64,000 nt of DNA from an uncultured Spirochaetota bacterium (lineage in GTDB: Bacteria; Spirochaetota; Spirochaetia; JAFGXN01): contig CALXOJ010000001.1 in the NCBI GenBank assembly GCA_944390005.1, positions 144,363 through 208,362 of the forward strand, given 5' to 3'. The translations under genes and the position numbers were made by a program. Positions within the stretch are counted from its first letter, which is position 1, and every line of letters starts with the position of its first letter. This document shows positions 1 to 64,000 of the stretch, in pieces. The notes under the pieces are model-generated. The model ran no database searches. It worked only from the letters and a program-made list of their open reading frames with translations, and was not told the origin of the DNA.

Positions 1-486
1 AAAAAAAGAGAGTAATTGAAATTCTTTTTTTCTCAATTCAATCGGTTGGCCGTCGCGCATGACTGCATGGGTGCGTTTATTGATTTCAAGGTCGTCGTAA
101 CGCAGAATCTCGCCTTTTTCAATAAAGCTGTTGCGTAAATTGGCCCGAATGCGCGCCAGTAACTCCTCGATTTCAAACGGTTTTGTAACGTAATCGACGG
201 CTCCGGAGTCCAAGCCTTCGACTTTTTCGGAAGTCTGAGCTTTTGCGGTCAGAAAGATAATCGGAACCTGTGTAATGCTCAGAATTTTTTTGCAGACAGT
301 CATTCCGTCCGGCTCGGGAATCATGATGTCGAGTAAAATCAAATCAAAATTCTCTTCCAAAGCGTATGTCAGAGCTTCTTTTCCGGTAAACGCCGTTGTT
401 GTTCGGTATCCTTCGTGCTGGAGTTCAAGCTCGATAAAACGGGAGAGTTTTTTTTCATCTTCAACAATCAAAATTTTCTCGTGCAT
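1..486 (-). CDS. OmpR/PhoB-type two-component response regulator (receiver + winged-helix), truncated by window start
   Basis: Minus-strand translation from ATG at 484-486 reads MHEKILIVEDEKKLSRFIELELQHEGYRTTTAFTGKEALTYALEENFDLILLDIMIPEPDGMTV...VDYVTKPFEIEELLARIRANLR, a receiver-domain signature (DD...D...T...K) followed by the OmpR-type C-terminal region. The ORF runs off the window edge. It is shorter than the track threshold on this strand only because it is partial. Confidence 0.8.
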   Translation of the reverse strand, partial: MHEKILIVEDEKKLSRFIELELQHEGYRTTTAFTGKEALTYALEENFDLILLDIMIPEPDGMTVCKKILSITQVPIIFLTAKAQTSEKVEGLDSGAVDYVTKPFEIEELLARIRANLRNSFIEKGEILRYDDLEINKRTHAVMRDGQPIELRKKEFQLLSFF

Positions 487-507
487 AAACCAAGGAATCT
501 TTTGTTC

Positions 508-1578
508 TTATTTTATCGTTTTTTCTTCGGTTTGTAAAGCCGATTTTTCTGTTCGGGAGCATCGGTCGCGCAAGGCGAAGTCAGCCAAAACAATTGCCGT
601 CATCGCTTCGATGACAGGAACGATACGCGGGCACAGGCACGGATCGTGGCGGCCGCGGAGGACGGCTTCGGTTTCCGTTCCGTCTTCGGTGCGGAAGAGC
701 TGCGGTTTGAAAATTGACGGAGTCGGTTTGACGGCAACGCGAAAAAAGAGCGGTTCGCTGTCGGAGATGCCGCCGAGTACGCCGCCGCTGTGTCCCGGAC
801 GGTTGTTTTCTGAACCGCAAAGAAGGGCTGCGCCGAATCCGCTGCCGAATTCGATTCCTTTGACGCTGCCTACGGAAAGAACGGCGTGCGCCAGTACCGC
901 ATCAAGCTTGTCAAAAACCGGTTCTCCCCATCCGACAGGAAGACCATCGGCTCGGCACGCAACAACGCCGCCGACGCTCTCTTTTTCGGCGGTTTTTGCT
1001 TTGATGTAGGCTTCCATTTCAGCTGCCGCTTCGGGGTCGCGGCAGCGCACCGCGTTGGATTCTGCGTTTTCGGGTGCGCCGTTTTTCGCTTCAATCGGAC
1101 CGATGCTTTCTGTCCATGCACAGATGCGGATTCCGTAAAGCCCGAGCAGTTTTTTCGCAACGGCGCCGGCCGCTACCCTCGCGGCGGTCTCTCTTCCGCT
1201 TGAACGGCCGCCTCCTCGGTAATCCCGCAGCCCGTATTTTTCAAACCAGCTTCGGTCGGCGTGCCCCGGACGGAAAAGGCGGGCAATGTCGCTGTAATCG
1301 GAAGAGCGCTGATTTTCATTGACAATGCGTATGGCAATCGGGGCTCCCGTTGTCACGCCTTCAAAGACTCCGGATTCGATAACGGCGGTGTCCGACTCTT
1401 TTCGCGGTGTGGTCACGGATGACTGACCCGGTCTGCGGCGGTTCAGCTCCTTCTGAATGTCGGCAGCCGATAACGGCAGTCCCGACGGACACCCGTCGAT
1501 GACAACGCCGAGCGCCGGACCGTGGGATTCTCCGTAAGTTGTTATTCTGAAAACGGTTCCGAATGTGTTTCCGCTCAT
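508..1578 (-). CDS. aroC: chorismate synthase
   Basis: 356 aa; MSGNTFGTVFRITTYGESHGPALGVVIDGCPSGL... is the canonical AroC N-terminus. Confidence 0.95.
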   Translation of the reverse strand: MSGNTFGTVFRITTYGESHGPALGVVIDGCPSGLPLSAADIQKELNRRRPGQSSVTTPRKESDTAVIESGVFEGVTTGAPIAIRIVNENQRSSDYSDIARLFRPGHADRSWFEKYGLRDYRGGGRSSGRETAARVAAGAVAKKLLGLYGIRICAWTESIGPIEAKNGAPENAESNAVRCRDPEAAAEMEAYIKAKTAEKESVGGVVACRADGLPVGWGEPVFDKLDAVLAHAVLSVGSVKGIEFGSGFGAALLCGSENNRPGHSGGVLGGISDSEPLFFRVAVKPTPSIFKPQLFRTEDGTETEAVLRGRHDPCLCPRIVPVIEAMTAIVLADFALRDRCSRTEKSALQTEEKTIK

Positions 1579-2162
1579 AAAGTTCCTCCGTTTTGGAATT
1601 CTTTCAGCAGAGCTGCCAACCGCTGCGTCCGTCGATCGACCGGTTCGTCGTTTTCCGCAGCCGTAAGTGTCGCGTCGGCTGTCTCTCGGTAAAGCTGCCG
1701 CCGTCTTTCATAGAGGCGGCTGAAAGCCGCTTTCGGGTCGTCGGATTCCAGAAACGGCGGTATTCCGCTTTTGACGATGCGTTCATACAGCCGCATTTGC
1801 GGCTCGTCGAGAAAGACGAAAAACGCGCCTGCCGCCTTGTAGATCGAAACGGCCGGCGGATTATCGCAGAGCCCTCCGCCGGCGGCTGCGATAATCGGTT
1901 TTTGTTCTGCGATGAGGGCCGCCGCGCGGCATTCGAGGTCTTTGAAAAAAGTTTCGCCTTTTTCCCGGAAAATTTCGCGGCAGCTTTTCTCCGCGTGATA
2001 TTCGCGGCGGTAAAGCGTTTCGATCACTTCATCCGAATCGGCAAAAGCGATACCGAGCTTTGCCGCCAACGCTTTTCCGCATAAACTCTTCCCCGAATGT
2101 TTGATTCCGCAGAGAAGGATGAGATTTGACGGCATCGAGAAGACCATATCGGTGCTTGTCAT
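1575..2162 (-). CDS. aroK: shikimate kinase
   Basis: P-loop LLCGIKHSGKS. The chosen ATG (MTSTDMVF...) is preceded by AAGGAAA at 7 nt. There is a 4-nt ATGA overlap with aroC. Confidence 0.85.
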   Translation of the reverse strand: MTSTDMVFSMPSNLILLCGIKHSGKSLCGKALAAKLGIAFADSDEVIETLYRREYHAEKSCREIFREKGETFFKDLECRAAALIAEQKPIIAAAGGGLCDNPPAVSIYKAAGAFFVFLDEPQMRLYERIVKSGIPPFLESDDPKAAFSRLYERRRQLYRETADATLTAAENDEPVDRRTQRLAALLKEFQNGGTL

Positions 2163-2314
2163 TCTATTTCCTTTTAACTTTAAGATAAAATCTATCAATC
2201 AATATTTTCTTATTATTTGATTTGTGCTATTCTGTATTCACCGTAGATTGTTTATTTACTATAATACAATACATCAAACAGAGTTTAAAAAGCAACCCCT
2301 TTCGGAGGTTTCGG

Positions 2315-3505
2315 GTGTTTGACAAACAAAAGCTGTTTAAAATTGGTGTTGTTTTCTTCGTTTTTATCGCCATTGCGGCAGTCCTGCTTCGGCTTCTGTT
2401 TTCGAAGACGACGCAGGCTCCCGAAACGACGATTCCTGTCGTTGTGACAAAGGGAATTCTCAGCGATTTACAGAAAGATTACAAAATTAACGCTTACATT
2501 GAGCCGAAAAACATGGTTCAGGTTCATTCGAAGGTCAGCGGCAATATCACCACATTCCGTGTTGACATCGGCGACAAAGTGAAGGCCGGCGACGAACTTC
2601 TCTTGATCAATGATGCTCCGTATCGTCTGCAGTTTGAGCAGGCATCGGCTGCCTACGACGGAATCGGCAAAATTTACGAACGGGTACGGCGGTCGTACAA
2701 TCAAGGCGTTGCGACTCAGCAAGAGTACGATGAAGCGCGGACCCGTTACGAAGCGACAAAGTCACAGTATGAACTGGCCAAGCTTCAGATGGATTATGCC
2801 CGCGTCGATTCGCCGATTGACGGAACCGTTTTACAGAAGTACGTCAGTACGGGACAGTTGGTTTCGCCCGACGTCGGTCTGCTTGTTGTCGCCGATTTGT
2901 CAGAGCTGGTTGTCCGCGCCAAGCTGCCGGAAGATAACTTTTTTCGATTCAATAAAGACCGGGATAAAATCACCGTTAAAATTAAACATCCTGCCGAAGA
3001 CACGCTGTATGCGGCTCATATCGAAAGAATCGGGGAGATGGTAGAGCCTCAGTCAAAGAATTTCGAGGTGGTCTGCAATCTGGATGAAGGCTACGATTTC
3101 CTTCGTCCCGGTATGTTTGTCAATGTCATTTTCATTCTTGAACGGAAAGAAGACGTTTACAGTCTGCCGATCCGGACTTTGGTTGGAGATGATGTGCTTT
3201 GGTACGTAAATCCTGATACAATGAGAGCCGAACGGATGATTTTTCAGCCGGTTTTTTCTGATGACGATTCGTTTGAAATTCCGAACGGATACAAAGATTA
3301 TTATTTCATTGTTGAAGGACAGAATTTTATTTACGACGGACAGCCGGTCTCTGTGAAAAATACTGACGATTATCCCGAACTCTCCGGAGAACAGCAGCCT
3401 GTTTCCGAATCGGAAAAAGAAGCTGCGGCTGTGCAAGAAACTTCCGGCGGTCAAGATGCCGAAACGGAAGCGGAAAGCGCCGTTGCGGAGGAATCGGCCG
3501 CATGA
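2315..3505 (+). CDS. RND efflux periplasmic adaptor (HlyD/membrane fusion protein)
   Basis: N-terminal TM segment, biotinyl/lipoyl-like hairpin (VSGNITTFRVDIGDKVKAGDELLLI), coiled coil and beta-barrel regions. The GTG start at about 2315 sits 6 nt after GGAGG. The C-terminus is acidic and low-complexity. Confidence 0.85.
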   Translation: MFDKQKLFKIGVVFFVFIAIAAVLLRLLFSKTTQAPETTIPVVVTKGILSDLQKDYKINAYIEPKNMVQVHSKVSGNITTFRVDIGDKVKAGDELLLINDAPYRLQFEQASAAYDGIGKIYERVRRSYNQGVATQQEYDEARTRYEATKSQYELAKLQMDYARVDSPIDGTVLQKYVSTGQLVSPDVGLLVVADLSELVVRAKLPEDNFFRFNKDRDKITVKIKHPAEDTLYAAHIERIGEMVEPQSKNFEVVCNLDEGYDFLRPGMFVNVIFILERKEDVYSLPIRTLVGDDVLWYVNPDTMRAERMIFQPVFSDDDSFEIPNGYKDYYFIVEGQNFIYDGQPVSVKNTDDYPELSGEQQPVSESEKEAAAVQETSGGQDAETEAESAVAEESAA

Positions 3506-6500
3506 AACCGTGGAATTTCGCCATTAAACATCCCGTCATTATCGGGATCATGTTGTTGACGATAGTGATGTTCGGCGGAATTTCTCTGACAACACTCAAG
3601 CAGGATTTGATTACCAATATATCGCTGCCGCAGATTGCCGTCTTTACGATTTATCCCGGCGCCGGACCGGAAGACGTCGAACAGGGCGTTACCGATATTC
3701 TTGAAGAGCGTTTCGCCGGTATTCAAGGCGTTGACAGCATTGAATCGTTTTCTCAAAATTCACTCTCGATGATTATTTTGATTTTCAATTCGGAAGCGGA
3801 CTTGGAACAAAAAATCAACGAGGTGCGGGCGGAAATCAACGCGTCAATGGTTTCGCTTCCTGATAACATCAGCGGAATGCCGATGGCGCTGGTTATGAGC
3901 TCCAACTTGTATCCGATCTTTTCTGCTCAGGTTGAGAGCACAATGAATCGGACTGTATTGACCGATTATATTCAGACAAAGGTTGTGCCGCTGCTCAGCC
4001 GTATCGAGGGTATTGCAACGGTCGATTTAGTCGGTTTGGCGGAACGGCAATTAGATATCGTTATTGATTTGGAAAAACTCGAATCGAGAAACATTTCCAT
4101 TCTCGATATTTATCAACTTTTGATGTACAATAATCTGACCTTTCCTGCGGGAAGCGTCAGTTACCGAGATAAGAAACTCAATGTCCGAACGGTCGGCAAC
4201 TTCAAAACCGTCAGCGACATCGGCGAAATGGTTGTCGGATACAAAGAGGATGAACGCAGTTTCGTTCTGTTGAAGGATATTGCTGTTATTAAAATTGTTG
4301 AAAAGAAACCGGATCACTACGCCGAATTCGGCGGGCAGTCGATTCTCGTTCTTGACATCCGAAAGAAATCCGACGGCGATTCGCTGGCGATTATCGATCA
4401 GGCGAAGGAGGTCTTCCGCCAGGTTTCACTGGATACCAACGGCGCTGTTGCGTTTACGCCGGTTATCGACAGTTCGTTTGATGTCAAGTTGGCGGTCAAT
4501 TCGGTGCGCGATTCGGCCGTACAAGGCGCCATTTTGGCGATTTTGGTTATTTTTCTTTTTCTCCACAATGTTCGGACGACTTTCATCATCGGATCGGCCA
4601 TTCCGCTCTCTGTTGTTATTTCTTTCATTTTTATGCGTTTCGGAAATCTCGACATCAACATCATTACGTTGGGCGGATTGACCGTCGCTATCGGTATGAT
4701 GGTCGACTCTGCCATCGTTATTTTGGAGAATACATACAACCACTTTGAGAAGACCGGCGACCGGAAAACCGCTTCTTCTGTCGGAGCGGGGGAGGTCGGC
4801 GGTGCTATTTTGGCTTCGACAACGACAACGCTGGCGGTTTTTGTTCCGATTCTCTTTTTGACCGGATTGGTTGGAGCCATTTTGAAAGACATCAGTCTGA
4901 CAATTTGTTTCGCAATTACCGCATCCGCCTTTGTTGCCGTCATTATTGTCCCATGGATGTGCTCACTGATGCTGAAACAGCCGCAGCCCGAAAAAGCGGG
5001 ACGAATCGGCCGTATTTATCAGATTGCGTCGAATAAAATCGATTTTGTCATTGATAAAGTCAGAGACGGTTACATTGCGGCGCTGCGGTGGGTGATCGGC
5101 AATAAAAAGTTTTTTGCGCTGCTGATGGTTCTGATTTTGATTCTCAGCGTGCTGCTCTTTTTGCTGCTCGGATTTACTTTCATTCCGTCGACCGATATGA
5201 ATGAATTCCAGATTGAAGTGACCGCGCCTTCCGGTTTTTCTCTGGAGCAGACGCGTGAAAAAATGAGAGAAATCGAAGCGATTGTCAACGAATTGGTTCC
5301 CGAGTTGGATTCGGGGTATTACTATACCGGTTTGTCGGGAGCGTACGACGTCGTTTACGTACCGAAGAAAGGCTTTGCTAAATTGCGTCTGATCCGCAAA
5401 TCGGAGCGTCCCGAAGTCGACGGGCGTGTGCGCAACGTTCAGGATGTCATTTTGCTGCTGCAGGAGGAAATTCCGGCGCGGGTGACCGACGTCAACGTTG
5501 TTGTTTCCAACGGCGGTATCGATAAAATGCTTTCGTATGCGACCGGCGGCGCCGGATTGGTGATCGAAGTTTTCGGCGAGGATTTCGACGACGTTTTACA
5601 GTCGGCGACCACCGTTTCCGAAATACTCAGCAAGGATCCCGGAATTTATAAAACCGGTATGAACGTTGTCACCACCGAGTATGAAGTCATCAACGAACTG
5701 ACGCTGCGGTATTTGAATTACCTCGGCATCACTCCGTTTGAAGCCGGCGTAACCTCTCGTATCATTTTCAACGGAATGGAAGTCGGACAGTTCAATGAGG
5801 ATGGCAAAAATTACACCATCAATTTGGTTTCCAATGTTGCCGGAGAGAGAATTACCGACGACATTCTCAACAAAATCCGCATCAAGAACCGACAGAACGA
5901 CTTTATCAGCTTTGAAAATATTTCGCAGATGCAAATCGAAAAGACAGTCGATCAAATTCCTCACATTGACCGAATGAAATCGATTGTGGTGACCGGTTAT
6001 CAGCGGGATCCCGACATCAAAGCCATCGGAGACCGGTTTACGGCGAAAATGAATGAAATTGTCTTACCGGGTGATGTACAGTGGAAAATCGGCGGTTCGT
6101 CTGAGTTGCTGACTTCATCCCTCGACAGTCTGGTGAAGGTGCTGCTGATTGCAATTTACCTCGTTTATGTTGTCATGGTGGTTCAGTTTGAGCGTTTCAT
6201 TCAGCCGTTCATCATTTTGGGCTCGATTCCGTTTGTCGTCATCGGTGTGGCGCTGACGCTGTTTTTGACGAATACACAAATTTCCCTCGTTTCGATGCTG
6301 GGAATCATTGCGTTGGCGGGAACGGTCGTCAATAACGCTATCGTTTTAGTCGATTTTACCAATTTATTGAGACGCGATTATAATATGGAATTGATGGACG
6401 CCGTCTACAAAGGCGCCGCGTCCCGTTTTAAGCCCATTATGATGACCACACTGACAACTATTTTGGGCGTTATTCCGATGGCGTTTGGAGGCGGCGAGGG

Positions 6501-6666
6501 CGCTGAAATTTACGCTCCGCTGGGTCTGACTATCGGCAGCGGTTTGATTACTTCTACTGCGGTTACCTTGTTTATCATTCCGATGCTTTATGCGACAGTC
6601 GAAAAGCGCATGGAAAATCGGAAACAAAAGAAAAAAATTGCAATTTCAGGGGAGGCTTCGAAATGA
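3502..6666 (+). CDS. RND family efflux transporter permease (AcrB/HAE1-like), 12 TM
   Basis: 1054 aa with characteristic length and TM/porter-domain layout. ATGA overlap with the upstream adaptor. Confidence 0.95.
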   Translation: MKPWNFAIKHPVIIGIMLLTIVMFGGISLTTLKQDLITNISLPQIAVFTIYPGAGPEDVEQGVTDILEERFAGIQGVDSIESFSQNSLSMIILIFNSEADLEQKINEVRAEINASMVSLPDNISGMPMALVMSSNLYPIFSAQVESTMNRTVLTDYIQTKVVPLLSRIEGIATVDLVGLAERQLDIVIDLEKLESRNISILDIYQLLMYNNLTFPAGSVSYRDKKLNVRTVGNFKTVSDIGEMVVGYKEDERSFVLLKDIAVIKIVEKKPDHYAEFGGQSILVLDIRKKSDGDSLAIIDQAKEVFRQVSLDTNGAVAFTPVIDSSFDVKLAVNSVRDSAVQGAILAILVIFLFLHNVRTTFIIGSAIPLSVVISFIFMRFGNLDINIITLGGLTVAIGMMVDSAIVILENTYNHFEKTGDRKTASSVGAGEVGGAILASTTTTLAVFVPILFLTGLVGAILKDISLTICFAITASAFVAVIIVPWMCSLMLKQPQPEKAGRIGRIYQIASNKIDFVIDKVRDGYIAALRWVIGNKKFFALLMVLILILSVLLFLLLGFTFIPSTDMNEFQIEVTAPSGFSLEQTREKMREIEAIVNELVPELDSGYYYTGLSGAYDVVYVPKKGFAKLRLIRKSERPEVDGRVRNVQDVILLLQEEIPARVTDVNVVVSNGGIDKMLSYATGGAGLVIEVFGEDFDDVLQSATTVSEILSKDPGIYKTGMNVVTTEYEVINELTLRYLNYLGITPFEAGVTSRIIFNGMEVGQFNEDGKNYTINLVSNVAGERITDDILNKIRIKNRQNDFISFENISQMQIEKTVDQIPHIDRMKSIVVTGYQRDPDIKAIGDRFTAKMNEIVLPGDVQWKIGGSSELLTSSLDSLVKVLLIAIYLVYVVMVVQFERFIQPFIILGSIPFVVIGVALTLFLTNTQISLVSMLGIIALAGTVVNNAIVLVDFTNLLRRDYNMELMDAVYKGAASRFKPIMMTTLTTILGVIPMAFGGGEGAEIYAPLGLTIGSGLITSTAVTLFIIPMLYATVEKRMENRKQKKKIAISGEASK

Positions 6667-8078
6667 AAAGATCGGTTTTATTGCTGTTGTTGGCGGTTTT
6701 TTTGCTGCCGATCGGCTGTGACGGAGTTTATGATACGTCCGTACAGGGCGTTGTAGTGGATTGGGATGATTACAACAGCGCTGCCGTGGAGGATCCCGGA
6801 ATTAACGACGTCGATGTTTATCTCTACCTTGATGAAACACTTTTGGATGAAGATTTGACGGCGTGGGGCAACGATGGAACACTTCCCGACAATCGTCTTA
6901 ATAAGAAAGGCGTCAAAGAGCAGGCCTATTATCAGAAAACCACGACGGCTTCTTCCGGCGGAGAAAACGGCGTGTTCAACTTCAACGGCTTAATGTGGCG
7001 AAATTTCTTCCCCGAATTCGGTAACGACGGAGACCGTGCAACGCTCTATTTTCTCTTCTATCATAAAGATTACGGCATGGTGAAAGCTGATAACCCCGTG
7101 ATTGCCACTTCAGGCGTCACCAACAAGTTGCCGCAGTTTCGAATCAAAAAAGCGCTGTGTGAAGTTATCCTCAGCGGTTATGTCGTCGATATGAATAAAA
7201 AGAAGGAAGGTTCCGGAAGCAAACTGCCGCTGCAGGGGGTGACTGTCGGTATTTATATGCCGATAGAATTCAACAGTTCGACGGGAGCTGCCGAAGCGTG
7301 GGAAACGGAGCCGAAGTACACGGTTCTGACCGATGCTGACGGTCGGTTTGAGCAGAAAATCAATTTTACAAAGCGAAATGAACCTGTCAACCAGAAGTGT
7401 ACGGTCAAACTCACTTTTGATCTGACCGATTATGTCGGTTATACTCTGACATCGGAAGCTGCCAACCAATACAGCGGTCTGAACGGAGATGCCGTCCCCG
7501 AAGTCGAACGTGATTCAGCCAACTGGGTTCTGCTCAACGGATCGGAAAGCGTTTCCCTGTCGTACAAAGGCTTTGACGGAACGGCTACGACAGTCTCGGA
7601 TATTTCCGAGAGCGTCGGCGGCGGAGCCGGTCCCGATTTTACGGAAAAATATGACATCGACAACGACGGTGAAGACGAAGTATGTTTGCCGGTGACGTTG
7701 ACCTGCAATACCGACAACCCCAACGGCAGCAGTTACCGGCTGGGCGAGAGCGTTTATCTGAAGCAGTACCGTTTTTCGACAACCGTTGCGGGAAGCATTT
7801 TGGACAGTACCGGAACAACGCTGAACGGAAGTGTCACACTCTCTTCCGCAGCCGATTATTCGAATTCAGAAACGACCAAGACTCAGTTAATCAGTTCAGG
7901 AGATACGCCTGTCTACGGATATTCAATGAGCTATTCGTGGACGGTTTACAATTACAGTACCGAGTATGCGTATCAGTTGGTTTACATGAAAGCGTCTGCC
8001 GGTTCTTCAAATATTGATAAAGGGGCGACGCTGATTTCCGGCCGTTCGGAAAATGCAGTGGACTTTATAAAACCATAA
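6663..8078 (+). CDS. lipoprotein of unknown function embedded in the RND operon (beta-sandwich CarboxypepD_reg/transthyretin-like repeats suspected)
   Basis: Signal peptide plus lipobox (LLPIGC). Motifs such as GYVVD...LQGVTVGIY...TDADGRF resemble carboxypeptidase-regulatory-like domains. ATGA overlap with the RND pump and 10 nt to the TolC-like gene. GGGGAGG ribosome-binding site. Confidence 0.6.
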   Translation: MKRSVLLLLLAVFLLPIGCDGVYDTSVQGVVVDWDDYNSAAVEDPGINDVDVYLYLDETLLDEDLTAWGNDGTLPDNRLNKKGVKEQAYYQKTTTASSGGENGVFNFNGLMWRNFFPEFGNDGDRATLYFLFYHKDYGMVKADNPVIATSGVTNKLPQFRIKKALCEVILSGYVVDMNKKKEGSGSKLPLQGVTVGIYMPIEFNSSTGAAEAWETEPKYTVLTDADGRFEQKINFTKRNEPVNQKCTVKLTFDLTDYVGYTLTSEAANQYSGLNGDAVPEVERDSANWVLLNGSESVSLSYKGFDGTATTVSDISESVGGGAGPDFTEKYDIDNDGEDEVCLPVTLTCNTDNPNGSSYRLGESVYLKQYRFSTTVAGSILDSTGTTLNGSVTLSSAADYSNSETTKTQLISSGDTPVYGYSMSYSWTVYNYSTEYAYQLVYMKASAGSSNIDKGATLISGRSENAVDFIKP

Positions 8079-8088
8079 GGAGTCGGAC

Positions 8089-9774
8089 GTGGAAATAAAA
8101 ATGAAAGGGAGAACGCTGCCTTTCGCCGTTTTTTTCCTGTTTCTCTCCCTCTTTGCTTTCGGTGAAAAGAAAAGCTACACCGAGGTGATAACCACCGATC
8201 CCCTTGTCGAGAAAGGGCTTTCGGTCTCTGCTGGAAAGAAAATCGGCATTTGGCGTCCTCCGACAGAAAAAAAAGAGCTCCCGACTGACCGAAAAATTAC
8301 ATTGGAAGATTTGATTGAGCATGCGCTGACAAACAATGCTGAATTGGGGCAGATGCGCTCGGAGGTTAATCAGGCTAAAATCGGCGTTATGGGGGCGAAG
8401 GCCAACTATTTCCCCAAAGTCGATTTTCAGGCGTCGATGACATGGTTTTTGAATCCGCTGAAAGAGATCGGTTTGAAACAGGGTGAATTGGGGATCGTCG
8501 AAATTCCCAACGTCGGTTCTGTAATGCTTCCGATGGAGGATTACAGCCTCTATGATGCCCGCGACAATTCGTTTTATCGGTTTGTCTTTACATTGGAGCA
8601 ACCGATCTTCACATGGGGAAAAATTCCTGCCGCCGTCAAACTCTATCGGGAAGCCGCTCGGGCTGCTGAGCTGAAGTGCGCCCGCAAAGAGAGAGAATTG
8701 GAAGCATCCGTCAACGGCTATTACTTTTCGATTTATTATTTGAATCAAATTTCAGCCGCATTGGGCGAACAGATGCAGTATTCGGATCGGCTGCTGCTTT
8801 TAACCCGCTCCAGTTACGAAAACGGATTCATCACCTTGACCGACTTTCAGGACGTTCAAACGAAGGTCAAAGACGTTCAGATTGCCGATTCGCGCGTTAA
8901 AGACAGCTTTAACATGATCCGATACAAATTGATCGCGGCTCTCGGCGGAACGAATATCGATTTGGAAAATATCGATTTTACCGGAGCGGAAGAGCGGCTG
9001 GCGGAGTTTGAAACCGCCGACTGGATGAAAACTCTCGACGAATACGTTTCCCAGGCGAAGGCGGCGAGCGTTGAAATGGATTTATTGCGCGCTCAGGTTG
9101 AAGTTTATGAACAAAAGTATGATATCGCCAAGGCGGACAGCTACTTGAAACCGGCGGTCGGAATGCAGGTTCAGGCAGGATTTTCGGGAACGGCATTTCC
9201 GTTTTTGGAACGCGGCTGGTATACAAGCGGTTCGCCGATTTTAAGCGCTTCGATCGGAATTCAGTCGCGTATTTTGGACGGCGGAGACCGTCTTTCGACG
9301 ATTATGCTCGGCGAACAGGAGCTGCAAAACGCGAAGTATCAGCTTCAGTCCGGGGAATTTACCATCGAATCGACAGTTTCGACTTTGTACTCGAATATCG
9401 AATACAATTACACCAACATTGCGTATTTGAAAGATCAAGAGGCCAATTATCAGCGTTTGGCCGATCGGCAACGGATTCGCTATAACGCCGGGCAACTGCG
9501 GGAAATCGATTATTTGCGCAGTCTGATTGAGTATCAGACCAGTCTGATTTCGACGGCGAACGAACGAATCACATTGGTCGGAAATTATTTTCAGCTGATG
9601 TACTTAATCGATAATGTCGACGGAAAAGACGAGCCGGTTGTAACGGAAGAGGTGATAGCCGATTCGCCGGAGGCAGAGCCCGGAAACGGGACTGCTGCCG
9701 AAAACGCGGGCGAAGCGGCATCTGAAACCGCGCAGACCGCCGCAACCGAAACACCGGCCGCTCAGGCGGAGTAA
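8089..9774 (+). CDS. TolC-family outer membrane efflux channel
   Basis: Signal peptide, two outer-membrane-efflux-protein repeats with coiled-coil heptads, last gene of the operon. C-terminal acidic Ala/Glu/Thr tail. Confidence 0.85.
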   Translation: MEIKMKGRTLPFAVFFLFLSLFAFGEKKSYTEVITTDPLVEKGLSVSAGKKIGIWRPPTEKKELPTDRKITLEDLIEHALTNNAELGQMRSEVNQAKIGVMGAKANYFPKVDFQASMTWFLNPLKEIGLKQGELGIVEIPNVGSVMLPMEDYSLYDARDNSFYRFVFTLEQPIFTWGKIPAAVKLYREAARAAELKCARKERELEASVNGYYFSIYYLNQISAALGEQMQYSDRLLLLTRSSYENGFITLTDFQDVQTKVKDVQIADSRVKDSFNMIRYKLIAALGGTNIDLENIDFTGAEERLAEFETADWMKTLDEYVSQAKAASVEMDLLRAQVEVYEQKYDIAKADSYLKPAVGMQVQAGFSGTAFPFLERGWYTSGSPILSASIGIQSRILDGGDRLSTIMLGEQELQNAKYQLQSGEFTIESTVSTLYSNIEYNYTNIAYLKDQEANYQRLADRQRIRYNAGQLREIDYLRSLIEYQTSLISTANERITLVGNYFQLMYLIDNVDGKDEPVVTEEVIADSPEAEPGNGTAAENAGEAASETAQTAATETPAAQAE

Positions 9775-9783
9775 CGCTTTTTC

Positions 9784-9815
9784 AAACGGCTGTCTCCTGA
9801 CAGCCGTTTTTTTTC
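9784..9815 (+). terminator. rho-independent terminator between convergent genes
   Basis: AAACGGCTGTC-tcct-GACAGCCGTTT (11-bp stem) followed by T8, immediately after the TolC-like stop. Could also serve the convergent minus-strand gene (weaker U-tract). Confidence 0.8.
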
Positions 9816-9817
9816 TT

Positions 9818-12709
9818 TTACAGCCGGACGGCGCGCAGCGGCTTCCGGATTGCTTCGTTCCGCAGCAGAGACAGCGCCGAAGCGATGTCAAGCGAAAAGT
9901 ACGGTTTGAGATCTTCCCGAATATCGAAAACGACACCGGCTGAGGTCGGAATTCGGCAGGAAACGCCGACGGTCAACGGAAAAACTGCCTGAGCAAACCC
10001 GATTTGAATGTTTAATTCTCCGCCAAGATAGACGTAATTACCGAACGCCGCCGTTTGTTCGATCGTATTAAAATTCGCATAAATTTGCGTAAACAAAGCG
10101 CCCGAAAACGAGTGAAGGGCCAATGTTGCGAACAGCGGCGCGTCAACGATCGCAATCGGAAACTGGTACCCGAACGATGCGCTTAAAGCGGCGGTTGTGT
10201 TTCGATCTTCGTATTCAAAGCCTCGCAGCAGCAATTGATGAGTCTGATTGACTTCCGTTGATGCGGAAAAGCAGATCTCTGAAAAAAACGAGTGCGCGCC
10301 GACAATGGGAATCGTTCCCATTACAGCAAAGACGCCCAGAAAAACCGGCTCTTCGATTTCTCCGATCGGCAACAAAACCGAGGAGTTGAACCCCGCGTAG
10401 ACGTACTGCGCCAGCGACGGATAACCGCGGAATCCGCTGTGCCATGAATATTGAAAATCGATATTTTGATTGGAGTAGAGAAAGTGCTCCGATTCAATGC
10501 CTCCGGCAGCGGCATTTGCCATTCCGAATGCGTGAAACGGTTCAGCCGCCGTCATTGTCCAATAGTGAGTCAATCCGCCGCCGATCTCTGCATGCCACTG
10601 ACGGTTGGCGAGGGATCGGGTAAAAAGCGGAACCGAGACCGACAGCGTTTGTGAGAATTCCTGACGGTATTCGGATCCTGTTTCATCCTCGAACAAATTG
10701 CCGCCGTTGAGCAGCGAATAAGAAAATTTCAGTATCGAAGCCTCAAACGCGGCGTCAAGAAAAACAGAGGGCTGAAAAACCGAATTCCCTTCAGCCTCAA
10801 ACGGAAACGACGTCATAAAAAAAACGGAATCGTTTTTGACAACCGATTGGGCGTACATCAGAAATCCGAAACCGAGCGGATTGGCAAAGCCTCCGACCGG
10901 AGAATAATTGATCGGAAACGGTGTCCATCCGACAAATTGAGCCGAGTCGATGTATCTTTTGACAGTCAACGATACGCCTGGAAGGGAGGCCGGATCGGGA
11001 ACCGTCGGCTCAACCGCTGTCGGTTGGACGGTTACAGTGAGCGCCAGCGTTTCGGGCGCAGCGGCGGTCTCCTCGGCAATTTTTATGACATAGCCGTCAG
11101 ACGCGTAAGACTGGTAGTAAAATCGGCCGCCGTATCGGATACCTGCCAAAACACCGATGCGATCGGAGAGCCGTTTGACGGCTTCACCTCCGTTTTTGGG
11201 ATTCCGTTCGAACAGTTCGAGCGATCCGCTGCCGTCTCCGATAAAAAACAGCGACCCGTTTTGATCAAACTCCGGGTAATAAAGCATTCCGCCGTTTTCC
11301 GCCGTCAAGAATTCGACAGTTTGTGACTCCCGATCGAGCACGGCAACGGATTGGACTCCCGCACGGTTGTACGCAAACGCAATCAGGCGGCTGTCCGGCG
11401 AAACGGTCGGATGAAAGACGTTGACTTCACCGCCGTCGAAGAGCGTTTGAACGGCTCCCGTTTTGAGATCAACCGACACAAGACGCGAATACGGTCCGTC
11501 CGTTTGAACGGCGGCAGCTGTGTTTTCGTCGATGTACGCCGGTTGGAAAAGCCGAGCGTTTTTTGTAATCCGCCGCGTTTTTCCGCTTTCGGCACACCAT
11601 TCAAACAAGTCGGCGACCGAATGAGGATGACCTTCGACGGCGTAGTCAATTTCATAGCCCGAATAAAGAATACGGCTGCCGTCAAAAAGAGCGTCGTAAT
11701 CGTTTGCGTTGGTCAGGGAGGCAAACGCAATCGGCTGTTCGGCTCCCGTATCGGGATCCAAAAAAACGAAGCGGGACGGATTTTCGTTCGAAGCGTTCTG
11801 ATAGGAGAGAATGCCTTGGATAGTCGCTACGGGGCGGCCGTAATCGATGCGGACGCCTTTTGAGAACCGTTCGCCGAGAGGCAGATCATAGAGCGGTTCA
11901 AATCGCTCCGAGTAAAACCGAATCATGTCGCGGTAAAGCGTTTCTGTCGGTTTTCCCGTAACAATTTCAAAAGCCCGATACGGTGCCAGCGGATTCTTTT
12001 CCATTTGCCGGTAGAATCGCGCCATGACATCGTCGCCGTAAGTTTCAAAGAGATAATTGATCATCATATAACCGACGACGTAAATTCTTCCGTAAGGCTG
12101 AATGTACGGATTGTAAGCTGCCTGCTTGAGCGACGGCATGGCGTTTTCCGTTATTTGAGCGCGATAAATCATTTCAAAATAAGGATTTCGCCCCCTTCCG
12201 CCTTTTGAAAAACGGGTTTCGGTGTACGTTGTGATTCCTTCGATGACCCAACCGGGTTGAAAGACGGACGGAGCCGGACGCAAAATCGGACCGAAAAATT
12301 TTGACAGTTCATAAAGCCATCCGCTTTCCGGTGACATAGAGATATAGTGCGTCAGTTCATGGGTAAAAAGCGATCGCAGCCAATTTTCGGTCCGTGCGCC
12401 GAGAAAAAAATCCCGCGGCGATGTGACGTAGAGATTCAGATATTCGGGAACGGGGTAGTAGCTTCCGTTGGCTTGATTGACGTCGCTGTGGATAACGACT
12501 TTGATTTGCCGCGGTCGATTTTCCAGCAATCCGGCCAAATTTTCGTAAACCTCTTCAGAAAACGATGCAATTTCCCGCGCCCACCGTTCGTTGTCTTTCT
12601 CGAAAATAAAAACGAAGTGTTCCGTTTCAATTTGATAACGGGAAACGGACCATGCGGAAAGAGCGGAAGTCAGAAAAATTGCGATTAAAAAGAGACGGAA
12701 GAGCTTCAT
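9818..12709 (-). CDS. large exported protein: N-terminal HExxH (gluzincin-like) domain + TolB-like beta-propeller + C-terminal beta-rich (barrel-like) region
   Basis: 963 aa with a signal peptide. FTHELTHYIS...WVIEGITTY gives HExxH plus a downstream Glu. PDSRLIAFAYNRAGVQSVAVLD-type propeller blades follow. The Gly/aromatic-rich C-terminal 400 aa ends in an aromatic residue. Confidence 0.6.
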   Translation of the reverse strand: MKLFRLFLIAIFLTSALSAWSVSRYQIETEHFVFIFEKDNERWAREIASFSEEVYENLAGLLENRPRQIKVVIHSDVNQANGSYYPVPEYLNLYVTSPRDFFLGARTENWLRSLFTHELTHYISMSPESGWLYELSKFFGPILRPAPSVFQPGWVIEGITTYTETRFSKGGRGRNPYFEMIYRAQITENAMPSLKQAAYNPYIQPYGRIYVVGYMMINYLFETYGDDVMARFYRQMEKNPLAPYRAFEIVTGKPTETLYRDMIRFYSERFEPLYDLPLGERFSKGVRIDYGRPVATIQGILSYQNASNENPSRFVFLDPDTGAEQPIAFASLTNANDYDALFDGSRILYSGYEIDYAVEGHPHSVADLFEWCAESGKTRRITKNARLFQPAYIDENTAAAVQTDGPYSRLVSVDLKTGAVQTLFDGGEVNVFHPTVSPDSRLIAFAYNRAGVQSVAVLDRESQTVEFLTAENGGMLYYPEFDQNGSLFFIGDGSGSLELFERNPKNGGEAVKRLSDRIGVLAGIRYGGRFYYQSYASDGYVIKIAEETAAAPETLALTVTVQPTAVEPTVPDPASLPGVSLTVKRYIDSAQFVGWTPFPINYSPVGGFANPLGFGFLMYAQSVVKNDSVFFMTSFPFEAEGNSVFQPSVFLDAAFEASILKFSYSLLNGGNLFEDETGSEYRQEFSQTLSVSVPLFTRSLANRQWHAEIGGGLTHYWTMTAAEPFHAFGMANAAAGGIESEHFLYSNQNIDFQYSWHSGFRGYPSLAQYVYAGFNSSVLLPIGEIEEPVFLGVFAVMGTIPIVGAHSFFSEICFSASTEVNQTHQLLLRGFEYEDRNTTAALSASFGYQFPIAIVDAPLFATLALHSFSGALFTQIYANFNTIEQTAAFGNYVYLGGELNIQIGFAQAVFPLTVGVSCRIPTSAGVVFDIREDLKPYFSLDIASALSLLRNEAIRKPLRAVRL

Positions 12710-12859
12710 TTTTTCAGTTTACAGTCTTTTTTTAAAAAAATCCAGATGAAATTTTCGAAGAATGCCGATATTTAAAAAAGAAGATTATAATTATTAAAAT
12801 TTAAAAGATAATTGTACTTTTTTTCATTATTATGATAGAATAGCAGAGGGAAGGCAAAT

Positions 12860-13177
12860 ATGACAAGTTATTCAGAAAAAGGAAAAGAAGTTTTAAATAG
12901 ATCGGGATTGTTTCCCGATTATGATGCGGCTTTTTGGTATTTTCTGAAAGGCGCGCAATCCGGTGAAAAAGACGCATTTTTCATGTTGGCTGAATGTTAT
13001 TTTCACGGTCTGGGAACGGATAAGGACTTGGACAAAGCGGATGTCTTCTATCACCTTGCAGAAAAGGCAGGCTGTAAAGTCGATCACATTATTTATGAAA
13101 AGATCGAAAACGGCGGCCGCAATTTGACGCAGGAAGAAATCGATAAAATTGTTGCTGAATTTTATTGCGCCGGGTGA
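12860..13177 (+). CDS. Sel1-like (TPR-family) repeat protein, small
   Basis: AECYFHGLGTDKDLDKA and LKGAQSGEKDAFFMLA match the Sel1 repeat consensus. Own AT-rich promoter region with an extended -10 (tgaTAGAAT). Confidence 0.6.
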   Translation: MTSYSEKGKEVLNRSGLFPDYDAAFWYFLKGAQSGEKDAFFMLAECYFHGLGTDKDLDKADVFYHLAEKAGCKVDHIIYEKIENGGRNLTQEEIDKIVAEFYCAG

Positions 13178-14578
13178 TTACAAAAGATTTTTCCCCAACA
13201 GCCGTTTTAACCGCTCTCGATCTTCTTTAACAAAAATATTTTTTTCATGAAACGGAAGAACCGTTCCGATGGGACCGTTCTTCGCTCTCCGTAAATACTT
13301 CACCTGCGTGCAGTACAAATCGGCTGCCGCATGGTTTTTGGCTTTACTGAACCATTTTGCCAATTGCGCTGCGTCAAGAAGAACTTCTTGAGGAACGGTT
13401 TCTTTTTTCCCATTTTTGATGAAAACATAGCCGCCGGGAACGTCCCGTGTGTGAAGCCACCAATCATTTCCTTTTACATGGAAACGAAGCAGTTCGTCAT
13501 TTTCTTTGCCGCTGCGGCCGACTAAAATCTGCCGATCGCCTGAAATAAAAGTCGGAAAGCCTGCGGCGAGTTTCTTTTCGGTCGTGTTGAGATGTGTTTT
13601 TTTCAGTGGACCGTGTTGTAAAATTTCCTCGTCGGCGGCGGTTTCGAAAAAAGAGAGCTCTGTTTTGAGGGCGGCAGCTTCGGTTTGAATTTCGTTGAGG
13701 CGCAGAGCAGTCGCGGCCGCGGCGGCTTTTTTCTTTTTGTACCGTTTATAATATTCCCGACTGTTTTCAACCGATGTCAACCGCGGATCGAGAGTGATTT
13801 CCGTTTTATGTCCGTCGGGGGTTTCGACTGTAACGGAAGCGGCTCCGGCCGGCTGCGGCGGTAACGAAAGCAGCAGATCGGCTGCCTGTTTTTCCGAGCA
13901 GTGAAGGGCGTCGAATTGCGTTTCAGGCAACAGTTTTTCCGCCAGCCGCCGCAGCTGTTCGAGACGCGCTTCCACCGGGGTTTTCAGCTCCGAGCGCAGC
14001 CGTTCGACATCCGGCGTCGGCGTTGTCTTTCGACCGTAAAAGGCGGCGGCTTGTTCGCCAAAAGTGCCGTCACCGTCAAACGAACGCGGGACGAATTTCC
14101 CGGAATCGGTGCTTGCCGGCGGAAGAATCAGAGGCTCTCCGCCGATTTCTTTTTTGTTCGGACGACGGTAAAACGCATCGAGAATGGTTCCTTTTTCATC
14201 TACGGCGAGAATGTTGGCAGCCCCCGACCACAGACGGACGTATAAATTCGAGACGGTTCCGCCCCGAACGATTTTCAGCCATATAATTCGGTTAAAGTCG
14301 ATTTGGCGGGACTCTTCGATTCTTCCGCCGTCGATGCGGCTTTTGAGAAACTGAACAAAACGCTGCGGTTTGCCGTCAGCGGGCGGCTTCCCCATTATCG
14401 GAAGCACGGCGGTTTTCCCGTGTCCCAAATAAAAACCGACAGAGAATCGCTTATCCCCCGGTCGATACAGCTCAAAAATCAACGATTCGAAATCCGGCTG
14501 ACGGATTTTTTGGATAAAACATCCTTGAAGATTTAATTCCGAGAGGATAAGATCGATTTCAGCGCAGTTGAGAGACAT
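13178..14578 (-). CDS. NFACT-family protein (FbpA/RqcH-like, ribosome quality control) with C-terminal NFACT-R/DUF814
   Basis: GFPTFISGDRQILVGRSGKENDELL...WWLHTRDVPGGYVF is the DUF814 signature, and the N-terminal NFACT-N region is present. Start taken at MSLNCAEIDL; the track ORF begins 18 nt upstream. Confidence 0.75.
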   Translation of the reverse strand: MSLNCAEIDLILSELNLQGCFIQKIRQPDFESLIFELYRPGDKRFSVGFYLGHGKTAVLPIMGKPPADGKPQRFVQFLKSRIDGGRIEESRQIDFNRIIWLKIVRGGTVSNLYVRLWSGAANILAVDEKGTILDAFYRRPNKKEIGGEPLILPPASTDSGKFVPRSFDGDGTFGEQAAAFYGRKTTPTPDVERLRSELKTPVEARLEQLRRLAEKLLPETQFDALHCSEKQAADLLLSLPPQPAGAASVTVETPDGHKTEITLDPRLTSVENSREYYKRYKKKKAAAAATALRLNEIQTEAAALKTELSFFETAADEEILQHGPLKKTHLNTTEKKLAAGFPTFISGDRQILVGRSGKENDELLRFHVKGNDWWLHTRDVPGGYVFIKNGKKETVPQEVLLDAAQLAKWFSKAKNHAAADLYCTQVKYLRRAKNGPIGTVLPFHEKNIFVKEDRERLKRLLGKNLL

Positions 14579-15632
14579 CGTTGTTCCAGCCGTCAACGGT
14601 GCGGAGAAAGACTTTCATCTCTTCCGGCGTACCGACAGAAATGCGTACGCGATTGCGGGTTTTCGGGAGATCAAAGTATCGCACAAGAATGCCTTCATCT
14701 TTCAGCCGTCGGTAAACGGCTTCTCCCGGCAGCGTCGGATGGGCCGCAAAGAGAAAGTTGGCAAGCGACGGAAGAACATCCCAGCCCCGTTTGCGCAATT
14801 CATCGGCAATCCGTTCCCGTGTTCGGATGACTTCATCGCGGCGTTTTTCAAAATATCCGATGTCGCGAAGGGCATCGACGGCGCACTCCTGAGTAAAGCG
14901 ATTGACTGTATACGAATTGAAGCTGTTTTTTACTTTTTCCAAAGATTGGATGAGCTTGGGATTGCCGACGGCGTACCCGAGGCGCAATCCGGCCAGCGAA
15001 CGGCTTTTCGAAAAGGTTCCGGTAATCAGTAAATTCTCGAATTCTCCGGTTAATTCGACGGCACTCTCTCCGCCGAAATCGATGTATGCTTCGTCTATGA
15101 TGACAATGCGGTCTTTCGGCCGTGCAGTCAAAATACGGCGGATGGTTTTTCTGTCGACGGCAATTCCGGTCGGTGCGTTCGGATTAGGGAAAATAACGCC
15201 GGCGTCGGCTTTTGATTCCGTAAAAGATGAAAAGTCGATCGATAAATCGTTGTTGACGGCTGTTTCTCGGAACGGAAGACCGTAAAAGCGGCAGTAAACC
15301 GGGTAAAAGCTGTAGGTCACTTCGGGAAAGAGGACAGGACCGTTATCCGCGTCAAAAAAGGCAGCAAACGCAAACGAAAGCACTTCATCGCTGCCGTTGC
15401 CGGTAAAGATGTGAGACGGCGGTACCCGCAGCGTATCGGCGAGCGCTTCTTTCAAAACTCGGCAGTCCGGGTCCGGATAGAGGCGGAAGTCTTCGGCATT
15501 GATTTTCTTTTTCTGAATCTTCGGACACGGCGGATACGGATTTTCGTTCGTATTGAGCTTGATGTATTTTTTGTCCCGCGGCTGTTCCCCGGGCGTGTAG
15601 GCCGTCAGCCGGGCAAGGAGTCTTGATTCCAT
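14559..15632 (-). CDS. hisC: histidinol-phosphate aminotransferase (class II PLP aminotransferase)
   Basis: MESRLLARLTAYTPGEQP...IKLNTNENPYPP and the YAVGNPKLI...KNSFN lysine region. Confidence 0.9.
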   Translation of the reverse strand: MESRLLARLTAYTPGEQPRDKKYIKLNTNENPYPPCPKIQKKKINAEDFRLYPDPDCRVLKEALADTLRVPPSHIFTGNGSDEVLSFAFAAFFDADNGPVLFPEVTYSFYPVYCRFYGLPFRETAVNNDLSIDFSSFTESKADAGVIFPNPNAPTGIAVDRKTIRRILTARPKDRIVIIDEAYIDFGGESAVELTGEFENLLITGTFSKSRSLAGLRLGYAVGNPKLIQSLEKVKNSFNSYTVNRFTQECAVDALRDIGYFEKRRDEVIRTRERIADELRKRGWDVLPSLANFLFAAHPTLPGEAVYRRLKDEGILVRYFDLPKTRNRVRISVGTPEEMKVFLRTVDGWNNDVSQLR

Positions 15633-16984
15633 TCGGATGCCTCCTGTAAAAAGCGGGAAATCAGGTAAAACGATCCGGTAATTAAAATTCCTCCGTCTTC
15701 GAGATTTCTTTTCTTTTTTCCCAGAATTTCTTTTGCACTTTGCAGCGCTTTATCAGGATCCGGTTCGAAAACCGTTTTTTTGTTGACAGCGGAAAAAATC
15801 CGGTAATCGCGTTCTCCTCCGCCGGAACGGAATCCTTCGAATTTTGTGACGATGACGGAGGAAAAGAGCTTTCCGATAGCGTTTGCCATCTCTTCGACGT
15901 CTTTGTCGGGAGCGGCGGCAAAAATCAGAATTCGTTTGCCTTTTACGATTTTTTTAAAAGTTTCGGCGGTATATTTTGCGGAATTTTTGGTGTGCGCCGG
16001 GTCTGCGATCACGAGCGGTTTTTCGCCGATAATCTGAAAATGTCCGGGAACCTCCGTTTTTAAAAGAGCCGAGTGAATATGTTTCGGTAAAACGTTTTCG
16101 ATGAAATCGAGGTGAGAAAGCTGACGGACAGCGAGAGCGGCTGTAACGGCGTCTTTGGCAAACACATCGCCGATGTTTGCGAGCGTAAACGTCTCCGTCG
16201 GTCCGAAGTTCGGTTCAACGATGACCTTTGTTCCTGAGAGAGAAATTTCGGTTTCGATTTTTTTGATGGAATCGGAGAGATAGGAAATTTCGCTGTTTTT
16301 TTCAAATGCGATTTGATTGAGAACCGCTTTAACCTCTTCTTCCTGATCGACGGATTGAACCGGCACGTTGGCTTTGATGATTCCGCCTTTTTCGGCAGCA
16401 ATTTTTGCCAAAGAATTGCCGAGCACCGCGGTGTGTTCCTTTTCGATTAATGTGAGAATGGAAAGCCGCGGGACGATGACGTTAGTCGCATCAAGGCGGC
16501 CGCCCAAACCGGTCTCAATAACAGCGTAATCGCATTTTTCATCCCGAAAAACCAAAAACGCGCACAGTGTCAGCAATTCGAAAACAGTCGGCGGAAAAGC
16601 CGCGAACGCTTCTGTTTTCAAAATCGCCGCTTTCTTGGCTTTGATGCTCTTGACGGCTTTGATGTAAGCGCTGTCGGAAAAAAAGCAGCCGTTGAGTGTG
16701 ATGCGTTCGCGGTAATCTTTCAAGTGCGGAGAGGTGTAAAGTCCGGTTTTCACTCCGCATTCCGAAAGAATGGATGCTGCGTAACGTGCTGTTGTGCTTT
16801 TCCCTTTGGATCCGGCGATGTGAACCGATCGAAAGCTTTTCTGAGGATCTTTGAAGATGCGGCAAAGCGTCTCCATTCGTTCAAGGCGATAAGAACGGTC
16901 GTCGCAGACGCCGATTTTTTCATTGTTATAGAAAGATTCAATCCATTTAAACGCATCGTCTGCGGTGAGAAATTGAGCGGGCAT
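15605..16984 (-). CDS. folC: folylpolyglutamate synthase/dihydrofolate synthase (Mur ligase family)
   Basis: HIAGSKGKSTT P-loop and Mur-ligase middle and C-terminal domains. The ATG lies 1 nt after the hisD stop, with an AGGAAA ribosome-binding site inside the hisD 3' end. Confidence 0.85.
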   Translation of the reverse strand: MPAQFLTADDAFKWIESFYNNEKIGVCDDRSYRLERMETLCRIFKDPQKSFRSVHIAGSKGKSTTARYAASILSECGVKTGLYTSPHLKDYRERITLNGCFFSDSAYIKAVKSIKAKKAAILKTEAFAAFPPTVFELLTLCAFLVFRDEKCDYAVIETGLGGRLDATNVIVPRLSILTLIEKEHTAVLGNSLAKIAAEKGGIIKANVPVQSVDQEEEVKAVLNQIAFEKNSEISYLSDSIKKIETEISLSGTKVIVEPNFGPTETFTLANIGDVFAKDAVTAALAVRQLSHLDFIENVLPKHIHSALLKTEVPGHFQIIGEKPLVIADPAHTKNSAKYTAETFKKIVKGKRILIFAAAPDKDVEEMANAIGKLFSSVIVTKFEGFRSGGGERDYRIFSAVNKKTVFEPDPDKALQSAKEILGKKKRNLEDGGILITGSFYLISRFLQEASEWNQDSLPG

Positions 16985-16985
16985 A

Positions 16986-18302
16986 TTATTTCCTTCTAAG
17001 GTGAAATGCGTTTGCGTGAGCGGCGAATCCCTCATATTCGGCGATAACGGGAACGATGTTTTTTAACGCGGAAAATCCGGTTTCATTCGTATAAATGATG
17101 GAAGAGTATTTGACAAAATCGCGTACTGAAACGCCGGAAAAGGTTTTGGCGCTGCCTCCCGTCGGTAAAACGGCGTTTGGACCGATGGAGTAATTGGCTG
17201 CCGAAAACGGTGTCTGTTCGCCGATGATGATTTCTCCCGCATTGCGGATTTTTGCTTCGACGGCAAAGCTGTCGGCGGCAACGATTTTTAAGTGCTCGGT
17301 TGCCAAACGGTTGGCGATGGAGACAGCTTCGTCCATCGTTTCGGTTTGAATGATTCCGCCGTAGCCGGAAAGGACAGCCGACACAAATTCCCTTCTTTGC
17401 GGCGGCAGTTTTTCGATGAGAGGCGGCAGTTCGGCAGCAACAGCGGCGGCTAGTTCAGCGGACGGTGTAATCAGCAGTGCCGAAGAGTCGCTTCCGTGTT
17501 CGGCTTCCGTGAGCAGATCCAATGCAGCAGTGAACGGATCGGCGGTTCCATCTGCCAGTAAAATCGATTCGGAAGGACCGGCAGGCAAACCGACATCGAC
17601 AACGCCGTAAAGCAGCTGCTTGGCCGCGGTGACATAACGGCTTCCCGGTCCGGTCAATTTGACAACCGGTGCAATCGATTCGGTTCCGTATGCAAGGGCT
17701 GCGATAGCTTGTGCGCCGCCGACGCGGTAAACTTCACTGACGCCGCACTTTGCGGCAGCGTAAAGACACGCCGGATCGACAGATCCGTCGGCGGCTGGCG
17801 GCGTAACGACGCAGATGCGCTCCACTCCGGCGACAAGAGCCGGGACTGCCGTCATATAAAGCATCGACGGAAAACTGCCGCGCCCTCGAGGGACGTAAAT
17901 TCCGAGAGATTCAATCGGGGTAACCTTTTCACCCGCAAAAATTCCCGGTGAAATTTCAAACGGTTCGATTCCGTGCGGTTTTTGTCTTTCATGAAAACGG
18001 CGGACGTTTTCAATGGAAAAATCGAGTGCTTGTTTCAGCTCTTTCGACAGTAAAGAAGAAGCGTTCTCGAATTCCTCCGCCTGCACACGCAGCGGCTGCG
18101 ATCCCAAATCAACATGATCCCATTGCTGCGAAAAACGGAGCAATGCCGAGTCGCCGGAACAGCGTACTTCATCGATGATTTTCTGCACCGCCGGCAAAAC
18201 TTCGCGAATGTCAGTCTGCGATCGGCTGAAAATTTTTTCTTTTTCTGATTCGCTTAAAGAGTTCCATAAAAAACGATTAATGCGCATATTTGACTTTATC
18301 AT
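16986..18302 (-). CDS. hisD: histidinol dehydrogenase
   Basis: 438 aa with conserved HisD blocks (…GGAQAIAALAYGTESI…, HLKIV…). Confidence 0.95.
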   Translation of the reverse strand: MIKSNMRINRFLWNSLSESEKEKIFSRSQTDIREVLPAVQKIIDEVRCSGDSALLRFSQQWDHVDLGSQPLRVQAEEFENASSLLSKELKQALDFSIENVRRFHERQKPHGIEPFEISPGIFAGEKVTPIESLGIYVPRGRGSFPSMLYMTAVPALVAGVERICVVTPPAADGSVDPACLYAAAKCGVSEVYRVGGAQAIAALAYGTESIAPVVKLTGPGSRYVTAAKQLLYGVVDVGLPAGPSESILLADGTADPFTAALDLLTEAEHGSDSSALLITPSAELAAAVAAELPPLIEKLPPQRREFVSAVLSGYGGIIQTETMDEAVSIANRLATEHLKIVAADSFAVEAKIRNAGEIIIGEQTPFSAANYSIGPNAVLPTGGSAKTFSGVSVRDFVKYSSIIYTNETGFSALKNIVPVIAEYEGFAAHANAFHLRRK

Positions 18303-18353
18303 TTTAAACGAGTTGATTCAATGCAAAGCGGAACGTTTGTGACGATTTCATCT

Positions 18354-18968
18354 TTATTTAATCGTTTTCAAAAAATCGATCCACTCTTTTGTCGAAGCAG
18401 GACACATGGTCTGCCATCCCGCCTTTTCAGCCTGCCGGCAATTCTCTTCGGAGTCGTCGATAAACAGAATGTCATGCGGGTTGAGTTTCAGCTGCCGTTC
18501 AACCTCTTCGTAAATTTCCGGATCCGGTTTGCTTTTTTTCATTTCAAATGAGAGAAAACGTCCGTCAAAATAGCGGCGGAAAACTTCTTCCGTCGGAAAA
18601 TAACGACTGCAAACCCAATTCCAATGAATCGGATTGGAGTTGCTTAAAAGATAGGTTGGTTTTCTGCGGTGAATTTCTTCGACAGCCGCCAGACTCTCCG
18701 GTTTGATGCCGGTTAAAAAACGGCACCAAGTTTTGGCGATTTCTTTGTCGGAGTGCGGCTTCGGCAATCGAGCGCGGATTTGATCAAAAAATTCTTTTTC
18801 ATCAATCAAACCGGCTTCAATTTCAAAGAACGGCCCTTTTTGGCGGTAGCGGTCTGCCATTTGATCGATCTCTTTCAATCCGATTTCCCGAAAACTGTTC
18901 AGATAGATGTCGAAATCGAAGTTTAAAAGCACTCCGCCCATATCGAAAATAACGGTTCGGCACTCCAT
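18354..18968 (-). CDS. HAD-superfamily hydrolase (candidate histidinol-phosphatase)
   Basis: Motif I VIFDMGGVLL, then DxxxN and the C-terminal LFIDDSEEN motif. Co-directional and immediately upstream of hisD. Confidence 0.8.
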   Translation of the reverse strand: MECRTVIFDMGGVLLNFDFDIYLNSFREIGLKEIDQMADRYRQKGPFFEIEAGLIDEKEFFDQIRARLPKPHSDKEIAKTWCRFLTGIKPESLAAVEEIHRRKPTYLLSNSNPIHWNWVCSRYFPTEEVFRRYFDGRFLSFEMKKSKPDPEIYEEVERQLKLNPHDILFIDDSEENCRQAEKAGWQTMCPASTKEWIDFLKTIK

Positions 18969-19077
18969 TGACTCACCTCGAATCCCATTGTATTGAAAGC
19001 CGGAAAAATTTCAATCGCCCGACGAATGCAAAAAGTTTTCATTGCGGTTTTTTGGATTTTATAGTATACTAAATCGT

Positions 19078-19905
19078 ATGAATTTATATGAAAACCTGCG
19101 GATCGGATTGACGTGGGTGCGGCCGGCTTTGGATATTCTGCTGCTGGCGTTTATCGTCTACTCCGTTTTGCACATTCTCCGAAAAGTTCCCGGCATTCGG
19201 CGGCTGGTAACGGTGGTCGCTGTTTTTTTTGCGTTTTATGTCGTTGCGTACATTTTGGATTTGCGGACCAACTTGTGGGTTTTTAATAAATTGATGGTTC
19301 TGGCCGGAATTGCAGTTATCGTTGCTTATCAATCGGAATTTAAGCAAATTTTTACACGGTTGGGCAGCGGCGGATTTTTCGGAGAGCCTTCCTCGTTGGC
19401 GCAAGAGGATCAAATCAAGAAAATCATTGATGCGCTTTATTATCTCTCTTCTGTCGGGAGAGGCGCTTTGATTGTCTTAGAGCGCCGCATCCGTCTCGAT
19501 ACGGTTGTTTCCAGCGGAACGAGAATTGACGCTGAGATCTCCTTTAATCTCCTCTGTTCGATTTTTGAAAAAGATACCCATCTTCACGACGGAGCTGTTT
19601 TGATTCGACAGGGGCGGCTTGAGGCGGCCGGATGCTTTTTACCGATGTCCGAACAGCGGGATTTGCGTTCGAGTTTCGGGACCCGTCACCGTTCCGCATT
19701 GGGAATGGCGGAAAACAGCGATGCGGTTGTTTTGATTGTGTCGGAAGAGACGCAGGCCGTTTCACTGGCGTTTGAATCGGAGTTTTTTTACGATTTAAAA
19801 CGAGACGAGTTGAGCTCTTATCTGAGCGGAATTTTTGAATTTGAAAGCGCGATTCGAGAACTTCCCGAATCTGCGGAACCGTCCGGGGGTTCCGATGAAA
19901 AATAA
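19078..19905 (+). CDS. cdaA: diadenylate cyclase (c-di-AMP synthase, DAC domain, 3 TM)
   Basis: DGA and RHR motifs (HLHDGAVLI...GTRHRSALG) with an N-terminal TM triplet. Confidence 0.9.
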   Translation: MNLYENLRIGLTWVRPALDILLLAFIVYSVLHILRKVPGIRRLVTVVAVFFAFYVVAYILDLRTNLWVFNKLMVLAGIAVIVAYQSEFKQIFTRLGSGGFFGEPSSLAQEDQIKKIIDALYYLSSVGRGALIVLERRIRLDTVVSSGTRIDAEISFNLLCSIFEKDTHLHDGAVLIRQGRLEAAGCFLPMSEQRDLRSSFGTRHRSALGMAENSDAVVLIVSEETQAVSLAFESEFFYDLKRDELSSYLSGIFEFESAIRELPESAEPSGGSDEK

Positions 19906-20845
19906 GAACCGCTTTTTATCGCTTTTCACCGACGAGTGGCAGCTGAAAATTGCGGCGTTGGTCGGAGCGGTATTTACTTGGTTTTTTTATGATATGATTT
20001 CTCTTGAAGAGAGGTATTTAACGGTTCCGTTGGAAGTGTCGATAAACGAAACGGTGGCGCCGCTGCGTTCCTATCCGGAAGCTGTCAAGTTAACCGTCCG
20101 CGGAAGAGCGGAGGATATTTACCTTTTTTCCGATGAGGATTTTCGCGCTTTTGCCGATTTTTCCGCACATGACGTTCCCGGACGTTATGCTGTTCCCATT
20201 TCCGTCCAATCGCTTCGTTCAGCCGAACTTTTAAACGATATTCAAATTGATACTGATCCGAAGTTTCTCGATTTGGCTTTCGATTGGAAGGTTACGAAAC
20301 AGGTTGAAGTGACGGCTGATTTAAAAGGATTTCCTGCTTCCGGTTTTGAAGTGGCGGAGGTCAGAGTCGAGCCGGCGTTTGTGGAAATTTCGGCTCCCGA
20401 ATCCGTTGCTGCTCCCATTGAAACGGTTTCCACCATTCCCATTCCGATTGACGGCAGTCGGAATTCGTTTTCGGTTTTGGCGGAGGTTGCGATTGATGAT
20501 AAAACGGTGAGTTTCACCGGTGATCCGATCGTCCGTTTGTATGTAACCGTTTCGGAAGTTTATGTCGAAAAAAACTTTGAGCCGCTTCCGATTGAGCTGA
20601 ACCATTCGCTTTCCGGAGGGACATTGAGCATTACGCCGCAGACGGGGAGTCTCAGTCTCTCCGGCCGGCAGCTTTTAATGGACGGTTTGAACGCTGCGGA
20701 TGTGTCGCTGAAAGTCGATTTGCCGGAGTTGGTTCCGGGGGAATCTGTTGAATTGCCGGTTGTTCCGTCTGTGCCGGAAGGAACAACCGTTTTGAAGCAA
20801 ACGCCGCAAACGGTGACTGTTACATACAACGGAGAAGAAAATTAA
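19895..20845 (+). CDS. cdaR: CdaR/YbbR-like domain protein (c-di-AMP cyclase regulator)
   Basis: Overlaps the cdaA 3' end. Single N-terminal TM segment plus repeated YbbR-like beta domains. Confidence 0.75.
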   Translation: MKNKNRFLSLFTDEWQLKIAALVGAVFTWFFYDMISLEERYLTVPLEVSINETVAPLRSYPEAVKLTVRGRAEDIYLFSDEDFRAFADFSAHDVPGRYAVPISVQSLRSAELLNDIQIDTDPKFLDLAFDWKVTKQVEVTADLKGFPASGFEVAEVRVEPAFVEISAPESVAAPIETVSTIPIPIDGSRNSFSVLAEVAIDDKTVSFTGDPIVRLYVTVSEVYVEKNFEPLPIELNHSLSGGTLSITPQTGSLSLSGRQLLMDGLNAADVSLKVDLPELVPGESVELPVVPSVPEGTTVLKQTPQTVTVTYNGEEN

Positions 20846-21228
20846 TGATTTTGGGAATCGGATGTGATATTATAGAATCGGAACGGATTGAACGGCTGTT
20901 GACGGAAACGGAAAAAATCGATCGTATTTTCACTGAATCCGAACGGAAATACTGCGACGGTAAGGGAAAGGAACGATCGGCTTCGTATGCAGCGCGGTTT
21001 GCGGCAAAAGAGGCGGCGGCAAAGGCATTCGGCTGCGGTATCGGTCCTGTTGCTTGGACGGAAATCGAAACGGTAAAAGAAACCGACGGAGCGCCTTATT
21101 TTCGTTTTTACGGAAAAGCCGAAGACTTGATGAAGAAGCATTCCGATTCGAAAATGCATCTGTCCGTCAGCCACGAAAAAAATTATGCTGTCGCTTATGC
21201 GATTTGGGAAGGAGGGGAACATGCCTGA
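20845..21228 (+). CDS. acpS: holo-[acyl-carrier-protein] synthase
   Basis: MILGIGCDIIESERIE...FAAKEAAAKAFG is the AcpS signature. Confidence 0.9.
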   Translation: MILGIGCDIIESERIERLLTETEKIDRIFTESERKYCDGKGKERSASYAARFAAKEAAAKAFGCGIGPVAWTEIETVKETDGAPYFRFYGKAEDLMKKHSDSKMHLSVSHEKNYAVAYAIWEGGEHA

Positions 21229-22111
21229 AGCTGCCAAAAAAGAGGTGTCGATTACTTTTTTTGAAAAATCGGAGAGTAAATGTCCGATTTGCGGACGAAC
21301 ATTCCATCGGGAGACGTTAAGAACCGGCGGCGGCCGTTTGAATTCCGATCGGTTATCGGACGAGCTGCGTCGTTTTTATAAACCGACGGAGAAATTCGGT
21401 GAGATCTATCCGTTGATTTATTACGTTGTGGTTTGTCCGCACTGTTGGTTCGCCGCTTTTGAAAAGGATTTTTTTGAAATTAAAAATAAAGAACGCCCCG
21501 GATTAACGGAGAGCGAATCCGACAGAAAAGCGGCGCTGTCGCTGATTTTTCCGGAGGCAGATTTTTCGAAAGAACGCACGCTGAAGGAGGGGATTGCCAG
21601 TTATTATTTGGCGTGTTCGTGCTATAAATACCGCAACATCGATTTGGCGCCGACGATTAAGCAGGGAATTTCGTGTCTGCGCGCAGCGTGGCTTTTGCTC
21701 GATCTGAATAAAAAAGAACCGGGGAAAAATTACGATTTACTGGCGAAGTGTTTTTATCAAAACGCCGCCCGCTTGTATCGGTTCGCCGTAAAACAGGAAA
21801 GTACGGGAAAAGAGGCGTTTTCGACAGTTGCCGGATTGGGTCCCGATATCGACAAAAATTACGGTTTTGACGGTGTTCTTTATCTGGCAGGACTTTTGGA
21901 GTATCGTTACGGCAGCCGCGCCGATATGCGCAAACGAATTGCGATTTTGGAGGAGCAGCGCAGAAGCGTCTCCCGTGTTTTCGGAATGGGAAAGTCGGAT
22001 AAAAACAAACCGAAGGAGATTCTCGGAAAGGCGCGTGATTTGTATAACGAGTTAGGCGAGTACATTTCGGAACAGAGCGAGGAGCTGAACGAAGCCGAAG
22101 AGACGGTATGA
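21221..22111 (+). CDS. DUF2225-like zinc-ribbon protein
   Basis: CPICGRTF...CPHCWFA zinc-ribbon pair followed by a helical repeat region. GGAGG ribosome-binding site before the ATG at 21221. Confidence 0.6.
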   Translation: MPEAAKKEVSITFFEKSESKCPICGRTFHRETLRTGGGRLNSDRLSDELRRFYKPTEKFGEIYPLIYYVVVCPHCWFAAFEKDFFEIKNKERPGLTESESDRKAALSLIFPEADFSKERTLKEGIASYYLACSCYKYRNIDLAPTIKQGISCLRAAWLLLDLNKKEPGKNYDLLAKCFYQNAARLYRFAVKQESTGKEAFSTVAGLGPDIDKNYGFDGVLYLAGLLEYRYGSRADMRKRIAILEEQRRSVSRVFGMGKSDKNKPKEILGKARDLYNELGEYISEQSEELNEAEETV

Positions 22112-22857
22112 GACGTATTCGGTTGGATCTCTCCTACGACGGCAGCGGCTTTTGCGGCTGGCAGATTCAGGCGAAAGGAAGGACGGTTCAGGGCGTTGTC
22201 GAAGAGGCGCTGTCGCACTTTTTAAAGGAAACGGTGCGCGTTGTCGGCGCAGGACGGACGGATTCGGGCGTTCACGCCGAACGCCAAAGCTGTCACTTCG
22301 ATACGCAGAATAAATCGATTCCTGCCGATAAATTTGCCCCCGCCTTAAACCGCTTTCTGCCGCCCGATATCCGGATCCTGGAAAGCAGCGCCGCCGACAG
22401 CCGCTTTCATGCGCGGTTTTCGGCGGCAGAGAGGGTTTACCGTTATCGTTTTTATCCGGGATTTCCGGCGCCGCCGATGTGGAGCCGTTACGCTCTTGCG
22501 CTGAAGCATCCGCTTTCAACGGAACGGCTGAACCGTTTGGCGGCGGTTTTTGTCGGTACGCACGATTTTACTGCGTTTTGTTCGGTCTCGGATCGGAGCC
22601 GCTCAAAAATCAGAACCATCAACCGCGCTTTTTTCTTCGAACAGCCGCCGTTTCTCGTTTTCGAAATTGCCGGAAACGCGTTTTTGTGGAACATGGTTCG
22701 CTCCATCGTCGGAACCATTTTAAACGAATACGGTAGCGAAGACGCTGAAGAGAAAATCCGCCGATTATTGGAAAGCGGTAATCGCAGCGGCTGCGGGACA
22801 ACGGCACCGGCGCACGGATTGTCGCTGATAAGGGTCAAGTATGACGAAAAAGAGTGA
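22108..22857 (+). CDS. truA: tRNA pseudouridine(38-40) synthase
   Basis: LSYDGSGFCGWQIQ...GAGRTDSGVHA catalytic aspartate motif. Confidence 0.9.
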   Translation: MRRIRLDLSYDGSGFCGWQIQAKGRTVQGVVEEALSHFLKETVRVVGAGRTDSGVHAERQSCHFDTQNKSIPADKFAPALNRFLPPDIRILESSAADSRFHARFSAAERVYRYRFYPGFPAPPMWSRYALALKHPLSTERLNRLAAVFVGTHDFTAFCSVSDRSRSKIRTINRAFFFEQPPFLVFEIAGNAFLWNMVRSIVGTILNEYGSEDAEEKIRRLLESGNRSGCGTTAPAHGLSLIRVKYDEKE

Positions 22858-23599
22858 AATTGAATCGTTTTGGGATTTTGTCGGACGCTTTGAAGATTAC
22901 ATCGGTTCGGGAATCGCAAAAGAACACGAGCCGTTTGTTTTTGCAAAAGTCGATAACGATCAGCGACGAACACCCGTTTCAGGAGCGGCTTCTGACGACT
23001 TTCTTGAATACAAGGAACTCTCCGACCGGGAAAAAAATCTCGAATGGCAGCGCTGCTGTGAAAATATGAAGGGATGCTGTTTGTGCAGACTTTCATCAAT
23101 AAGACATTCCGTCGTTCCCGGAACAGCGGCGCAAAAATTTGATTTACTTGTTATCGGAGACTATCCCTCGACTCAAGAGGATTCATCCGGAAGAAACAGC
23201 GGAGCGGCTTTCGAATACCTCGGTAAGTGGCTGAATTCGATTGAGGCGGCTGTCGGAGAGAATGCCGCTTACGCATCCGTTTTAAAATGCTGTCCCGGCA
23301 GTTTGGCTGAAATTGATTCGTTCACGGTTGGGGCGTGCCGTCCGTATTTGGAACGGCAGATGGCGATAGCCTCTCCAAAGGTGATTTTGGCAACGGGATC
23401 GCTTTTTTTGCGCTGGTTTTTAAATTCGAAAGAACCGCTGCCGGCGGCGCGCGGACGGCTGTTCGAGTACCGCTCCATCCCTGTGATTGTGACTTATGAT
23501 CCGCAAACGGTTTTGAATGAATCCGGTTTGAGACGCCCCGTTTGGGAGGATTTGAAAACCGTTCGACGTCTTTTGAATAACCGGTTGATCAATGATTAA
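22841..23599 (+). CDS. uracil-DNA glycosylase, family 4-like
   Basis: CxxC...GDYPSTQED (GEAPG-like) and C-terminal HPS-like blocks typical of UDG family 4/5. Confidence 0.7.
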   Translation: MTKKSEIESFWDFVGRFEDYIGSGIAKEHEPFVFAKVDNDQRRTPVSGAASDDFLEYKELSDREKNLEWQRCCENMKGCCLCRLSSIRHSVVPGTAAQKFDLLVIGDYPSTQEDSSGRNSGAAFEYLGKWLNSIEAAVGENAAYASVLKCCPGSLAEIDSFTVGACRPYLERQMAIASPKVILATGSLFLRWFLNSKEPLPAARGRLFEYRSIPVIVTYDPQTVLNESGLRRPVWEDLKTVRRLLNNRLIND

Positions 23600-25559
23600 G
23601 CGGTTCGCCGATATTTGCTTCAATCGTCCTCTTCAGTCAGCGTATACTTATGCGGTTCCGGATGACTTCAAAGATCCCGTTGGGAAAAGAGTTATTGTCG
23701 ACTTCAACGGACGTCAGTTGACCGGTTATGCAATTCGAAGCTACGAGTCGCAGGAGGATTCGTTTAAATACACCGTCAAACCGATTTTGAAAATTCAGGA
23801 TGACGAACCGCTGTTCGGAGAATTTCAGATTCGGCTGGCGAGGTGGATTGCCGAACGGTATTTCTGTTCCGTCGGAGAGGCGCTTTCCTGCATGGTTCCC
23901 GGCGGAAAACGGGAAGTTGATTCTCTTTCGTTGTGGGATCATAGCGGATCGCCTGCAGCCGACGAAATTCCCTGTTTAACCGAAGAGCAGCAGCACGCGG
24001 TCGATACGATTCTTGATTCGGATAAGACCTTTTTTTATCTCTTCGGAATCACAGGTTCAGGAAAGACCGAAGTTTATCTGAATGTTGCCCGGCAGACGTT
24101 GGAGAAAGGACGCGGCGTCTTGTATCTTGTTCCGGAAATTGCGCTGACGCATCAGTTGACTGATTTGGTTGTCAGCCGATTCGGAAATCGAGTTTCCGTT
24201 ATTCACAGCGGATTGACGCCGGCGCAGAAATACACGCAGTGGCGGCGGATTTTGAGAGGAGAGGCCGATTTTGTCATCGGCGCCCGCAGCGCGGTTTTTG
24301 CGCCGCTTCCCGATCTCGGGTTGATTATATTGGATGAGGAGCACGAAGGCAGCTACAAGTCGCAATCTGTGCCGCGTTATCACGCTCGGCAGGCGGCAAT
24401 GTACATTGCGCAGCAAAACGGAGCCAAACTGGTAATGGGAAGCGCTACTCCGTCGGCTGAGGCGTATGAAGCAATGCGGATGCGGAAGGTTGAACCGTTG
24501 ATTCTGAAACAACGGCCGGCCGGAGGACGGCTGCCTCGATTTCATGTCATTGATATGCGCGGGCGCCGGGAGCTGCTCTCCGCCGAATTGATTCAAGCTG
24601 TCGCTCAAACACTCCGCGAAGGACGGCAGGTCATTCTGTTTTTAAACCGCCGCGGATTTTCTTATGCATTTCGCTGTCGGACTTGTGGTTTTACGTTTCG
24701 ATGTCCGTATTGTTCGCTGCCGCTGACATACCATAAACGAGAAAACCGCTTTATTTGTCACTGCTGCGGACGAATGCAGCCGCCGGTTCATTATTGTCCG
24801 CAATGCCGTTCGTTTGATGTCGGTTATGCCGGAATCGGAACCGAAAAAATCGAAGAGGAGACGACGGCGATTTTTCCCGACGTAAAAACGGAGCGAGTGG
24901 ATCGCGACACAGTCAAAAATGCCAAGGAATTGGGGGCCGTATTGGAACGGTTTCGGCAGGGCGAGACCCGGATTTTAATGGGAACGCAAATGATTGCCAA
25001 AGGACTGAATTTTCCCGGAGTGAAGACGGTCGGAATCGTGAGTGTTGATAACATTCTGCGGATTCCCGATTTTCGTTCGGCGGAGAGGGCGTTCTCTCTC
25101 ATTATGCAGGCAGCCGGCCGCGCAGGACGATATTCCGACGACGGCGAAGTGTACATTCAAACCGAAATGGGACATCATCCGGCATTGGTGCATGCAGTAA
25201 AGGGAGAAGCGGATGAATTTTATCGGGAGGAGTTAATGATGCGCCAAGCTGCCGGGTTTCCGCCGTTTTCGGGATTGGTTCACTTGGTTTGCAAATCGGT
25301 CGATCGGGACACAGCAGAAACGGCTATCACCCGACTGGCGGAAGTTTTACAGAACAATGGAATCGGGGCGGATGAGTTGTTGGGGCCGACAGAGGCGCCG
25401 GTTGCTAAATTGAATGGCAAATATCGTTTTCACTGCTTGATACGCACTTCGAGGCCGCAAAAATACGCAAAGATTGTCAAAGAAGCGGCTGCGGCGGTTG
25501 TCGGCGAATTCCGTCGGTGTCAAATTGATATCGATGCCGATCCGCTATCGGTTGAATAG
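23592..25559 (+). CDS. priA: primosomal protein N' (replication restart helicase)
   Basis: Walker A GITGSGKTEVYL, DEEH box, and Cys-rich zinc-binding insert CRTCGF...CPYCS...CHCCG...CPQC. Confidence 0.9.
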   Translation: MIKRFADICFNRPLQSAYTYAVPDDFKDPVGKRVIVDFNGRQLTGYAIRSYESQEDSFKYTVKPILKIQDDEPLFGEFQIRLARWIAERYFCSVGEALSCMVPGGKREVDSLSLWDHSGSPAADEIPCLTEEQQHAVDTILDSDKTFFYLFGITGSGKTEVYLNVARQTLEKGRGVLYLVPEIALTHQLTDLVVSRFGNRVSVIHSGLTPAQKYTQWRRILRGEADFVIGARSAVFAPLPDLGLIILDEEHEGSYKSQSVPRYHARQAAMYIAQQNGAKLVMGSATPSAEAYEAMRMRKVEPLILKQRPAGGRLPRFHVIDMRGRRELLSAELIQAVAQTLREGRQVILFLNRRGFSYAFRCRTCGFTFRCPYCSLPLTYHKRENRFICHCCGRMQPPVHYCPQCRSFDVGYAGIGTEKIEEETTAIFPDVKTERVDRDTVKNAKELGAVLERFRQGETRILMGTQMIAKGLNFPGVKTVGIVSVDNILRIPDFRSAERAFSLIMQAAGRAGRYSDDGEVYIQTEMGHHPALVHAVKGEADEFYREELMMRQAAGFPPFSGLVHLVCKSVDRDTAETAITRLAEVLQNNGIGADELLGPTEAPVAKLNGKYRFHCLIRTSRPQKYAKIVKEAAAAVVGEFRRCQIDIDADPLSVE

Positions 25560-25588
25560 ACTTGCCAAAGCGGCCGAATTTTAGTACA

Positions 25589-26089
25589 ATGAAAATAATG
25601 AAACTGACCTTAATCGGAGATCCGGTCCTTCGTGAAAAGGCCGGGCCGGTAGAACAATTTGACGACTCTTTGCGGCAAACGCTTGACGGAATGGTTAAGC
25701 TGATGCGGAAAAAATCGGGAGTCGGATTAGCGGCTCCGCAGATAGGCATTAAAAAACGATTTTTCGTCGTCCAGGTTCCGGGAGAAGAGCCGCTTTTCTT
25801 TGTCAATCCCGAAATCATCGGCACTTCGATGGAAATGAGTGACTTTGAAGAAGGCTGTCTGAGCGTTCCCGGCGTCTGGGGAGTGATTTCCCGTCCATCA
25901 TCGATTCAGATTCAAGCCCAAAACGGTGACGGTAAATTTTTTCGGCTTTCTGCCGATGGTTATCTGGCGCGCATCATTCAGCATGAATACGATCATCTCA
26001 ACGGCATTCTGTTTGTTGATCACTTTGATGAAAAACAGTCGGCAAAATATCAAAAAAAATTAAAAAAAGCGGAGCCGGCAAAAAAATGA
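25589..26089 (+). CDS. def: peptide deformylase
   Basis: GVGLAAPQIG, EGCLS and QHEYDHL motifs. Start uncertain (ATG 25589 or 25598; the track begins at TTG 25562). Confidence 0.85.
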   Translation: MKIMKLTLIGDPVLREKAGPVEQFDDSLRQTLDGMVKLMRKKSGVGLAAPQIGIKKRFFVVQVPGEEPLFFVNPEIIGTSMEMSDFEEGCLSVPGVWGVISRPSSIQIQAQNGDGKFFRLSADGYLARIIQHEYDHLNGILFVDHFDEKQSAKYQKKLKKAEPAKK

Positions 26090-27057
26090 AGATTTTTTTT
26101 GCGGGGACTCCCGCCATCGCCGTTCCGACGCTGGAAGCACTGAACGCTTCTCCTGATATCGAGATTGTGGGCGTATTGACCAATCCTGATCGGCCTGTTG
26201 GCCGGGGGCGTCATTACGAATCGACGCCGGTAAAAGCAAAAGCACTTGACTTGAAGCTGCGCGTTTATCAGCCTGAATCATTGGCTGAGGATTTTTTTGA
26301 CGTGATTCGTTTTTGCCGACCGCAGTTGTTGGTTGTATTCGCTTACGGAAAAATCTTTTCACAGGATTTCCTGTCGCTCTTTCCGAACGGCGGCATCAAT
26401 ATTCATCCGTCTCTGCTGCCGCGATGGCGCGGACCTTCCCCGATTACTGCCGCCTTGCTTGCCCGCGACACTCAGACGGGACTGTCGATTCAAACCGTTG
26501 ATAAGCGGATGGATTGCGGAGATATTCTGTACAGCGAAAAGGTCTTTCTCAGCGGCCGCGAAACTGCGGAATCGCTGAATACTCTTTTTGCCTCAATGGC
26601 AGCGGAGGCGGCGGTTTGCGTTGTTGAAAATTTTGAAGAATTTTATCGCAATCGGACGCCGCAGGACGAGTCGGCAGCGACTTATTGCCGCAAAATCAAA
26701 AAAGAAGACGGAATCATCGATTGGACGATGCCGGCGGTCGATATTGACGCTTGCGTCCGCGCCTATTATCCTCAGCCGAAAGCCCGTTCGTATTTTAACG
26801 GAATCGAGCTGTATTTTCTCCGTTGCGACGTATTCGATTCGGCGCGGCTGCCTCTTTCGCTTCTTGAAACTGCGGCGGCGGCTGTTCCCGGTGAAATTTT
26901 CGGTTATTTGAAACCGATCGGATTTTTAATCAAAACAGGAGACGGCATTCTGTCCGTTTCCGAATTGCAGTTGAAGTCAAGAAAGGCGTTGGATGCGGCG
27001 TCTTTCAAAAACGGTTCTCCCGAAATTGTCGGGACCCGTTTGGGGAGTGAGCCATGA
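26086..27057 (+). CDS. fmt: methionyl-tRNA formyltransferase
   Basis: N-terminal formyltransferase domain with HPSLLPRWRG. ATGA overlap with def. Confidence 0.9.
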   Translation: MKIFFAGTPAIAVPTLEALNASPDIEIVGVLTNPDRPVGRGRHYESTPVKAKALDLKLRVYQPESLAEDFFDVIRFCRPQLLVVFAYGKIFSQDFLSLFPNGGINIHPSLLPRWRGPSPITAALLARDTQTGLSIQTVDKRMDCGDILYSEKVFLSGRETAESLNTLFASMAAEAAVCVVENFEEFYRNRTPQDESAATYCRKIKKEDGIIDWTMPAVDIDACVRAYYPQPKARSYFNGIELYFLRCDVFDSARLPLSLLETAAAAVPGEIFGYLKPIGFLIKTGDGILSVSELQLKSRKALDAASFKNGSPEIVGTRLGSEP

Positions 27058-28094
27058 AAATCAAAACATCCGGATCCCTCGGAAAGAGGATTCTCGCCTT
27101 TCTCAGAAGTCTTTTCTATGAAGAAACGGATTCTCCGGAGGTGAAGACCGTCAAAGTCGTTTCTTATACGGTTTTGACCGTCATTGCCGTCTGTATTCTT
27201 TTGTCAAGCATTCTGTTTTCTGCTCTTTTTGAAGAGAGGGAAACCGTTTCCGTTCCGAACGTTGTCGGTATGACGTTGGATGAAGCGATGGAGACAATGC
27301 AAAATCATTTTCTCCGCGTTAAAATTAATCGAGTCAATACAGAAGATTTGACTGAGAAAGGGGTTGTGGTTTCACAAACCAAAACTCCCGGTTCAGTTGT
27401 CAAAGTCGATTATACGGTTGTTTTGAATGTTGGAAAGGGACCTGTTTCGGATAAAATCACTGATTTTTCGGGGTGGGACATTGACGACGTGGAACCTTTT
27501 TTAAAAGCGTATCAATCGCAGCTGACGTTGTTGTATCCGCTTTCATATGTAGTCAATAACCGTCCGCGGGGGACCGTTTTGGGACAGGATCCTCCTGCCG
27601 GGACGGAGATTTACGGCGATATTTCACTGCGCCTGTTTGTCTCCGGAGGTCCGGACTTGTACCGGACGTCGATTGAAAATTTTGTCGGAAAATCTTACCG
27701 CGAAACGATGCTGACGCTTGCAAACCGGAATATTGCGTTTCGTTTTACGGCAGAGGCTCCGCAAACGCGGCAGTCGCCGTTTACCATCTCTTCACAATCC
27801 GTCGAACCCGGTGAATTGATTTCCGTTTTCGAAGGCTGTGTGTTTAACGTCGTTCCGCCGACTTATGTCTCTGCTGATCGGGTTTTCGGTTTAGTTTCCG
27901 CAGCCGTTGAACGCCCGCGTGTTCCCGTTTTACTGAAGGTGACGCGAACCCCTGTCAATCAACGGGAAGAAGATTATTTTTCCATGCAGTTTATGAGCGA
28001 TGTTATTTCTTTTCCGTATTACGATGCGCCGGGAACCGTTTACACGATTTATATGGACGAAACTCCCGTTACAATTCATCAAGTTGCAAAATGA
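27054..28094 (+). CDS. membrane-anchored PASTA-domain protein (no kinase or transpeptidase domain)
   Basis: One N-terminal TM segment and repeated PASTA-like units (VPNVVGMTLDEA...VVSQTKTPGSVV). ATGA overlap with fmt. Confidence 0.6.
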   Translation: MKIKTSGSLGKRILAFLRSLFYEETDSPEVKTVKVVSYTVLTVIAVCILLSSILFSALFEERETVSVPNVVGMTLDEAMETMQNHFLRVKINRVNTEDLTEKGVVVSQTKTPGSVVKVDYTVVLNVGKGPVSDKITDFSGWDIDDVEPFLKAYQSQLTLLYPLSYVVNNRPRGTVLGQDPPAGTEIYGDISLRLFVSGGPDLYRTSIENFVGKSYRETMLTLANRNIAFRFTAEAPQTRQSPFTISSQSVEPGELISVFEGCVFNVVPPTYVSADRVFGLVSAAVERPRVPVLLKVTRTPVNQREEDYFSMQFMSDVISFPYYDAPGTVYTIYMDETPVTIHQVAK

Positions 28095-29014
28095 ACCGGG
28101 CAATTCAGGGATTTCTTCTTTTTATCGCAGTACTCGCTGTTTCGTGCGGAATCGCTCCGCCGAAAGAGATGAAGGCACAGCTGTTTTTGGATTTTCTTGA
28201 TACAACGTCCGATGAGATCGTGGATTCGTTCAACGATTTCTCCGCGCTGGATCTATTGAAGCCGTATTGGCTGCCGAATCCTCTGCTGTGGCATTTTCCG
28301 CCGTCTCAAGAAATTCTATTTGAGAAGAGCGCTTTTCCCTCCGAAGAGCTTGACGATTCCGTCATGTTCGCTTTAAATGGAAATGGTGAAATCGTTTTAA
28401 ATCGGAATTTTTATTTTACCGCATGGGGGAAAACACTTGTTTACTCGTTCGATAAAATCCGCTGGTTTGCGCTGGACGGCGATCCGCGGGAGTATGAGGC
28501 GTTTGTTCCCGACATTCGTTTCCGGTCGCAGCGCGACGGCGGGCGGCTGCACTTCCGTTTTACGTGGGCTGTACGCGAAGGAAATTCACCGAAACCGGTG
28601 CCGCTGAGGGATGCGGTTGTTTTTTCCGAACGGAAAGAAATTTCTCTCTTGCCGAATCAGGTCTGTTACTCCACCGACAAAAACGACCGCCCTGTTGATC
28701 TGCATTCTCATGTGTTTTTTGTTCCGAACGGAACGAAAGTCGCGTTTAAATGGGATTTTGACTGTAATTTTTTGCAGCTGCATCAGCTTGACGGCTGCCG
28801 CACGGTTTTGAAGCCTCTCAAAGATTTATGGTTTTATCGGAAAAATAGAATTATTTCTCTCGGTTTTGACGGGAAAAATTACGGAGATACCTTTTTTAGT
28901 TATCGGTTTGCAATGAAACAATCGGTAACAACGGATGATACAGGTTATCCGACCGTTTGTCAACGGATTCTTTTAGTGAATAAAAAATTTCCACATATTG
29001 ATGTTGCCGACTGA
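28091..29014 (+). CDS. lipoprotein, unknown function
   Basis: Signal peptide plus lipobox (LAVSCG). ATGA-coupled to the PASTA protein. Confidence 0.5.
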   Translation: MNRAIQGFLLFIAVLAVSCGIAPPKEMKAQLFLDFLDTTSDEIVDSFNDFSALDLLKPYWLPNPLLWHFPPSQEILFEKSAFPSEELDDSVMFALNGNGEIVLNRNFYFTAWGKTLVYSFDKIRWFALDGDPREYEAFVPDIRFRSQRDGGRLHFRFTWAVREGNSPKPVPLRDAVVFSERKEISLLPNQVCYSTDKNDRPVDLHSHVFFVPNGTKVAFKWDFDCNFLQLHQLDGCRTVLKPLKDLWFYRKNRIISLGFDGKNYGDTFFSYRFAMKQSVTTDDTGYPTVCQRILLVNKKFPHIDVAD

Positions 29015-29068
29015 CCGTCGCGATTCGCTCTAAAACGGTCATTTTCGGTTTTAATGAAAGGAGCGAAT

Positions 29069-30358
29069 ATGAGAGAAATTAAATGTCCTAAGTGCGGTGA
29101 GGTGTTTCAGGCTGATGAAGCCGGATATGCGGCTATTGTCAAACAGGTCAGAGACGAAGAGTTTTCGAGGGAACTCGCGGCAAAAGAGTCGCAGTTTCAA
29201 TCCGATAAAGAAAGTGCATTGCGTTTGACCCGCCTCGAAACCGAAAACCGTTTTAAGGATGATTTAAACAGAAAAGACGGTGAAATCGAGAAATTGAAAT
29301 CGGAAATTGAAGCCGCGCGATTGGCAGGAAAGGCGACCGTCAGCGAATTGACTGCTGAAAAAGATCGGCGGATCGCCGACTTGCAGGGCAAACTTGATGC
29401 CCTTTCTAAAGACAAAGAGATTGAAATTCACACTCTTCTCAAAGAAAAAGAACGGGAACTTGCAGAAAAAGAGAGTCGTATTCTTTTGCTCAGCGGTGAA
29501 CAAGAGCTTTTTAAAAAAGAGGTTTTACTGAAAGAACAGTCGTTGAAAGAGCAGTACGAAAATGAATTGAAAAACAAAGATGAAGAAATCGAACGGCTGA
29601 AAAACTATAAACTGAAGCAGTCGACAAAAATGGTCGGCGAAAGTTTGGAACACCACTGCGAAACGGAGTTCAATCGCCTCCGTGCAACCGGTTTTCAAAG
29701 CGCATACTTTGAAAAGGATAACGACGCCAAACTCGGCAGCAAAGGCGACTACATTTATCGAGATTACGATCAAAACGGAACAGAGTTTGTATCGATCATG
29801 TTTGAAATGAAAAATGAGGTCGAAACAACAGCGTCGAAAAAGAAAAATACGGACTTTTTAAAGGAATTGGATAAAGACCGCCGCCAAAAAAATTGCGAAT
29901 ACGCCGTTCTTGTTTCCATGCTGGAGCCGGAAAACGAGTTATACAATACGGGAATAGTCGATGTATCGCACTTATTTGAGAAGATGTATGTGATTCGGCC
30001 GCAGTTTTTTATTCCGATGATTACTTTATTGCGCAATGCAGCGCTTCATTCGCTCGAATATCGTAACGAATTGGCTCTTATCAAAGCTCAAAATATCGAT
30101 ATTTCGAATTTTGAAGCGGAAATGAACGACTTTAAGGATAAGTTTTCAAAAAATTTTCGTCTTGCAAGCGAAAAATTCAAAAAAGCCATTGAAGAAATCG
30201 ACAAAACAATCGAACATCTGCGGAAAACAAAAGAGGCGTTGCTGTCATCAGAAAATAATTTGCGGTTGGCAAACAGCAAAGCGGAGGGTTTAACGATTCA
30301 GCGGTTGACGCGAAACAATCCGACCATGCAGGCCAAATTCGATGAGTTAAAAAAGTAA
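29069..30358 (+). CDS. DUF2130-like protein: N-terminal zinc ribbon, long coiled coil, C-terminal globular domain
   Basis: [20 protein letters not shown] start, heptad-rich ~200 aa, conserved C-terminal block ([14 protein letters not shown]...). AAAGGAG ribosome-binding site before the ATG at 29069. Confidence 0.55.
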
Positions 30359-30362
30359 GCGC

Positions 30363-30383
30363 AGCGCATTTTCTTTTTGCGCT
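30363..30383. terminator. weak bidirectional hairpin between convergent genes
   Basis: AGCGCA-ttttctttt-TGCGCT; the U-tract lies mostly within the loop. Confidence 0.3.
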
Positions 30384-32507
30384 TTAATTCAAATCGATCC
30401 AACCTGATTGCTCTATCACTTTGTTAATAACGCCGTCGGCGGTTTCAAAAACGAAACGCATCGGTTCCAATGTGCGGATGTGTACCCTGCGGATGTCTTC
30501 ATCCGAAATAACGACATTGACCGTCCCGTTGGAGATTGAATCGATTCGGCAATGGTAACCGCGGACTTCTTTCGGTGATTCAGCATGAATGTAAGCTTTC
30601 CCAAAGAGGAATTCGTACAGCAGCAACGGCGCCTGAAAACGGCATGGTATTGATTTCTCGGAGTTTCCGTTAATAATTTCGCGGCTGCGGTTGATCAGCG
30701 AAGCTGTCGCATTTAGCGCCCGAATTAAATCGGTTTCGCGTCCGAGCGCCTCATATCGGAGCAGGGAAGCTTTTGCGTAAATTGCGGACGGATCAATTAA
30801 AGCTGCGGCATTTTCACCCGGAAGATTAAATGTTGATTGAAAGAAGGGGGAGGAATTTTCGTTTTGTATGTGGCATTCGATTGACCTGAGTAAGTTGCAG
30901 CCGGCTTGAAAAAAATCTCTTCGAACATCATCGTTGGCTGGTAACGTCGAATTTGAAAATTCAAGGAACTGCTCGGCTGTCGGCAATACTTTTTGAGCGG
31001 TCGTTTCGTCATAAATGAAATCTTTTTCTTTCAAATAAATCAAGGCTTTTGAGAGTACGGTTTCACACATTTCGGCTTCGGCGGTATTATTTTCGAGTCG
31101 GTTCTGTTGTGCGGCTGCCATAAAAGAAGAGAGCAGCATAGATGAAGAGGTGATATCTTCTTTGGTTTTCGCGTAGAAGATGTTTCCGCTTGGCAGCTGC
31201 ATTTTCGAAAAATATTCAACAATCAAATTGGCCGATTTTAAATCATCGTTCAATAACGCCAAATTAAGCAGAAAAATTCCCGCGTTCGGAGATGTCATCG
31301 AATCAGGATTAAACCGGTTATCCGATTTCCGAAGAAACAAATTTTTAATCGACTCGTAACGCCATTTTGAAAGCGGTTGATATTCGGTGAAAATTTTCCC
31401 GGCAAGGCAAATTAACAGATCCGCATAACAAATTTGGTCGGCGGATTCGGGAATGGGTGTAGTTGCCGCACGTTCGATTTCTTGTCTGAGAATTTCCCGC
31501 GGTTTTCGAAAGACTGTAAACCCGGCTGTCGTTTTTAACCCTTTTTCATTTTCGACAGTCATCAAATAAACTCCCGGATGATCAGTATCGGTTGATTCAA
31601 AGGAAATAAACGGCAGCGGTTTGGTTTCGTCCGAATTTACTTCGGCAATGTCAGAATTCCGGAAGGATTTCAAGACGGTTTCGTTGCCGTCCGGGTGCGT
31701 TAATGTCAATCGAACAGGCGTCTTTGTGTAAATTCGGCCGGAAATTGTTTCTCCGATAGAATAATAAGTTCGCTGCAAGTCGATAGTCGGAACATCAGAG
31801 ATATTTGAAATAACACTTTTTAAAGAATCGTTTGGCGGAACGGCGGCGATCGAAAATGCCCATTTTAATGTTTGATTGTAATCCGGCTGAATAAAATTTT
31901 CTTTTGAAAGCAAATCGATTTTGATTGTCTGATTCGTCTCGTCGAATTGAAGGTACGAAATGCGCTCAACGGTTTGCGGACAGGCGACGGCGACAGATTT
32001 TCCCTCCGGTGTCGTTAAACATCCCCATAATGTGTTGGACTCTTTTCGCAGAAACGTCGGATAATAAACCTCTTCAGCCGGAATTCCGCGAGAATTTCCT
32101 ATATCAATTCCGAATACAAGAGAAACGTCGTGCGGATCGGATTTTTTATGAGAAATTTTTTTCATCTCTATTTCAATAATAAATGAACGGGAGGCAATAT
32201 TGGGTCTGATAAACAGGGAGTATTTGATTCTGTCTCGGATACGGTAAAATTTATAAGGATTGATTTCTTCGGCCTTGAGATCCAATTTTTCCCCGTCAAT
32301 CCAGACGGAAGGTCCTGAAAGAGCGTCAGAGCGAAAAAAAAGCGGCGGTTGTTCTCTCGAAAGCCAAAGTTTATCGAATCTCGTAAAACGGCTGTCGGGA
32401 TAGTTGTCGCCGTCGGGATAAACGGCCCGGATATAAACCTGAGAATGGGCGGAAAATGTAAAAAGTACCGAAAGAACAAATAACAAAATTCCGTTCTTTT
32501 TTTTCAT
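30384..32507 (-). CDS. secreted 707-aa protein, unknown function (N-terminal beta-rich half, C-terminal helical repeat half)
   Basis: Signal peptide MKKKNGILLFVLSVLFTFSAHSQ. No catalytic motif recognised. Confidence 0.55.
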   Translation of the reverse strand: MKKKNGILLFVLSVLFTFSAHSQVYIRAVYPDGDNYPDSRFTRFDKLWLSREQPPLFFRSDALSGPSVWIDGEKLDLKAEEINPYKFYRIRDRIKYSLFIRPNIASRSFIIEIEMKKISHKKSDPHDVSLVFGIDIGNSRGIPAEEVYYPTFLRKESNTLWGCLTTPEGKSVAVACPQTVERISYLQFDETNQTIKIDLLSKENFIQPDYNQTLKWAFSIAAVPPNDSLKSVISNISDVPTIDLQRTYYSIGETISGRIYTKTPVRLTLTHPDGNETVLKSFRNSDIAEVNSDETKPLPFISFESTDTDHPGVYLMTVENEKGLKTTAGFTVFRKPREILRQEIERAATTPIPESADQICYADLLICLAGKIFTEYQPLSKWRYESIKNLFLRKSDNRFNPDSMTSPNAGIFLLNLALLNDDLKSANLIVEYFSKMQLPSGNIFYAKTKEDITSSSMLLSSFMAAAQQNRLENNTAEAEMCETVLSKALIYLKEKDFIYDETTAQKVLPTAEQFLEFSNSTLPANDDVRRDFFQAGCNLLRSIECHIQNENSSPFFQSTFNLPGENAAALIDPSAIYAKASLLRYEALGRETDLIRALNATASLINRSREIINGNSEKSIPCRFQAPLLLYEFLFGKAYIHAESPKEVRGYHCRIDSISNGTVNVVISDEDIRRVHIRTLEPMRFVFETADGVINKVIEQSGWIDLN

Positions 32508-32510
32508 AAT

Positions 32511-32542
32511 TTATTCTATTTGTTTTTTTTACTATTGTCAAT
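32511..32542 (-). promoter_or_regulatory. sigma70-like promoter abutting the start codon (possible leaderless transcript)
   Basis: Minus strand reads TTGACA-N17-TAGAAT-aaatt-ATG (coordinates approximate). Confidence 0.45.
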
Positions 32543-32547
32543 AAGAA

Positions 32548-33303
32548 TCAGAAATCGACAGAGAGTCCGTCATAGGCCAATTCTGTTCCGTGAGGCAGTT
32601 CGGCATTAACCGCTTCGTGCTCCATATTGTGACAGATGTGGGTGAAATAAATTTTCTCCGCGCCGATTTTTTCGGCAATACTCATTGCCTGCGGCAGTGA
32701 AAGATGGGTCGGGTGAGGGAACCAACGCAGGGCGTTCAGAATCAAAACGCGGCAACCGGCGGCGGCTTTTAAAGTTGCCTCGGGGATGCGGGATGCATCG
32801 GTGATGTAAGCCAAACTGCCGATTCGGTAGCCGAAAATCCGTATCTTTCCGTGATAAACCGGCAGCGGAATGATTTCCCGGCTGCCGACTGAAAAGGGTC
32901 CCCGAACGCGGTGCGGAGTCAGTGAAGGAAAGCCGCCGCCGGCCTGTTTTGGAGGTGAGAATGCATAAGGGAACATCCGCTGCAGCGTTTTTAGTGTTTG
33001 GCGGCTGCCGTAAATCGGAAGCGGTCGGTGTATGGTGAAAATCCGCAGATCGTCAAGACCGAGAATGTGGTCAGCGTGTGCATGGGTGTAAAAGACGGCG
33101 TCGACACGGTCGAGTTTTTCCCGCAAAGCCTGGAATCGAAACTCGGTCGGTGTGTCAATCAGCCACTTCTCTCCGTCGATTTCCAGCAGGGCGCCGCAGC
33201 GGGTACGTTTATTTTTAGGGTTTTCCGAGCGGCACACGGAGCACCGGCATCCAACAACGGGAATTCCATGAGAAGTCCCTGTGCCTAAAAAAGTCAGTCT
33301 CAT
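32548..33303 (-). CDS. MBL-fold metallo-hydrolase
   Basis: YTHAHADH zinc-binding motif, N-terminal CRCSVC cysteine cluster. Confidence 0.8.
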   Translation of the reverse strand: MRLTFLGTGTSHGIPVVGCRCSVCRSENPKNKRTRCGALLEIDGEKWLIDTPTEFRFQALREKLDRVDAVFYTHAHADHILGLDDLRIFTIHRPLPIYGSRQTLKTLQRMFPYAFSPPKQAGGGFPSLTPHRVRGPFSVGSREIIPLPVYHGKIRIFGYRIGSLAYITDASRIPEATLKAAAGCRVLILNALRWFPHPTHLSLPQAMSIAEKIGAEKIYFTHICHNMEHEAVNAELPHGTELAYDGLSVDF

Positions 33304-33995
33304 TTTGCTTGTTCCGCCTCCCTCTGTTTTAAAACCGCTTCGGCAATGAAAAGATCTTCTGGGCGGGTGATTTTAATATTTTGCGAATCACCTTCCGCGA
33401 CGGAGCAGGAGAATCCGGCGTCGAAAAAAAGGGAAGAGTCGTCGGTATACGTTTTTCCTGATTTCTCTGCCAATCGGTGCGCTTCCCTCAGTTTTTCCGT
33501 CGGAAACTTTTGCGGCAGCTGCACGTTGAAAAGCCGGTCGCGGCGCAGAATACGCCCAATTTCGTTTGATTCGTTTTTTTCCAAAACCGTAAACGGAATT
33601 TCGCAGCCGAGTGTCACCGCTTCGGCCGGATGACGGAGTACTGCCGCCACCGTTTCGCGGGTGACCAGCGGCCGAGCCGTTTCGTGGAGCAGCGTTACGG
33701 GGTAGGAACAGAGTGCCAGACCGGCAGCGACCGATTGCCGGCGAGTCTCTCCGCCGGACTGCCACAGAAGCGGCGGAAGTTCGATTTTCAGAGCGGCGAT
33801 GATGTTTTCAATCTCCTTTCGGGTGCCTTCTCTGTAAACAATGACGATCTCTCCGATTTCGGGAAATCCGGATAACGCTTCCAATGAGTATGCAAAAACC
33901 GGTTTTCCGTTTAACTCAAGGAACTGTTTCGGGCAGCTGCCTCCCATGCGGATGCCGCTGCCGCCGCTGAGTAAAACCGCACTGACGGATTTCAT
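33300..33995 (-). CDS. ispD: 2-C-methyl-D-erythritol 4-phosphate cytidylyltransferase
   Basis: AVLLSGGSGIRMG...PKQFLEL signature. Confidence 0.9.
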   Translation of the reverse strand: MKSVSAVLLSGGSGIRMGGSCPKQFLELNGKPVFAYSLEALSGFPEIGEIVIVYREGTRKEIENIIAALKIELPPLLWQSGGETRRQSVAAGLALCSYPVTLLHETARPLVTRETVAAVLRHPAEAVTLGCEIPFTVLEKNESNEIGRILRRDRLFNVQLPQKFPTEKLREAHRLAEKSGKTYTDDSSLFFDAGFSCSVAEGDSQNIKITRPEDLFIAEAVLKQREAEQAK

Positions 33996-36001
33996 GATTC
34001 AATGCTCCGAATTTGAAGGACGTTGGGAATTGCCGCCACTCCTTTTTTGACTTTATACAAATCTTTGGCGCGGTTAAGTTCGATCATAAATTCTCCTTCC
34101 AGAAGATTTTTTTCGTTTTCGTGAAGACTGCCGCGCAGTAAATGACCGGAAAACGGTTTCAGAATGTTTTCGATTTCTGAAAAGAGATTGCTGACCTCTT
34201 TGCTTAAAATCGAAAAGGTGTAAATTTTCCGGGGGGAGGAAATTTCCCATTCAACTTCAATCAGACGGTCTTTGATGTTTTCGATGTGCTGGAGATTTTT
34301 GCAGTCGGTACGGTGAACGATGATGCCGCGGCTGTGTGAAATGTAGCCGATAATCGAATCTCCGGGGGCAGGGCGGCAGCAGGTGGCGGTCTTGATTAAA
34401 AAGTTTTTCTCTTTATTGACCGAAAGCCCCAGCCGCGCTTTATCGAAAAATTCGCGGACAACAGCGCCCGGTTCGGCGGCGGCCGTCTTTTTTCCTTTTT
34501 TTGATTCGCCCGGCAACACAGCGGGCGCTTTTTTCTTCGCAATAATCGACGATTCGATGATGTAATTTTCATCGTTTTTATTGAGCCACTGTCGGATCTT
34601 TGAACGGGCGGTGGAAGTTTTAACGAATTTCAGCCAGTTGATATTCGGTCGGGCGTTCGGCGACGTTTGAATTTCCACCATTTGAGAGTTTTCCAGCGGC
34701 CGGTTAAGGGGCGAGATTTTTCCGTCGACTTTGGCTCCGATACAGTTGTTTCCCAGTTGAGTATGGACACGATAAGCAAAATCAATCGGTGTCGATCCTT
34801 TCGGCAGTTCGAGAATCTGTCCTGCCGGCGTAAAAACATAAATTGTGTCTTTCAGCAAATCCCTCTGAATTTCTTCCAAAAATTCGCGGGAGTTGTACAT
34901 GGAGTTTTGCCACTCTTTCATTTTATTGATGACAGAGAGATTAATGTCGTCTTCGTCATTGAGTTTGATATTCTTTTTGTACGCCCAGTGAGCGGCGATG
35001 CCGTGTTCGGCGCGGTTGTGCATCTCTTCGGTTCGAATCTGAATTTCCAAAATCAATCCGTTGGGCACCATGACCGTTGTATGCAGACTTTGATATTTAT
35101 TTGCTTTCGGCATGGCGATGTAATCTTTGAATTTCCCTTCAATCGGCGTGTAAAGGCTGTGAACGAGCCCCATTAAAATGTAACACTCCTGATTGGTGCG
35201 GCAAATGACGCGGATGCCGAGAATATCGGAAATTTCCTGCAAGCTGATGTGCCGCCGTTTCGTCTTTCGGTAAATCGAATAGATGTGTTTGGTTCGCGCC
35301 GAGGTCGTGACTTTGTAGCCGGCTTTGCGCGCTTCGGACTTGATCTCATCTTGTACGCGGTCGAGAGTTTCGCGGTATTTTTCAACGTCTTCGTGGACAG
35401 TTTGCCTGATGTGGTTGTACGCTTCCGGATTGAGCTCTTTAAACGCCAAATCTTCCAATTCACTCTTCATCCAGGAAATTCCCAGCCGTTCGGCAAGCGG
35501 TGCGTAAATATCCAGACACTCTCTTGCAAACCGTTTGGCTCGTTCCGGCGGTAGAAAATGAACCGTCGAGATGTTGTGGAGTTTATCTGCCAATTTGATG
35601 ATGATGACGCGGATATCCTGCGTCATTGCAATCAGCATTTTGCGGATTGATTCGGCTTCCTGCTCGTTTTTTTTCGATAATTTGACGCCGGAGATTTTTG
35701 TCACGCCGTTGACCAGCCGCGCGGTTTCTTCCCCGAAATCGTTTTGCAGCTCTTCGAGTGTGTAACCGGTATCTTCCACTGTGTCATGAAGCAGGGCTGC
35801 CATTACTGTCATCGCGTCCATCTTCATGTCGATGAGAATTGATGCGACGCTTACGGGGTGAATGATGTACGGTTCGCCGCTGAGCCGCTTCTGATTACCG
35901 TGAAGTTCAATCGCCTTGTTGAGCGCGGCTTGAATTTTTCGTCTGTCTTTTCCTGAGAAGAGGTCAAGTTTAGATTGAAAGGTGGTGATAATGGTTTCCA
36001 T
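33992..36001 (-). CDS. bifunctional (p)ppGpp synthetase/hydrolase (RelA/SpoT family)
   Basis: HD domain (HDTVEDT), synthetase domain, TGS and ACT regions. Start chosen at METIITTF; the track ORF extends 25 codons upstream. Confidence 0.9.
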   Translation of the reverse strand: METIITTFQSKLDLFSGKDRRKIQAALNKAIELHGNQKRLSGEPYIIHPVSVASILIDMKMDAMTVMAALLHDTVEDTGYTLEELQNDFGEETARLVNGVTKISGVKLSKKNEQEAESIRKMLIAMTQDIRVIIIKLADKLHNISTVHFLPPERAKRFARECLDIYAPLAERLGISWMKSELEDLAFKELNPEAYNHIRQTVHEDVEKYRETLDRVQDEIKSEARKAGYKVTTSARTKHIYSIYRKTKRRHISLQEISDILGIRVICRTNQECYILMGLVHSLYTPIEGKFKDYIAMPKANKYQSLHTTVMVPNGLILEIQIRTEEMHNRAEHGIAAHWAYKKNIKLNDEDDINLSVINKMKEWQNSMYNSREFLEEIQRDLLKDTIYVFTPAGQILELPKGSTPIDFAYRVHTQLGNNCIGAKVDGKISPLNRPLENSQMVEIQTSPNARPNINWLKFVKTSTARSKIRQWLNKNDENYIIESSIIAKKKAPAVLPGESKKGKKTAAAEPGAVVREFFDKARLGLSVNKEKNFLIKTATCCRPAPGDSIIGYISHSRGIIVHRTDCKNLQHIENIKDRLIEVEWEISSPRKIYTFSILSKEVSNLFSEIENILKPFSGHLLRGSLHENEKNLLEGEFMIELNRAKDLYKVKKGVAAIPNVLQIRSIES

Positions 36002-36836
36002 AGACGATTCGTTCCCGACCGGCGGCATCCCGTAAAACGCCCGTTTCAGTATAACACAATTCTTCCATTTTGGCACGAATAATTTTCGTTTGATGGGGAG
36101 CCGCTTCCAACAGCAGTCGCCCGCCCGGATTTAGTTTAGCGGGTGCGCTGCTCAGAATGCGGAAGATCAGAGAAAGACCGTCGCCGCCGTCGGTAAGAGC
36201 CGGTTCCGGTTCATATAAATCGGGTTTGAGGTTTTCCATTTCCGTCAAACTGATATACGGCGGATTGGCGGCGATGATGTCGTATTGTCCGGGCAGGTTT
36301 TTCATCAAATCTCGTTTGAAGACAGTGACCTCCAAGCCGAGACGACGGAAATTACGTCTTGCCACTTTTAACGCGGCTGCGCTGATATCCGATGCGCAGA
36401 CCGTCCAACGCGGACGGGCGTTTTTTACTGCGGCGGCGATACAACCGGAACCGGTACAGAGATCGAGCACCCGTAACGGCTTATTCTTGTCACCGCTTTC
36501 AATGACGGCTTCGGCAAGCGTTTCGGTTTCCGATCGCGGAACCAAAACAGCCGGCGTGACATCCAAATCCAAGCCGAAGAAACAACGGCTTTTGGTAATG
36601 TAAGCGACGGGAACGCCGGCAAGACGTCGTCTCAAAAAGCGGTTAAATCTCCGCTTTACGTTTTCCGGAACCTTCTCGTCGGCTGCCAGAAGCAGCTGTG
36701 TCTGATTCAATCCCGATGCATATTCCGTAAGCAGCCGCACGTCCCACTGCGGTGAATCGAAATTTTCAGGAGAACGCGGCGGCGGCGCCTCTTTCAGTCG
36801 GCGAATTGCCTGCGTCTGCAGCTCTTTAAAAGTCAT
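35970..36836 (-). CDS. prmC: release factor glutamine N5-methyltransferase
   Basis: NPPY motif (IIAANPPYI) and SAM-binding LDLCTGSG. Confidence 0.85.
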
Positions 36837-37905
36837 CGTTGTCTGTCAACGCATCCTGGTTGGCGTTGATTTTCAACGCTTCGATTAATTCTTCCAGTTT
36901 TCCTTCCATTATTTGGTCGAGTTTATAAAGCGTTAAATTGATTCTGTGATCGGTCAGACGGTTCTGCGGAAAGTTGTATGTGCGAATCCGTTCGGAACGG
37001 TCTCCGCTTCCGACTTGGTGTTTTCGATCGGCGGCGCGTTCGGCTGCTTTTCGGGCTTCTTCCATTTCGTAAAGACGAGAGCGCAGCACCTTTATGGCCT
37101 TTGCTCGGTTCTTAATTTGAGATTTTTCGTCCTGGCAGGTGACCACTAACCCTGTCGGCAAGTGGGTTACGCGAACAGCCGAATCGGTCGTGTTGACGCT
37201 CTGTCCGCCGGGACCGGAAGAGCGGTAAACGTCGATTTTTAAGTCGTTTTCGTTGATTTCAATGTCGGTTTCTTCCGCCTCCGGCAAAACGGCGACGGTA
37301 ACGGCTGAAGTGTGGATGCGTCCGCCCGATTCGGTTGCGGGAATTCGCTGAACACGGTGAACGCCGCTTTCATAACGCAAATCGCCGTAAACTTCCCGCC
37401 CGCTGATATTGAAAATGATTTCTTTAAAACCGCCCAGTTCATTTTCATTGGAGGAGAGCACTTCGATCTTCCATTTTCGGGCATCGGCGTAATACGAGTA
37501 CATTCGGAAGAGATCGGCGGCAAAAAGAGCCGATTCGTCGCCTCCCGTCCCCGCGCGGATTTCCATAATAATATTTTTCAAATCGAGAGGATCCTTAGGA
37601 ATTAGCAGTTTTTTTAACTCCGCTTCCAGAATTTCTCTCTTTTTTTCACATTCTTTTAAATCTTCTTTGGCCAGTTCCCGCATCTCTTCGTCGGAGTCGT
37701 CTGTCATCAGTTCACGGCAGTCGCTGATTTGACGTTCGGTTTCTCTGTATTCGTCAAATTTTTGTTTAATTTCAAACAACGCGGCGTGTTCCGTTGTCAG
37801 TTCGCGGTAACGGCTGCGGTCGGCAATGATCGCAGGATCGGCCAGCAGTGCCTCGATTTTTTCGAAATTTTCGGCAATTTTTTCCAGTTTATCAAACATT
37901 CCCAT
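36826..37905 (-). CDS. prfA: peptide chain release factor 1
   Basis: GGQ motif (SGPGGQSVN) and PxT-region homology. Confidence 0.95.
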
Positions 37906-37988
37906 GACATTTTATTATACATTTTTTTCAACAAAAAACAAATGTTTTGAACCGCTTTCTTCGTTAAAAACGTATCGAAAATAAAAGT

Positions 37989-38018
37989 TTGACAACGAGT
38001 TCGGCAATCGGTTATAAT
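37989..38018 (+). promoter_or_regulatory. near-consensus sigma70 promoter abutting the sialidase start codon
   Basis: TTGACA (about 37989-94), 18-nt spacer, TATAAT (about 38013-18), then 6 nt to the ATG at 38025. Confidence 0.55.
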
Positions 38019-38024
38019 ATTCGC

Positions 38025-39692
38025 ATGAGAAAGATCAGCCTTGTGAGAAAAGTCGTTCTTATGACGACCCTTTTACCATTATTAATGTGCTCTGCGTCGT
38101 TTATGACGGAATTTGACCTGGTCTATGCCGGTGATACTTCAGGATCGGGATATTTTAGGATCCCTTCATTACTGACGCTGCGCAATTCCGACGGCTCTTT
38201 GACCGATACCGTTATTGCCGTTCAAGATGTTCGTTTTTCCGGTTTTGGGGATTCTCCCGCCAATATTGATTCCGGAATCCGTATCTCACACGATGCCGGA
38301 AGAACCTTTGATGAGCACCGCCTGCTTTCTCCGTATGCTTTCCGTGATGTAGCGGACGGCGAACGGCATAAATCCGATTCGGCTTCTTTCATTGACTGCT
38401 CGCTGTTTCAGAATTACGAAACGGGCCGCCTTTTTGTCACTGTCAACATGTTCCCGTGGGGCGGCGGTATCATGGGAGGAAATGTTGAAGCGGGTACGCC
38501 GTTTGTCGAAAAAGACGGCGAAACAGTCATGCTGTTGACAGCGACTACAGCAGCGGTTGACTTAATTGAAAGCGGAAAAGTTCCGGATTCCGAAAAAATT
38601 TGGAATTCTGCGCCGTCTTTGTCCGACGTCAGACAACTCGGAACATATTACGCGAAAAAAATCTCCGAATACCCTGTTTATCAAACCGACGCTTCGGGAG
38701 CGATTCGGTTCGATGAAAACGGGTACGCTTTGCTGAAGGAACCGTTCAAACGGGAAATTTACGATGAAAACGGCCGTTATACTAAATTCTTTTTAAACGA
38801 ACGGTATGAAGTGTGTTACGACGACGGAACCGACCGAGGAATCATTTTGAAAGTGGAGCAAATCGGCGGTGATGAAACCGTTCCGATGAACGCCGCGTTT
38901 AAATATTCGATTTTTCAAATGTTCCGTACTTCGTACAACTTCTTGATTTACAGCGATGACAAAGGGCAAACGTGGTCGGACCCGATCAATTTGACCGGTA
39001 TGATTCAAAAACCGACGGAAAACGTCACATACCAAATCGCATCGCCGGGAACCGGTCTTTATGTTGACCGCGGTCCTTACAAAGGAAGGGTGATGTTTGC
39101 CTGTTACACGAACGCTTCTCCCGACGGAACGGTGAAGGCGGAAGTGCCGGTTGCGGTTTGGTCGGATGATAACGGAAAGACGTGGACGCGCGGCGAGACG
39201 CTGACTGATTTGGGCGATACCGTCAAGATGTCGGAATCGGTTCTGACGGTGATGCCGGACGGGAACATCCGCATTTTTTCACGAACGGGATCGAGCCGGG
39301 TCGGTACGGCGCTCTCCCTTGACGGCGGAAAGACGTGGCAGACAGCTCAAAAAATCACAAAAATTTACAACTCCGGATCTTCCGGCTGTCAGATCACGGT
39401 ATTCAATTATCCCGATAAAATCGACGGCTGTGATGCGCTGATTTTGGCTTCGCCTCAATCGCTCGTTGCGCGAAGAAATGGAACGGTGTGGGTTGGATTA
39501 ATTCGCGACGATTCAGGAAACGAAATTGACTGGACTCCGACAAAGGTTCACGACGGCGCTTATGCGTACTCTTGCGCAGCTCCCTTGGCCATTTATTCCG
39601 AAAGAGGATTCCCCGCGGTCGGTCTCTATGCTGAATTGGAAGGCAACAGAATGCATTATGGGATTTTATCGTTTGATGATTTGCACCATTAA
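38025..39692 (+). CDS. exo-alpha-sialidase (BNR/Asp-box, GH33-like)
   Basis: FRIP motif (YFRIPSLLTL) plus four Asp-boxes: SHDAGRTF, SDDKGQTW, SDDNGKTW and SLDGGKTW. Signal peptide present. Confidence 0.8.
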   Translation: MRKISLVRKVVLMTTLLPLLMCSASFMTEFDLVYAGDTSGSGYFRIPSLLTLRNSDGSLTDTVIAVQDVRFSGFGDSPANIDSGIRISHDAGRTFDEHRLLSPYAFRDVADGERHKSDSASFIDCSLFQNYETGRLFVTVNMFPWGGGIMGGNVEAGTPFVEKDGETVMLLTATTAAVDLIESGKVPDSEKIWNSAPSLSDVRQLGTYYAKKISEYPVYQTDASGAIRFDENGYALLKEPFKREIYDENGRYTKFFLNERYEVCYDDGTDRGIILKVEQIGGDETVPMNAAFKYSIFQMFRTSYNFLIYSDDKGQTWSDPINLTGMIQKPTENVTYQIASPGTGLYVDRGPYKGRVMFACYTNASPDGTVKAEVPVAVWSDDNGKTWTRGETLTDLGDTVKMSESVLTVMPDGNIRIFSRTGSSRVGTALSLDGGKTWQTAQKITKIYNSGSSGCQITVFNYPDKIDGCDALILASPQSLVARRNGTVWVGLIRDDSGNEIDWTPTKVHDGAYAYSCAAPLAIYSERGFPAVGLYAELEGNRMHYGILSFDDLHH

Positions 39693-39698
39693 TCGGAT

Positions 39699-39730
39699 CG
39701 AGCGCTCCTTTGGGAGCGCTTTTGTCTTTT
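39699..39730 (+). terminator. rho-independent terminator
   Basis: AGCGCTCC-tttg-GGAGCGCT followed by TTTGTCTTTT. Confidence 0.8.
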
Positions 39731-39779
39731 AACGCTTTTTCCGGTTGATTTCTTTCGCAATTCCGGATAAACTGAGCCC

Positions 39780-40649
39780 ATGAAAAATACACTGCTCGTT
39801 GTGCTTGTTTTCATTTTACTTTCCGGCTGTGTGGTTTGGAAAAGCGCCCGCTCTGTTGAATCACCGCAGACAGACGGTAAAATCACCGATACGGCTCAAA
39901 AAATCGTCTTTGATACAGAAAAAGCGCCGGAATCTTCCGGTGTCGAGAACATTTTCGGAGATGAGAATTACTTCATCACTCACGGCGACAGTTTTTGTCC
40001 ATCGGCCGTTTACGGAATGCAGGTTAAGAACGGAGAGGTTGTTCGGTATGACGAGTTCCGTTTGAAAGGCGGTTCTCAATTTGATTGGGAAGACACAGCC
40101 TCCTCAGTTGATGAAAACGGAAACCGAACGCTCTATTTGGCCGATATCGGCGATAATCTGCGTTTTCGGACGCGGAAAACAATCTATCTTATTACCCGAA
40201 TCGAAAACAACCGCGCTGTCGTTGATCGAAAAATCCGATTCCGTTGTGTCAAAGACGGAAAAACCGTGTATGCTGATACCGAATCGCTGTTTTTTTACGA
40301 CGGAGCGTTGTATGTTATGACTAAAAATTCCGGAAAGGCGCTGATGTTTCGAATTCCGCTTGATGAAGGAGATCGAGTCGATGCCGAATTTGTGCAATCG
40401 GTTTCCATTCCCTCTCTCATTACTTCTGCGGCCGCAACCGACGACGGCTCTGTTTTGGCGATTCTGTCGCTTGGGTACCTGTATTTTTACGATATTTCCG
40501 ACGGAATGGACGAACTTGACTCCAAAGTAATGAAGATTTACTCTTCATCCGGCTGCCGTCAATGCGAAGGCGTTTGTTTTACCCGCGACGGAAGAGTTGC
40601 CGTGACCAACGAACAAGGCGAATTATATCTTTTTTCGGTCGACTTTTAA
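39780..40649 (+). CDS. lipoprotein, unknown function (beta-propeller-like repeats suspected)
   Basis: Lipobox LLSGC. Repeated segments such as LYLADIGDN and GVCFTRDGRVAVTNEQGELYLF. Confidence 0.5.
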   Translation: MKNTLLVVLVFILLSGCVVWKSARSVESPQTDGKITDTAQKIVFDTEKAPESSGVENIFGDENYFITHGDSFCPSAVYGMQVKNGEVVRYDEFRLKGGSQFDWEDTASSVDENGNRTLYLADIGDNLRFRTRKTIYLITRIENNRAVVDRKIRFRCVKDGKTVYADTESLFFYDGALYVMTKNSGKALMFRIPLDEGDRVDAEFVQSVSIPSLITSAAATDDGSVLAILSLGYLYFYDISDGMDELDSKVMKIYSSSGCRQCEGVCFTRDGRVAVTNEQGELYLFSVDF

Positions 40650-40909
40650 GGATCGGTACTCTCTTCTGAGGTTGTTTGCAGTCGCTCCAGCTCTTGCGTT
40701 AAACGGAGATTTTCGGCTTTTAACTCTTCGTTTTCTTTCATGAGTGCCTGTGCGGAAGCGACAGCCTTTTTATCTTCGGTAAAGTTATCAATGATGCCGT
40801 AGCGTTCCAAGAAAAAGAACAGAAGAATATATGGAATAACAATCAGAAAAGAAACAATAATGCGTCTGACGGTGATTTTATAATCTTTATCGTTTGTCGG
40901 CTTTGTCAT
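40646..40909 (-). CDS. small membrane protein with TM segment + coiled coil (FtsB/DivIC-like?)
   Basis: 87 aa with a TM helix followed by a leucine heptad (ELKAENLRLTQELERL). Confidence 0.4.
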   Translation of the reverse strand: MTKPTNDKDYKITVRRIIVSFLIVIPYILLFFFLERYGIIDNFTEDKKAVASAQALMKENEELKAENLRLTQELERLQTTSEESTDP

Positions 40910-41397
40910 GAAACCTCCTTTTTTGATATTATCCTGTTTTCATGAAAAAGTCAAATCACTTCTTAATTCAAAACTTGAATTGATTTTGAATGAAAATTAA
41001 GTGAGAAATTCGATTCTTTATGCTCTTCCGTCAATGGCTCCCGGGTTTGAAAACGGCTTTTCGGAAGCGGTGACTGAAACCGCCTCGGTCGTTTTGCCTT
41101 CTTCTTGGCTGCCGTTTTGCTCTTCAACGACAGATCGAGAGAGAAGCGCTTATATGCTGAATAATATGATGTCATTTCGTAAATATGCCTCATCGCGCCG
41201 CTGTTCCGCAGAACGGTTAATGGACAATCGAAAGATTTTAGTTGGAACCCCGGCGGCCGGTCATAACAGCGCATTTTTTTTCAGTTAAATTTGGCGCTTT
41301 TCTGTTGTGTCGGAATTTCCGATTGCATGGGGATTGCAAAGAACAATGGAATATGGTAAAAAGAAATATTGAATTTTGTTCGATCACCGAGGTTTTT

Positions 41398-42396
41398 ATG
41401 AGTGAGAAACCTATTCGAATTGCAGTTACCGGTGCGGCAGGACAAATTGCCTATTCGTTGCTGTTTCGAATTGCAGCCGGCGATATTTTCGGAGAGAATC
41501 GACCGGTTATTCTAAATTTACTTGAAATTGAGCCGGCTTTGACAAGATGCAACGGTGTTGTGATGGAGCTTGAGGATTGCGCGTTTCCTTTGTTGAAAGA
41601 GGTTACGGCAACAACCGATCCTAAGGTTGCTTTTCAAGATGCCGATTGGTGTCTTTTGCTCGGTTCCGCTCCGAGAAAAGCGGGCATGGAACGCCGCGAT
41701 TTATTGGATATAAACGGGAAAATTTTTGTCGATCAAGGAAAAGCAATTGCTGCTCACGCTTCAAAAAATGTGAAAGTTCTTGTAGTGGGAAATCCCTGCA
41801 ATATAAACGCATTGATTGCTTTGCGGCATGCAGAGGGAGTTCCAGTCGGAAATTTTTTCGCAATGACGGGACTCGATGAGAGCCGCAGTAAGTATCAACT
41901 GGCTCAAAAAGCAGGAGTTCATGTTTCTGCTGTTAAAAACATGACTATTTGGGGGAACCACTCTTCAACCCAATTTCCCGATTTTACAAACGCGACTATT
42001 CGCGGAATTCCTGTTCCCGAAGTGATTCGAGATAAAACGTGGCTCGAGGAAACCTTTGTTCCCGCTATTCAAAAACGGGGCGCGGCGATTATAGAAACGC
42101 GCGGAGTTTCTTCAGCTGCTTCAGCCGCCAATGCGATTGTTGAAACTGTTCGAAAATTAATAAATCCTACTCCGACCGGAGATTGGTTCAGCGTCTCCGT
42201 TTTATCGAACGGAGAATACGGGACAGAACCGGGGTTGATAACGGGATTTCCGCTTAGAACCGATGCAAACGGCAATCATGAAATTGTTCCTAATTTGGAG
42301 ATCAACGATTATGCCCGCGCTCAAATCGATGCGTCGATTGAGGAATTGAAGGAAGAGCGGAAATTGGCGTCGGAAGTTCTCTCCTGTCGACTCTGA
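41398..42396 (+). CDS. mdh: malate dehydrogenase (NAD, MDH type 2)
   Basis: [23 protein letters not shown] Rossmann start and WGNHS substrate motif. Confidence 0.9.
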
Positions 42397-42524
42397 TCCG
42401 TCCGTTCATACCGATAAAGCGCTGTTTTACATTTCCGTTGTGAACAGGAGTCGGAGTGTCACCTTTGACGGGTTTGAGGAAAAGAATCCGTCGGATCTGC
42501 CGTAATAAAGTTTCGGACTCTCTG

Positions 42525-43598
42525 TTATTGCGAATCTCCGATCCGAACCGTCTGATCAAGAGGAAAATCGTTTTTCGCGGTTTCCGGGAAAACAGGGTAG
42601 CCGGTTTTCGAACCGTCGGGAAGCACTCCCTCTTCGTGAGTCGGAACCGAACTGTCGGCTTTGAGAAAATAGTCGTAGCGGCAGGTCGGGCTGTTCCACA
42701 CAAGGGAATCGTCATGGGTGGGATCGACCAGATACCAATCACCGTCGATACAGACCTTATTCCAGGCATGTGAGCCTTTCGTATCGGGATCGCCCGGAGT
42801 CGAGAGTGCGGTTCCGGGCACCGTGATGGCGGGAATGCCGCAGCGCATCAGCAGATATTGAAACGAAACGGCATAACCCTGACAAACCACATAACGGATT
42901 TCGGCTTCGGGGGCGGTCAGCGGGTTCAAAAAGGCTCCCCTCAGATTGCCGTCACCGCGGGAATTGGTGGTGCCGTATGTTACTGTCGCCAGAAAAGCAT
43001 CGTGGAGGGCTCTGACCTTCTGTGCCGTCGTCATATTCCCGTTGACGGTATTCAGAATCGGCAGAATGTGCGTTTCCATTTCGGCGGTTTGCGGTTTGTG
43101 GAACGTTTCCCAAAAAGTTCCGAGAGCCATTCCTTTGAAAGCATTGTCAAACCAAGCCTCGTCGGCAATAGCGGTTCCCGAAGGATCGTAAGTGTCGCCG
43201 ATATTGTCCGAACGGCGCGGCAGGACACTCGAGGTCAGCAGAGCCATGCGCGGGTCGTCTTTGGAGAGAAAATCGAAAATTTTAACGATCTGAGCCTCCG
43301 TCAGAGAGAAGCCGTTTTCTTTCAATCTGACTGTGATGTGTGTGGCTGATTTCTGTTCATCGGTGACCGGTTCGGTCAGAAATGCTTTGAGAATAAAATC
43401 GTAAGCCTGCTTTTCTTCTTGGTTCAAAAGCGAACGGCCGTAGTAGAGTTCGACGGGTAAGAATCCTGTCAGAGGATCGAATGGTTCCGAAGGTTTCGTC
43501 TGATTTTCTTCGGATGTACTGCCGTCGGCTACCGGCGGCGGGCAGGCCGTGAGACCCGAAAATAATACCATTAGAAAAATCAGAATTCTGTTTTTCAT
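42525..43598 (-). CDS. transglutaminase-like cysteine-protease-fold lipoprotein
   Basis: Lipobox LTAC. Cys...His...Asp triad candidates (VVCQGYAVSFQYL ... SHAWNKV ... DPTHDD). AGGAG ribosome-binding site 9 nt before the ATG at 43598. Confidence 0.65.
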   Translation of the reverse strand: MKNRILIFLMVLFSGLTACPPPVADGSTSEENQTKPSEPFDPLTGFLPVELYYGRSLLNQEEKQAYDFILKAFLTEPVTDEQKSATHITVRLKENGFSLTEAQIVKIFDFLSKDDPRMALLTSSVLPRRSDNIGDTYDPSGTAIADEAWFDNAFKGMALGTFWETFHKPQTAEMETHILPILNTVNGNMTTAQKVRALHDAFLATVTYGTTNSRGDGNLRGAFLNPLTAPEAEIRYVVCQGYAVSFQYLLMRCGIPAITVPGTALSTPGDPDTKGSHAWNKVCIDGDWYLVDPTHDDSLVWNSPTCRYDYFLKADSSVPTHEEGVLPDGSKTGYPVFPETAKNDFPLDQTVRIGDSQ

Positions 43599-43683
43599 AC
43601 GGATTCGCTCCTGACGGTTGTTATTTTTTTTCATTTTCTGTATACTGAAATTATTATATTACAAGTAAATAGGAAAAGTAAAG

Positions 43684-44037
43684 ATGTGTTTTTTAAGGAG
43701 AACGGTTTCTTTTTTGTGCGGGCGGCGGATTTCTGTCGATGATTTTTCCGAGATGATCCGAAAACAGTTTCGCCCGGTGATTCTGGATGTCCGCAGTGCG
43801 GATGAGTTTAACGAAGGACATGTCAGGGGAGCGCTTCATATTCCCGATTACAAAATTGCGGAAGAAATTGAATCGAAAGTTCCCGACAAAAAAACTCCGG
43901 TTTATATTTACTGCTACAGCGGAGCCCGTGCCGGATCGGCGGCCCGTCAAATGAGACATCTCGGATATGAGAAGGTTCACAATATGGGCGGTATTATGTA
44001 TGCCGGTTTTACCGAGGCTTTTCCGCTGGAGAAATAA
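43684..44037 (+). CDS. single-domain rhodanese (sulfurtransferase-like)
   Basis: VILDVRSADEFNEGHVRGALHIP and the CYSGARA active-site Cys loop. True start probably the in-frame TTG about 43714, 13 nt after AAGGAG. Confidence 0.75.
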   Translation: MCFLRRTVSFLCGRRISVDDFSEMIRKQFRPVILDVRSADEFNEGHVRGALHIPDYKIAEEIESKVPDKKTPVYIYCYSGARAGSAARQMRHLGYEKVHNMGGIMYAGFTEAFPLEK

Positions 44038-44061
44038 GCGGAATCGGGAGGTCGTTTTTCA

Positions 44062-44238
44062 ATGTCTTTTTTTAGAGAACCGCAGCCCGGGGAATCCCGG
44101 CTCTATCTTTGTACAAAATGCGGACGGTCTTTCGAAGCCGTCGTTCCCCGTTCGTTTCTGTCAGTGAGACCGGTTTCACCGGCCTGTCCGCAGTGCGGCA
44201 GCCGGAAAACCGTTCCTCATCCGGCTGTCCGGTACTGA
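44062..44238 (+). CDS. FmdB-family-like zinc-ribbon small protein (59 aa; below the ORF-track size cutoff)
   Basis: MSFFREPQPGESRLYLCTKCGRSFEAVVPRSFLSVRPVSPACPQCGSRKTVPHPAVRY, with a CxxC...CxxCG ribbon spaced like FmdB. GGGAGG ribosome-binding site 10 nt upstream. Confidence 0.45.
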   Translation: MSFFREPQPGESRLYLCTKCGRSFEAVVPRSFLSVRPVSPACPQCGSRKTVPHPAVRY

Positions 44239-44304
44239 TCTTTTCCGGCTTCTTTTTACCGAACCGTTACGACTCCGTTTCCCGCTCTTTCCTTGCGCAG
44301 GCGC

Positions 44305-44709
44305 TTACGTCTCGCTGTCAACCGGCGTGATTTCGATTTCAAACTCTTCCGCAGCCTTCAGCGGAATCTGCGGAATCGAATGCCCCGGGGAGACGGTCGA
44401 CCGGGGACAACGCCGTTCTTTGAGATAGCGGTAGAGAGCGCGGGTATCGGAGACCGTTTTCCCTTTCAGAATGAAACAGCCCGAAGCAAATCCCGGTTCG
44501 GAAAAATAGAAAACACGCCCGCCGCCGCTGCCGAAGCGGGTCATAACAATCGAATCGGCTTCGAAGTTGGCGGTATCGCAAAATCCGGTTTCTCCTTTGA
44601 GGCCGATATACGGGAAACGTCCCGTACTTCTTTTCCGTTTCGGACTCCACGGACAAACCGAGATGTCGGCCAAATCTTTCAGTTTTAACATTCCGTTTTT
44701 CTGTTTCAT
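44305..44709 (-). CDS. orphan type I restriction-modification specificity subunit (HsdS) target-recognition-domain fragment; likely a gene remnant
   Basis: 134 aa. LKDLADIS...GRFPYIG...ADSIVMTRFGSGGGRVFYFSEPGFASGCFILKGK resembles one HsdS target-recognition domain. No hsdM or hsdR nearby. Confidence 0.4.
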   Translation of the reverse strand: MKQKNGMLKLKDLADISVCPWSPKRKRSTGRFPYIGLKGETGFCDTANFEADSIVMTRFGSGGGRVFYFSEPGFASGCFILKGKTVSDTRALYRYLKERRCPRSTVSPGHSIPQIPLKAAEEFEIEITPVDSET

Positions 44710-44916
44710 CGCTTTTCCTCCTCTTTGATATTTTTCCGGAAAACAAAAAAGAGCGTATCATAACGATAACGCTCCGAAGGGTGTTTGTATCATCTTTTAT
44801 CGGAAAAGTCAACATTCTCCGGAAAAAATTTGCTTTCCGCTATTTCCGCTCCGAAAAAGAATTGCGTTCGAAACAAAAAACCGTTGACAATAAACAAATA
44901 ATTTGATAATTCTATC

Positions 44917-44938
44917 TTAATTAGTTTAATCTAATTAA
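44917..44938. promoter_or_regulatory. perfect 8-bp inverted repeat (TTAATTAG-N6-CTAATTAA) between a TTGACA box and the ribosome-binding site of the first BIG2-LRR gene; candidate operator
   Basis: Read directly from the sequence. TTGACA at about 44884-89; RBS GGAAGGAG; ATG at 44959. Confidence 0.5.
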
Positions 44939-44958
44939 AAACAACGGAAGGAGTTTTT

Positions 44959-46056
44959 ATGCAACTGTTTTTTAAAGGAATCGTTTTATTGGCGGCCATG
45001 ATCTTTGTCTCCTGTCCCGGGAAACCGGCGGCGGTATCGGGCTTGACAATCGACCGCACGGAACTGAATTTGAAGCTGGGGCAGGAACAGACGGTGAATG
45101 CGTCGGTTCTTCCGGGGGAGGCTGGCGAAAAGGGAATCCGCTGGTCGAGCGATGCCCCGCAAACCGTTTCCGTAGCGGGCGGCCGCATTCGCGGGGTTTT
45201 GCCGGGGACGGCGACTGTGACGGCCGAGACCGTTGACGGCGGTTTTCGGCAGCAGTGCCGGGTGACGGTGGCCGATGAGGTTTACATTCCCGATCCGCTT
45301 TTCCGCTCCTATCTGTTTTCGCTTTTCGGCGAAAATTCGGAAACGGGAGAGAAACAGATCGATCTCGATGCGGACGGCATTATCACATTAAAAGAGGCGG
45401 AAACGGTTACGGTGATTCACTGCTACAAACTGTCAAACACACCTTCGGAAGAAAAGATTGCCGATTTGACCGGTCTCGAATATTTTGTCAATCTGGAAGA
45501 ATTGGCGTGTCACTACAATAAAATCGAATCTCTCGATTTGCGGTCGCTTTCGAAACTGCGTCGTCTTTACTGCTTTGATAATCGTTTAAGAGAGCTCGAT
45601 CTTTCCGGAAATCCGCTGCTGACGGAGGTCTCCTGCGGAGGCAATACGCTGAAACAGTTGAGTCTCGAAGCAAACCCGTTTCTTGTTACGGTTGATGCCG
45701 GGGAATGCCGCCTCGAAGAGCTGGATCTGACCGGTTTGCCGGAATTGGAATATCTGGTCTGTTCGCAAAATCGTCTGCGCTCGCTCGATGTTTCCCGTAA
45801 TCCGAAGCTGATTCATTTAAGCTGCTACAATAATTACATGGATCGGCTCGATGCCCGAAATTGTCCGAATCTCGATTTTCTCTGGTGCGGACAGCAGATC
45901 AACGAAGCGGAAGGAATGTACAATTTGAAACTTTCTCTTTATCTGCCCCAATCGTTGTGGGACAGATGGGAGAGTGACGAAACGTGGGGAAAGCCGGGTT
46001 CGGACGGATATCCTGCCGAAACGGCCAACACCTGGGTGACCCTTATTAAAGAATGA
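44959..46056 (+). CDS. surface lipoprotein: Big_2 Ig-like domain + EF-hand-like loop + ~9 leucine-rich repeats + conserved W-rich C-terminus
   Basis: Lipobox FVSC. Big_2 unit (GLTIDRTELNL...CRVTV), DLDADGIITLKEAE loop, and 22-residue LRRs (LxxLxCxxNxLxxLDLSxNPxL). Confidence 0.75.
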   Translation: MQLFFKGIVLLAAMIFVSCPGKPAAVSGLTIDRTELNLKLGQEQTVNASVLPGEAGEKGIRWSSDAPQTVSVAGGRIRGVLPGTATVTAETVDGGFRQQCRVTVADEVYIPDPLFRSYLFSLFGENSETGEKQIDLDADGIITLKEAETVTVIHCYKLSNTPSEEKIADLTGLEYFVNLEELACHYNKIESLDLRSLSKLRRLYCFDNRLRELDLSGNPLLTEVSCGGNTLKQLSLEANPFLVTVDAGECRLEELDLTGLPELEYLVCSQNRLRSLDVSRNPKLIHLSCYNNYMDRLDARNCPNLDFLWCGQQINEAEGMYNLKLSLYLPQSLWDRWESDETWGKPGSDGYPAETANTWVTLIKE

Positions 46057-46087
46057 AAACCATCGAATCGTATTGAGGAGGAGTTTT

Positions 46088-48448
46088 ATGAAAATGTTTG
46101 TTCGCTGTTGGGGAATGGTTTTGCTGCTCGCTTTGGCAAGCTGTGAAAAGGATTCGGCAAAAGTGTCCGGAATAACGGTAACGCCTGCATCGGTGACACT
46201 GGAGGCGGGGAAGACGGTTTCGCTGAAAGCCGCTGTTGTGCCCGAAACGGCAGCCGATAAAACTGTCCGGTGGGAATCGGAAAATCCGGCTGTTGCCGAC
46301 GTCACCGCTTCCGGAGTCGTGACGGCCAAAGCCGCCGGCGAGACGTCCGTGACAGCTGTCACGACCGACGGAAATTACCGGGCTTCCTGTCTGATAACCG
46401 TTATCGGCAAAACGGACGTTACGGGAGTCCGAATCGACGAGACGTTTCCGGTTCCGGTGGGAAAAGAAGTCGGTTTAAATTATGCGGTTCTGCCGACCGA
46501 TGCCTCCGTGAAAACGGTTTTGTTTACGGTCGAAGAGGGGAAAGAAGATGTCCTGACGCTTGAAGATTCCAATCGCGGTATCGTGAAAGGGGTTGCTGTC
46601 GGTGCGGCACAGGTGACGGTGACCACCGCGGAAGGCGGGTACAGCGACAGTTGTGCCGTGACGGTTTACCGGGCAGCGGAAAAGGTGACGATAACGGCCG
46701 ACGGTTACGAGGCTGCCGCCGGGTTGGAGGCCGGGCTGACGCTTGCGCTGACGGCGACCGTTTCCGGAGAGCCGACTTACGGCACCGTTTTCTGGGCAAC
46801 GTCCGACCCGCAAACCGCCGCTGTCGCTGCGGACGGCACGGTCACGGCCAAAGCACCGGGCACCGTTACCGTGCGGGCTTCGCTGCACCCGTTCGACAAC
46901 CCCGATTACCCTGCCGATGTCACGGCGGAGATCAAAATCGACATTGTCGCGGGCAGTGCCGCTGTCGAATCGGTTGCAATTAACGAAGGCGAAACCGTTA
47001 CGATGTTCAAGGGAGAGACAAAGCAGCTGACCTGTACGGTCAATCCCCCGAATGCCTCAGAGAAAACAGTGGTTTGGAGTGTCACAGAGGGGGCCGATGT
47101 CGTTTCCGTCAATGCCGATACGGGAGAAGTGACGGCGCTCCGTCCGGGAAGTGCGACCGTAACGGTTACCTCGCGATCCGATGCTGCCAAATCGGACAGC
47201 TGTACCGTTACGGTTCGGGAGGCTGTCACCGCCGTCCGGTTGGACCGCGACAGTCTGCGGCTGACGCTGACCGAAGACGGCAAAACGGAAACCCTGACCG
47301 CTGCGGTCGAACCGGAAGAAGCGACTGACCGCAGCGTTCGGTGGACAGCCGATCCCGACGGGATTGTCTCTGTTGAGAATGGGACAGTGACCGCACTGAA
47401 CGCCGGAACGGCAACCGTTCGCGCCGAATCGGTTTCCAATCCGGGAGTTTACGATGAATGCGAAGTGACGGTGATTTCTCCCGTCACGCAGATTACGCTG
47501 AATCATTCAGTTTACCCCGCAGCTCCGGGAACATTCGAAGTCGGCCTCGATTTCGTTTTGAGTGCGGCGGTGACGCCCGGCGACGCGACAGACAAACGGC
47601 TGACTTGGAGTGTTTCACCCGAAAACATTGTTTCATTGGATGACGCAACCGGAACCGTAACCGCGTTAGAAGCCGGAACCGCTACCGTTACGGTGACCGC
47701 CGCCGACGGCTTCGGGGCATCGGCCTCGTGTGTTATCACCGTCTCTCCGGCAACGGCAGCCGTCACAAAAATTGTTTTGAATCGGGAGAGTGTGAACCTT
47801 TATAAAGGAAAAAGTTACCGTCTGACAGCATCCGTCGAACCGCCCAACGCCGCTGTTAAAACCGTCACATGGAGTCTCGAAGGAGGCGATGGGGCGGCAA
47901 CGATTTCGGACGACGGTCGTCTGAGTGTCAATTCAAATGCCGGCGCGGCCATGTTTACGGTGAAAGCGACCGCCGGAGACGCTTCCGGAGTGACAGCAAC
48001 CTGCGCGGTCACGGTTCGTACGGAACTGATTCCCGCAGGAGCGCTGTTCGATGCCGTTGCCGCCGCGACCGGCAAACAGAACTTCACGGAATCCGACCTG
48101 GAAAACGTCTCCGAACTGGAGGTTGTCGCGGCATCTGGAACAACAGCTCTGTACGGTCTGGAGCTGATGCCGAATCTGCTCTCGCTTGACTGCAGCGGCG
48201 GATTTTTGACCGATCTGGATACTTCGATGAATCTGGAACTCGAAACGCTGATTTGCAACGGCAATTATTTGGAAAAGCTCGATTTGCGTTCGAATTCGGC
48301 ATTGAAGAATCTGCTCTGCGGAAATCAGATTGGTCAGATTGGATTAAAAAAAGTCCCTCTTTATCTGCCTTCTTCTTTATGGGAGAGGTGGGATAATGAA
48401 TGGAGTCGGAACGGTTCCAATAACAACGTCACTCTTGTCAGAGAATAA
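46088..48448 (+). CDS. surface lipoprotein paralog: seven tandem Big_2 domains + LRRs + conserved C-terminus
   Basis: Lipobox LASC. Seven units of about 85 aa each ending ...C.VTV; C-terminal LYLPSSLWERW motif. GAGGAGG ribosome-binding site. Confidence 0.75.
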   Translation: MKMFVRCWGMVLLLALASCEKDSAKVSGITVTPASVTLEAGKTVSLKAAVVPETAADKTVRWESENPAVADVTASGVVTAKAAGETSVTAVTTDGNYRASCLITVIGKTDVTGVRIDETFPVPVGKEVGLNYAVLPTDASVKTVLFTVEEGKEDVLTLEDSNRGIVKGVAVGAAQVTVTTAEGGYSDSCAVTVYRAAEKVTITADGYEAAAGLEAGLTLALTATVSGEPTYGTVFWATSDPQTAAVAADGTVTAKAPGTVTVRASLHPFDNPDYPADVTAEIKIDIVAGSAAVESVAINEGETVTMFKGETKQLTCTVNPPNASEKTVVWSVTEGADVVSVNADTGEVTALRPGSATVTVTSRSDAAKSDSCTVTVREAVTAVRLDRDSLRLTLTEDGKTETLTAAVEPEEATDRSVRWTADPDGIVSVENGTVTALNAGTATVRAESVSNPGVYDECEVTVISPVTQITLNHSVYPAAPGTFEVGLDFVLSAAVTPGDATDKRLTWSVSPENIVSLDDATGTVTALEAGTATVTVTAADGFGASASCVITVSPATAAVTKIVLNRESVNLYKGKSYRLTASVEPPNAAVKTVTWSLEGGDGAATISDDGRLSVNSNAGAAMFTVKATAGDASGVTATCAVTVRTELIPAGALFDAVAAATGKQNFTESDLENVSELEVVAASGTTALYGLELMPNLLSLDCSGGFLTDLDTSMNLELETLICNGNYLEKLDLRSNSALKNLLCGNQIGQIGLKKVPLYLPSSLWERWDNEWSRNGSNNNVTLVRE

Positions 48449-48467
48449 TATAGGAAAGGAGCGAAAA

Positions 48468-49586
48468 ATGAAAAAGATCTTCAGTTGTATTGCTGCTGTA
48501 TGGATGTTGGCTTCCTGCGATCCGGTAACGGATCCGGTGAAGGCAACCGGTATCGAGATCCGACCTTCGTCGGTGACTTTGGAAATCGGAAAAACGGAAG
48601 AACTGACGTTTGCGGTTTTGCCGGAGCAGGCGGTTCAGAAAGTTCTTTGGGAAAGTTCGAATGAAAAAATCGTTACGGTGAAAGAAGGAAAAGTGACGGC
48701 AATAGCTGCCGGGAAAGCCGAAGTGAAAGCGGTCGTTGCCGAAAATAAAAGTCTGACGGCTGTCTGTACGGTGACCGTTACCGCGCCGGAACCGGAAGAA
48801 AAACCCGTAACGGGACTGACGCCGACTCCGGCAGTCGATCAGCCGGTTTCTCTTACCGTCGGCGGAACGCAGACATTTAGTGTCGCCGTCGTTCCGGAGG
48901 ATGCCTCAAACCCTGCCGTGAACTGGAGCGTCGATAACGAAGCCGTCATCACGCTGAGTGCCTCAACCGGAATGTCCGTAACGGTGACCGCCGCCTCTGC
49001 CGGTACCGCTGTCGTCACCGCCGTCTCGGCCGACAACGGTGAGGTTTCCGTTTCGTGGACGGTGACCGTCACCGAGCCGGTACCGGAGAGCCTGAATCTG
49101 GAGACAGATGTTCCCGATGTGGCATTCCGTGACGTGCTGAAAAAATTTGATACGGACAATGACGGAATCGTGTCCCGGGCGGAAGCGGATGCGGTTACGG
49201 AACTCATTTGTGAAGACTGGAATGATACTATAATCGATTTAACCGGCATTGCTTTCTTCACAAATCTTGAAACACTCTCCGTTCAGGGGGAACGTCTCGA
49301 ATCTGTCGATTTGAGCGGAAATCGGAAATTGAAACACATTGACCTTCGTTATAATGCAATCAGGAAACTTGATTTAACGGCTCTGGATCAGTTGCAGGAA
49401 TATAAAACCAATACCGCAGGGACGGTTGTTTACGGTTTACAGATCGGCCATCAGGGTGAGTCTGACGGAGATGAAATTTCCGTTATTCTTTCAGATGTGT
49501 ATAAGGATGTCTGGGATCGGACATGGAGTCAGCCGATCTCCGAATACAGTACACCGAATAAGGGCGTGATCGCTACCTTTCGTTAA
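48468..49586 (+). CDS. surface lipoprotein paralog: two Big_2 domains + EF-hand/dockerin-like loop + LRRs
   Basis: Lipobox LASC. DTDNDGIVSRAEAD loop. AAAGGAG ribosome-binding site. Confidence 0.75.
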   Translation: MKKIFSCIAAVWMLASCDPVTDPVKATGIEIRPSSVTLEIGKTEELTFAVLPEQAVQKVLWESSNEKIVTVKEGKVTAIAAGKAEVKAVVAENKSLTAVCTVTVTAPEPEEKPVTGLTPTPAVDQPVSLTVGGTQTFSVAVVPEDASNPAVNWSVDNEAVITLSASTGMSVTVTAASAGTAVVTAVSADNGEVSVSWTVTVTEPVPESLNLETDVPDVAFRDVLKKFDTDNDGIVSRAEADAVTELICEDWNDTIIDLTGIAFFTNLETLSVQGERLESVDLSGNRKLKHIDLRYNAIRKLDLTALDQLQEYKTNTAGTVVYGLQIGHQGESDGDEISVILSDVYKDVWDRTWSQPISEYSTPNKGVIATFR

Positions 49587-49596
49587 ATCTTATTGT

Positions 49597-49640
49597 GCGG
49601 GAGAGATGTCTTCTTTGGGAAGAAATCTCTCCGTTTAAAG
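49597..49640 (+). terminator. terminator-like hairpin after the BIG2-LRR array
   Basis: GGAGAGATgTCTTC-tttggg-aAGAAaATCTCTCC followed by a weak U-tract (GTTTAAA). Confidence 0.4.
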
Positions 49641-49662
49641 GCAAAACAATCGGGCGGAGGGG

Positions 49663-51129
49663 GTGATGAACATCCGGAAAACGATTTTTTTGGCGATTGC
49701 CGCGGTGATGCTGCAGGCGGCTGTCGGTTGCGAAGAAAAAAAGAGTGAAGCGGGACGGCTTTATACGCTGACGGCCGCCGTTCCGCAAGAAGAGGGGAAC
49801 TTTATCGACAGCGATCACCGTTTTACGCTGACGGCCGCCCTTGCTCCCGGCCGCGAGGCGGCGGCCGGCGCACAGCCGCGGCCGTCGACGGCGCTGCCGG
49901 TCCGGTCGGCGTCGGAAAATCGGGAAACCGCAGCGGTTCACTCGTTTTATTCCCGGATGAGGGAGACCGAAGAGCGGCTGGCGGCCGCATCGGCATCGGG
50001 CCGAGCGGCGGGCGCATCCCGGTTTCGGATTGCGGACGGCAGATCCGGAGTCCGTTCCGTTACGGAAGGCAGCAGCCGCTACGGGTTTCGGGTTCTCGAC
50101 GGCAACGGAGTGTCCCACTCGGTTGATGCCGTTTGCCGCCGGGTTTCCCGGTACGCTGCCGTTTATGTCGATACCGCGGTGACGGTCGACAGCGCCGCGC
50201 TGGAGGTCGTTACCGCGGAATTCGATCGGATGGTGCCGGAAATGCATCGGCTTTTTTCTCATGAAAGCGATATCGACGGGAACGGTACCGTTCTTTTTCT
50301 GCTGACCCCGCTGGAACCGGGACTCTACGGTTATTTTTACGCTCAGGATAAATATCCCGACGGAACCGGCGGCGAGTTTTCGAACGAAGCCGATCTTCTT
50401 TATGTGAATTCCGACTGTTTTGCCGATTTCGAAACACATCGGGACGATTTGATTGCCACGTTTATTCATGAATTTCAGCATATGATTTTGTTCGATCACC
50501 GAACCCGGCTCGGGAAACCGCAGCTGCCGGTCTGGCTGAACGAGGGACTCTCCATGCTCTCCGAATATTACGCCGGATATGCGCTGCCGCACGGTCGTTA
50601 TCTGGAAGCGTTATTTGAGAATCAGGGCATTTCTCTGATCGAGAATCACCCTTTCCCGTTGCCCAATTACGGTTATTCTCTTCTCTTTCTCCGGTATCTT
50701 CGGGAGCGGTGGGGAGACAATGTTGTCCGCCGCATTTATGATTCCTCATTTTCGGGAGTGGCGGTCGTTTCCGATGCAACCGGCGTCGAATTTAATACGC
50801 TTTTTTCCGATTTTACAACCATGATTGCCGTCACCGGACGGGGTATCGAACAGGATGAACGTTACGAGATAGCCGCTTTCGGTCATGAACCGGGCAGTGA
50901 GGCGTATCGGAAAAACGGATTCCACTTGGCGCGGCTGATTGATGATCTGTATCGCCGGAAACGGGGTTCCGGCTGGCCTTTATCGGTCGATTTGACGAAA
51001 AAATCCGGAATTCGGGAAGAAAATATGTTGTCTTACTCGTTTTATCTTCACGAGTGGCTTAACGGAACGGTTTCTTCGTTCGGATTCGAATCGGACGGAA
51101 CGGTGCTGTTTCGCGAAGTCCGCTATTAA
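49663..51129 (+). CDS. lipoprotein zinc metallopeptidase (HExxH + downstream Glu; gluzincin-like, possibly M30/hyicolysin-like)
   Basis: Lipobox AVGC. Disordered Ala/Arg/Ser-rich linker, then FIHEFQHMILFDH...WLNEGLS. Confidence 0.6.
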   Translation: MMNIRKTIFLAIAAVMLQAAVGCEEKKSEAGRLYTLTAAVPQEEGNFIDSDHRFTLTAALAPGREAAAGAQPRPSTALPVRSASENRETAAVHSFYSRMRETEERLAAASASGRAAGASRFRIADGRSGVRSVTEGSSRYGFRVLDGNGVSHSVDAVCRRVSRYAAVYVDTAVTVDSAALEVVTAEFDRMVPEMHRLFSHESDIDGNGTVLFLLTPLEPGLYGYFYAQDKYPDGTGGEFSNEADLLYVNSDCFADFETHRDDLIATFIHEFQHMILFDHRTRLGKPQLPVWLNEGLSMLSEYYAGYALPHGRYLEALFENQGISLIENHPFPLPNYGYSLLFLRYLRERWGDNVVRRIYDSSFSGVAVVSDATGVEFNTLFSDFTTMIAVTGRGIEQDERYEIAAFGHEPGSEAYRKNGFHLARLIDDLYRRKRGSGWPLSVDLTKKSGIREENMLSYSFYLHEWLNGTVSSFGFESDGTVLFREVRY

Positions 51130-51188
51130 CGGAAACCGGCCCGCCCCCTTTAAAGAGACCGACTCTTTTTCCGAAATCCGCTATTCCC

Positions 51189-51217
51189 TTGAAAAAAGCG
51201 TTCATTTCGGCTATAAT
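51189..51217 (+). promoter_or_regulatory. sigma70-like promoter for the ABC-F gene
   Basis: TTGAAA-N17-TATAAT, then AAGGAG 6 nt before the ATG at 51246. Confidence 0.55.
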
Positions 51218-51245
51218 CGTAAAAATTCCACGCAAGGAGTCTGCC

Positions 51246-52886
51246 ATGCTGACTGTCACCGATTTATCGCTTTCTTTCGGACAACGGGTTCTGTTTAAAG
51301 ATGTCAATCTGAAATTCACACCGGGCAACTGTTACGGCGTTATCGGTGCTAACGGCGCCGGGAAATCGACATTTTTGAAAATTCTTTCCGGAGAAATTGA
51401 GGCCGATAAAGGAGAGATTTTTATCACTCCCGGGGAGCGGATGGCGGTTTTAAAACAGGATCACTTTGCTTACGATAAAGAAACGGTTCTCGATACGGTG
51501 ATTATGGGCTACGAACGGTTGTTCTCCGTAATGAAGGAAAAAGACGCCATCTACATGAAGGAAGATTTTTCCGACGAAGACGGATTGCGCGCCGCCGATT
51601 TAGAAACAGAATTTGCTGAAATGGGCGGTTGGGAAGCGGAAAGCAACGCCGCGGTTCTTCTTTCAGGTTTGGGAATTCCTGAATCGCTCCATGACAAAAA
51701 AATGGCCGAATTGGAAGGCGGGCAGAAGGTGCGCGTTCTTTTAGCGCAGGCGCTCTTCGGAAATCCCGATATTCTGCTGCTGGACGAACCGACAAACCAC
51801 CTCGACCTCGAATCGATTGCGTGGTTGGAGGATTTTCTGCTTCATTTTGACAACACCGTTATTGTGGTCTCTCACGACCGGCACTTTCTCAATACGGTCT
51901 GTACCCATATCGTCGATATCGATTTCGGGAAAATGAAACTTTTTGTCGGTAATTACGATTTTTGGTACGAATGCAGCCGCATCATTCAAAAGCAAATGAA
52001 GGATTTAAAGCGCAAAAATGACGAAAAAATCGCGGAACTGAAGCAATTTATTCAACGATTTTCGTCAAACGCAGCTAAATCCAAACAGGCGACCAGCCGT
52101 AAAAAGCTGATCGAAAAGCTGACAGTCGAAGATTTGCAGGCTTCGTCGCGAAAGTTTCCATACGTTCACTTTAAAGCCGACCGCGAATGCGGAAAAGAAA
52201 TTTTGAAAGCCGAAAAACTCACGAAGATCGTCGACGGAGAAAAGCTGCTTGATAACTTTTCTTTGACAGTCAATAACGGCGACAAAATTGCTTTCATCGG
52301 AACCAATCACGCTGCTAAAACCGAATTTTTTAAAATTATCACCGGCGAGCAGAAGCCTGATTCCGGTTCTTACACTTGGGGCGTGACTATCAAAACGGCC
52401 TATTTCCCCAAAGACAACAGTGCTTATTTCGACAGCGATTTATCAATTACCGATTGGCTGCGGCAGTATTCTCCTGAAAATCAGGATGACGTTTATATCC
52501 GCAGCTTCCTCGGGCGAATGCTTTTTTCGGGAGAAGAGTCGTTGAAAAAAGTGCGTGTGCTCAGCGGAGGCGAGAAGGTGCGCTGTATGCTTGCCAAAAT
52601 GATGCTTTCGGGAGCCAACGCTCTGATCTTCGACGAACCGACCAACCACCTTGACTTAGAATCGATCACGGCTCTCAACAACGCCCTCAAAGATTTCTCC
52701 GGCGTCATTCTCTTCAACTCCCACGACCACCAGTTTGTCAATACCGTTGCCAACCGCATTATCGAGCTGACGCCGACCGGCGTCATCGACCGCATGACGA
52801 CGCTCGACGACTACCTTGCCGATGACGCTGTTCGTGAACTGCGTGATAAAATGTACCGAAACTGCCACAACGCTCTCTCAATTTAA
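51246..52886 (+). CDS. ABC-F family ATPase (two ABC domains, no TMD; translation factor-like)
   Basis: Two Walker A/signature/Walker B sets (GANGAGKST...LSGGQKVRV...LLLDEPTNHLD; second set LSGGEKVRC...IFDEPTNHLD) plus the inter-domain linker. Confidence 0.9.
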   Translation: MLTVTDLSLSFGQRVLFKDVNLKFTPGNCYGVIGANGAGKSTFLKILSGEIEADKGEIFITPGERMAVLKQDHFAYDKETVLDTVIMGYERLFSVMKEKDAIYMKEDFSDEDGLRAADLETEFAEMGGWEAESNAAVLLSGLGIPESLHDKKMAELEGGQKVRVLLAQALFGNPDILLLDEPTNHLDLESIAWLEDFLLHFDNTVIVVSHDRHFLNTVCTHIVDIDFGKMKLFVGNYDFWYECSRIIQKQMKDLKRKNDEKIAELKQFIQRFSSNAAKSKQATSRKKLIEKLTVEDLQASSRKFPYVHFKADRECGKEILKAEKLTKIVDGEKLLDNFSLTVNNGDKIAFIGTNHAAKTEFFKIITGEQKPDSGSYTWGVTIKTAYFPKDNSAYFDSDLSITDWLRQYSPENQDDVYIRSFLGRMLFSGEESLKKVRVLSGGEKVRCMLAKMMLSGANALIFDEPTNHLDLESITALNNALKDFSGVILFNSHDHQFVNTVANRIIELTPTGVIDRMTTLDDYLADDAVRELRDKMYRNCHNALSI

Positions 52887-53043
52887 AAGCTGTCGGCATT
52901 CTTCGAAATCGATTGGCTTTTCGACAGAGAGACGATCAGGGGTTTGGCGTTCTTTCGCTTGATAGGTTTATATTGGTCTGCAGAAGCACTTTGGAACGGA
53001 ATCGCTTGCGGATGTTTCAACGCGTCGGTTTTCCGGATTTTAT

Positions 53044-54264
53044 TTAGCCCTTCAGCCAATCGGCCGCCGACGACGATTCGAATGCGCCTGCGCCTTTTTC
53101 CAGCAGCGTTTCCGCAACGGCGGCAGAGAGCGGCTGCGGCGTTTCTCCGTACACAGAGCGGACAAACTCTTCCATGGAAATATCGTTGATCATGCGGGCC
53201 GGAATGTAGCCCCGATTCATGCTGTCGGCGCGAATTAAAAATCGGCGGTTTTCCAATAAGTCGGCTGCCTTTGAGACGTCCCGGTCAGGCACCTGCAAAC
53301 GCGCGCAAATTTCGTTAAACGTACAGATACCGTTTCCGGACTTGAATTTTTCGCAGACGGCTGCCAACACCGCAAAGGTCAGCGAAATGATATAAGCAGG
53401 AGAATCCTCTCTCCGTTTGCGCGTCAGGTAAACGCCGTACTGATGCACGTAAGCCGTTTCAGCGGAAATCAAAATCGCAACCCACAGACAGTAAATCCAC
53501 AGCAGAAAAAGAAAAAGAAACGCAAATGAGCCGTAAATCGTGGTATTTTGTGTAAAAAAAAGCGAAGTGTTGCGAAAAACAAGGCTGACAACTTGCCAGC
53601 AGACTGTTCCGACCACAGCGCCGAGTGCCGCCGAGCGGTAGCGCACCTTTGTTGCCGGCAGCGTTTTAATCAGCAGCAAAAGCGCTGAAAAAACAATCAG
53701 TACCGGAACCGTCAGAAAAAGAAATCCATTGATGTCGCCGATGTCAAGTATTCTCGGTAAAAATGTTTTGGCAACTGTTGAAATACTGATAGAGAGGCTG
53801 ATAAACAGCGTTCCGATGACAAGATTCGTCACATAACCGGCAAACTGACGGAACTGCGGACGTTGAGAGGTGCTGCGGAAAATCGAATTAAAAACGGCTG
53901 AGATTTTGTTCATCAGAAAGACCGATGTCACCAGAAATGAGATGACTCCAAAGACGCCGAGTGAGCGCGCGTTACTGACAAACTGTTCGATTAAACCGAT
54001 AATTTTCTCCTGCATCGGCGCTTCAAAGAGGCGAAGCTGTTCGGCAAAATCGGTTTTGAGAATGTCAACTCCGCCGAAAGCGGCAAATAAAGCGGTGACA
54101 ACCGCAAAAAAGGGCACAAGCGACATCAGGGTCGAGTAAACAAGACTCGAGGAGAGGATAAATCCGTTGTCTTTATAAAATTCGAGGGTGACGGATTTGA
54201 CGAATTCATACAAATCGGTCAGCTTTGAACGAAGTGAGGTGCGCAGCCGCGTACAGACATCCAT
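53044..54264 (-). CDS. YihY/BrkB-family membrane protein with C-terminal cytoplasmic extension
   Basis: LVYSTLMSLVPFFAVVTALFAAFGG signature and six TM segments, plus about 110 extra C-terminal residues. Confidence 0.8.
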   Translation of the reverse strand: MDVCTRLRTSLRSKLTDLYEFVKSVTLEFYKDNGFILSSSLVYSTLMSLVPFFAVVTALFAAFGGVDILKTDFAEQLRLFEAPMQEKIIGLIEQFVSNARSLGVFGVISFLVTSVFLMNKISAVFNSIFRSTSQRPQFRQFAGYVTNLVIGTLFISLSISISTVAKTFLPRILDIGDINGFLFLTVPVLIVFSALLLLIKTLPATKVRYRSAALGAVVGTVCWQVVSLVFRNTSLFFTQNTTIYGSFAFLFLFLLWIYCLWVAILISAETAYVHQYGVYLTRKRREDSPAYIISLTFAVLAAVCEKFKSGNGICTFNEICARLQVPDRDVSKAADLLENRRFLIRADSMNRGYIPARMINDISMEEFVRSVYGETPQPLSAAVAETLLEKGAGAFESSSAADWLKG

Positions 54265-54352
54265 TGCTCGATTTTAACACGTTTGCGGGTAAAAGAAAAC
54301 ACTTTTCTGTAAGGCGAGTTGAAAAAACCGACGCAAACCGCTAAAATAAAGT

Positions 54353-55792
54353 ATGAGCGGATTGTCTTTAAAAGGGAAACGATTTTTTTTCGTCGGAATC
54401 AAAGGAACCGGAATGTGTGCGCTGGCGGAGCTGTTCCAAAAAGCGGGCGCATTTGTCTGCGGTGCGGACGGATTTGAGCGGTTTTACACCGATGATATTT
54501 TGAAAGATTTGGGAATTCCGGTTTATGAGGGAATGGAGAGCCTCCATTTGGATTCGTCGTTTGATGAGGTCGTCTTTTCGGCCGCTTATACAGAAAAAAA
54601 TTCTGCCGATTTAGCGGAGGCGCGTCGGTTGAATCTTCCGATGTTGACATACCCGCAGGCACTCGGTCGGCTTTCCCGACTGCAGCCGTCAGCGGCAGTT
54701 TCCGGCGTGCACGGAAAAACAACAACGGCGGCTCTGTGTGCGTCTCTGGCTAAAGCCATGGATTTGGATGTTTCGGTTCTCATCGGTTCGGCAGCAGCCG
54801 ATTTAAACAATCGCTGCACCTTTACCGGAGGAGATCGTTTTTTCATTGCGGAAACGTGCGAATATCGCCGTCATTTTCTCTCATTTTCTCCGACCGTCAT
54901 GATTCTGACAAGCGTTGAAGAGGATCATCCCGATTATTTTAAAAATTTTGATGATATTCGCTCGGCTTTTATCGAATTGGCGGATCGATTGCCCGATGAC
55001 GGAACGCTGATTTATTGCGCTGACGATGCGGGAGCAGCCGAAACAGCCGCTCTTATCGCCGAGCGGCGGCCGTCTTTGGAACAAATTCCTTATGGACTGA
55101 AGGCCGACGGACGCTTTCGGATTTTTGACAACGAAGAACGGCTGGGCGTCAACCGCTTTCGGTTGTCGTTTGACCCGACCCGAGAGTGGCGTTTGCGTCT
55201 GCCGGGACATCACTTCATCCTTAACGCGGCGGCGGCTTTGGCAGCGGTATCGGTCATTTTGCGGCGGCTCGAATTGCCGTTCGATGAACCGATGCGGGAA
55301 AAAGCGGCTGCCGGGTTGTCGGCGTTTGCCGGCTGCAAACGCCGCACTGAACGGATCGGTGAAGCTGGCGGCGTTCTGTTTATGGATGATTACGCTCACC
55401 ATCCGACTGCCATTCAAACCACTTTGCTCGGATACAAAACGTTTTTTCGTCCGAAACGGCTGATTGTTGATTTTATGTCGCACACCTATTCGCGGACGGA
55501 ACGGCTTCTGGACGAATTTGCGTCGGCTTTTTCTGCGGCCGATATCGTGGTTCTGAATAAAATTTATGCCTCCGCTCGGGAAACCGTCGGTTCCGTCACC
55601 GGCGAAACGCTGTACGAAGAGACAAAAAAACGCCATCCGTGCGTTTACTATTGTCCCGAGTTCGAAGATGCCGAAAACTTTTTGAAGACGGTTTTGCAGC
55701 CGGGGGATTTGTTTGTCACAATGGGAGCCGGAAATAACAACATTATCGGAAACAATTTGTATGAGTTTTTGAAGCGTAATGAAAATTCGTAA
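54353..55792 (+). CDS. murC: UDP-N-acetylmuramate--L-alanine ligase (Mur ligase family)
   Basis: Mur-ligase N-terminal domain (FFVGIKGTGMCALAE), P-loop GVHGKTTT, C-terminal domain. Confidence 0.75.
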   Translation: MSGLSLKGKRFFFVGIKGTGMCALAELFQKAGAFVCGADGFERFYTDDILKDLGIPVYEGMESLHLDSSFDEVVFSAAYTEKNSADLAEARRLNLPMLTYPQALGRLSRLQPSAAVSGVHGKTTTAALCASLAKAMDLDVSVLIGSAAADLNNRCTFTGGDRFFIAETCEYRRHFLSFSPTVMILTSVEEDHPDYFKNFDDIRSAFIELADRLPDDGTLIYCADDAGAAETAALIAERRPSLEQIPYGLKADGRFRIFDNEERLGVNRFRLSFDPTREWRLRLPGHHFILNAAAALAAVSVILRRLELPFDEPMREKAAAGLSAFAGCKRRTERIGEAGGVLFMDDYAHHPTAIQTTLLGYKTFFRPKRLIVDFMSHTYSRTERLLDEFASAFSAADIVVLNKIYASARETVGSVTGETLYEETKKRHPCVYYCPEFEDAENFLKTVLQPGDLFVTMGAGNNNIIGNNLYEFLKRNENS

Positions 55793-55810
55793 AAATAAAT
55801 TTTGAAACGC

Positions 55811-55839
55811 TTGACAATCTATAATTTTATTAGTATAAA
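55811..55839 (+). promoter_or_regulatory. sigma70-like promoter
   Basis: TTGACA-N17-TATAAA, then TAGGAGG ribosome-binding site and the ATG at 55866. Confidence 0.5.
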
Positions 55840-55865
55840 CTAAATAAATTATAGGAGGCTACTAT

Positions 55866-56522
55866 ATGAAGCGTTTTTATTTATTTTTACAAGCAGTTCT
55901 TTTGATTGCTCTTATCTCATGTGAACCGATTGAACCGGGAGGGGAGACGGACAAGGACTATTGGCTTCAAACCTTTACCGTGACGGCAGCTGAGAGCGGA
56001 GATTTATTATTTTCGACAGTTACGGACGAGACCCTGTTTGTCGATTATAAGACCGAAATTTCTGACTCGGATTTTGTCAAACCGTTGGCAAATGCTTCCG
56101 AGGCAAAAGATCTTGCTTGCGTTCAATTTCAAGACGGATCATCGAAATTCTTTGTTCCGTTTTCGACAGAGGATTTAAAGTCAGGCAACGGAAATTCAAC
56201 CGTCTCCGGCATTTCTTTGACGGCGGAAGGAAGCTTTAATGCGGGTGATAATTTTACATACAAATTAAAGGCTGCATCCGAAAGTAACGCAGATATTTAT
56301 AAATCTATCGAAGTGAGGCGCAAACCGACTTCGTTTCTCATCGGTTACGTTATGCGGGATACGGGGAAAGAAGCCGTCCACTGGTATTTTGCGACTGAGA
56401 CGACATCTATACCGCCTTCGTTTGTCACCGGAGTGGAGCCCCGGGCGGCCGTTCTTGATTACCGAGGAACGAAAATCGAAGGATTTTTTGTCAACTGGGA
56501 TCAAAACCAAAGCTCCCGGTAA
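55866..56522 (+). CDS. lipoprotein, unknown function
   Basis: Lipobox LISC; 218 aa. Confidence 0.5.
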   Translation: MKRFYLFLQAVLLIALISCEPIEPGGETDKDYWLQTFTVTAAESGDLLFSTVTDETLFVDYKTEISDSDFVKPLANASEAKDLACVQFQDGSSKFFVPFSTEDLKSGNGNSTVSGISLTAEGSFNAGDNFTYKLKAASESNADIYKSIEVRRKPTSFLIGYVMRDTGKEAVHWYFATETTSIPPSFVTGVEPRAAVLDYRGTKIEGFFVNWDQNQSSR

Positions 56523-56539
56523 GCGGATTTTTTAAAAAT

Positions 56540-56585
56540 AAGCGTCGTCTTTTCTTTACAGAAAGGATTGACGCTTTTTTTTTTC
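56540..56585 (+). terminator. rho-independent terminator (compound hairpin + T10)
   Basis: AAGCGTC...CTTTC-tttaca-GAAAG...GACGCT followed by TTTTTTTTTT. Overlaps a possible TTGACG/TATGAT promoter for yicC. Confidence 0.6.
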
Positions 56586-56623
56586 TCCGCTATGATGAGT
56601 CATCAGAATTTCAGGGGAAACGC

Positions 56624-57493
56624 ATGATTGGTATGACCGGTTTTGCGTCGGTTCGGGAGAGCGAAGGTCCGCTGACGGTCGATGTCAAAATCAAATCGTA
56701 CAATAACCGCTATTTTGATTTAAAACTGATGCTGCCTTCCGAACTCGAAGAGAAAGAATGGGAAATTCGCCGGCTGTTGTCGCAAAAGATCAGCCGTGGG
56801 CGGGTGGAAGCGGCATTTTTGTTGACAAAAGAAGGCGAAGTATTGCCGCCGGTGCTGAACGAAGAGCGGCTGTCGGCGTATGCCGAAATGATCTCCGGTC
56901 TTCGCAACCGCTTCCCAAATCTTGCCGATTCCCGTCCTGAGTCGCTTCTGCGTCTCCCCGGAGTGTTGGAAGAGAGGAGTGACTCTTTTGACGTTGAAGA
57001 AGCGGGGCGGTTGGCGATACGTGCGGCGGAGAGTGCGGTCGAAAAATTAAATACGGAGCGGCGCCGAGAAGGCGCTGCGGCAGCGGTATCGTTGGCAGCC
57101 CGGTTGGATGAAATTGAATCCGGATTGAATGTTTTCCGCCGTTTTCAATCTCAAAACGAAGAGAAGGTCAAAGAGAGCATTGGCAGCCGTTTTCGTGAAG
57201 TCTTAGGAAATGAAGCTGACTGCGACCGTTTTTATCAGGAGACAGCAGCGGCTTTGGTTCGTTTTTCTGTAAATGAAGAGATTGAACGGCTGACCGTTCA
57301 TCTGAGCGAGTGCCGCCGTCTTTTAACACTCGACGAACCGGTCGGAAAACGGCTTGATTTTCTTGCACAAGAGATCAACCGCGAAGCCAATACCGCCGCC
57401 TCAAAAGCGCTCTTTGTCGAAATGACTCAAGCGGCCGTTCTCATTAAAGATGCGCTGGAAAATTTCCGCGAACAGGCAAGAAACATAGAGTAG
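56624..57493 (+). CDS. yicC: YicC-family protein (DUF1732; stress-induced endoribonuclease family)
   Basis: MIGMTGFASV...YNNRYFDL start and the C-terminal DUF1732 region. Confidence 0.85.
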   Translation: MIGMTGFASVRESEGPLTVDVKIKSYNNRYFDLKLMLPSELEEKEWEIRRLLSQKISRGRVEAAFLLTKEGEVLPPVLNEERLSAYAEMISGLRNRFPNLADSRPESLLRLPGVLEERSDSFDVEEAGRLAIRAAESAVEKLNTERRREGAAAAVSLAARLDEIESGLNVFRRFQSQNEEKVKESIGSRFREVLGNEADCDRFYQETAAALVRFSVNEEIERLTVHLSECRRLLTLDEPVGKRLDFLAQEINREANTAASKALFVEMTQAAVLIKDALENFREQARNIE

Positions 57494-57500
57494 AAGAGCA

Positions 57501-58067
57501 ATGAAAAATTTATCCGAAATTAAAATCGCCGTTTCCGGTAAAAGCGGATGCGGCAATTCGACGGTCAGCCGTCTGTTAGCCGAAAAACTCGGTCTGAAAC
57601 TGATCAACTATACATTTCACAACATGGCGGAAGAAGCCGGTATTCCGTTCGAAGAATTTTGCCGCCGTGCGGAAAACGATCCGTCGTTTGATTACGCTCT
57701 CGACGATAAACAGCTCCGGCTGGCGCAAAACGGAGGCGTGGTTCTCGGTTCGCGGTTGGCGGTTTGGCTGTTGAAAGACGCCGATTTAAAAGTCTATCTG
57801 TATGCGCCGGCGGAAATCCGCTCCGGTCGGATTCACAGCCGAGAAGGCGGTTGTCCCCGTGAAAAAGCCGCAGAAACCGAAGCGCGCGATGCACGCGACA
57901 GCAACCGTTACCGCCGCCTGTACAATATCGACAATAACGATTACGGTTTCTGCGATCTTATCATCGATACTTCGGAAAAAAATCCCGACCAAATCGTTTC
58001 GGAAATCGTCGCGGCCGTTTACAAAATGCTTGAAATCGGTTATAATGATAAAAGGAGCGATAAATGA
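57501..58067 (+). CDS. cytidylate-kinase-like family P-loop protein
   Basis: IAVSGKSGCGNSTVSRLLAEKLG P-loop; short 188-aa single-domain NMP-kinase-like fold. Confidence 0.6.
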   Translation: MKNLSEIKIAVSGKSGCGNSTVSRLLAEKLGLKLINYTFHNMAEEAGIPFEEFCRRAENDPSFDYALDDKQLRLAQNGGVVLGSRLAVWLLKDADLKVYLYAPAEIRSGRIHSREGGCPREKAAETEARDARDSNRYRRLYNIDNNDYGFCDLIIDTSEKNPDQIVSEIVAAVYKMLEIGYNDKRSDK

Positions 58068-58261
58068 CCGGATCTGTAATTCCTTTGGACAAAATGGTAA
58101 ATTATAACGGAAATTTCTATGAAATGACCAATGCGATGATTAAGCGTGCCGATGCGCTGACGAAACATCCCGAAAAAGTGAAAGAGGGCGTTAAAATTTG
58201 CTCCGAAGCGATTCGCGAGATTCTTGACGGCGAAGTCAAATTTTCCATTGGTGACGAATAA
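58064..58261 (+). CDS. rpoZ: probable DNA-directed RNA polymerase subunit omega
   Basis: 65 aa. NFYEMTNAMIKRADAL resembles the omega NRYELVxxAAKRARQL core. Located after a yicC-kinase pair, as in many genomes. AAAGGAG ribosome-binding site. Confidence 0.45.
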   Translation: MTGSVIPLDKMVNYNGNFYEMTNAMIKRADALTKHPEKVKEGVKICSEAIREILDGEVKFSIGDE

Positions 58262-59144
58262 GCCGGCTGTCGTCCTTCTTTTCGGCCCGACGGCTGTCGG
58301 TAAAACCGATTGTCTGACGGAACTTTTCTGCGATAAGGCGGAAATTATTAATGCCGATTCGATGCAGGTTTATCGCGGAATGGATATCGGAACGGCAAAG
58401 CCGGACAGCCGCTTTCTTTCTCGAATCCCCCATCATTTAATTGACATCCGAAGTCCTAACGAGCCGTTTAATGCCGGTGATTTTGTTAAAGAGGCGGAAC
58501 GGTTGCTGCCGGAAATTCTTTCTCGCGGTCGTCTGCCTGTCATTTGCGGCGGAACAGCGTTTTACTTCATTAATTTCCTGTTCGGATTGCCTCAAGCGCC
58601 TCCGACCGATCGGAAAACGGCGGCGGAAATCGAATCAGAGGTGTTAAACGGCGGACGGGAGCGGCTTTTTGAAGAGCTTCGCCTCAAAGATCCGGTAAGC
58701 GCGGCTCGGATTCCTATCGGCGACACTTATCGGCTGGTGCGGGCGTTGGAGGTTTTTCGCACAAGCGGTCGTCCTCTTTCGTCTTACCAAACGGGACAAA
58801 TTCCCCGCTCTGATTATCGTTTTAAAATTATCGAACTGATACGCCCGCGCGCAGAGTTGTACGAACGCATCAACCGCCGTGTCGAACAAATGTTTAACGA
58901 CGGTCTTCCCGAGGAGTGGAAACGGCTGTGCGCGAACGGCTGTACGGCGGATTCACCCGGAATGAGGGCTATCGGCTATGCGGAGTTTTTTCGTTCGGAT
59001 AATCCTAATGAAGTCAAAGAACTGATTCAAAAAAATTCGCGCCGTTACGCCAAACGGCAAATCACGTTTTTTCAAAAAATTCCCGAACGCCGCCGCTTCT
59101 CTCCGTCGGAAATCGAAGAAATGCGCGATTTTATTTTTTTGTGA
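58224..59144 (+). CDS. miaA: tRNA dimethylallyltransferase
   Basis: P-loop GPTAVGKT and DSMQVYRGMDIGTAKP. True start probably GTG about 58251, just before the rpoZ stop. Confidence 0.9.
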   Translation: MTAKSNFPLVTNKPAVVLLFGPTAVGKTDCLTELFCDKAEIINADSMQVYRGMDIGTAKPDSRFLSRIPHHLIDIRSPNEPFNAGDFVKEAERLLPEILSRGRLPVICGGTAFYFINFLFGLPQAPPTDRKTAAEIESEVLNGGRERLFEELRLKDPVSAARIPIGDTYRLVRALEVFRTSGRPLSSYQTGQIPRSDYRFKIIELIRPRAELYERINRRVEQMFNDGLPEEWKRLCANGCTADSPGMRAIGYAEFFRSDNPNEVKELIQKNSRRYAKRQITFFQKIPERRRFSPSEIEEMRDFIFL

Positions 59145-59152
59145 AATCGTGT

Positions 59153-59180
59153 TTACAAATTCCGCAGGAATCGGTATATT
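59153..59180 (+). promoter_or_regulatory. sigma70-like promoter
   Basis: TTTACA-N16-TATATT. The spacer contains the small palindrome ATTCCgcagGAAT. Confidence 0.45.
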
Positions 59181-59210
59181 AATGAAAACGGAAATCAACG
59201 GAGGTTTTCT

Positions 59211-59801
59211 ATGAACGATGATATCATTCCTGAAATCGAGATTCGGGAAGTCAGCATAGTGGATCAATTTTCGCGGCGAGGTTATATCGCGGCAGGAGTT
59301 CTTTTTTTAATTGCCGGTATTTTGACAGCTGTTTTTGCATCGGAGCTGCCGCAAATTGTCATTACATTTTTCGGCGTGCTGTCGATTTTATTGGGAGCGT
59401 TTACGGCTGTCTATGGAATTCTGAAAAGAAACATTTACGGTTTGTTTTTCCCCATTGGAGCGGGAGCACTTTTTTTGATTTTGGGAATTGCGTGCACTTT
59501 TTTTTCTTCTGATATTTTGAAACTGATTACGTGGATCATTTCGTTCTGTATTTTCGGGGCTTCGATTTTTGCTCTTTATTTCTGGTATTTGACTAAAGCG
59601 TACCGCGGTTCTGTCGGATTTTTGATTGACGGACTGATTATGCTGGCGATTGCCGTTACTATGTGGGTGATCGGCGGTGTCAATCCGGTGTTGTTTCGGA
59701 ACCTGATCGGCTACTTTTTTGCTTTTGTCTGGTTTGCCTGTGCGGCGTTTATTTTTACCGGATTGATTGTTAATCGGTTTAAAATCAAATCGTTCCGTTG
59801 A
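59211..59801 (+). CDS. polytopic membrane protein, unknown function
   Basis: Five or six hydrophobic helices; 196 aa. Confidence 0.5.
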   Translation: MNDDIIPEIEIREVSIVDQFSRRGYIAAGVLFLIAGILTAVFASELPQIVITFFGVLSILLGAFTAVYGILKRNIYGLFFPIGAGALFLILGIACTFFSSDILKLITWIISFCIFGASIFALYFWYLTKAYRGSVGFLIDGLIMLAIAVTMWVIGGVNPVLFRNLIGYFFAFVWFACAAFIFTGLIVNRFKIKSFR

Positions 59802-59804
59802 AGT

Positions 59805-60671
59805 TTACGTTGCTGTAATCGAATAGGCGCACCGGAACGTTTTCCCTGATTTCAGACAGTGGATTTTCCATTTTGATTCGAAGGGACGCGGACCGTCGGC
59901 TTTATCATCAATTCCGCACCACGGTTCAAAGCAGATAAAGTCGGCTCCGTCCGTCGGTTTTGACCAGAATGCCATAAAATCGAAATTTTTGATTTTCATC
60001 TCAATCTGCCGTCCGTCTTTTGAGGTGCGCAGCCGGAATTTCTTTGAATTTGGACGCTCGACAATCAGTGCGTCTTGAGTGAAAAGTGAGTTGAGAAGAG
60101 AAATTCGGCGGTTCTGAATCGGCAGGATGCGGTACCCGTCGACTAAGTCGTTTTGAATCAGCGGCTGTTTTGGATTTTCTTCTTTTTCAAATTCGATAAA
60201 ATAATCGGAATATTTCAGCGTCGGGTTGATCGGACAGGCAAACGCGGGATGCCCTCCGACGGAGAAGTAGAGCTTTCTTTTTCCCTTATTTTTAACCGTG
60301 TATGTGATTTTCAGGCGATTGCGTTTCAGTGTGTAGGTGATGCGAAGCAGGTAATCGAATGGATAGTTTTCTTTCCGTTCGCAGAGAGTGAAAACGGCTT
60401 TTGTCTCTGAAAGAGACTCGACGGTAAACTCACTGTCACGGGCGAAGCCGTGGTTGCCCATTTCGTATGGCTGAGAATCGTAAACAAATCGACCGTCTTT
60501 CAATCCTCCGATAATCGGAAAAAGGTGAGGCGCTCTTCTGCCCCAGAATTTCGGATTGCCTTGCCACAGGTATTCGGTCGCGTCGGCTTTCCCGAAAAGC
60601 GACTGCATTTCGGCTCCGAATGATGAAATCGTTACTTTCAGTTTATCGTTTTCCAGCGTGATGTATGGCAT
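59805..60671 (-). CDS. aldose 1-epimerase family protein (LacX-like)
   Basis: MPYITLENDKLKVTISSFGAEM... start and the GGHPAF motif. Confidence 0.75.
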   Translation of the reverse strand: MPYITLENDKLKVTISSFGAEMQSLFGKADATEYLWQGNPKFWGRRAPHLFPIIGGLKDGRFVYDSQPYEMGNHGFARDSEFTVESLSETKAVFTLCERKENYPFDYLLRITYTLKRNRLKITYTVKNKGKRKLYFSVGGHPAFACPINPTLKYSDYFIEFEKEENPKQPLIQNDLVDGYRILPIQNRRISLLNSLFTQDALIVERPNSKKFRLRTSKDGRQIEMKIKNFDFMAFWSKPTDGADFICFEPWCGIDDKADGPRPFESKWKIHCLKSGKTFRCAYSITAT

Positions 60672-61452
60672 GACTGTTAACCTCCCACTCTTTTCTGATG
60701 TTGTGCAGATAATCTTTGACGGCTCCGGCATCGTGCTTTTTAACCAAGGTGCAAAGTTCCTCCAGCGCGGTTTTAACGGCTTCGATGCGGGCGGCTCCGC
60801 GGCGGTTTAACAGAATTTCCGTTAAAAGTTCATCGTCTTCGGAGAGCAGTCCATCAGCAATTTCCATGTGTTTTTTGAATGTTGTTCCCGGCGCCTGAAT
60901 CGGTTTCAGACAGGAAACAAATGCCAGCGTTGCGGCGAACGGTGTTGTCAGCGAGTACGCCGTCAGTTCGTCGTGTTCCTCAAAACCGGTTTCGAAGACT
61001 TTAACACCGAGGTTTTCGTAAAAACGACGGAAGAAGTTTTTGCCCTCGGTGCATGATTCGGAAATGATGATTGCCGACTGCGTTTTGAGGTTGCCGATGT
61101 CGGCAAAAGTAGGACCGAACATCGGATGGGTAGAGACAAATCGAAATCCGCTGTTGATATAAAATTGCTTTAAATCATTTTTGACAGAGGCAATATCGGA
61201 AATGATACAATTTTTTGAGAGGAACGGAATGACTGCCCGGAAGGCGTTTTCCGTTTGCGCCAATCCGGCGGCATTGATAAGCAGCTCGGGCGCAAAATCC
61301 CGAATTTCCTCACCGTCAATCAAGCGGCGGACATTGAAAAGATACTTCAGTTTGGTTTTATCGGTATCAAAGACAGCAGTCTCTTCGTCAAGGCAAAACG
61401 AATCGGATAGCCATCTTCCCATGCGGCCGGCTCCGAGTATTAAAATTCGCAT
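60643..61452 (-). CDS. tyrA: prephenate dehydrogenase
   Basis: ILILGAGRMG Rossmann start and the STHPMFGP motif. Confidence 0.8.
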   Translation of the reverse strand: MRILILGAGRMGRWLSDSFCLDEETAVFDTDKTKLKYLFNVRRLIDGEEIRDFAPELLINAAGLAQTENAFRAVIPFLSKNCIISDIASVKNDLKQFYINSGFRFVSTHPMFGPTFADIGNLKTQSAIIISESCTEGKNFFRRFYENLGVKVFETGFEEHDELTAYSLTTPFAATLAFVSCLKPIQAPGTTFKKHMEIADGLLSEDDELLTEILLNRRGAARIEAVKTALEELCTLVKKHDAGAVKDYLHNIRKEWEVNSHAIHHAGKR

Positions 61453-61514
61453 AAAATACCCCTTATTTTAAACCAAACACTTGATTTTAATCCGAAAAAT
61501 GGTTAGAGTCAATT

Positions 61515-61543
61515 ATCGAATAAAAAGTTAATTTTTATTCGAT
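61515..61543. promoter_or_regulatory. perfect 12-bp inverted repeat ATCGAATAAAAA-gttaa-TTTTTATTCGAT in the dCMP deaminase/tyrA intergenic region
   Basis: Read directly from the sequence. Lies 60-90 bp upstream of the tyrA start and directly downstream of the dCMP deaminase stop. Confidence 0.5.
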
Positions 61544-61557
61544 AAAAATTATCGCTC

Positions 61558-62046
61558 TTAAACGATTCCGTAATCAACGGTGATTGTTTTCCTTCGGGTT
61601 GACAGCGGTCGGAACGAAACGCCGGCTTCGGTCAGCATCCGCTTCGAAGCTTTGACTCCGTCCGTGTCCGCATACTTATCCGAAATAAAGATGATCTCCG
61701 TAATGCCCGCCTGAATGATGGCTTTGGCGCATTCGTTGCAAGGAAAAAGTCCGACGTAGATGCGGCATCCTTTCAAAGTCCGCGAGGCCGAGTTCAGAAT
61801 GGCGTTTAATTCGGCGTGGCAGACGTACGGATATTTGGTTTCGAGAAAGTTGCCGCTGCGTTCCCATGGGAAAGTTTCATCGCTGCAGCCTTTCGGGAAG
61901 CCGTTGTAGCCGGTGCCGACGATGACATTATCGATATTAACAATGCAGGCGCCGACTTGTGTGGATGGATCTTTACTGCGTTTTGCCGACAGCAGAGCGA
62001 CGCCCATAAAGTATTCGTCCCAGTCGATATAATCGGTGCGTTTCAT
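61558..62046 (-). CDS. deoxycytidylate (dCMP) deaminase
   Basis: HAE...PCNECA zinc-binding motifs ([20 protein letters not shown]). Confidence 0.85.
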
Positions 62047-62105
62047 CCCGTTCCTCCGGTTTTTTATCGGGAAAAGAGAGGATAAAGTTGAGAAAGGAGT
62101 TTTTT

Positions 62106-63131
62106 GTGAATGTAAGAGGTTTAATCCTTACTGCGGTTGCGGTCGTTTTTGCGCTGACAGGCTGTTTGACCCGCCCCGAAACCGATAAAACGGCTTTGGG
62201 AGAGAGGCGCATTGTCGGTTATTTTCCGGCAGCGGCAATTGCTTTGGAGCAATACAATCCCGGATTGGAGTATTTAACGCACATCAATCTGTGGTTTTTT
62301 AATTACGATCGAAAGGGAGAAATTTCATCGCCGCGAGTGTCGACGTTGATGCTGAAGCGTTTTATCGCGGAAGCTCACGGCGAACAAACCAAGGTTTTTG
62401 TTTCGATCGGAGGCGGACATGTGACGGCTCGAACGGAAGCGGGGCGCCGTTATTTGGCGCTTTTTCGCGAAAAGAATTTTGAACCGATAATTGAAGCGTT
62501 GATTCGTTTTGCCGATTTGACCGGGATTGACGGAATCGATCTCGATTTTGAAGGCGATATGATGGTTCCCGAGTACAGTGATTTTATCATCGAGTTAGCC
62601 GATGCTATTGCCGATAAGCCGTATCAGCTCTCGGGAGCGTTCGGTTATTGGGGGGCGCGGAAAATGCGCGATGCGGCTGTCACTTCGTTTGATTTTTTAA
62701 ATTTGATGATTTACAACGAATCGGGATTGTTCGACAAAGAGTTGAAAGACCATTCTTCATTTGCTCATGTTGAAAAAACAGTCGCTTATTGGCAGAATCA
62801 ACGCGGTATTGACCGTTCAAAGCTGGTTATCGGTGTTCCGTTCTACGGCTGGCAGAGAACTGTTGACGCAGACGGACGTATTCTCAATGAAGGTTCCATT
62901 ACTTACCGCGAAATCAGTGAAAATTATCCGGAACAGTCGCTGAATTCGGATTTTTTGACGCTGCCGACCGAAGAGGGCGGCAGAACCGTTATCACCTTCA
63001 ATAGTCTTGATTTGATTCGCAAGAAGAGCCACTATGCGCGCTCATTCGGCGGAATTATGGCGTGGCACATTGCACAGGACACTCCCGATTTAAGTTTGCT
63101 GCAGGCGGTCTACCTCGGTTTAATCGATTGA
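62106..63131 (+). CDS. glycoside hydrolase family 18 lipoprotein (chitinase/endo-beta-N-acetylglucosaminidase-like)
   Basis: DGIDLDFE catalytic DxxDxDxE motif and lipobox LTGC. GTG start 6 nt after AAAGGAG. Confidence 0.75.
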
Positions 63132-63135
63132 GCGT

Positions 63136-63984
63136 TTAGCTGCGCGGTCGGTTTGGTTTCGCTGCCGGTAGTTTTTCTGATTTGATTTTGCGAAACGGTG
63201 CGGTTGCTTTTACCAGTATCCACTCTAAACTGAAGCGGTAGCCGATTTTCTCCCAGAATTTCAAAATTACAGCCCATAGCAGAATCATAAAAACGGCGTA
63301 ACTCAGCCAAACGGCGGGGTGAGTCATAAAAAAGTCGGGCTGAATGTTTTTCATATCGGGAACGGGTGCGCCCGACAGCGTATGAAGGATTTTTGCGAAG
63401 AGGGTGTGAACGGTGGTTTCGTAAACGAAAATAGTCAGAGAAAGCGTTCCGAAGCGGATGACAGGGTGAACGCGTTCGGCAATTTTCGTTTTGTCCTGCG
63501 GCTGTCGAAAATCAAAAATTTTCAGCAGAAGCGGGAAGCCCCAAAAGATGAGCACGGCGCCAAAAAACTGAAACTCCGTCGGCAGCGTTTTGTAGTCAAG
63601 GAAGGCGTTGCCGATCTTTCCGGTTAAAACGTCGGGAGAGTTTTCGGCAACGGCTGTGATCAATCCGGCTTTTTCAAAAAAGGCGCCGACTGCCGTTTCT
63701 CGTCCCAGCGTAAAGAGTAATTTGACGCCGACAAAAACAATCAGGAGGATGAGGGAGGCGAGCGCAAGCGGACGGGTTTTTTGTCGAACTTCGGCATAAG
63801 TCGGTTTGTAATGAAGCAGAACCCCGAACCACAATCCGAAAATAATAAAAGGAAAAATTCCCGGCAGGCAGTGCATTCGAGCGGCAAAAAACGAGAGCGG
63901 AATGGACAAAAGTCTCAGCACGCCTTCCGCGTGATAAAAATATTCAAACGGTATCCAAAATAGGTACCAGATGTACGGCGACAA
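63136..63984 (-). CDS. polytopic membrane protein (acyltransferase-3/DUF1624-like?), possibly N-terminally truncated by window end
   Basis: Multiple TM helices. The ORF's first start is a TTG at 63984, and the frame stays open to the window edge. Confidence 0.45.
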   Translation of the reverse strand: MSPYIWYLFWIPFEYFYHAEGVLRLLSIPLSFFAARMHCLPGIFPFIIFGLWFGVLLHYKPTYAEVRQKTRPLALASLILLIVFVGVKLLFTLGRETAVGAFFEKAGLITAVAENSPDVLTGKIGNAFLDYKTLPTEFQFFGAVLIFWGFPLLLKIFDFRQPQDKTKIAERVHPVIRFGTLSLTIFVYETTVHTLFAKILHTLSGAPVPDMKNIQPDFFMTHPAVWLSYAVFMILLWAVILKFWEKIGYRFSLEWILVKATAPFRKIKSEKLPAAKPNRPRS

Positions 63985-64000
63985 AACAGCGGAAGTAAAC

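What the first reader, a model, noticed from the sequence alone, without database searches (positions are those of the whole stretch)
44959..49586. Tandem array of three paralogous lipoproteins built from Big_2 Ig-like domains (1, 7 and 2 copies), EF-hand/dockerin-like Ca-loops and 22-residue LRRs with a shared Trp-rich C-terminus
All three have lipoboxes and are separated by 12-32 nt with their own ribosome-binding sites. They share a C-terminal LYLPxSLWxRW...W module of unknown function. Two carry DxDxDGxxxxxE loops (DLDADGIITLKEAE, DTDNDGIVSRAEAD) immediately before the LRR solenoid. Varying the number of Ig-like spacer domains changes how far the LRR head projects from the membrane, which looks like an adhesin length-variation strategy. 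Internal 255-bp Big_2 repeats in the middle gene could also allow recombinational expansion or contraction. This is a candidate host-interaction or antigen-variation locus.
Basis: partly seen in the sequence, partly recalled or inferred. Interest (0 to 1): 0.65.

Follow-up and report, generated by a model that had tools for sequence, protein, structure and literature searches.

The report
Variable-length Big_2–LRR lipoprotein adhesin array
Three neighbouring genes of an uncultured spirochaete encode lipid-anchored proteins with an Ig-like stalk and an internalin-like leucine-rich-repeat head, and among strains the third gene gains and loses stalk domains and swaps its head, which looks like a known type of surface variation.

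Summary
Three co-oriented paralogous lipobox genes lie at 44959-46056, 46088-48448 and 48468-49586. They carry 1, 7 and 2 Big_2 domains, each followed by an internalin/InlJ-like LRR head.

Corrections:
- The LRR period is 21 residues, not 22.
- The "EF-hand loop" is the calcium-type loop of the LRR N-terminal cap and is conserved across the family.
- The Trp-rich C-terminus is a widespread LRR C-terminal cap, found in 83 protein clusters.

Its Big_2 units share only 30-54% nucleotide identity, and 92 strain alleles are all 779-790 aa long, with no whole-domain gain or loss. The mechanism is right for the third gene. There one 96-97-residue Big_2 unit occurs in 0, 1, 2 or 3 tandem copies among same-species alleles. 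The copies are 93-98% identical in DNA, and the deletion crossover sits in a direct repeat present in the window.

The third gene's LRR head also exists as two old allelic types (54% identity, dS 0.75 against about 0.04-0.15 in flanking genes). Both types are found on stalks of every length.

No silent cassettes or invertible promoter were found. This is best read as a fibrillar-adhesin / Periscope-protein-like locus. Surface exposure and the ligand are untested.

The parts
44946..44953 (+). Ribosome-binding site GGAAGGAG of gene 1
   Evidence: Read directly from the sequence.
44959..46056 (+). Gene 1 (365 aa): lipobox Cys19, one Big_2 domain, an EF-hand-type N-cap, seven 21-residue Cys-ladder LRRs and a Trp-rich C-cap.
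   Evidence: ORF. Pfam Big_2 and LRR_4. Best solved match is InlJ 3bz5, E=2.8e-41. AF2 model pLDDT 88.6. Foldseek top hit is InlJ, followed by other internalins. The architecture is invariant in 17 alleles.
45031..45273 (+). Gene 1 Big_2 domain (residues 25-105).
   Evidence: Pfam PF02368 covers residues 25-100, E=8e-8, above the cutoff.
45361..45396 (+). Gene 1 EF-hand loop DLDADGIITLKE (residues 135-146) inside the LRR N-terminal cap (residues 106-170).
   Evidence: Motif found. The family consensus is PDxxFxxxxxxxxxDxxxDGxxxxxE. This cap segment has dS 0.645 with dN/dS 0.08 among strains.
45469..45909 (+). Gene 1 LRR solenoid: seven repeats of 21 residues (residues 171-317), consensus LDLSxNxxLxxLxCxxNxLxx.
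   Evidence: Repeat register and period test. One strand every 21 residues in the AF2 model.
45889..46053 (+). Gene 1 C-terminal cap module (residues 311-365): CGQQ...LKLSLYLPQSLWDRWESDETW...TWVTLIKE.
   Evidence: Alignment A2. The profile finds 83 clusters. AF2 models it as strand then helix, at lower confidence in gene 1.
46076..46084 (+). Ribosome-binding site GAGGAGGAG of gene 2.
   Evidence: Read directly from the sequence.
46088..48448 (+). Gene 2 (786 aa from ATG 46088): lipobox Cys19, seven diverged Big_2 domains, and a short LRR head with no EF loop.
   Evidence: Pfam finds Big_2 in 7 stretches, E=1.3e-69. The 92 alleles are 779-790 aa.
46163..48019 (+). Gene 2 stalk: Big_2 units 1-7 (residues 26-644). 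The units share 15-42% amino-acid and 30-50% nucleotide identity.
   Evidence: No tandem or direct DNA repeats. Unit 6 (about 47600-47750) is a diversity peak, pi 0.20, and carries an 8-aa indel in some strains.
48020..48445 (+). Gene 2 head (residues 645-786): a degenerate N-cap without a Ca loop, three 21-residue LRRs (689-751) and the Trp-rich C-cap LYLPSSLWERWDNEW...VTLVRE.
   Evidence: pi is 0.15-0.17.
48452..48460 (+). Ribosome-binding site GGAAAGGAG of gene 3.
   Evidence: Read directly from the sequence.
48468..49586 (+). Gene 3 (372 aa from ATG 48468): lipobox Cys17, Big_2 unit A, Big_2 unit B, and an internalin-like head of allelic type A.
48540..48767 (+). Gene 3 Big_2 unit A (residues 25-100). 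It is constant in all alleles.
48768..49058 (+). Gene 3 Big_2 unit B with its Pro-rich linker (residues 101-197, 291 nt). This is the copy-number-variable unit: 0, 1, 2 or 3 copies among strain alleles, and one copy here.
   Evidence: Tandem Repeats Finder reports a 288-nt period x3.1 at 95-96% matches in L090 and L091.
48765..48796 (+). Left copy of the 32-nt direct repeat (88% identical to the right copy, 291 nt apart) that brackets unit B. It encodes C/W-TVTVT-xPxPE.
   Evidence: Family D13. The deletion junction of the 0-copy allele L087 falls in the shared ACGGTGACCGT core.
49056..49087 (+). Right copy of the 32-nt direct repeat bracketing unit B.
49149..49184 (+). Gene 3 EF-hand loop DTDNDGIVSRAE (residues 228-239) in the N-cap. 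In the AF2 model it is flanked by helices at 218-227 and 237-242.
   Evidence: Pfam EF-hand_1/5/6 E=0.006-0.01, below the cutoff.
49077..49583 (+). Gene 3 head (residues 204-372): N-cap, three LRRs (259-321) and C-cap (ISVILSDVYKDVWDRTW...GVIATFR). This segment is dimorphic among strains.
   Evidence: Type A and type B heads are 54% identical. pi is 0.18-0.34 against a background of 0.01-0.02. dN is 0.305 and dS 0.751.
49600..49632 (+). Stable hairpin directly after gene 3, a possible terminator or attenuator ahead of the next lipoprotein gene.
   Evidence: Minimum free energy -24.8 kcal/mol for 49587-49662, z = -2.84. It has no strong T-tract, and the consensus terminator scan did not exceed chance.

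Best explanation
The locus is an operon-like array of three paralogous lipoproteins in an uncultured Spirochaetia bacterium. Each protein has an N-terminal lipid anchor. A stalk of Big_2 Ig-like domains follows (1, 7 and 2 in this strain). The stalk carries a C-terminal internalin-type head. The head consists of a cap holding a canonical EF-hand loop (absent from gene 2), 21-residue Cys-ladder LRRs of the InlJ kind, and a short Trp-rich strand-helix-strand cap.

The most likely role is a set of fibrillar-adhesin-like binding proteins that present LRR heads at different distances from the membrane. The three genes evolve differently.
- Gene 1 is conserved.
- Gene 2 has a fixed seven-domain stalk of diverged units with scattered substitutions.
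- Gene 3 behaves like a Periscope Protein. Its second Big_2 unit is lost or duplicated by unequal recombination between the direct repeats at the unit boundaries. Once duplicated, recombination can act between 288-nt copies that are 93-98% identical. The result is stalks of 1 to 4 Ig domains in the population.

Independently, the LRR head of gene 3 is exchanged between two long-diverged allelic types by homologous recombination in the conserved flanks.

Shown: gene order, domain content, fold similarity, copy-number classes, the deletion junction and the diversity profile. Inferred: lipidation, surface exposure, co-transcription, Ca2+ binding, an adhesive function, and selection as the cause of the polymorphism.
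For: Architecture:
- Pfam Big_2 x1/x7/x2 plus LRR.
- The AF2 models are confident (pLDDT 88.6 and 91.1). They show helix-loop-helix around the DxDxDG loop and strand-helix-strand at the C-terminus.
- The family consensus keeps the DxxxDGxxxxxE cap.
- The internalin cap is described as a truncated EF-hand, and the domain after the LRR as a C-terminal cap (PMC3986869).
- The C-cap profile hits 83 clusters, always directly after an LRR.

Same-species strain loci:
- The same three genes sit between the same neighbours in L001, L002, L084, L085, L087, L089, L090 and L091.
- Flanking DNA is about 98% identical.

Gene 3 length classes among 76 cluster representatives:
- 275-281 aa: 7 clusters.
- 365-383 aa: about 60 clusters.
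- 470-500 aa: 5 clusters.
- 565-569 aa: 2 clusters.
- Each class occurs with both head types.

Gene 3 repeat evidence:
- The tandem repeat is 288 nt x3.1 at 95-96% matches on contigs of 19 kb (L091) and 257 kb (L090), with no N's.
- Copies show positional correspondence between two samples: B1-B1 97.6%, B2-B2 96.9%, B3-B3 96.2%.
- The 0-copy allele was assembled by two pipelines (L087 from ENA, L088 from Logan). Its junction lies in the window's 32-nt direct repeat.

Diversity:
- The pi peaks are confined to the heads and to one stalk unit.
- Gene 3 head dS is 0.75, against 0.04-0.15 in MDH and ABC-F.
- Housekeeping proteins fall in one 90% cluster each, gene 2 in at least 92 and gene 3 in at least 76.

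Concept: Periscope Proteins and fibrillar adhesins, including InlJ-like LRR adhesive domains and Big_2 stalks (PMC8201768; PMC9704523; PMC9210967).
Against: - No experiment or predictor shows that these lipoproteins are lipidated or reach the cell surface. Spirochaetal lipoproteins can also be periplasmic.
- The window's own gene 3 allele has only one unit B, so the strain sequenced here has no repeat array.
- All 2- and 3-copy alleles come from short-read metagenome assemblies in ENA, several of them with ERZ162680xx-162682xx accessions. Exact copy numbers could be wrong.
- The strain loci used for pi and dN/dS were chosen for divergent alleles. The values therefore overstate typical diversity.
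- dN/dS in the heads is below 1 (0.41). Positive selection is not shown.
- The pN/pS of about 2.1 among unit-B copies is pooled over non-independent pairs and was not tested for significance.
- Promoter and terminator scans are at chance level, so co-transcription rests on spacing alone.
- No ligand is known.
Confidence: 0.65

Rival explanations
1. The locus is static. The gene 3 length classes are artefacts of assembling short reads from mixed strains through similar sequence, and the array is simply three fixed paralogues.
For: All 2x and 3x alleles come from ENA only. One allele, P0279, has an odd B-B junction and a 24-aa duplication on a 4-kb contig, which looks like a misassembly. Logan contigs tend to break in this region: L086 ends 102 nt into gene 3.
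Against: - The 0-copy form appears in 7 clusters and in both ENA and Logan assemblies. Its junction is clean, in frame, and lies in a direct repeat.
- The copies in 3x alleles differ at 4-6% of positions, so they are resolvable.
- They keep the same positional markers in two independent samples.
- The contigs reach 257 kb and contain no N's.
Confidence: 0.1
2. The proteins are subsurface (periplasmic) lipoproteins that bind endogenous envelope components. On this reading the polymorphism reflects relaxed constraint and hitch-hiking, not interaction with a host or partner.
For: - Surface exposure is untested.
- dN/dS stays below 1 in every head segment.
- The neighbouring lipoprotein genes (transglutaminase-like, HExxH) are also more variable than the housekeeping genes.
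Against: - The diversity is sharply localised to the heads and to one stalk unit. It is not spread over the genes.
- The two gene 3 head types are old (dS 0.75) and are kept on all stalk lengths. Relaxed constraint does not predict this.
- The closest solved relatives are Listeria internalins. Stalk-plus-LRR is a recognised fibrillar-adhesin layout (PMC9210967).
Confidence: 0.15
3. A programmed antigenic-variation system: within one cell line, heads or stalk units are replaced from silent donor cassettes, or expression is switched by an invertible element.
For: The mosaic pattern has sharp breakpoints around the gene 3 head. The stalk-length and head-type combinations suggest frequent exchange.
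Against: - tblastn with the alternative head and with unit B finds no silent copy in the 64-kb window. It finds only the three expressed genes.
- There are no strong inverted repeats around the upstream region.
- No recombinase gene is adjacent.
- One allele is identical on 23 contigs read, at least some from different samples, which argues for stable inheritance.
Confidence: 0.05
4. One reading: the seven Big_2 units of the middle gene are the substrate for recombinational expansion and contraction.
For: The seven domains are arranged head to tail.
Against: - The units share 30-50% nucleotide identity.
- No exact word longer than 15 nt is shared by any two of the ten Big_2 units in the three genes.
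- No DNA repeat is detected.
- The 92 alleles span only 779-790 aa, and the length differences come from indels of a few residues.
Confidence: 0.03

Closest known systems
Listeria internalins, especially InlJ (PDB 3bz5)
   Same: The head is an N-terminal helical cap of EF-hand type followed by a right-handed LRR solenoid. As in InlJ, the repeats are 21 residues long with a conserved Cys. InlJ is the best match by sequence and by fold.
   Different: - There is no Ig-like inter-repeat domain after the LRR. A 45-55-residue Trp-rich strand-helix-strand cap takes its place.
- The cap keeps a full canonical DxDxDGxIxxxE loop.
- The anchor is an N-terminal lipobox, not LPXTG or GW, so the head is C-terminal and the Ig domains precede it.
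- The organism is a spirochaete, not a firmicute.
Periscope Proteins (SasG, Rib, Sgo_0707; inverse autotransporters among Gram-negatives)
   Same: Gene 3 shares three features with the class (PMC8201768; PMC9704523). It has a stalk of tandem folded domains with Pro-rich linkers. The repeats are nearly identical in DNA. Their number differs between closely related strains, which changes how far a distal binding domain projects.
   Different: - The anchor is a lipid. The 2022 review does not mention lipoproteins (0 occurrences).
- The range seen is small (0-3 copies).
- The window's allele has one copy.
- Variation is documented only from metagenome assemblies.
- Head swapping is an extra layer.
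Fibrillar adhesins (stalk domain plus adhesive domain)
   Same: Big_2 is used as a stalk domain, and an InlJ-like LRR is reported as a very prevalent adhesive domain (PMC9210967).
   Different: That survey was built on Firmicutes and Actinobacteria with cell-wall anchors. Here three paralogues with stalks of different length sit in tandem.
Leptospira LigA/LigB (own knowledge; fold hit 8gyr)
   Different: In Lig proteins the Ig domains themselves bind ligands and there is no LRR head. Domain number there is not known to vary in this way.
TpLRR / BspA / LrrA-type LRR proteins of Treponema and Tannerella (own knowledge)
   Same: LRR surface proteins of host-associated spirochaetes and partner organisms. 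BspA also combines LRR with Big_2.
   Different: Those LRRs are 23 residues long (Pfam LRR_5). Here the period is 21 and the Pfam match is LRR_4. The domain order in BspA is the reverse.

Membership tests
Big_2 (Pfam PF02368) domain proteins | A match to the Pfam model above the gathering score. | tested here: met
Bacterial lipoproteins | A signal peptide with a positively charged n-region, a hydrophobic core and a lipobox ending in Cys. | tested here: inconclusive
   By eye the pattern is present in all three: MQLFFKGIVLLAAMIFVSC, MKMFVRCWGMVLLLALASC and MKKIFSCIAAVWMLASC. No lipoprotein predictor was available and lipidation was not tested. The gene 1 lipobox (FVSC) is non-canonical.
Internalin family | An N-terminal helical cap fused to an LRR solenoid of 21-22-residue repeats. 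| tested here: met
Internalin family | An Ig-like inter-repeat (IR) domain directly C-terminal to the LRR. | tested here: not met
   Only 45-55 residues follow the last LRR. AF2 models them as strand, helix, strand. The phmmer alignment to the start of the InlJ post-LRR region is partial.
Internalin family | An LPXTG or GW cell-wall anchor at the C-terminus. | tested here: not met
   The proteins end in ...TLIKE...TLVRE and ...ATFR. The anchor signal is an N-terminal lipobox.
Periscope Proteins | Tandem, highly identical repeats of a folded domain that form the stalk. | tested here: met
   Met in strain alleles L090 and L091: 288-nt period x3.1 at 95-96% matches, with copies 94-98% identical. 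Not met in the window's own allele (one unit B) or in genes 1 and 2.
Periscope Proteins | Repeat number differs between closely related strains. | tested here: met
   0, 1, 2 or 3 copies of unit B among same-species alleles whose flanks are about 98% identical. The data come from short-read assemblies only.
Periscope Proteins | [quoted passage not shown] | not testable with these tools
   The order lipobox, stalk, head fits this layout. Localisation needs experiments.
EF-hand | A 12-residue loop with ligands at positions 1, 3, 5 and 12 and Gly at 6, flanked by helices. | tested here: met
   DLDADGIITLKE and DTDNDGIVSRAE. The gene 3 model has helices on both sides of the loop. Pfam EF-hand scores are below the cutoff (16 bits against 25). 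Ca2+ binding was not tested.
TpLRR/BspA-type LRR (Pfam LRR_5) | 23-residue repeats that match LRR_5. | tested here: not met
   The period is 21. Pfam reports LRR_4, LRR_8 and LRR_1 but not LRR_5.

The most novel reading that the evidence does not exclude
A lipid-anchored, C-terminal-head version of the Periscope or fibrillar-adhesin principle in Spirochaetia. One operon offers three reaches (short, long and adjustable). In the adjustable member, stalk length (1-4 Ig domains) and head identity (two ancient LRR alleles) recombine independently. That would make it a combinatorial surface-variation system maintained by balancing selection in a host-associated community.
Probability: 0.3. Interest if true: 0.6.

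Novelty: new member of a known kind. Interest (0 to 1): 0.45.

Why it matters
Variable-length surface proteins are well described in Gram-positive pathogens and in inverse autotransporters. They are little described in spirochaetes or for lipoproteins. This locus gives a concrete and abundant natural example, with about 160 distinct gene 3 sequences in public data, where stalk length and binding-head identity vary separately. That makes it testable whether reach and specificity are selected independently.

The work also annotates two recurrent features of a very large, poorly annotated LRR family. One is an N-cap that retains a full EF-hand loop. The other is a Trp-rich C-cap. Most of the locus, however, is ordinary domain architecture of known kinds.

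Tried and rejected
1. DNA repeats in the middle gene. Tandem Repeats Finder, the repeat finder and codon-threaded unit alignments found none.

2. Organism and synteny from species-representative genomes. I used the neighbouring ABC-F protein as the query.
- The best hit was a Spirochaetia MAG.
- None of these loci carries the array or its neighbours.
- The only organism label came from an RF-1 cluster member named 'Spirochaetia bacterium'.

3. Cluster look-ups for gene 1 and gene 2 alleles gave no names.

4. A paper search for the run and sample accessions gave nothing useful.

5. A paper search for Treponema, LRR, Big_2 and lipoprotein together found no description of this family.

6. Rfam on the whole window gave no matches.

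7. Promoter and terminator scans were at chance level.

8. Silent cassettes and an invertible promoter were looked for and not found.

10. The first dN/dS run for unit A and unit B was contaminated by the extra copies in expanded alleles (codon counts 202 and 193). I redid unit B on the extracted copies. That ratio, about 2.1, is suggestive only.
Full report
**Anatomy**

The region holds three same-strand ORFs. Reading the DNA puts the starts at ATG 44959, ATG 46088 and ATG 48468. The ORF list had started the last two upstream, at TTG 46073 and ATG 48396. Each start lies 5-8 nt after a GGAGG-type site. The spacers are 31 and 19 nt.

All three N-termini have a charged start, a hydrophobic core and a Cys in a lipobox-like context, at positions 19, 19 and 17. 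Pfam finds Big_2 in 1, 7 and 2 stretches, all above the cutoff. It also finds LRR_4/LRR_8 matches. Only LRR_4 in gene 1 exceeds its cutoff; the matches in genes 2 and 3 are weak.

BLASTP shows that the three proteins are paralogues over both stalk and head, with E=3e-23 and 6e-24.

**The head**

The LRR period is 21 residues, not 22. In gene 1, self-identity is 0.31 at offset 21 and 0.04 at offset 22. Seven repeats of the form LDLSxNxxLxxLxCxxNxLxx line up in register. Genes 2 and 3 have three repeats each.

The best solved relative is Listeria InlJ, the 21-residue 'cysteine ladder' internalin:
- phmmer E=2.8e-41.
- Foldseek rank 1 for the gene 1 model.

Both AlphaFold models are confident, with pLDDT 88.6 and 91.1.

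Gene 1 has DLDADGIITLKE and gene 3 has DTDNDGIVSRAE, both fitting DxDxDGx[ILV]xxxE. Gene 2 has none. In the gene 3 model the loop sits between two helices.

The loop belongs to the N-terminal cap of the LRR. An alignment of 56 family members gives the consensus PDxxFxxxxxxxxxDxxxDGxxxxxExxxVTxLxxxxxxIxxLxGIExFxNL. The internalin cap is itself described as a truncated EF-hand (PMC3986869). The loop is therefore a family feature and most likely structural. Calcium binding is inferred, not shown.

**The Trp-rich C-terminus**

The three C-termini align with invariant G, Q, W, W, N and V. I searched a profile of this module against 1.84 billion representative proteins. It found 83 clusters at E<=1e-3.

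In the hits inspected, the module follows an LRR directly. It has the form CGxQ....LxLxLTxxQxxxWxxxWxxxxxNxNVxL. It sits at the protein's end, before a short tail, or before the cap of a further LRR block.

AF2 models it as strand, helix, strand, with high confidence in gene 3. I read it as the C-terminal cap of this LRR subfamily. It takes the place that the Ig-like inter-repeat domain has in internalins. This is inference from position and predicted structure.

**Organism and relatives**

The window matches metagenome contigs from many samples. The same three genes lie between the same neighbours: an HsdS fragment upstream, and an HExxH lipoprotein and ABC-F downstream. This holds in L001, L002, L084, L085, L087, L089, L090 and L091. 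Flanking DNA is about 98% identical, so these are strains of one species.

The only label I obtained is 'Spirochaetia bacterium', from a member of the RF-1 90% cluster. ABC-F is 70% identical to a Spirochaetia MAG and 65% to Treponema.

Outside the species, the nearest proteins are 30-39% identical. Many have the same layout of lipobox, Big_2 xN, EF cap, LRR and cap. One of them is a solitary gene in another genome from the same study.

**Is stalk length variable?**

*Middle gene: no.* Its seven units share 15-42% amino-acid and 30-50% nucleotide identity. No exact word longer than 15 nt is shared by any two of the ten Big_2 units in the three genes. No DNA repeat is detected. All 92 near-full-length alleles are 779-790 aa. 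The length differences come from indels of a few residues.

*Gene 1: no.* It is also invariant in architecture.

*Gene 3: yes.* Its alleles fall into length classes:
- 275-281 aa.
- 365-383 aa.
- 470-500 aa.
- 565-569 aa.

The classes correspond to 0, 1, 2 and 3 copies of one unit, TVTVTxPxPExxPVTGLTPTPAV...VSVSW. This unit is 96-97 residues: Big_2 unit B plus a Pro-rich linker. Unit A is constant.

By cluster representatives the counts are 7, about 60, 5 and 2. By distinct member sequences they are roughly 16, 127, 14 and 3.

The DNA of two 3-copy alleles shows a 288-nt tandem repeat x3.1 at 95-96% matches. It lies on contigs of 19 kb (L091) and 257 kb (L090) that contain no N's. Copies are 93-98% identical. 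They keep positional correspondence between the two samples.

The 0-copy allele was assembled by two pipelines. Its junction lies in the 11-nt identical core of a 32-nt, 88% direct repeat. In the window this repeat brackets unit B, at 48765-48796 and 49056-49087.

The window strain carries the one-copy state.

**Diversity**

Across seven strain loci, pi is 0.01-0.02 in the flanks. It rises at these places:
- Gene 3 head (49100-49700): 0.18-0.34.
- Gene 2 unit 6: 0.20.
- Gene 2 head: 0.15-0.17.
- Gene 1 cap: 0.10.

The gene 3 head exists as two types that are 54% identical. Both occur on every stalk length. Its dS is 0.75, against 0.04-0.15 for MDH and ABC-F, and its dN/dS is 0.41. These are therefore old allelic lineages exchanged by recombination. 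They are not merely fast evolution.

The gene 1 cap segment likewise has dS 0.645 with dN/dS 0.08. Gene 2 stalk dN/dS is 0.56, against 0.01-0.02 for housekeeping genes.

Housekeeping proteins fall into one 90% cluster each. Gene 2 falls into at least 92 clusters and gene 3 into at least 76.

Caveats:
- The strain loci were picked for divergent alleles.
- The pooled pN/pS of about 2.1 among unit-B copies was not tested for significance.

**What it is not**

I found no silent cassettes for the alternative head or for unit B in the window. There are no strong inverted repeats upstream. One allele is identical on 23 contigs read. Programmed antigenic variation is therefore unsupported.

**Comparison with what is known**

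The layout matches fibrillar adhesins, which combine a stalk domain with an adhesive domain. Big_2 is a recognised stalk domain. InlJ-like LRRs are reported as a very prevalent adhesive domain (PMC9210967).

Gene 3 meets the sequence-level criteria of Periscope Proteins: tandem, near-identical folded repeats whose number differs between close strains (PMC8201768). The N-anchor and C-terminal effector topology is known from inverse autotransporters. Lipoprotein anchors are not mentioned in the 2022 review.

The locus is not an internalin in the strict sense. It has no IR domain and no LPXTG or GW anchor.

**Verdict**

This is a real, coherent and ordinary-in-kind surface-protein locus.

Noticed in passing
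window 44305-44709 (-): An orphan 134-aa fragment of a Type I restriction-modification specificity subunit (Pfam Methylase_S, E=5e-7) lies directly upstream of the array. No methylase or restriction gene is nearby. The fragment is conserved at this position in all strain loci.
   Followed up: partly
window 49663-51129 (+): The next gene also encodes a lipobox protein (…LQAAVGC). It has an HEFQH motif and a sub-threshold match to the MXAN_6640 putative HExxH metalloprotease family (E=4e-9). It starts 76 nt after gene 3, behind a stable hairpin at 49600-49632. It may belong to the same surface-protein cluster.
   Followed up: partly
window 42525-43634 (-): A transglutaminase-core lipoprotein gene has a hypervariable N-terminal part (pi 0.09-0.15). 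Its gene calls are truncated or split in several strains: 240 aa in L001, 240+73 in L089, 184+199 in L090, against 357-369 aa elsewhere. This could be pseudogenisation or frameshift switching.
   Followed up: no
window about 47640-47660; L091 6162-6206: Gene 2 unit 6 carries an in-frame 8-residue insertion (TAPATGTV or TATATGTV) in some strains. In L091 it coincides with a hexanucleotide tract, (CGCAAC)x7.5. This is a small-scale length polymorphism inside an otherwise fixed stalk.
   Followed up: partly
protein P0279 (gene 3 allele, 4-kb ENA contig): This allele has a 24-residue duplication inside the LRR (LKRINLEFNFIKSLDLSNQIHLIE twice) and an irregular junction between unit-B copies. It is either LRR-number variation or a misassembly.
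   Followed up: no
window 37989-39692 (+): A BNR/sialidase-like gene lies about 5 kb upstream. Its called length varies among strains (524-567 aa). Together with the lipoproteins it suggests a host-glycan-facing neighbourhood.
   Followed up: no
proteins P0383, P0402, P0405, P0411, P0396, P0401: Several distant proteins that carry the same LRR C-cap end in short Gly-rich tails such as ...GSDFTIEGIY...NGGVF or ...GGEF. These may be an uncharacterised C-terminal sorting signal.
   Followed up: no

Follow-up and report, generated by a model that had tools for sequence, protein, structure and literature searches.

A probable lipid-anchored zinc metallopeptidase of the M30 (hyicolysin/lugdulysin) type in an uncultured Spirochaetales bacterium

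The 488-codon gene examined here, carried by a 64,000-nucleotide stretch of DNA (hereafter the window) whose host is an uncultured Spirochaetales bacterium, very probably encodes a lipid-anchored zinc metalloendopeptidase of the M30 (hyicolysin/lugdulysin) family, subclan MA(E), made as a precursor of about 487 residues. As such, the lipoprotein is an unremarkable addition, previously without annotation, to a known peptidase family; its chemistry, fold and family are all established already, and conceptually nothing is changed. What is gained is a confident family assignment for a lipoprotein that falls below the current Pfam and NCBIfam cut-offs and has so far gone without annotation. The assignment extends to roughly 6400 clusters of relatives and gives microbiome work a candidate protease, at the surface or secreted, in gut spirochaetes and in Mucispirillum. 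The features of the gene, and the three genes that precede it, are as follows.

44959-46056, 46073-48448 and 48396-49586, + strand: three upstream genes of Big_2 / LRR surface type (Pfam)
49663..51129, + strand: coding sequence of the M30-like lipoprotein metallopeptidase, stop codon TAA at 51127-51129 (homologue searches)
49663..49731, + strand: predicted signal peptide and lipobox, MNIRKTIFLAIAAVMLQAAVG-C23 (read directly from the sequence; family conservation)
49732..50070, + strand: N-terminal region, residues 24-136 (predicted model, composition, alignment)
50071..51126, + strand: peptidase unit and C-terminal beta domain, residues 137-488
50467..50481, + strand: HEFQH, residues 269-273, invariant in 29 sequences and aligned to HEYQH of lugdulysin
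50533..50553, + strand: WLNEGLS, residues 291-297, invariant and aligned to WLNEALS of lugdulysin
50668..50670, + strand: Tyr336, predicted to stabilise the transition state, invariant and aligned to the Tyr of lugdulysin replaced by Phe in 7BB9 (Y315F)

A mechanical listing of open reading frames places the 488-codon frame at 49663-51129 (+), with GTG 49663 as its start. ATG 49666 follows immediately, with GGAGG 5-6 nt upstream of it, and MNIRK forms the N-terminus of the two closest database relatives (P0001 and P0002). Because of this GGAGG spacing and of the starts of these two relatives, ATG 49666 is probably the likelier start, which would give a product of 487 residues.

Family assignment and zinc site

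The 488-residue protein contains FIHEFQHMILFDH...WLNEGLS, as originally reported, and a single HExxH. HEFQH and E294 are spaced as HExxH-x20-E, with 17 residues between HExxH and the Trp. When 29 relatives were aligned (31-46 % identity, one near-identical strain aside), the invariant columns included H269, E270, H273, D278, W291, N293, E294, G295, L296, S297 and Y336. A database search returned 1083 homologues at E<=1e-3, and an exhaustive profile search retrieved 6431 cluster representatives at E<=1e-3, of which 3453 reach E<=1e-10 and 203 reach E<=1e-30. The family profile matches one solved protein, PDB 7BB8 (E=7.1e-30, chain 30-326), which is lugdulysin, the neutral metalloprotease of Staphylococcus lugdunensis classified by MEROPS in M30; the window protein alone also finds it (phmmer E=5.5e-11, query 154-356). 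The tentative M30/hyicolysin-like label that the original prediction had given to the lipoprotein is borne out by these two matches. Furthermore, a second entry, 7BB9, is the E242Q Y315F mutant of lugdulysin, and the mutated positions align to E270 and Y336, which points to these as the residues that the depositors took to be catalytic; chain and precursor numbering of lugdulysin differ by a consistent offset of 27 residues.

Residues 137-488 contain the active-site helices together with an N-terminal beta subdomain, a helical subdomain and strands at 441-487. Superposed on lugdulysin, the predicted fold coincides with it almost completely, and the model suggests the same fold across the whole peptidase unit, clearly closer to M30 than to other MA(E) families. 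The two proteins nevertheless differ in several respects. Their identity is only ~20 %, and the Glu spacing is x20 in the window protein instead of x22 in lugdulysin. Lugdulysin is secreted by a Gram-positive bacterium, whereas the window protein is, by its predicted lipobox, a Cys-lipidated lipoprotein of a diderm spirochaete. The N-terminal region of the window protein is also longer (113 residues) and compositionally odd, with a hairpin conserved only in its own subfamily. Likeness to hyicolysin (ShpII of Staphylococcus hyicus, the type peptidase of M30) is by transitivity through lugdulysin only. Family M30 forms part of subclan MA(E), hyicolysin acts as a metal-dependent neutral endopeptidase (PMC3268031, PMC3890501), and lugdulysin figures in the literature as a homologue of the Shp protease of S. 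hyicus (PMC9224237). Our search for papers on the structure of lugdulysin or on M30 returned passing mentions only. From the profile and structural matches combined, we infer that the 488-residue protein is a bona fide but divergent M30-type gluzincin.

The curated family models gave a less direct answer. Pfam PF10460 (Peptidase_M30) had no match to the window protein at E<=1 and was matched by only 2 of the 29 relatives (best E=0.0039). Used as a positive control, lugdulysin itself, as the fragment readable from the alignment output, fell below the Peptidase_M30 cut-off (22.3 vs 25.8 bits); since this control failed too, the model was dropped as a discriminator. Because even lugdulysin scores below the cut-off, the curated Pfam M30 model appears too narrow. 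The best NCBIfam match is NF045524 (MXAN_6640 family putative metalloprotease), with E=4.4e-9 over residues 170-409 and 237 of 290 model positions; its 36.5 bits fall short of the cut-off of 140, so that the window protein is related to this family without being a member of it, and lugdulysin also matches NF045524 weakly.

Pfam PF13485 (Peptidase_MA_2) matches the window protein at 17 bits (E=0.0055), below its gathering cut-off of 32.4 bits, and is matched at E<=0.01 by 27 of the 29 family members (best 1.3e-6); many relatives also carry a precomputed Peptidase_MA_2 assignment. The lipoprotein could be regarded as a generic Peptidase_MA_2 protein or an M1-like aminopeptidase and not as an M30 endopeptidase, which we consider very unlikely. 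For the lipoprotein, M1 and M9 matches come clearly second to M30, and the domain architecture differs. M1 aminopeptidases carry a GxMEN exopeptidase motif upstream of HExxH-x18-E. Neither G.MEN nor MEN occurs in the 488-residue or the 963-residue protein discussed below, and because GxMEN is absent, endopeptidase rather than aminopeptidase action is expected for the M30-type lipoprotein.

By analogy with other gluzincins, H269, H273 and E294 would bind one Zn2+, E270 would act as general base and polarise the zinc-bound water, and Y336 would stabilise the oxyanion of the tetrahedral intermediate. The substrate would pair as an extra strand along the edge strand 245-249, which is the binding mode in other thermolysin-, M1- and M9-like gluzincins. 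The likely role of such an enzyme would be the breakdown of extracellular or periplasmic proteins or peptides. The gene adjoins adhesin-like Big_2/LRR genes, and one might imagine a catalytically inactive, protease-derived binding lipoprotein; this is highly improbable given that H269, E270, H273, E294 and Y336 are invariant in 29 divergent relatives, a pattern typical of active enzymes. A further stretch that hardly varies in the family is the loop S-D-I-D-G-N-G-T-V (202-210); its lugdulysin counterpart is SDVDNNGKV, and it looks like a calcium-type DxDxNG loop.

Relation to the 963-residue propeller protein

The original prediction had also joined the lipoprotein to a 963-residue propeller protein encoded elsewhere in the window, in which the corresponding features are:

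11840..12709, - strand: N-terminal gluzincin domain, residues 1-290 (CDS 9818-12709)
12347-12361, - strand: HELTH, residues 117-121
12227-12250, - strand: WVIEGITT, residues 154-161 (WVIEG, 154-158)
12080-12082, - strand: Y210

FTHELTHYIS...WVIEGITT was indeed found in the frame 9818-12709 (-), and a six-frame scan of the window recovered HExxH-x(10-45)-WxxEG in only two frames, this one and the 488-codon one; further paralogues were not found in the window, either with the family HMMs or with the motif regex. The two motifs had been described as equally spaced, which is wrong: the 963-residue protein has HExxH-x35-E and 32 residues from HExxH to Trp, against x20 and 17 in the lipoprotein. The extra ~15 residues between its zinc helices correspond to helices 131-139 and 146-149 (model pLDDT 86.7). 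As for the [IL]-[ST] tail that both motifs were said to share, it is invariant in the lipoprotein family and varies in the family of the 963-residue protein (EGIT, EGPS, EGIA, EGYT).

According to the earlier proposal, one family (possibly M30-like) would include both proteins as divergent members, placed in two different architectures. Their pairwise BLASTP alignment (27 % identity over 142 residues, E=0.023) is not significant; the HMM of the lipoprotein family (A1) did not find the 963-residue frame at E<=10, and the reverse search with the HMM of the N-terminal domain (A3) found the lipoprotein at only E=0.0058. This same domain profile did not find lugdulysin at E<=10. Moreover, among 30 aligned members of the 963-residue family, 6 match Pfam Peptidase_M9 (PF01752) at E<=0.01 and none matches M30, and one member, scanned individually, exceeds the curated Peptidase_M9 cut-off. 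M1 aminopeptidases and M9 collagenases are of relevance chiefly to the 963-residue protein, whose own Pfam and NCBIfam scans, like those of the lipoprotein, yielded sub-threshold matches only. Against these results, profile-profile comparison brings the two together: hhalign of A1 gave 87.8 % (E=3.3e-6) with A2 and 90.6 % (E=1.3e-6) with A3, the N-terminal-domain alignment. The aligned span of 161-162 columns (residues 207-386 of the lipoprotein and 66-264 of the 963-residue protein) starts at the strand that precedes the active-site helix and extends to the TG...F helix, and it pairs Y336 with Y210, which is invariant in the 963-residue family. The two HExxH regions therefore align well beyond the motif, catalytic Tyr included, as homologues at the superfamily level only. 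Membership of a single family is unlikely, and the searches rather indicate homology at the level of subclan MA(E) / Peptidase_MA_2; the WxxEG that both proteins carry is a general signature of the Glu helix, present in M1 enzymes too. The 963-residue protein contains a different, distantly homologous gluzincin domain with a helical insert of ~15 residues. The earlier observation was thus largely real, with a key claim on spacing that does not hold and an interpretation that was half right.

Lipid anchor and N-terminal region

The N-terminus reads MNIRK-TIFLAIAAVMLQAAVG-C23, the lipobox ending in ...AAVG-C23. Cys23 is kept in at least 90 % of the 29 aligned relatives, in which the lipobox is mostly canonical, L-[LS]-[SG]-C (L-L-S-C or L-S-G-C), and LPAM_1 is matched by 3 relatives. 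Position -3, which is Leu in the canonical lipobox, is Ala in the window protein. With a helix at residues 4-20 of the predicted model, Cys23 is the predicted lipidation site, and processing by Lgt and LspA would leave the enzyme hanging from a membrane by its acylated Cys23 and the 113-residue N-terminal region. Three further features lie in or across this region:

49761-49782 and 49821-49842, + strand: two-copy 22-nt direct repeat, 91 % identical, 60 nt apart
49980..50090, + strand: hypervariable GC-rich segment, approximately residues 107-143 (comparison with the closest genome, L001)
49573..50592, - strand: 339-residue antisense open reading frame, a codon-register artefact and not a gene

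Residues 24-136 had been described as a long disordered linker rich in Ala, Arg and Ser. The composition agrees for residues 59-136 (23 % Ala, 15 % Arg, 13 % Ser), whereas the disorder is only partial: the region consists, in order, of a tether, a beta-hairpin, a low-confidence stretch at 64-88, a helix at 87-111 and a second low-confidence stretch at 115-128. Both low-confidence stretches are GC-rich, and one of them is hypervariable between strains. In the AlphaFold model, the hairpin (strands 33-39 and 52-60) has a pLDDT of about 80, and pLDDT drops below 50 only at 19-30, 64-88 and 115-128. T35 and L36 hardly vary across the family.

The TLTAA direct repeat noticed earlier is present, at residues 35 and 55, where it is encoded by an identical 15-nt string within the 22-nt repeat; the 16-nt exact core of this repeat exceeds the longest repeat in 2 x 500 shuffles (maxima 15 and 14). 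The two copies encode YTLTAAV and FTLTAAL, that is, the two strands of one hairpin, and TLTAA was accordingly rejected as the marker of a repeat domain. Because the hairpin strands differ from each other in relatives (TLIYQA, YSISAN) and L001 carries only one exact repeat core, the identity of the two copies reflects a recent local DNA duplication or conversion and not a repeat module. The segment 49980-50090 is almost unalignable with L001 and contains indels, although its flanks are nearly identical; the two proteins share 95 % identity in the peptidase unit and 89 % overall. The comparison indicates that this segment either is under very low constraint or undergoes diversifying change. Minor curiosities are the hypervariable GC-rich N-terminal segment, the 16-nt duplication and the narrowness of the curated M30 model.

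Residue 154 of the window protein aligns to residue 93 of the lugdulysin chain, which begins directly after its signal peptide, and residues 24-136 thus occupy the position of the M30 pro-segment (approximately lugdulysin chain 1-92), with low posterior probabilities for the alignment of chain 30-92. Hyicolysin, according to older literature, reportedly has a pro-peptide of about 75 residues. It is tempting to speculate that removal of such a pro-segment on activation would free the enzyme from its lipid anchor. A more elaborate reading, to which we attach little confidence, is that the 113-residue tether is a pro-segment whose autocatalytic removal both activates and releases the protease, that residues ~107-143 are an exposed, immune- or protease-targeted cleavage hinge, and that the subfamily, because it is common to host-associated spirochaetes and Mucispirillum, the latter with several paralogues per genome, is a tool for the gut-mucus niche.

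Finally, the 339-residue frame on the opposite strand, which consists of 15 % Arg, had been put down to GC-rich coding. Its dismissal was right, as the frame lies exactly codon-opposite to the sense frame and belongs to no Pfam family in a scan of its 339 residues; its explanation was right locally, since codons 51-150 have 70 % GC, and not for the gene as a whole (55 %, for a window at 48.7 %). In this register, antisense stops can only come from sense TTA, CTA and TCA codons, of which the gene uses three, the first at codon 317. A real overlapping gene could be argued for from the length of the frame, from the fact that a shorter version of 296 residues is open in L001, and from the 310-codon run without TTA, CTA or TCA, which at a background of 1.3 % has a P of about 0.02. 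However, a genome has thousands of genes, among which many such cases are to be expected at P=0.02, and equally long antisense frames overlie several unrelated genes in the GC-richer locus L002. The openness follows from the codon usage of a strongly conserved sense gene in exact codon-opposite register, and the frame partly covers the hypervariable, indel-bearing segment. We therefore give practically no credence to an overlapping gene, and the antisense frame is a codon-register artefact.

Gene context and distribution

A row of four same-strand genes ends with the peptidase gene, and because the three before it encode Big_2/LRR surface proteins, the enzyme may act at the cell surface. Scanning for promoters and terminators gave no convincing promoter ahead of the peptidase gene, and terminator-like matches inside its coding sequence were treated as chance. 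Downstream lies an ABC-F gene with a strong promoter-like site of its own, TTGAAA-17-TATAAT (51189-51217). Neither the Rfam nor the tRNA scan returned anything in the window.

The gene order is the same in L001, a contig from an uncultured Spirochaetales MAG in which the orthologue has 89 % protein identity. No conserved neighbourhood was seen around the homologues in L002, L004, L006 and L012, only the near-identical L001 sharing the order; the distant homologues have as neighbours acetate kinase, a GH20 enzyme, a beta-helix glycosidase and housekeeping genes. In the absence of a conserved neighbourhood, no function was deduced from operon structure.

A second paralogue (L006) is found on the same contig as L001. 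The next closest relatives, with 41-46 % identity, come from Mucispirillum and other Deferribacterota MAGs, often with at least two copies per genome, and relatives at about 30 % identity occur in Gemmatimonadales. Judging from these homologues, the reach of M30 seems to include Spirochaetota, Deferribacterota (Mucispirillum) and Gemmatimonadota, where its members are for the most part putative lipoproteins.

Variable and conserved segments of the peptidase gene

When the M30-type peptidase gene was compared with its orthologue at L001, a locus from an uncultured Spirochaetales MAG, the two were 95 % identical apart from a short, GC-rich segment (window 49980-50090, residues ~107-143). This segment is nearly unalignable with its L001 counterpart (~6318-6410) and contains indels, and both of its flanks are near-identical to L001; it is a local hypervariable patch within an otherwise conserved gene. 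The family alignment also revealed a near-invariant loop of the DxDxNG type:

50266-50292, + strand, DxDxNG loop SDIDGNGTV, residues 202-210

In lugdulysin (PDB 7BB8) the corresponding loop reads SDVDNNGKV, and the loop may constitute a structural Ca2+ site.

Paralogues and distant relatives of the peptidase

Both Mucispirillum and the spirochaete carry at least two paralogues of the peptidase family per genome, at the following homologue loci:

L003/L008, L005/L009 and L007/L022, paralogue pairs of Mucispirillum MAGs
L001/L006, spirochaete pair, both on one Spirochaetales contig

On one side of the L006 paralogue is a gene resembling beta-helix glycosidases, and on the other a GH20 hexosaminidase gene. 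Two Mucispirillum-type relatives from the databases, P0008 and P0036, weakly matched the flagellinolysin model NF033876 of NCBIfam (22-31 bits, for a cut-off of 205), a hint that proteolytic flagellins have a protease domain distantly related to the M30-like group.

Flanks and antisense ORFs

Upstream, 76 nt separate the peptidase gene from the Big_2 gene, and this interval contains an AT-rich inverted repeat (window 49600-49632; 14 nt, 93 % complementary, 5-nt loop) devoid of a T-tract. On the other side lies an ABC-F ORF:

51189-51250, ABC-F start region with promoter-like site

The mechanical TTG start of this ORF, at 51189, coincides with the promoter-like sequence TTGAAA-17-TATAAT (11/12), and translation probably begins instead at the ATG at 51246, preceded by AAGGAG. 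A search of the whole window (1-64000) for tRNA, tmRNA and Rfam families at gathering threshold found none. At L002, from a GC-richer spirochaete MAG, a 39 %-identical peptidase homologue is overlain by a 457-aa antisense ORF (6115-7488, - strand), and neighbouring genes are likewise overlain by similar antisense ORFs; these and the 339-aa antisense ORF of the window belong to one artefact class.

The propeller protein and its neighbour

The 963-aa protein, a distant relative of the peptidase, is composed of a gluzincin domain, followed by a PD40/TolB-like propeller and then by a long C-terminal region:

9818-11050, - strand, C-terminal ~370 residues of the 963-aa protein, without Pfam match
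8089-9774, + strand, 561-aa ORF adjoining the gene of this protein

The 963-aa protein belongs to a spirochaete-specific family, some of whose members carry the annotation collagenase or TolB.
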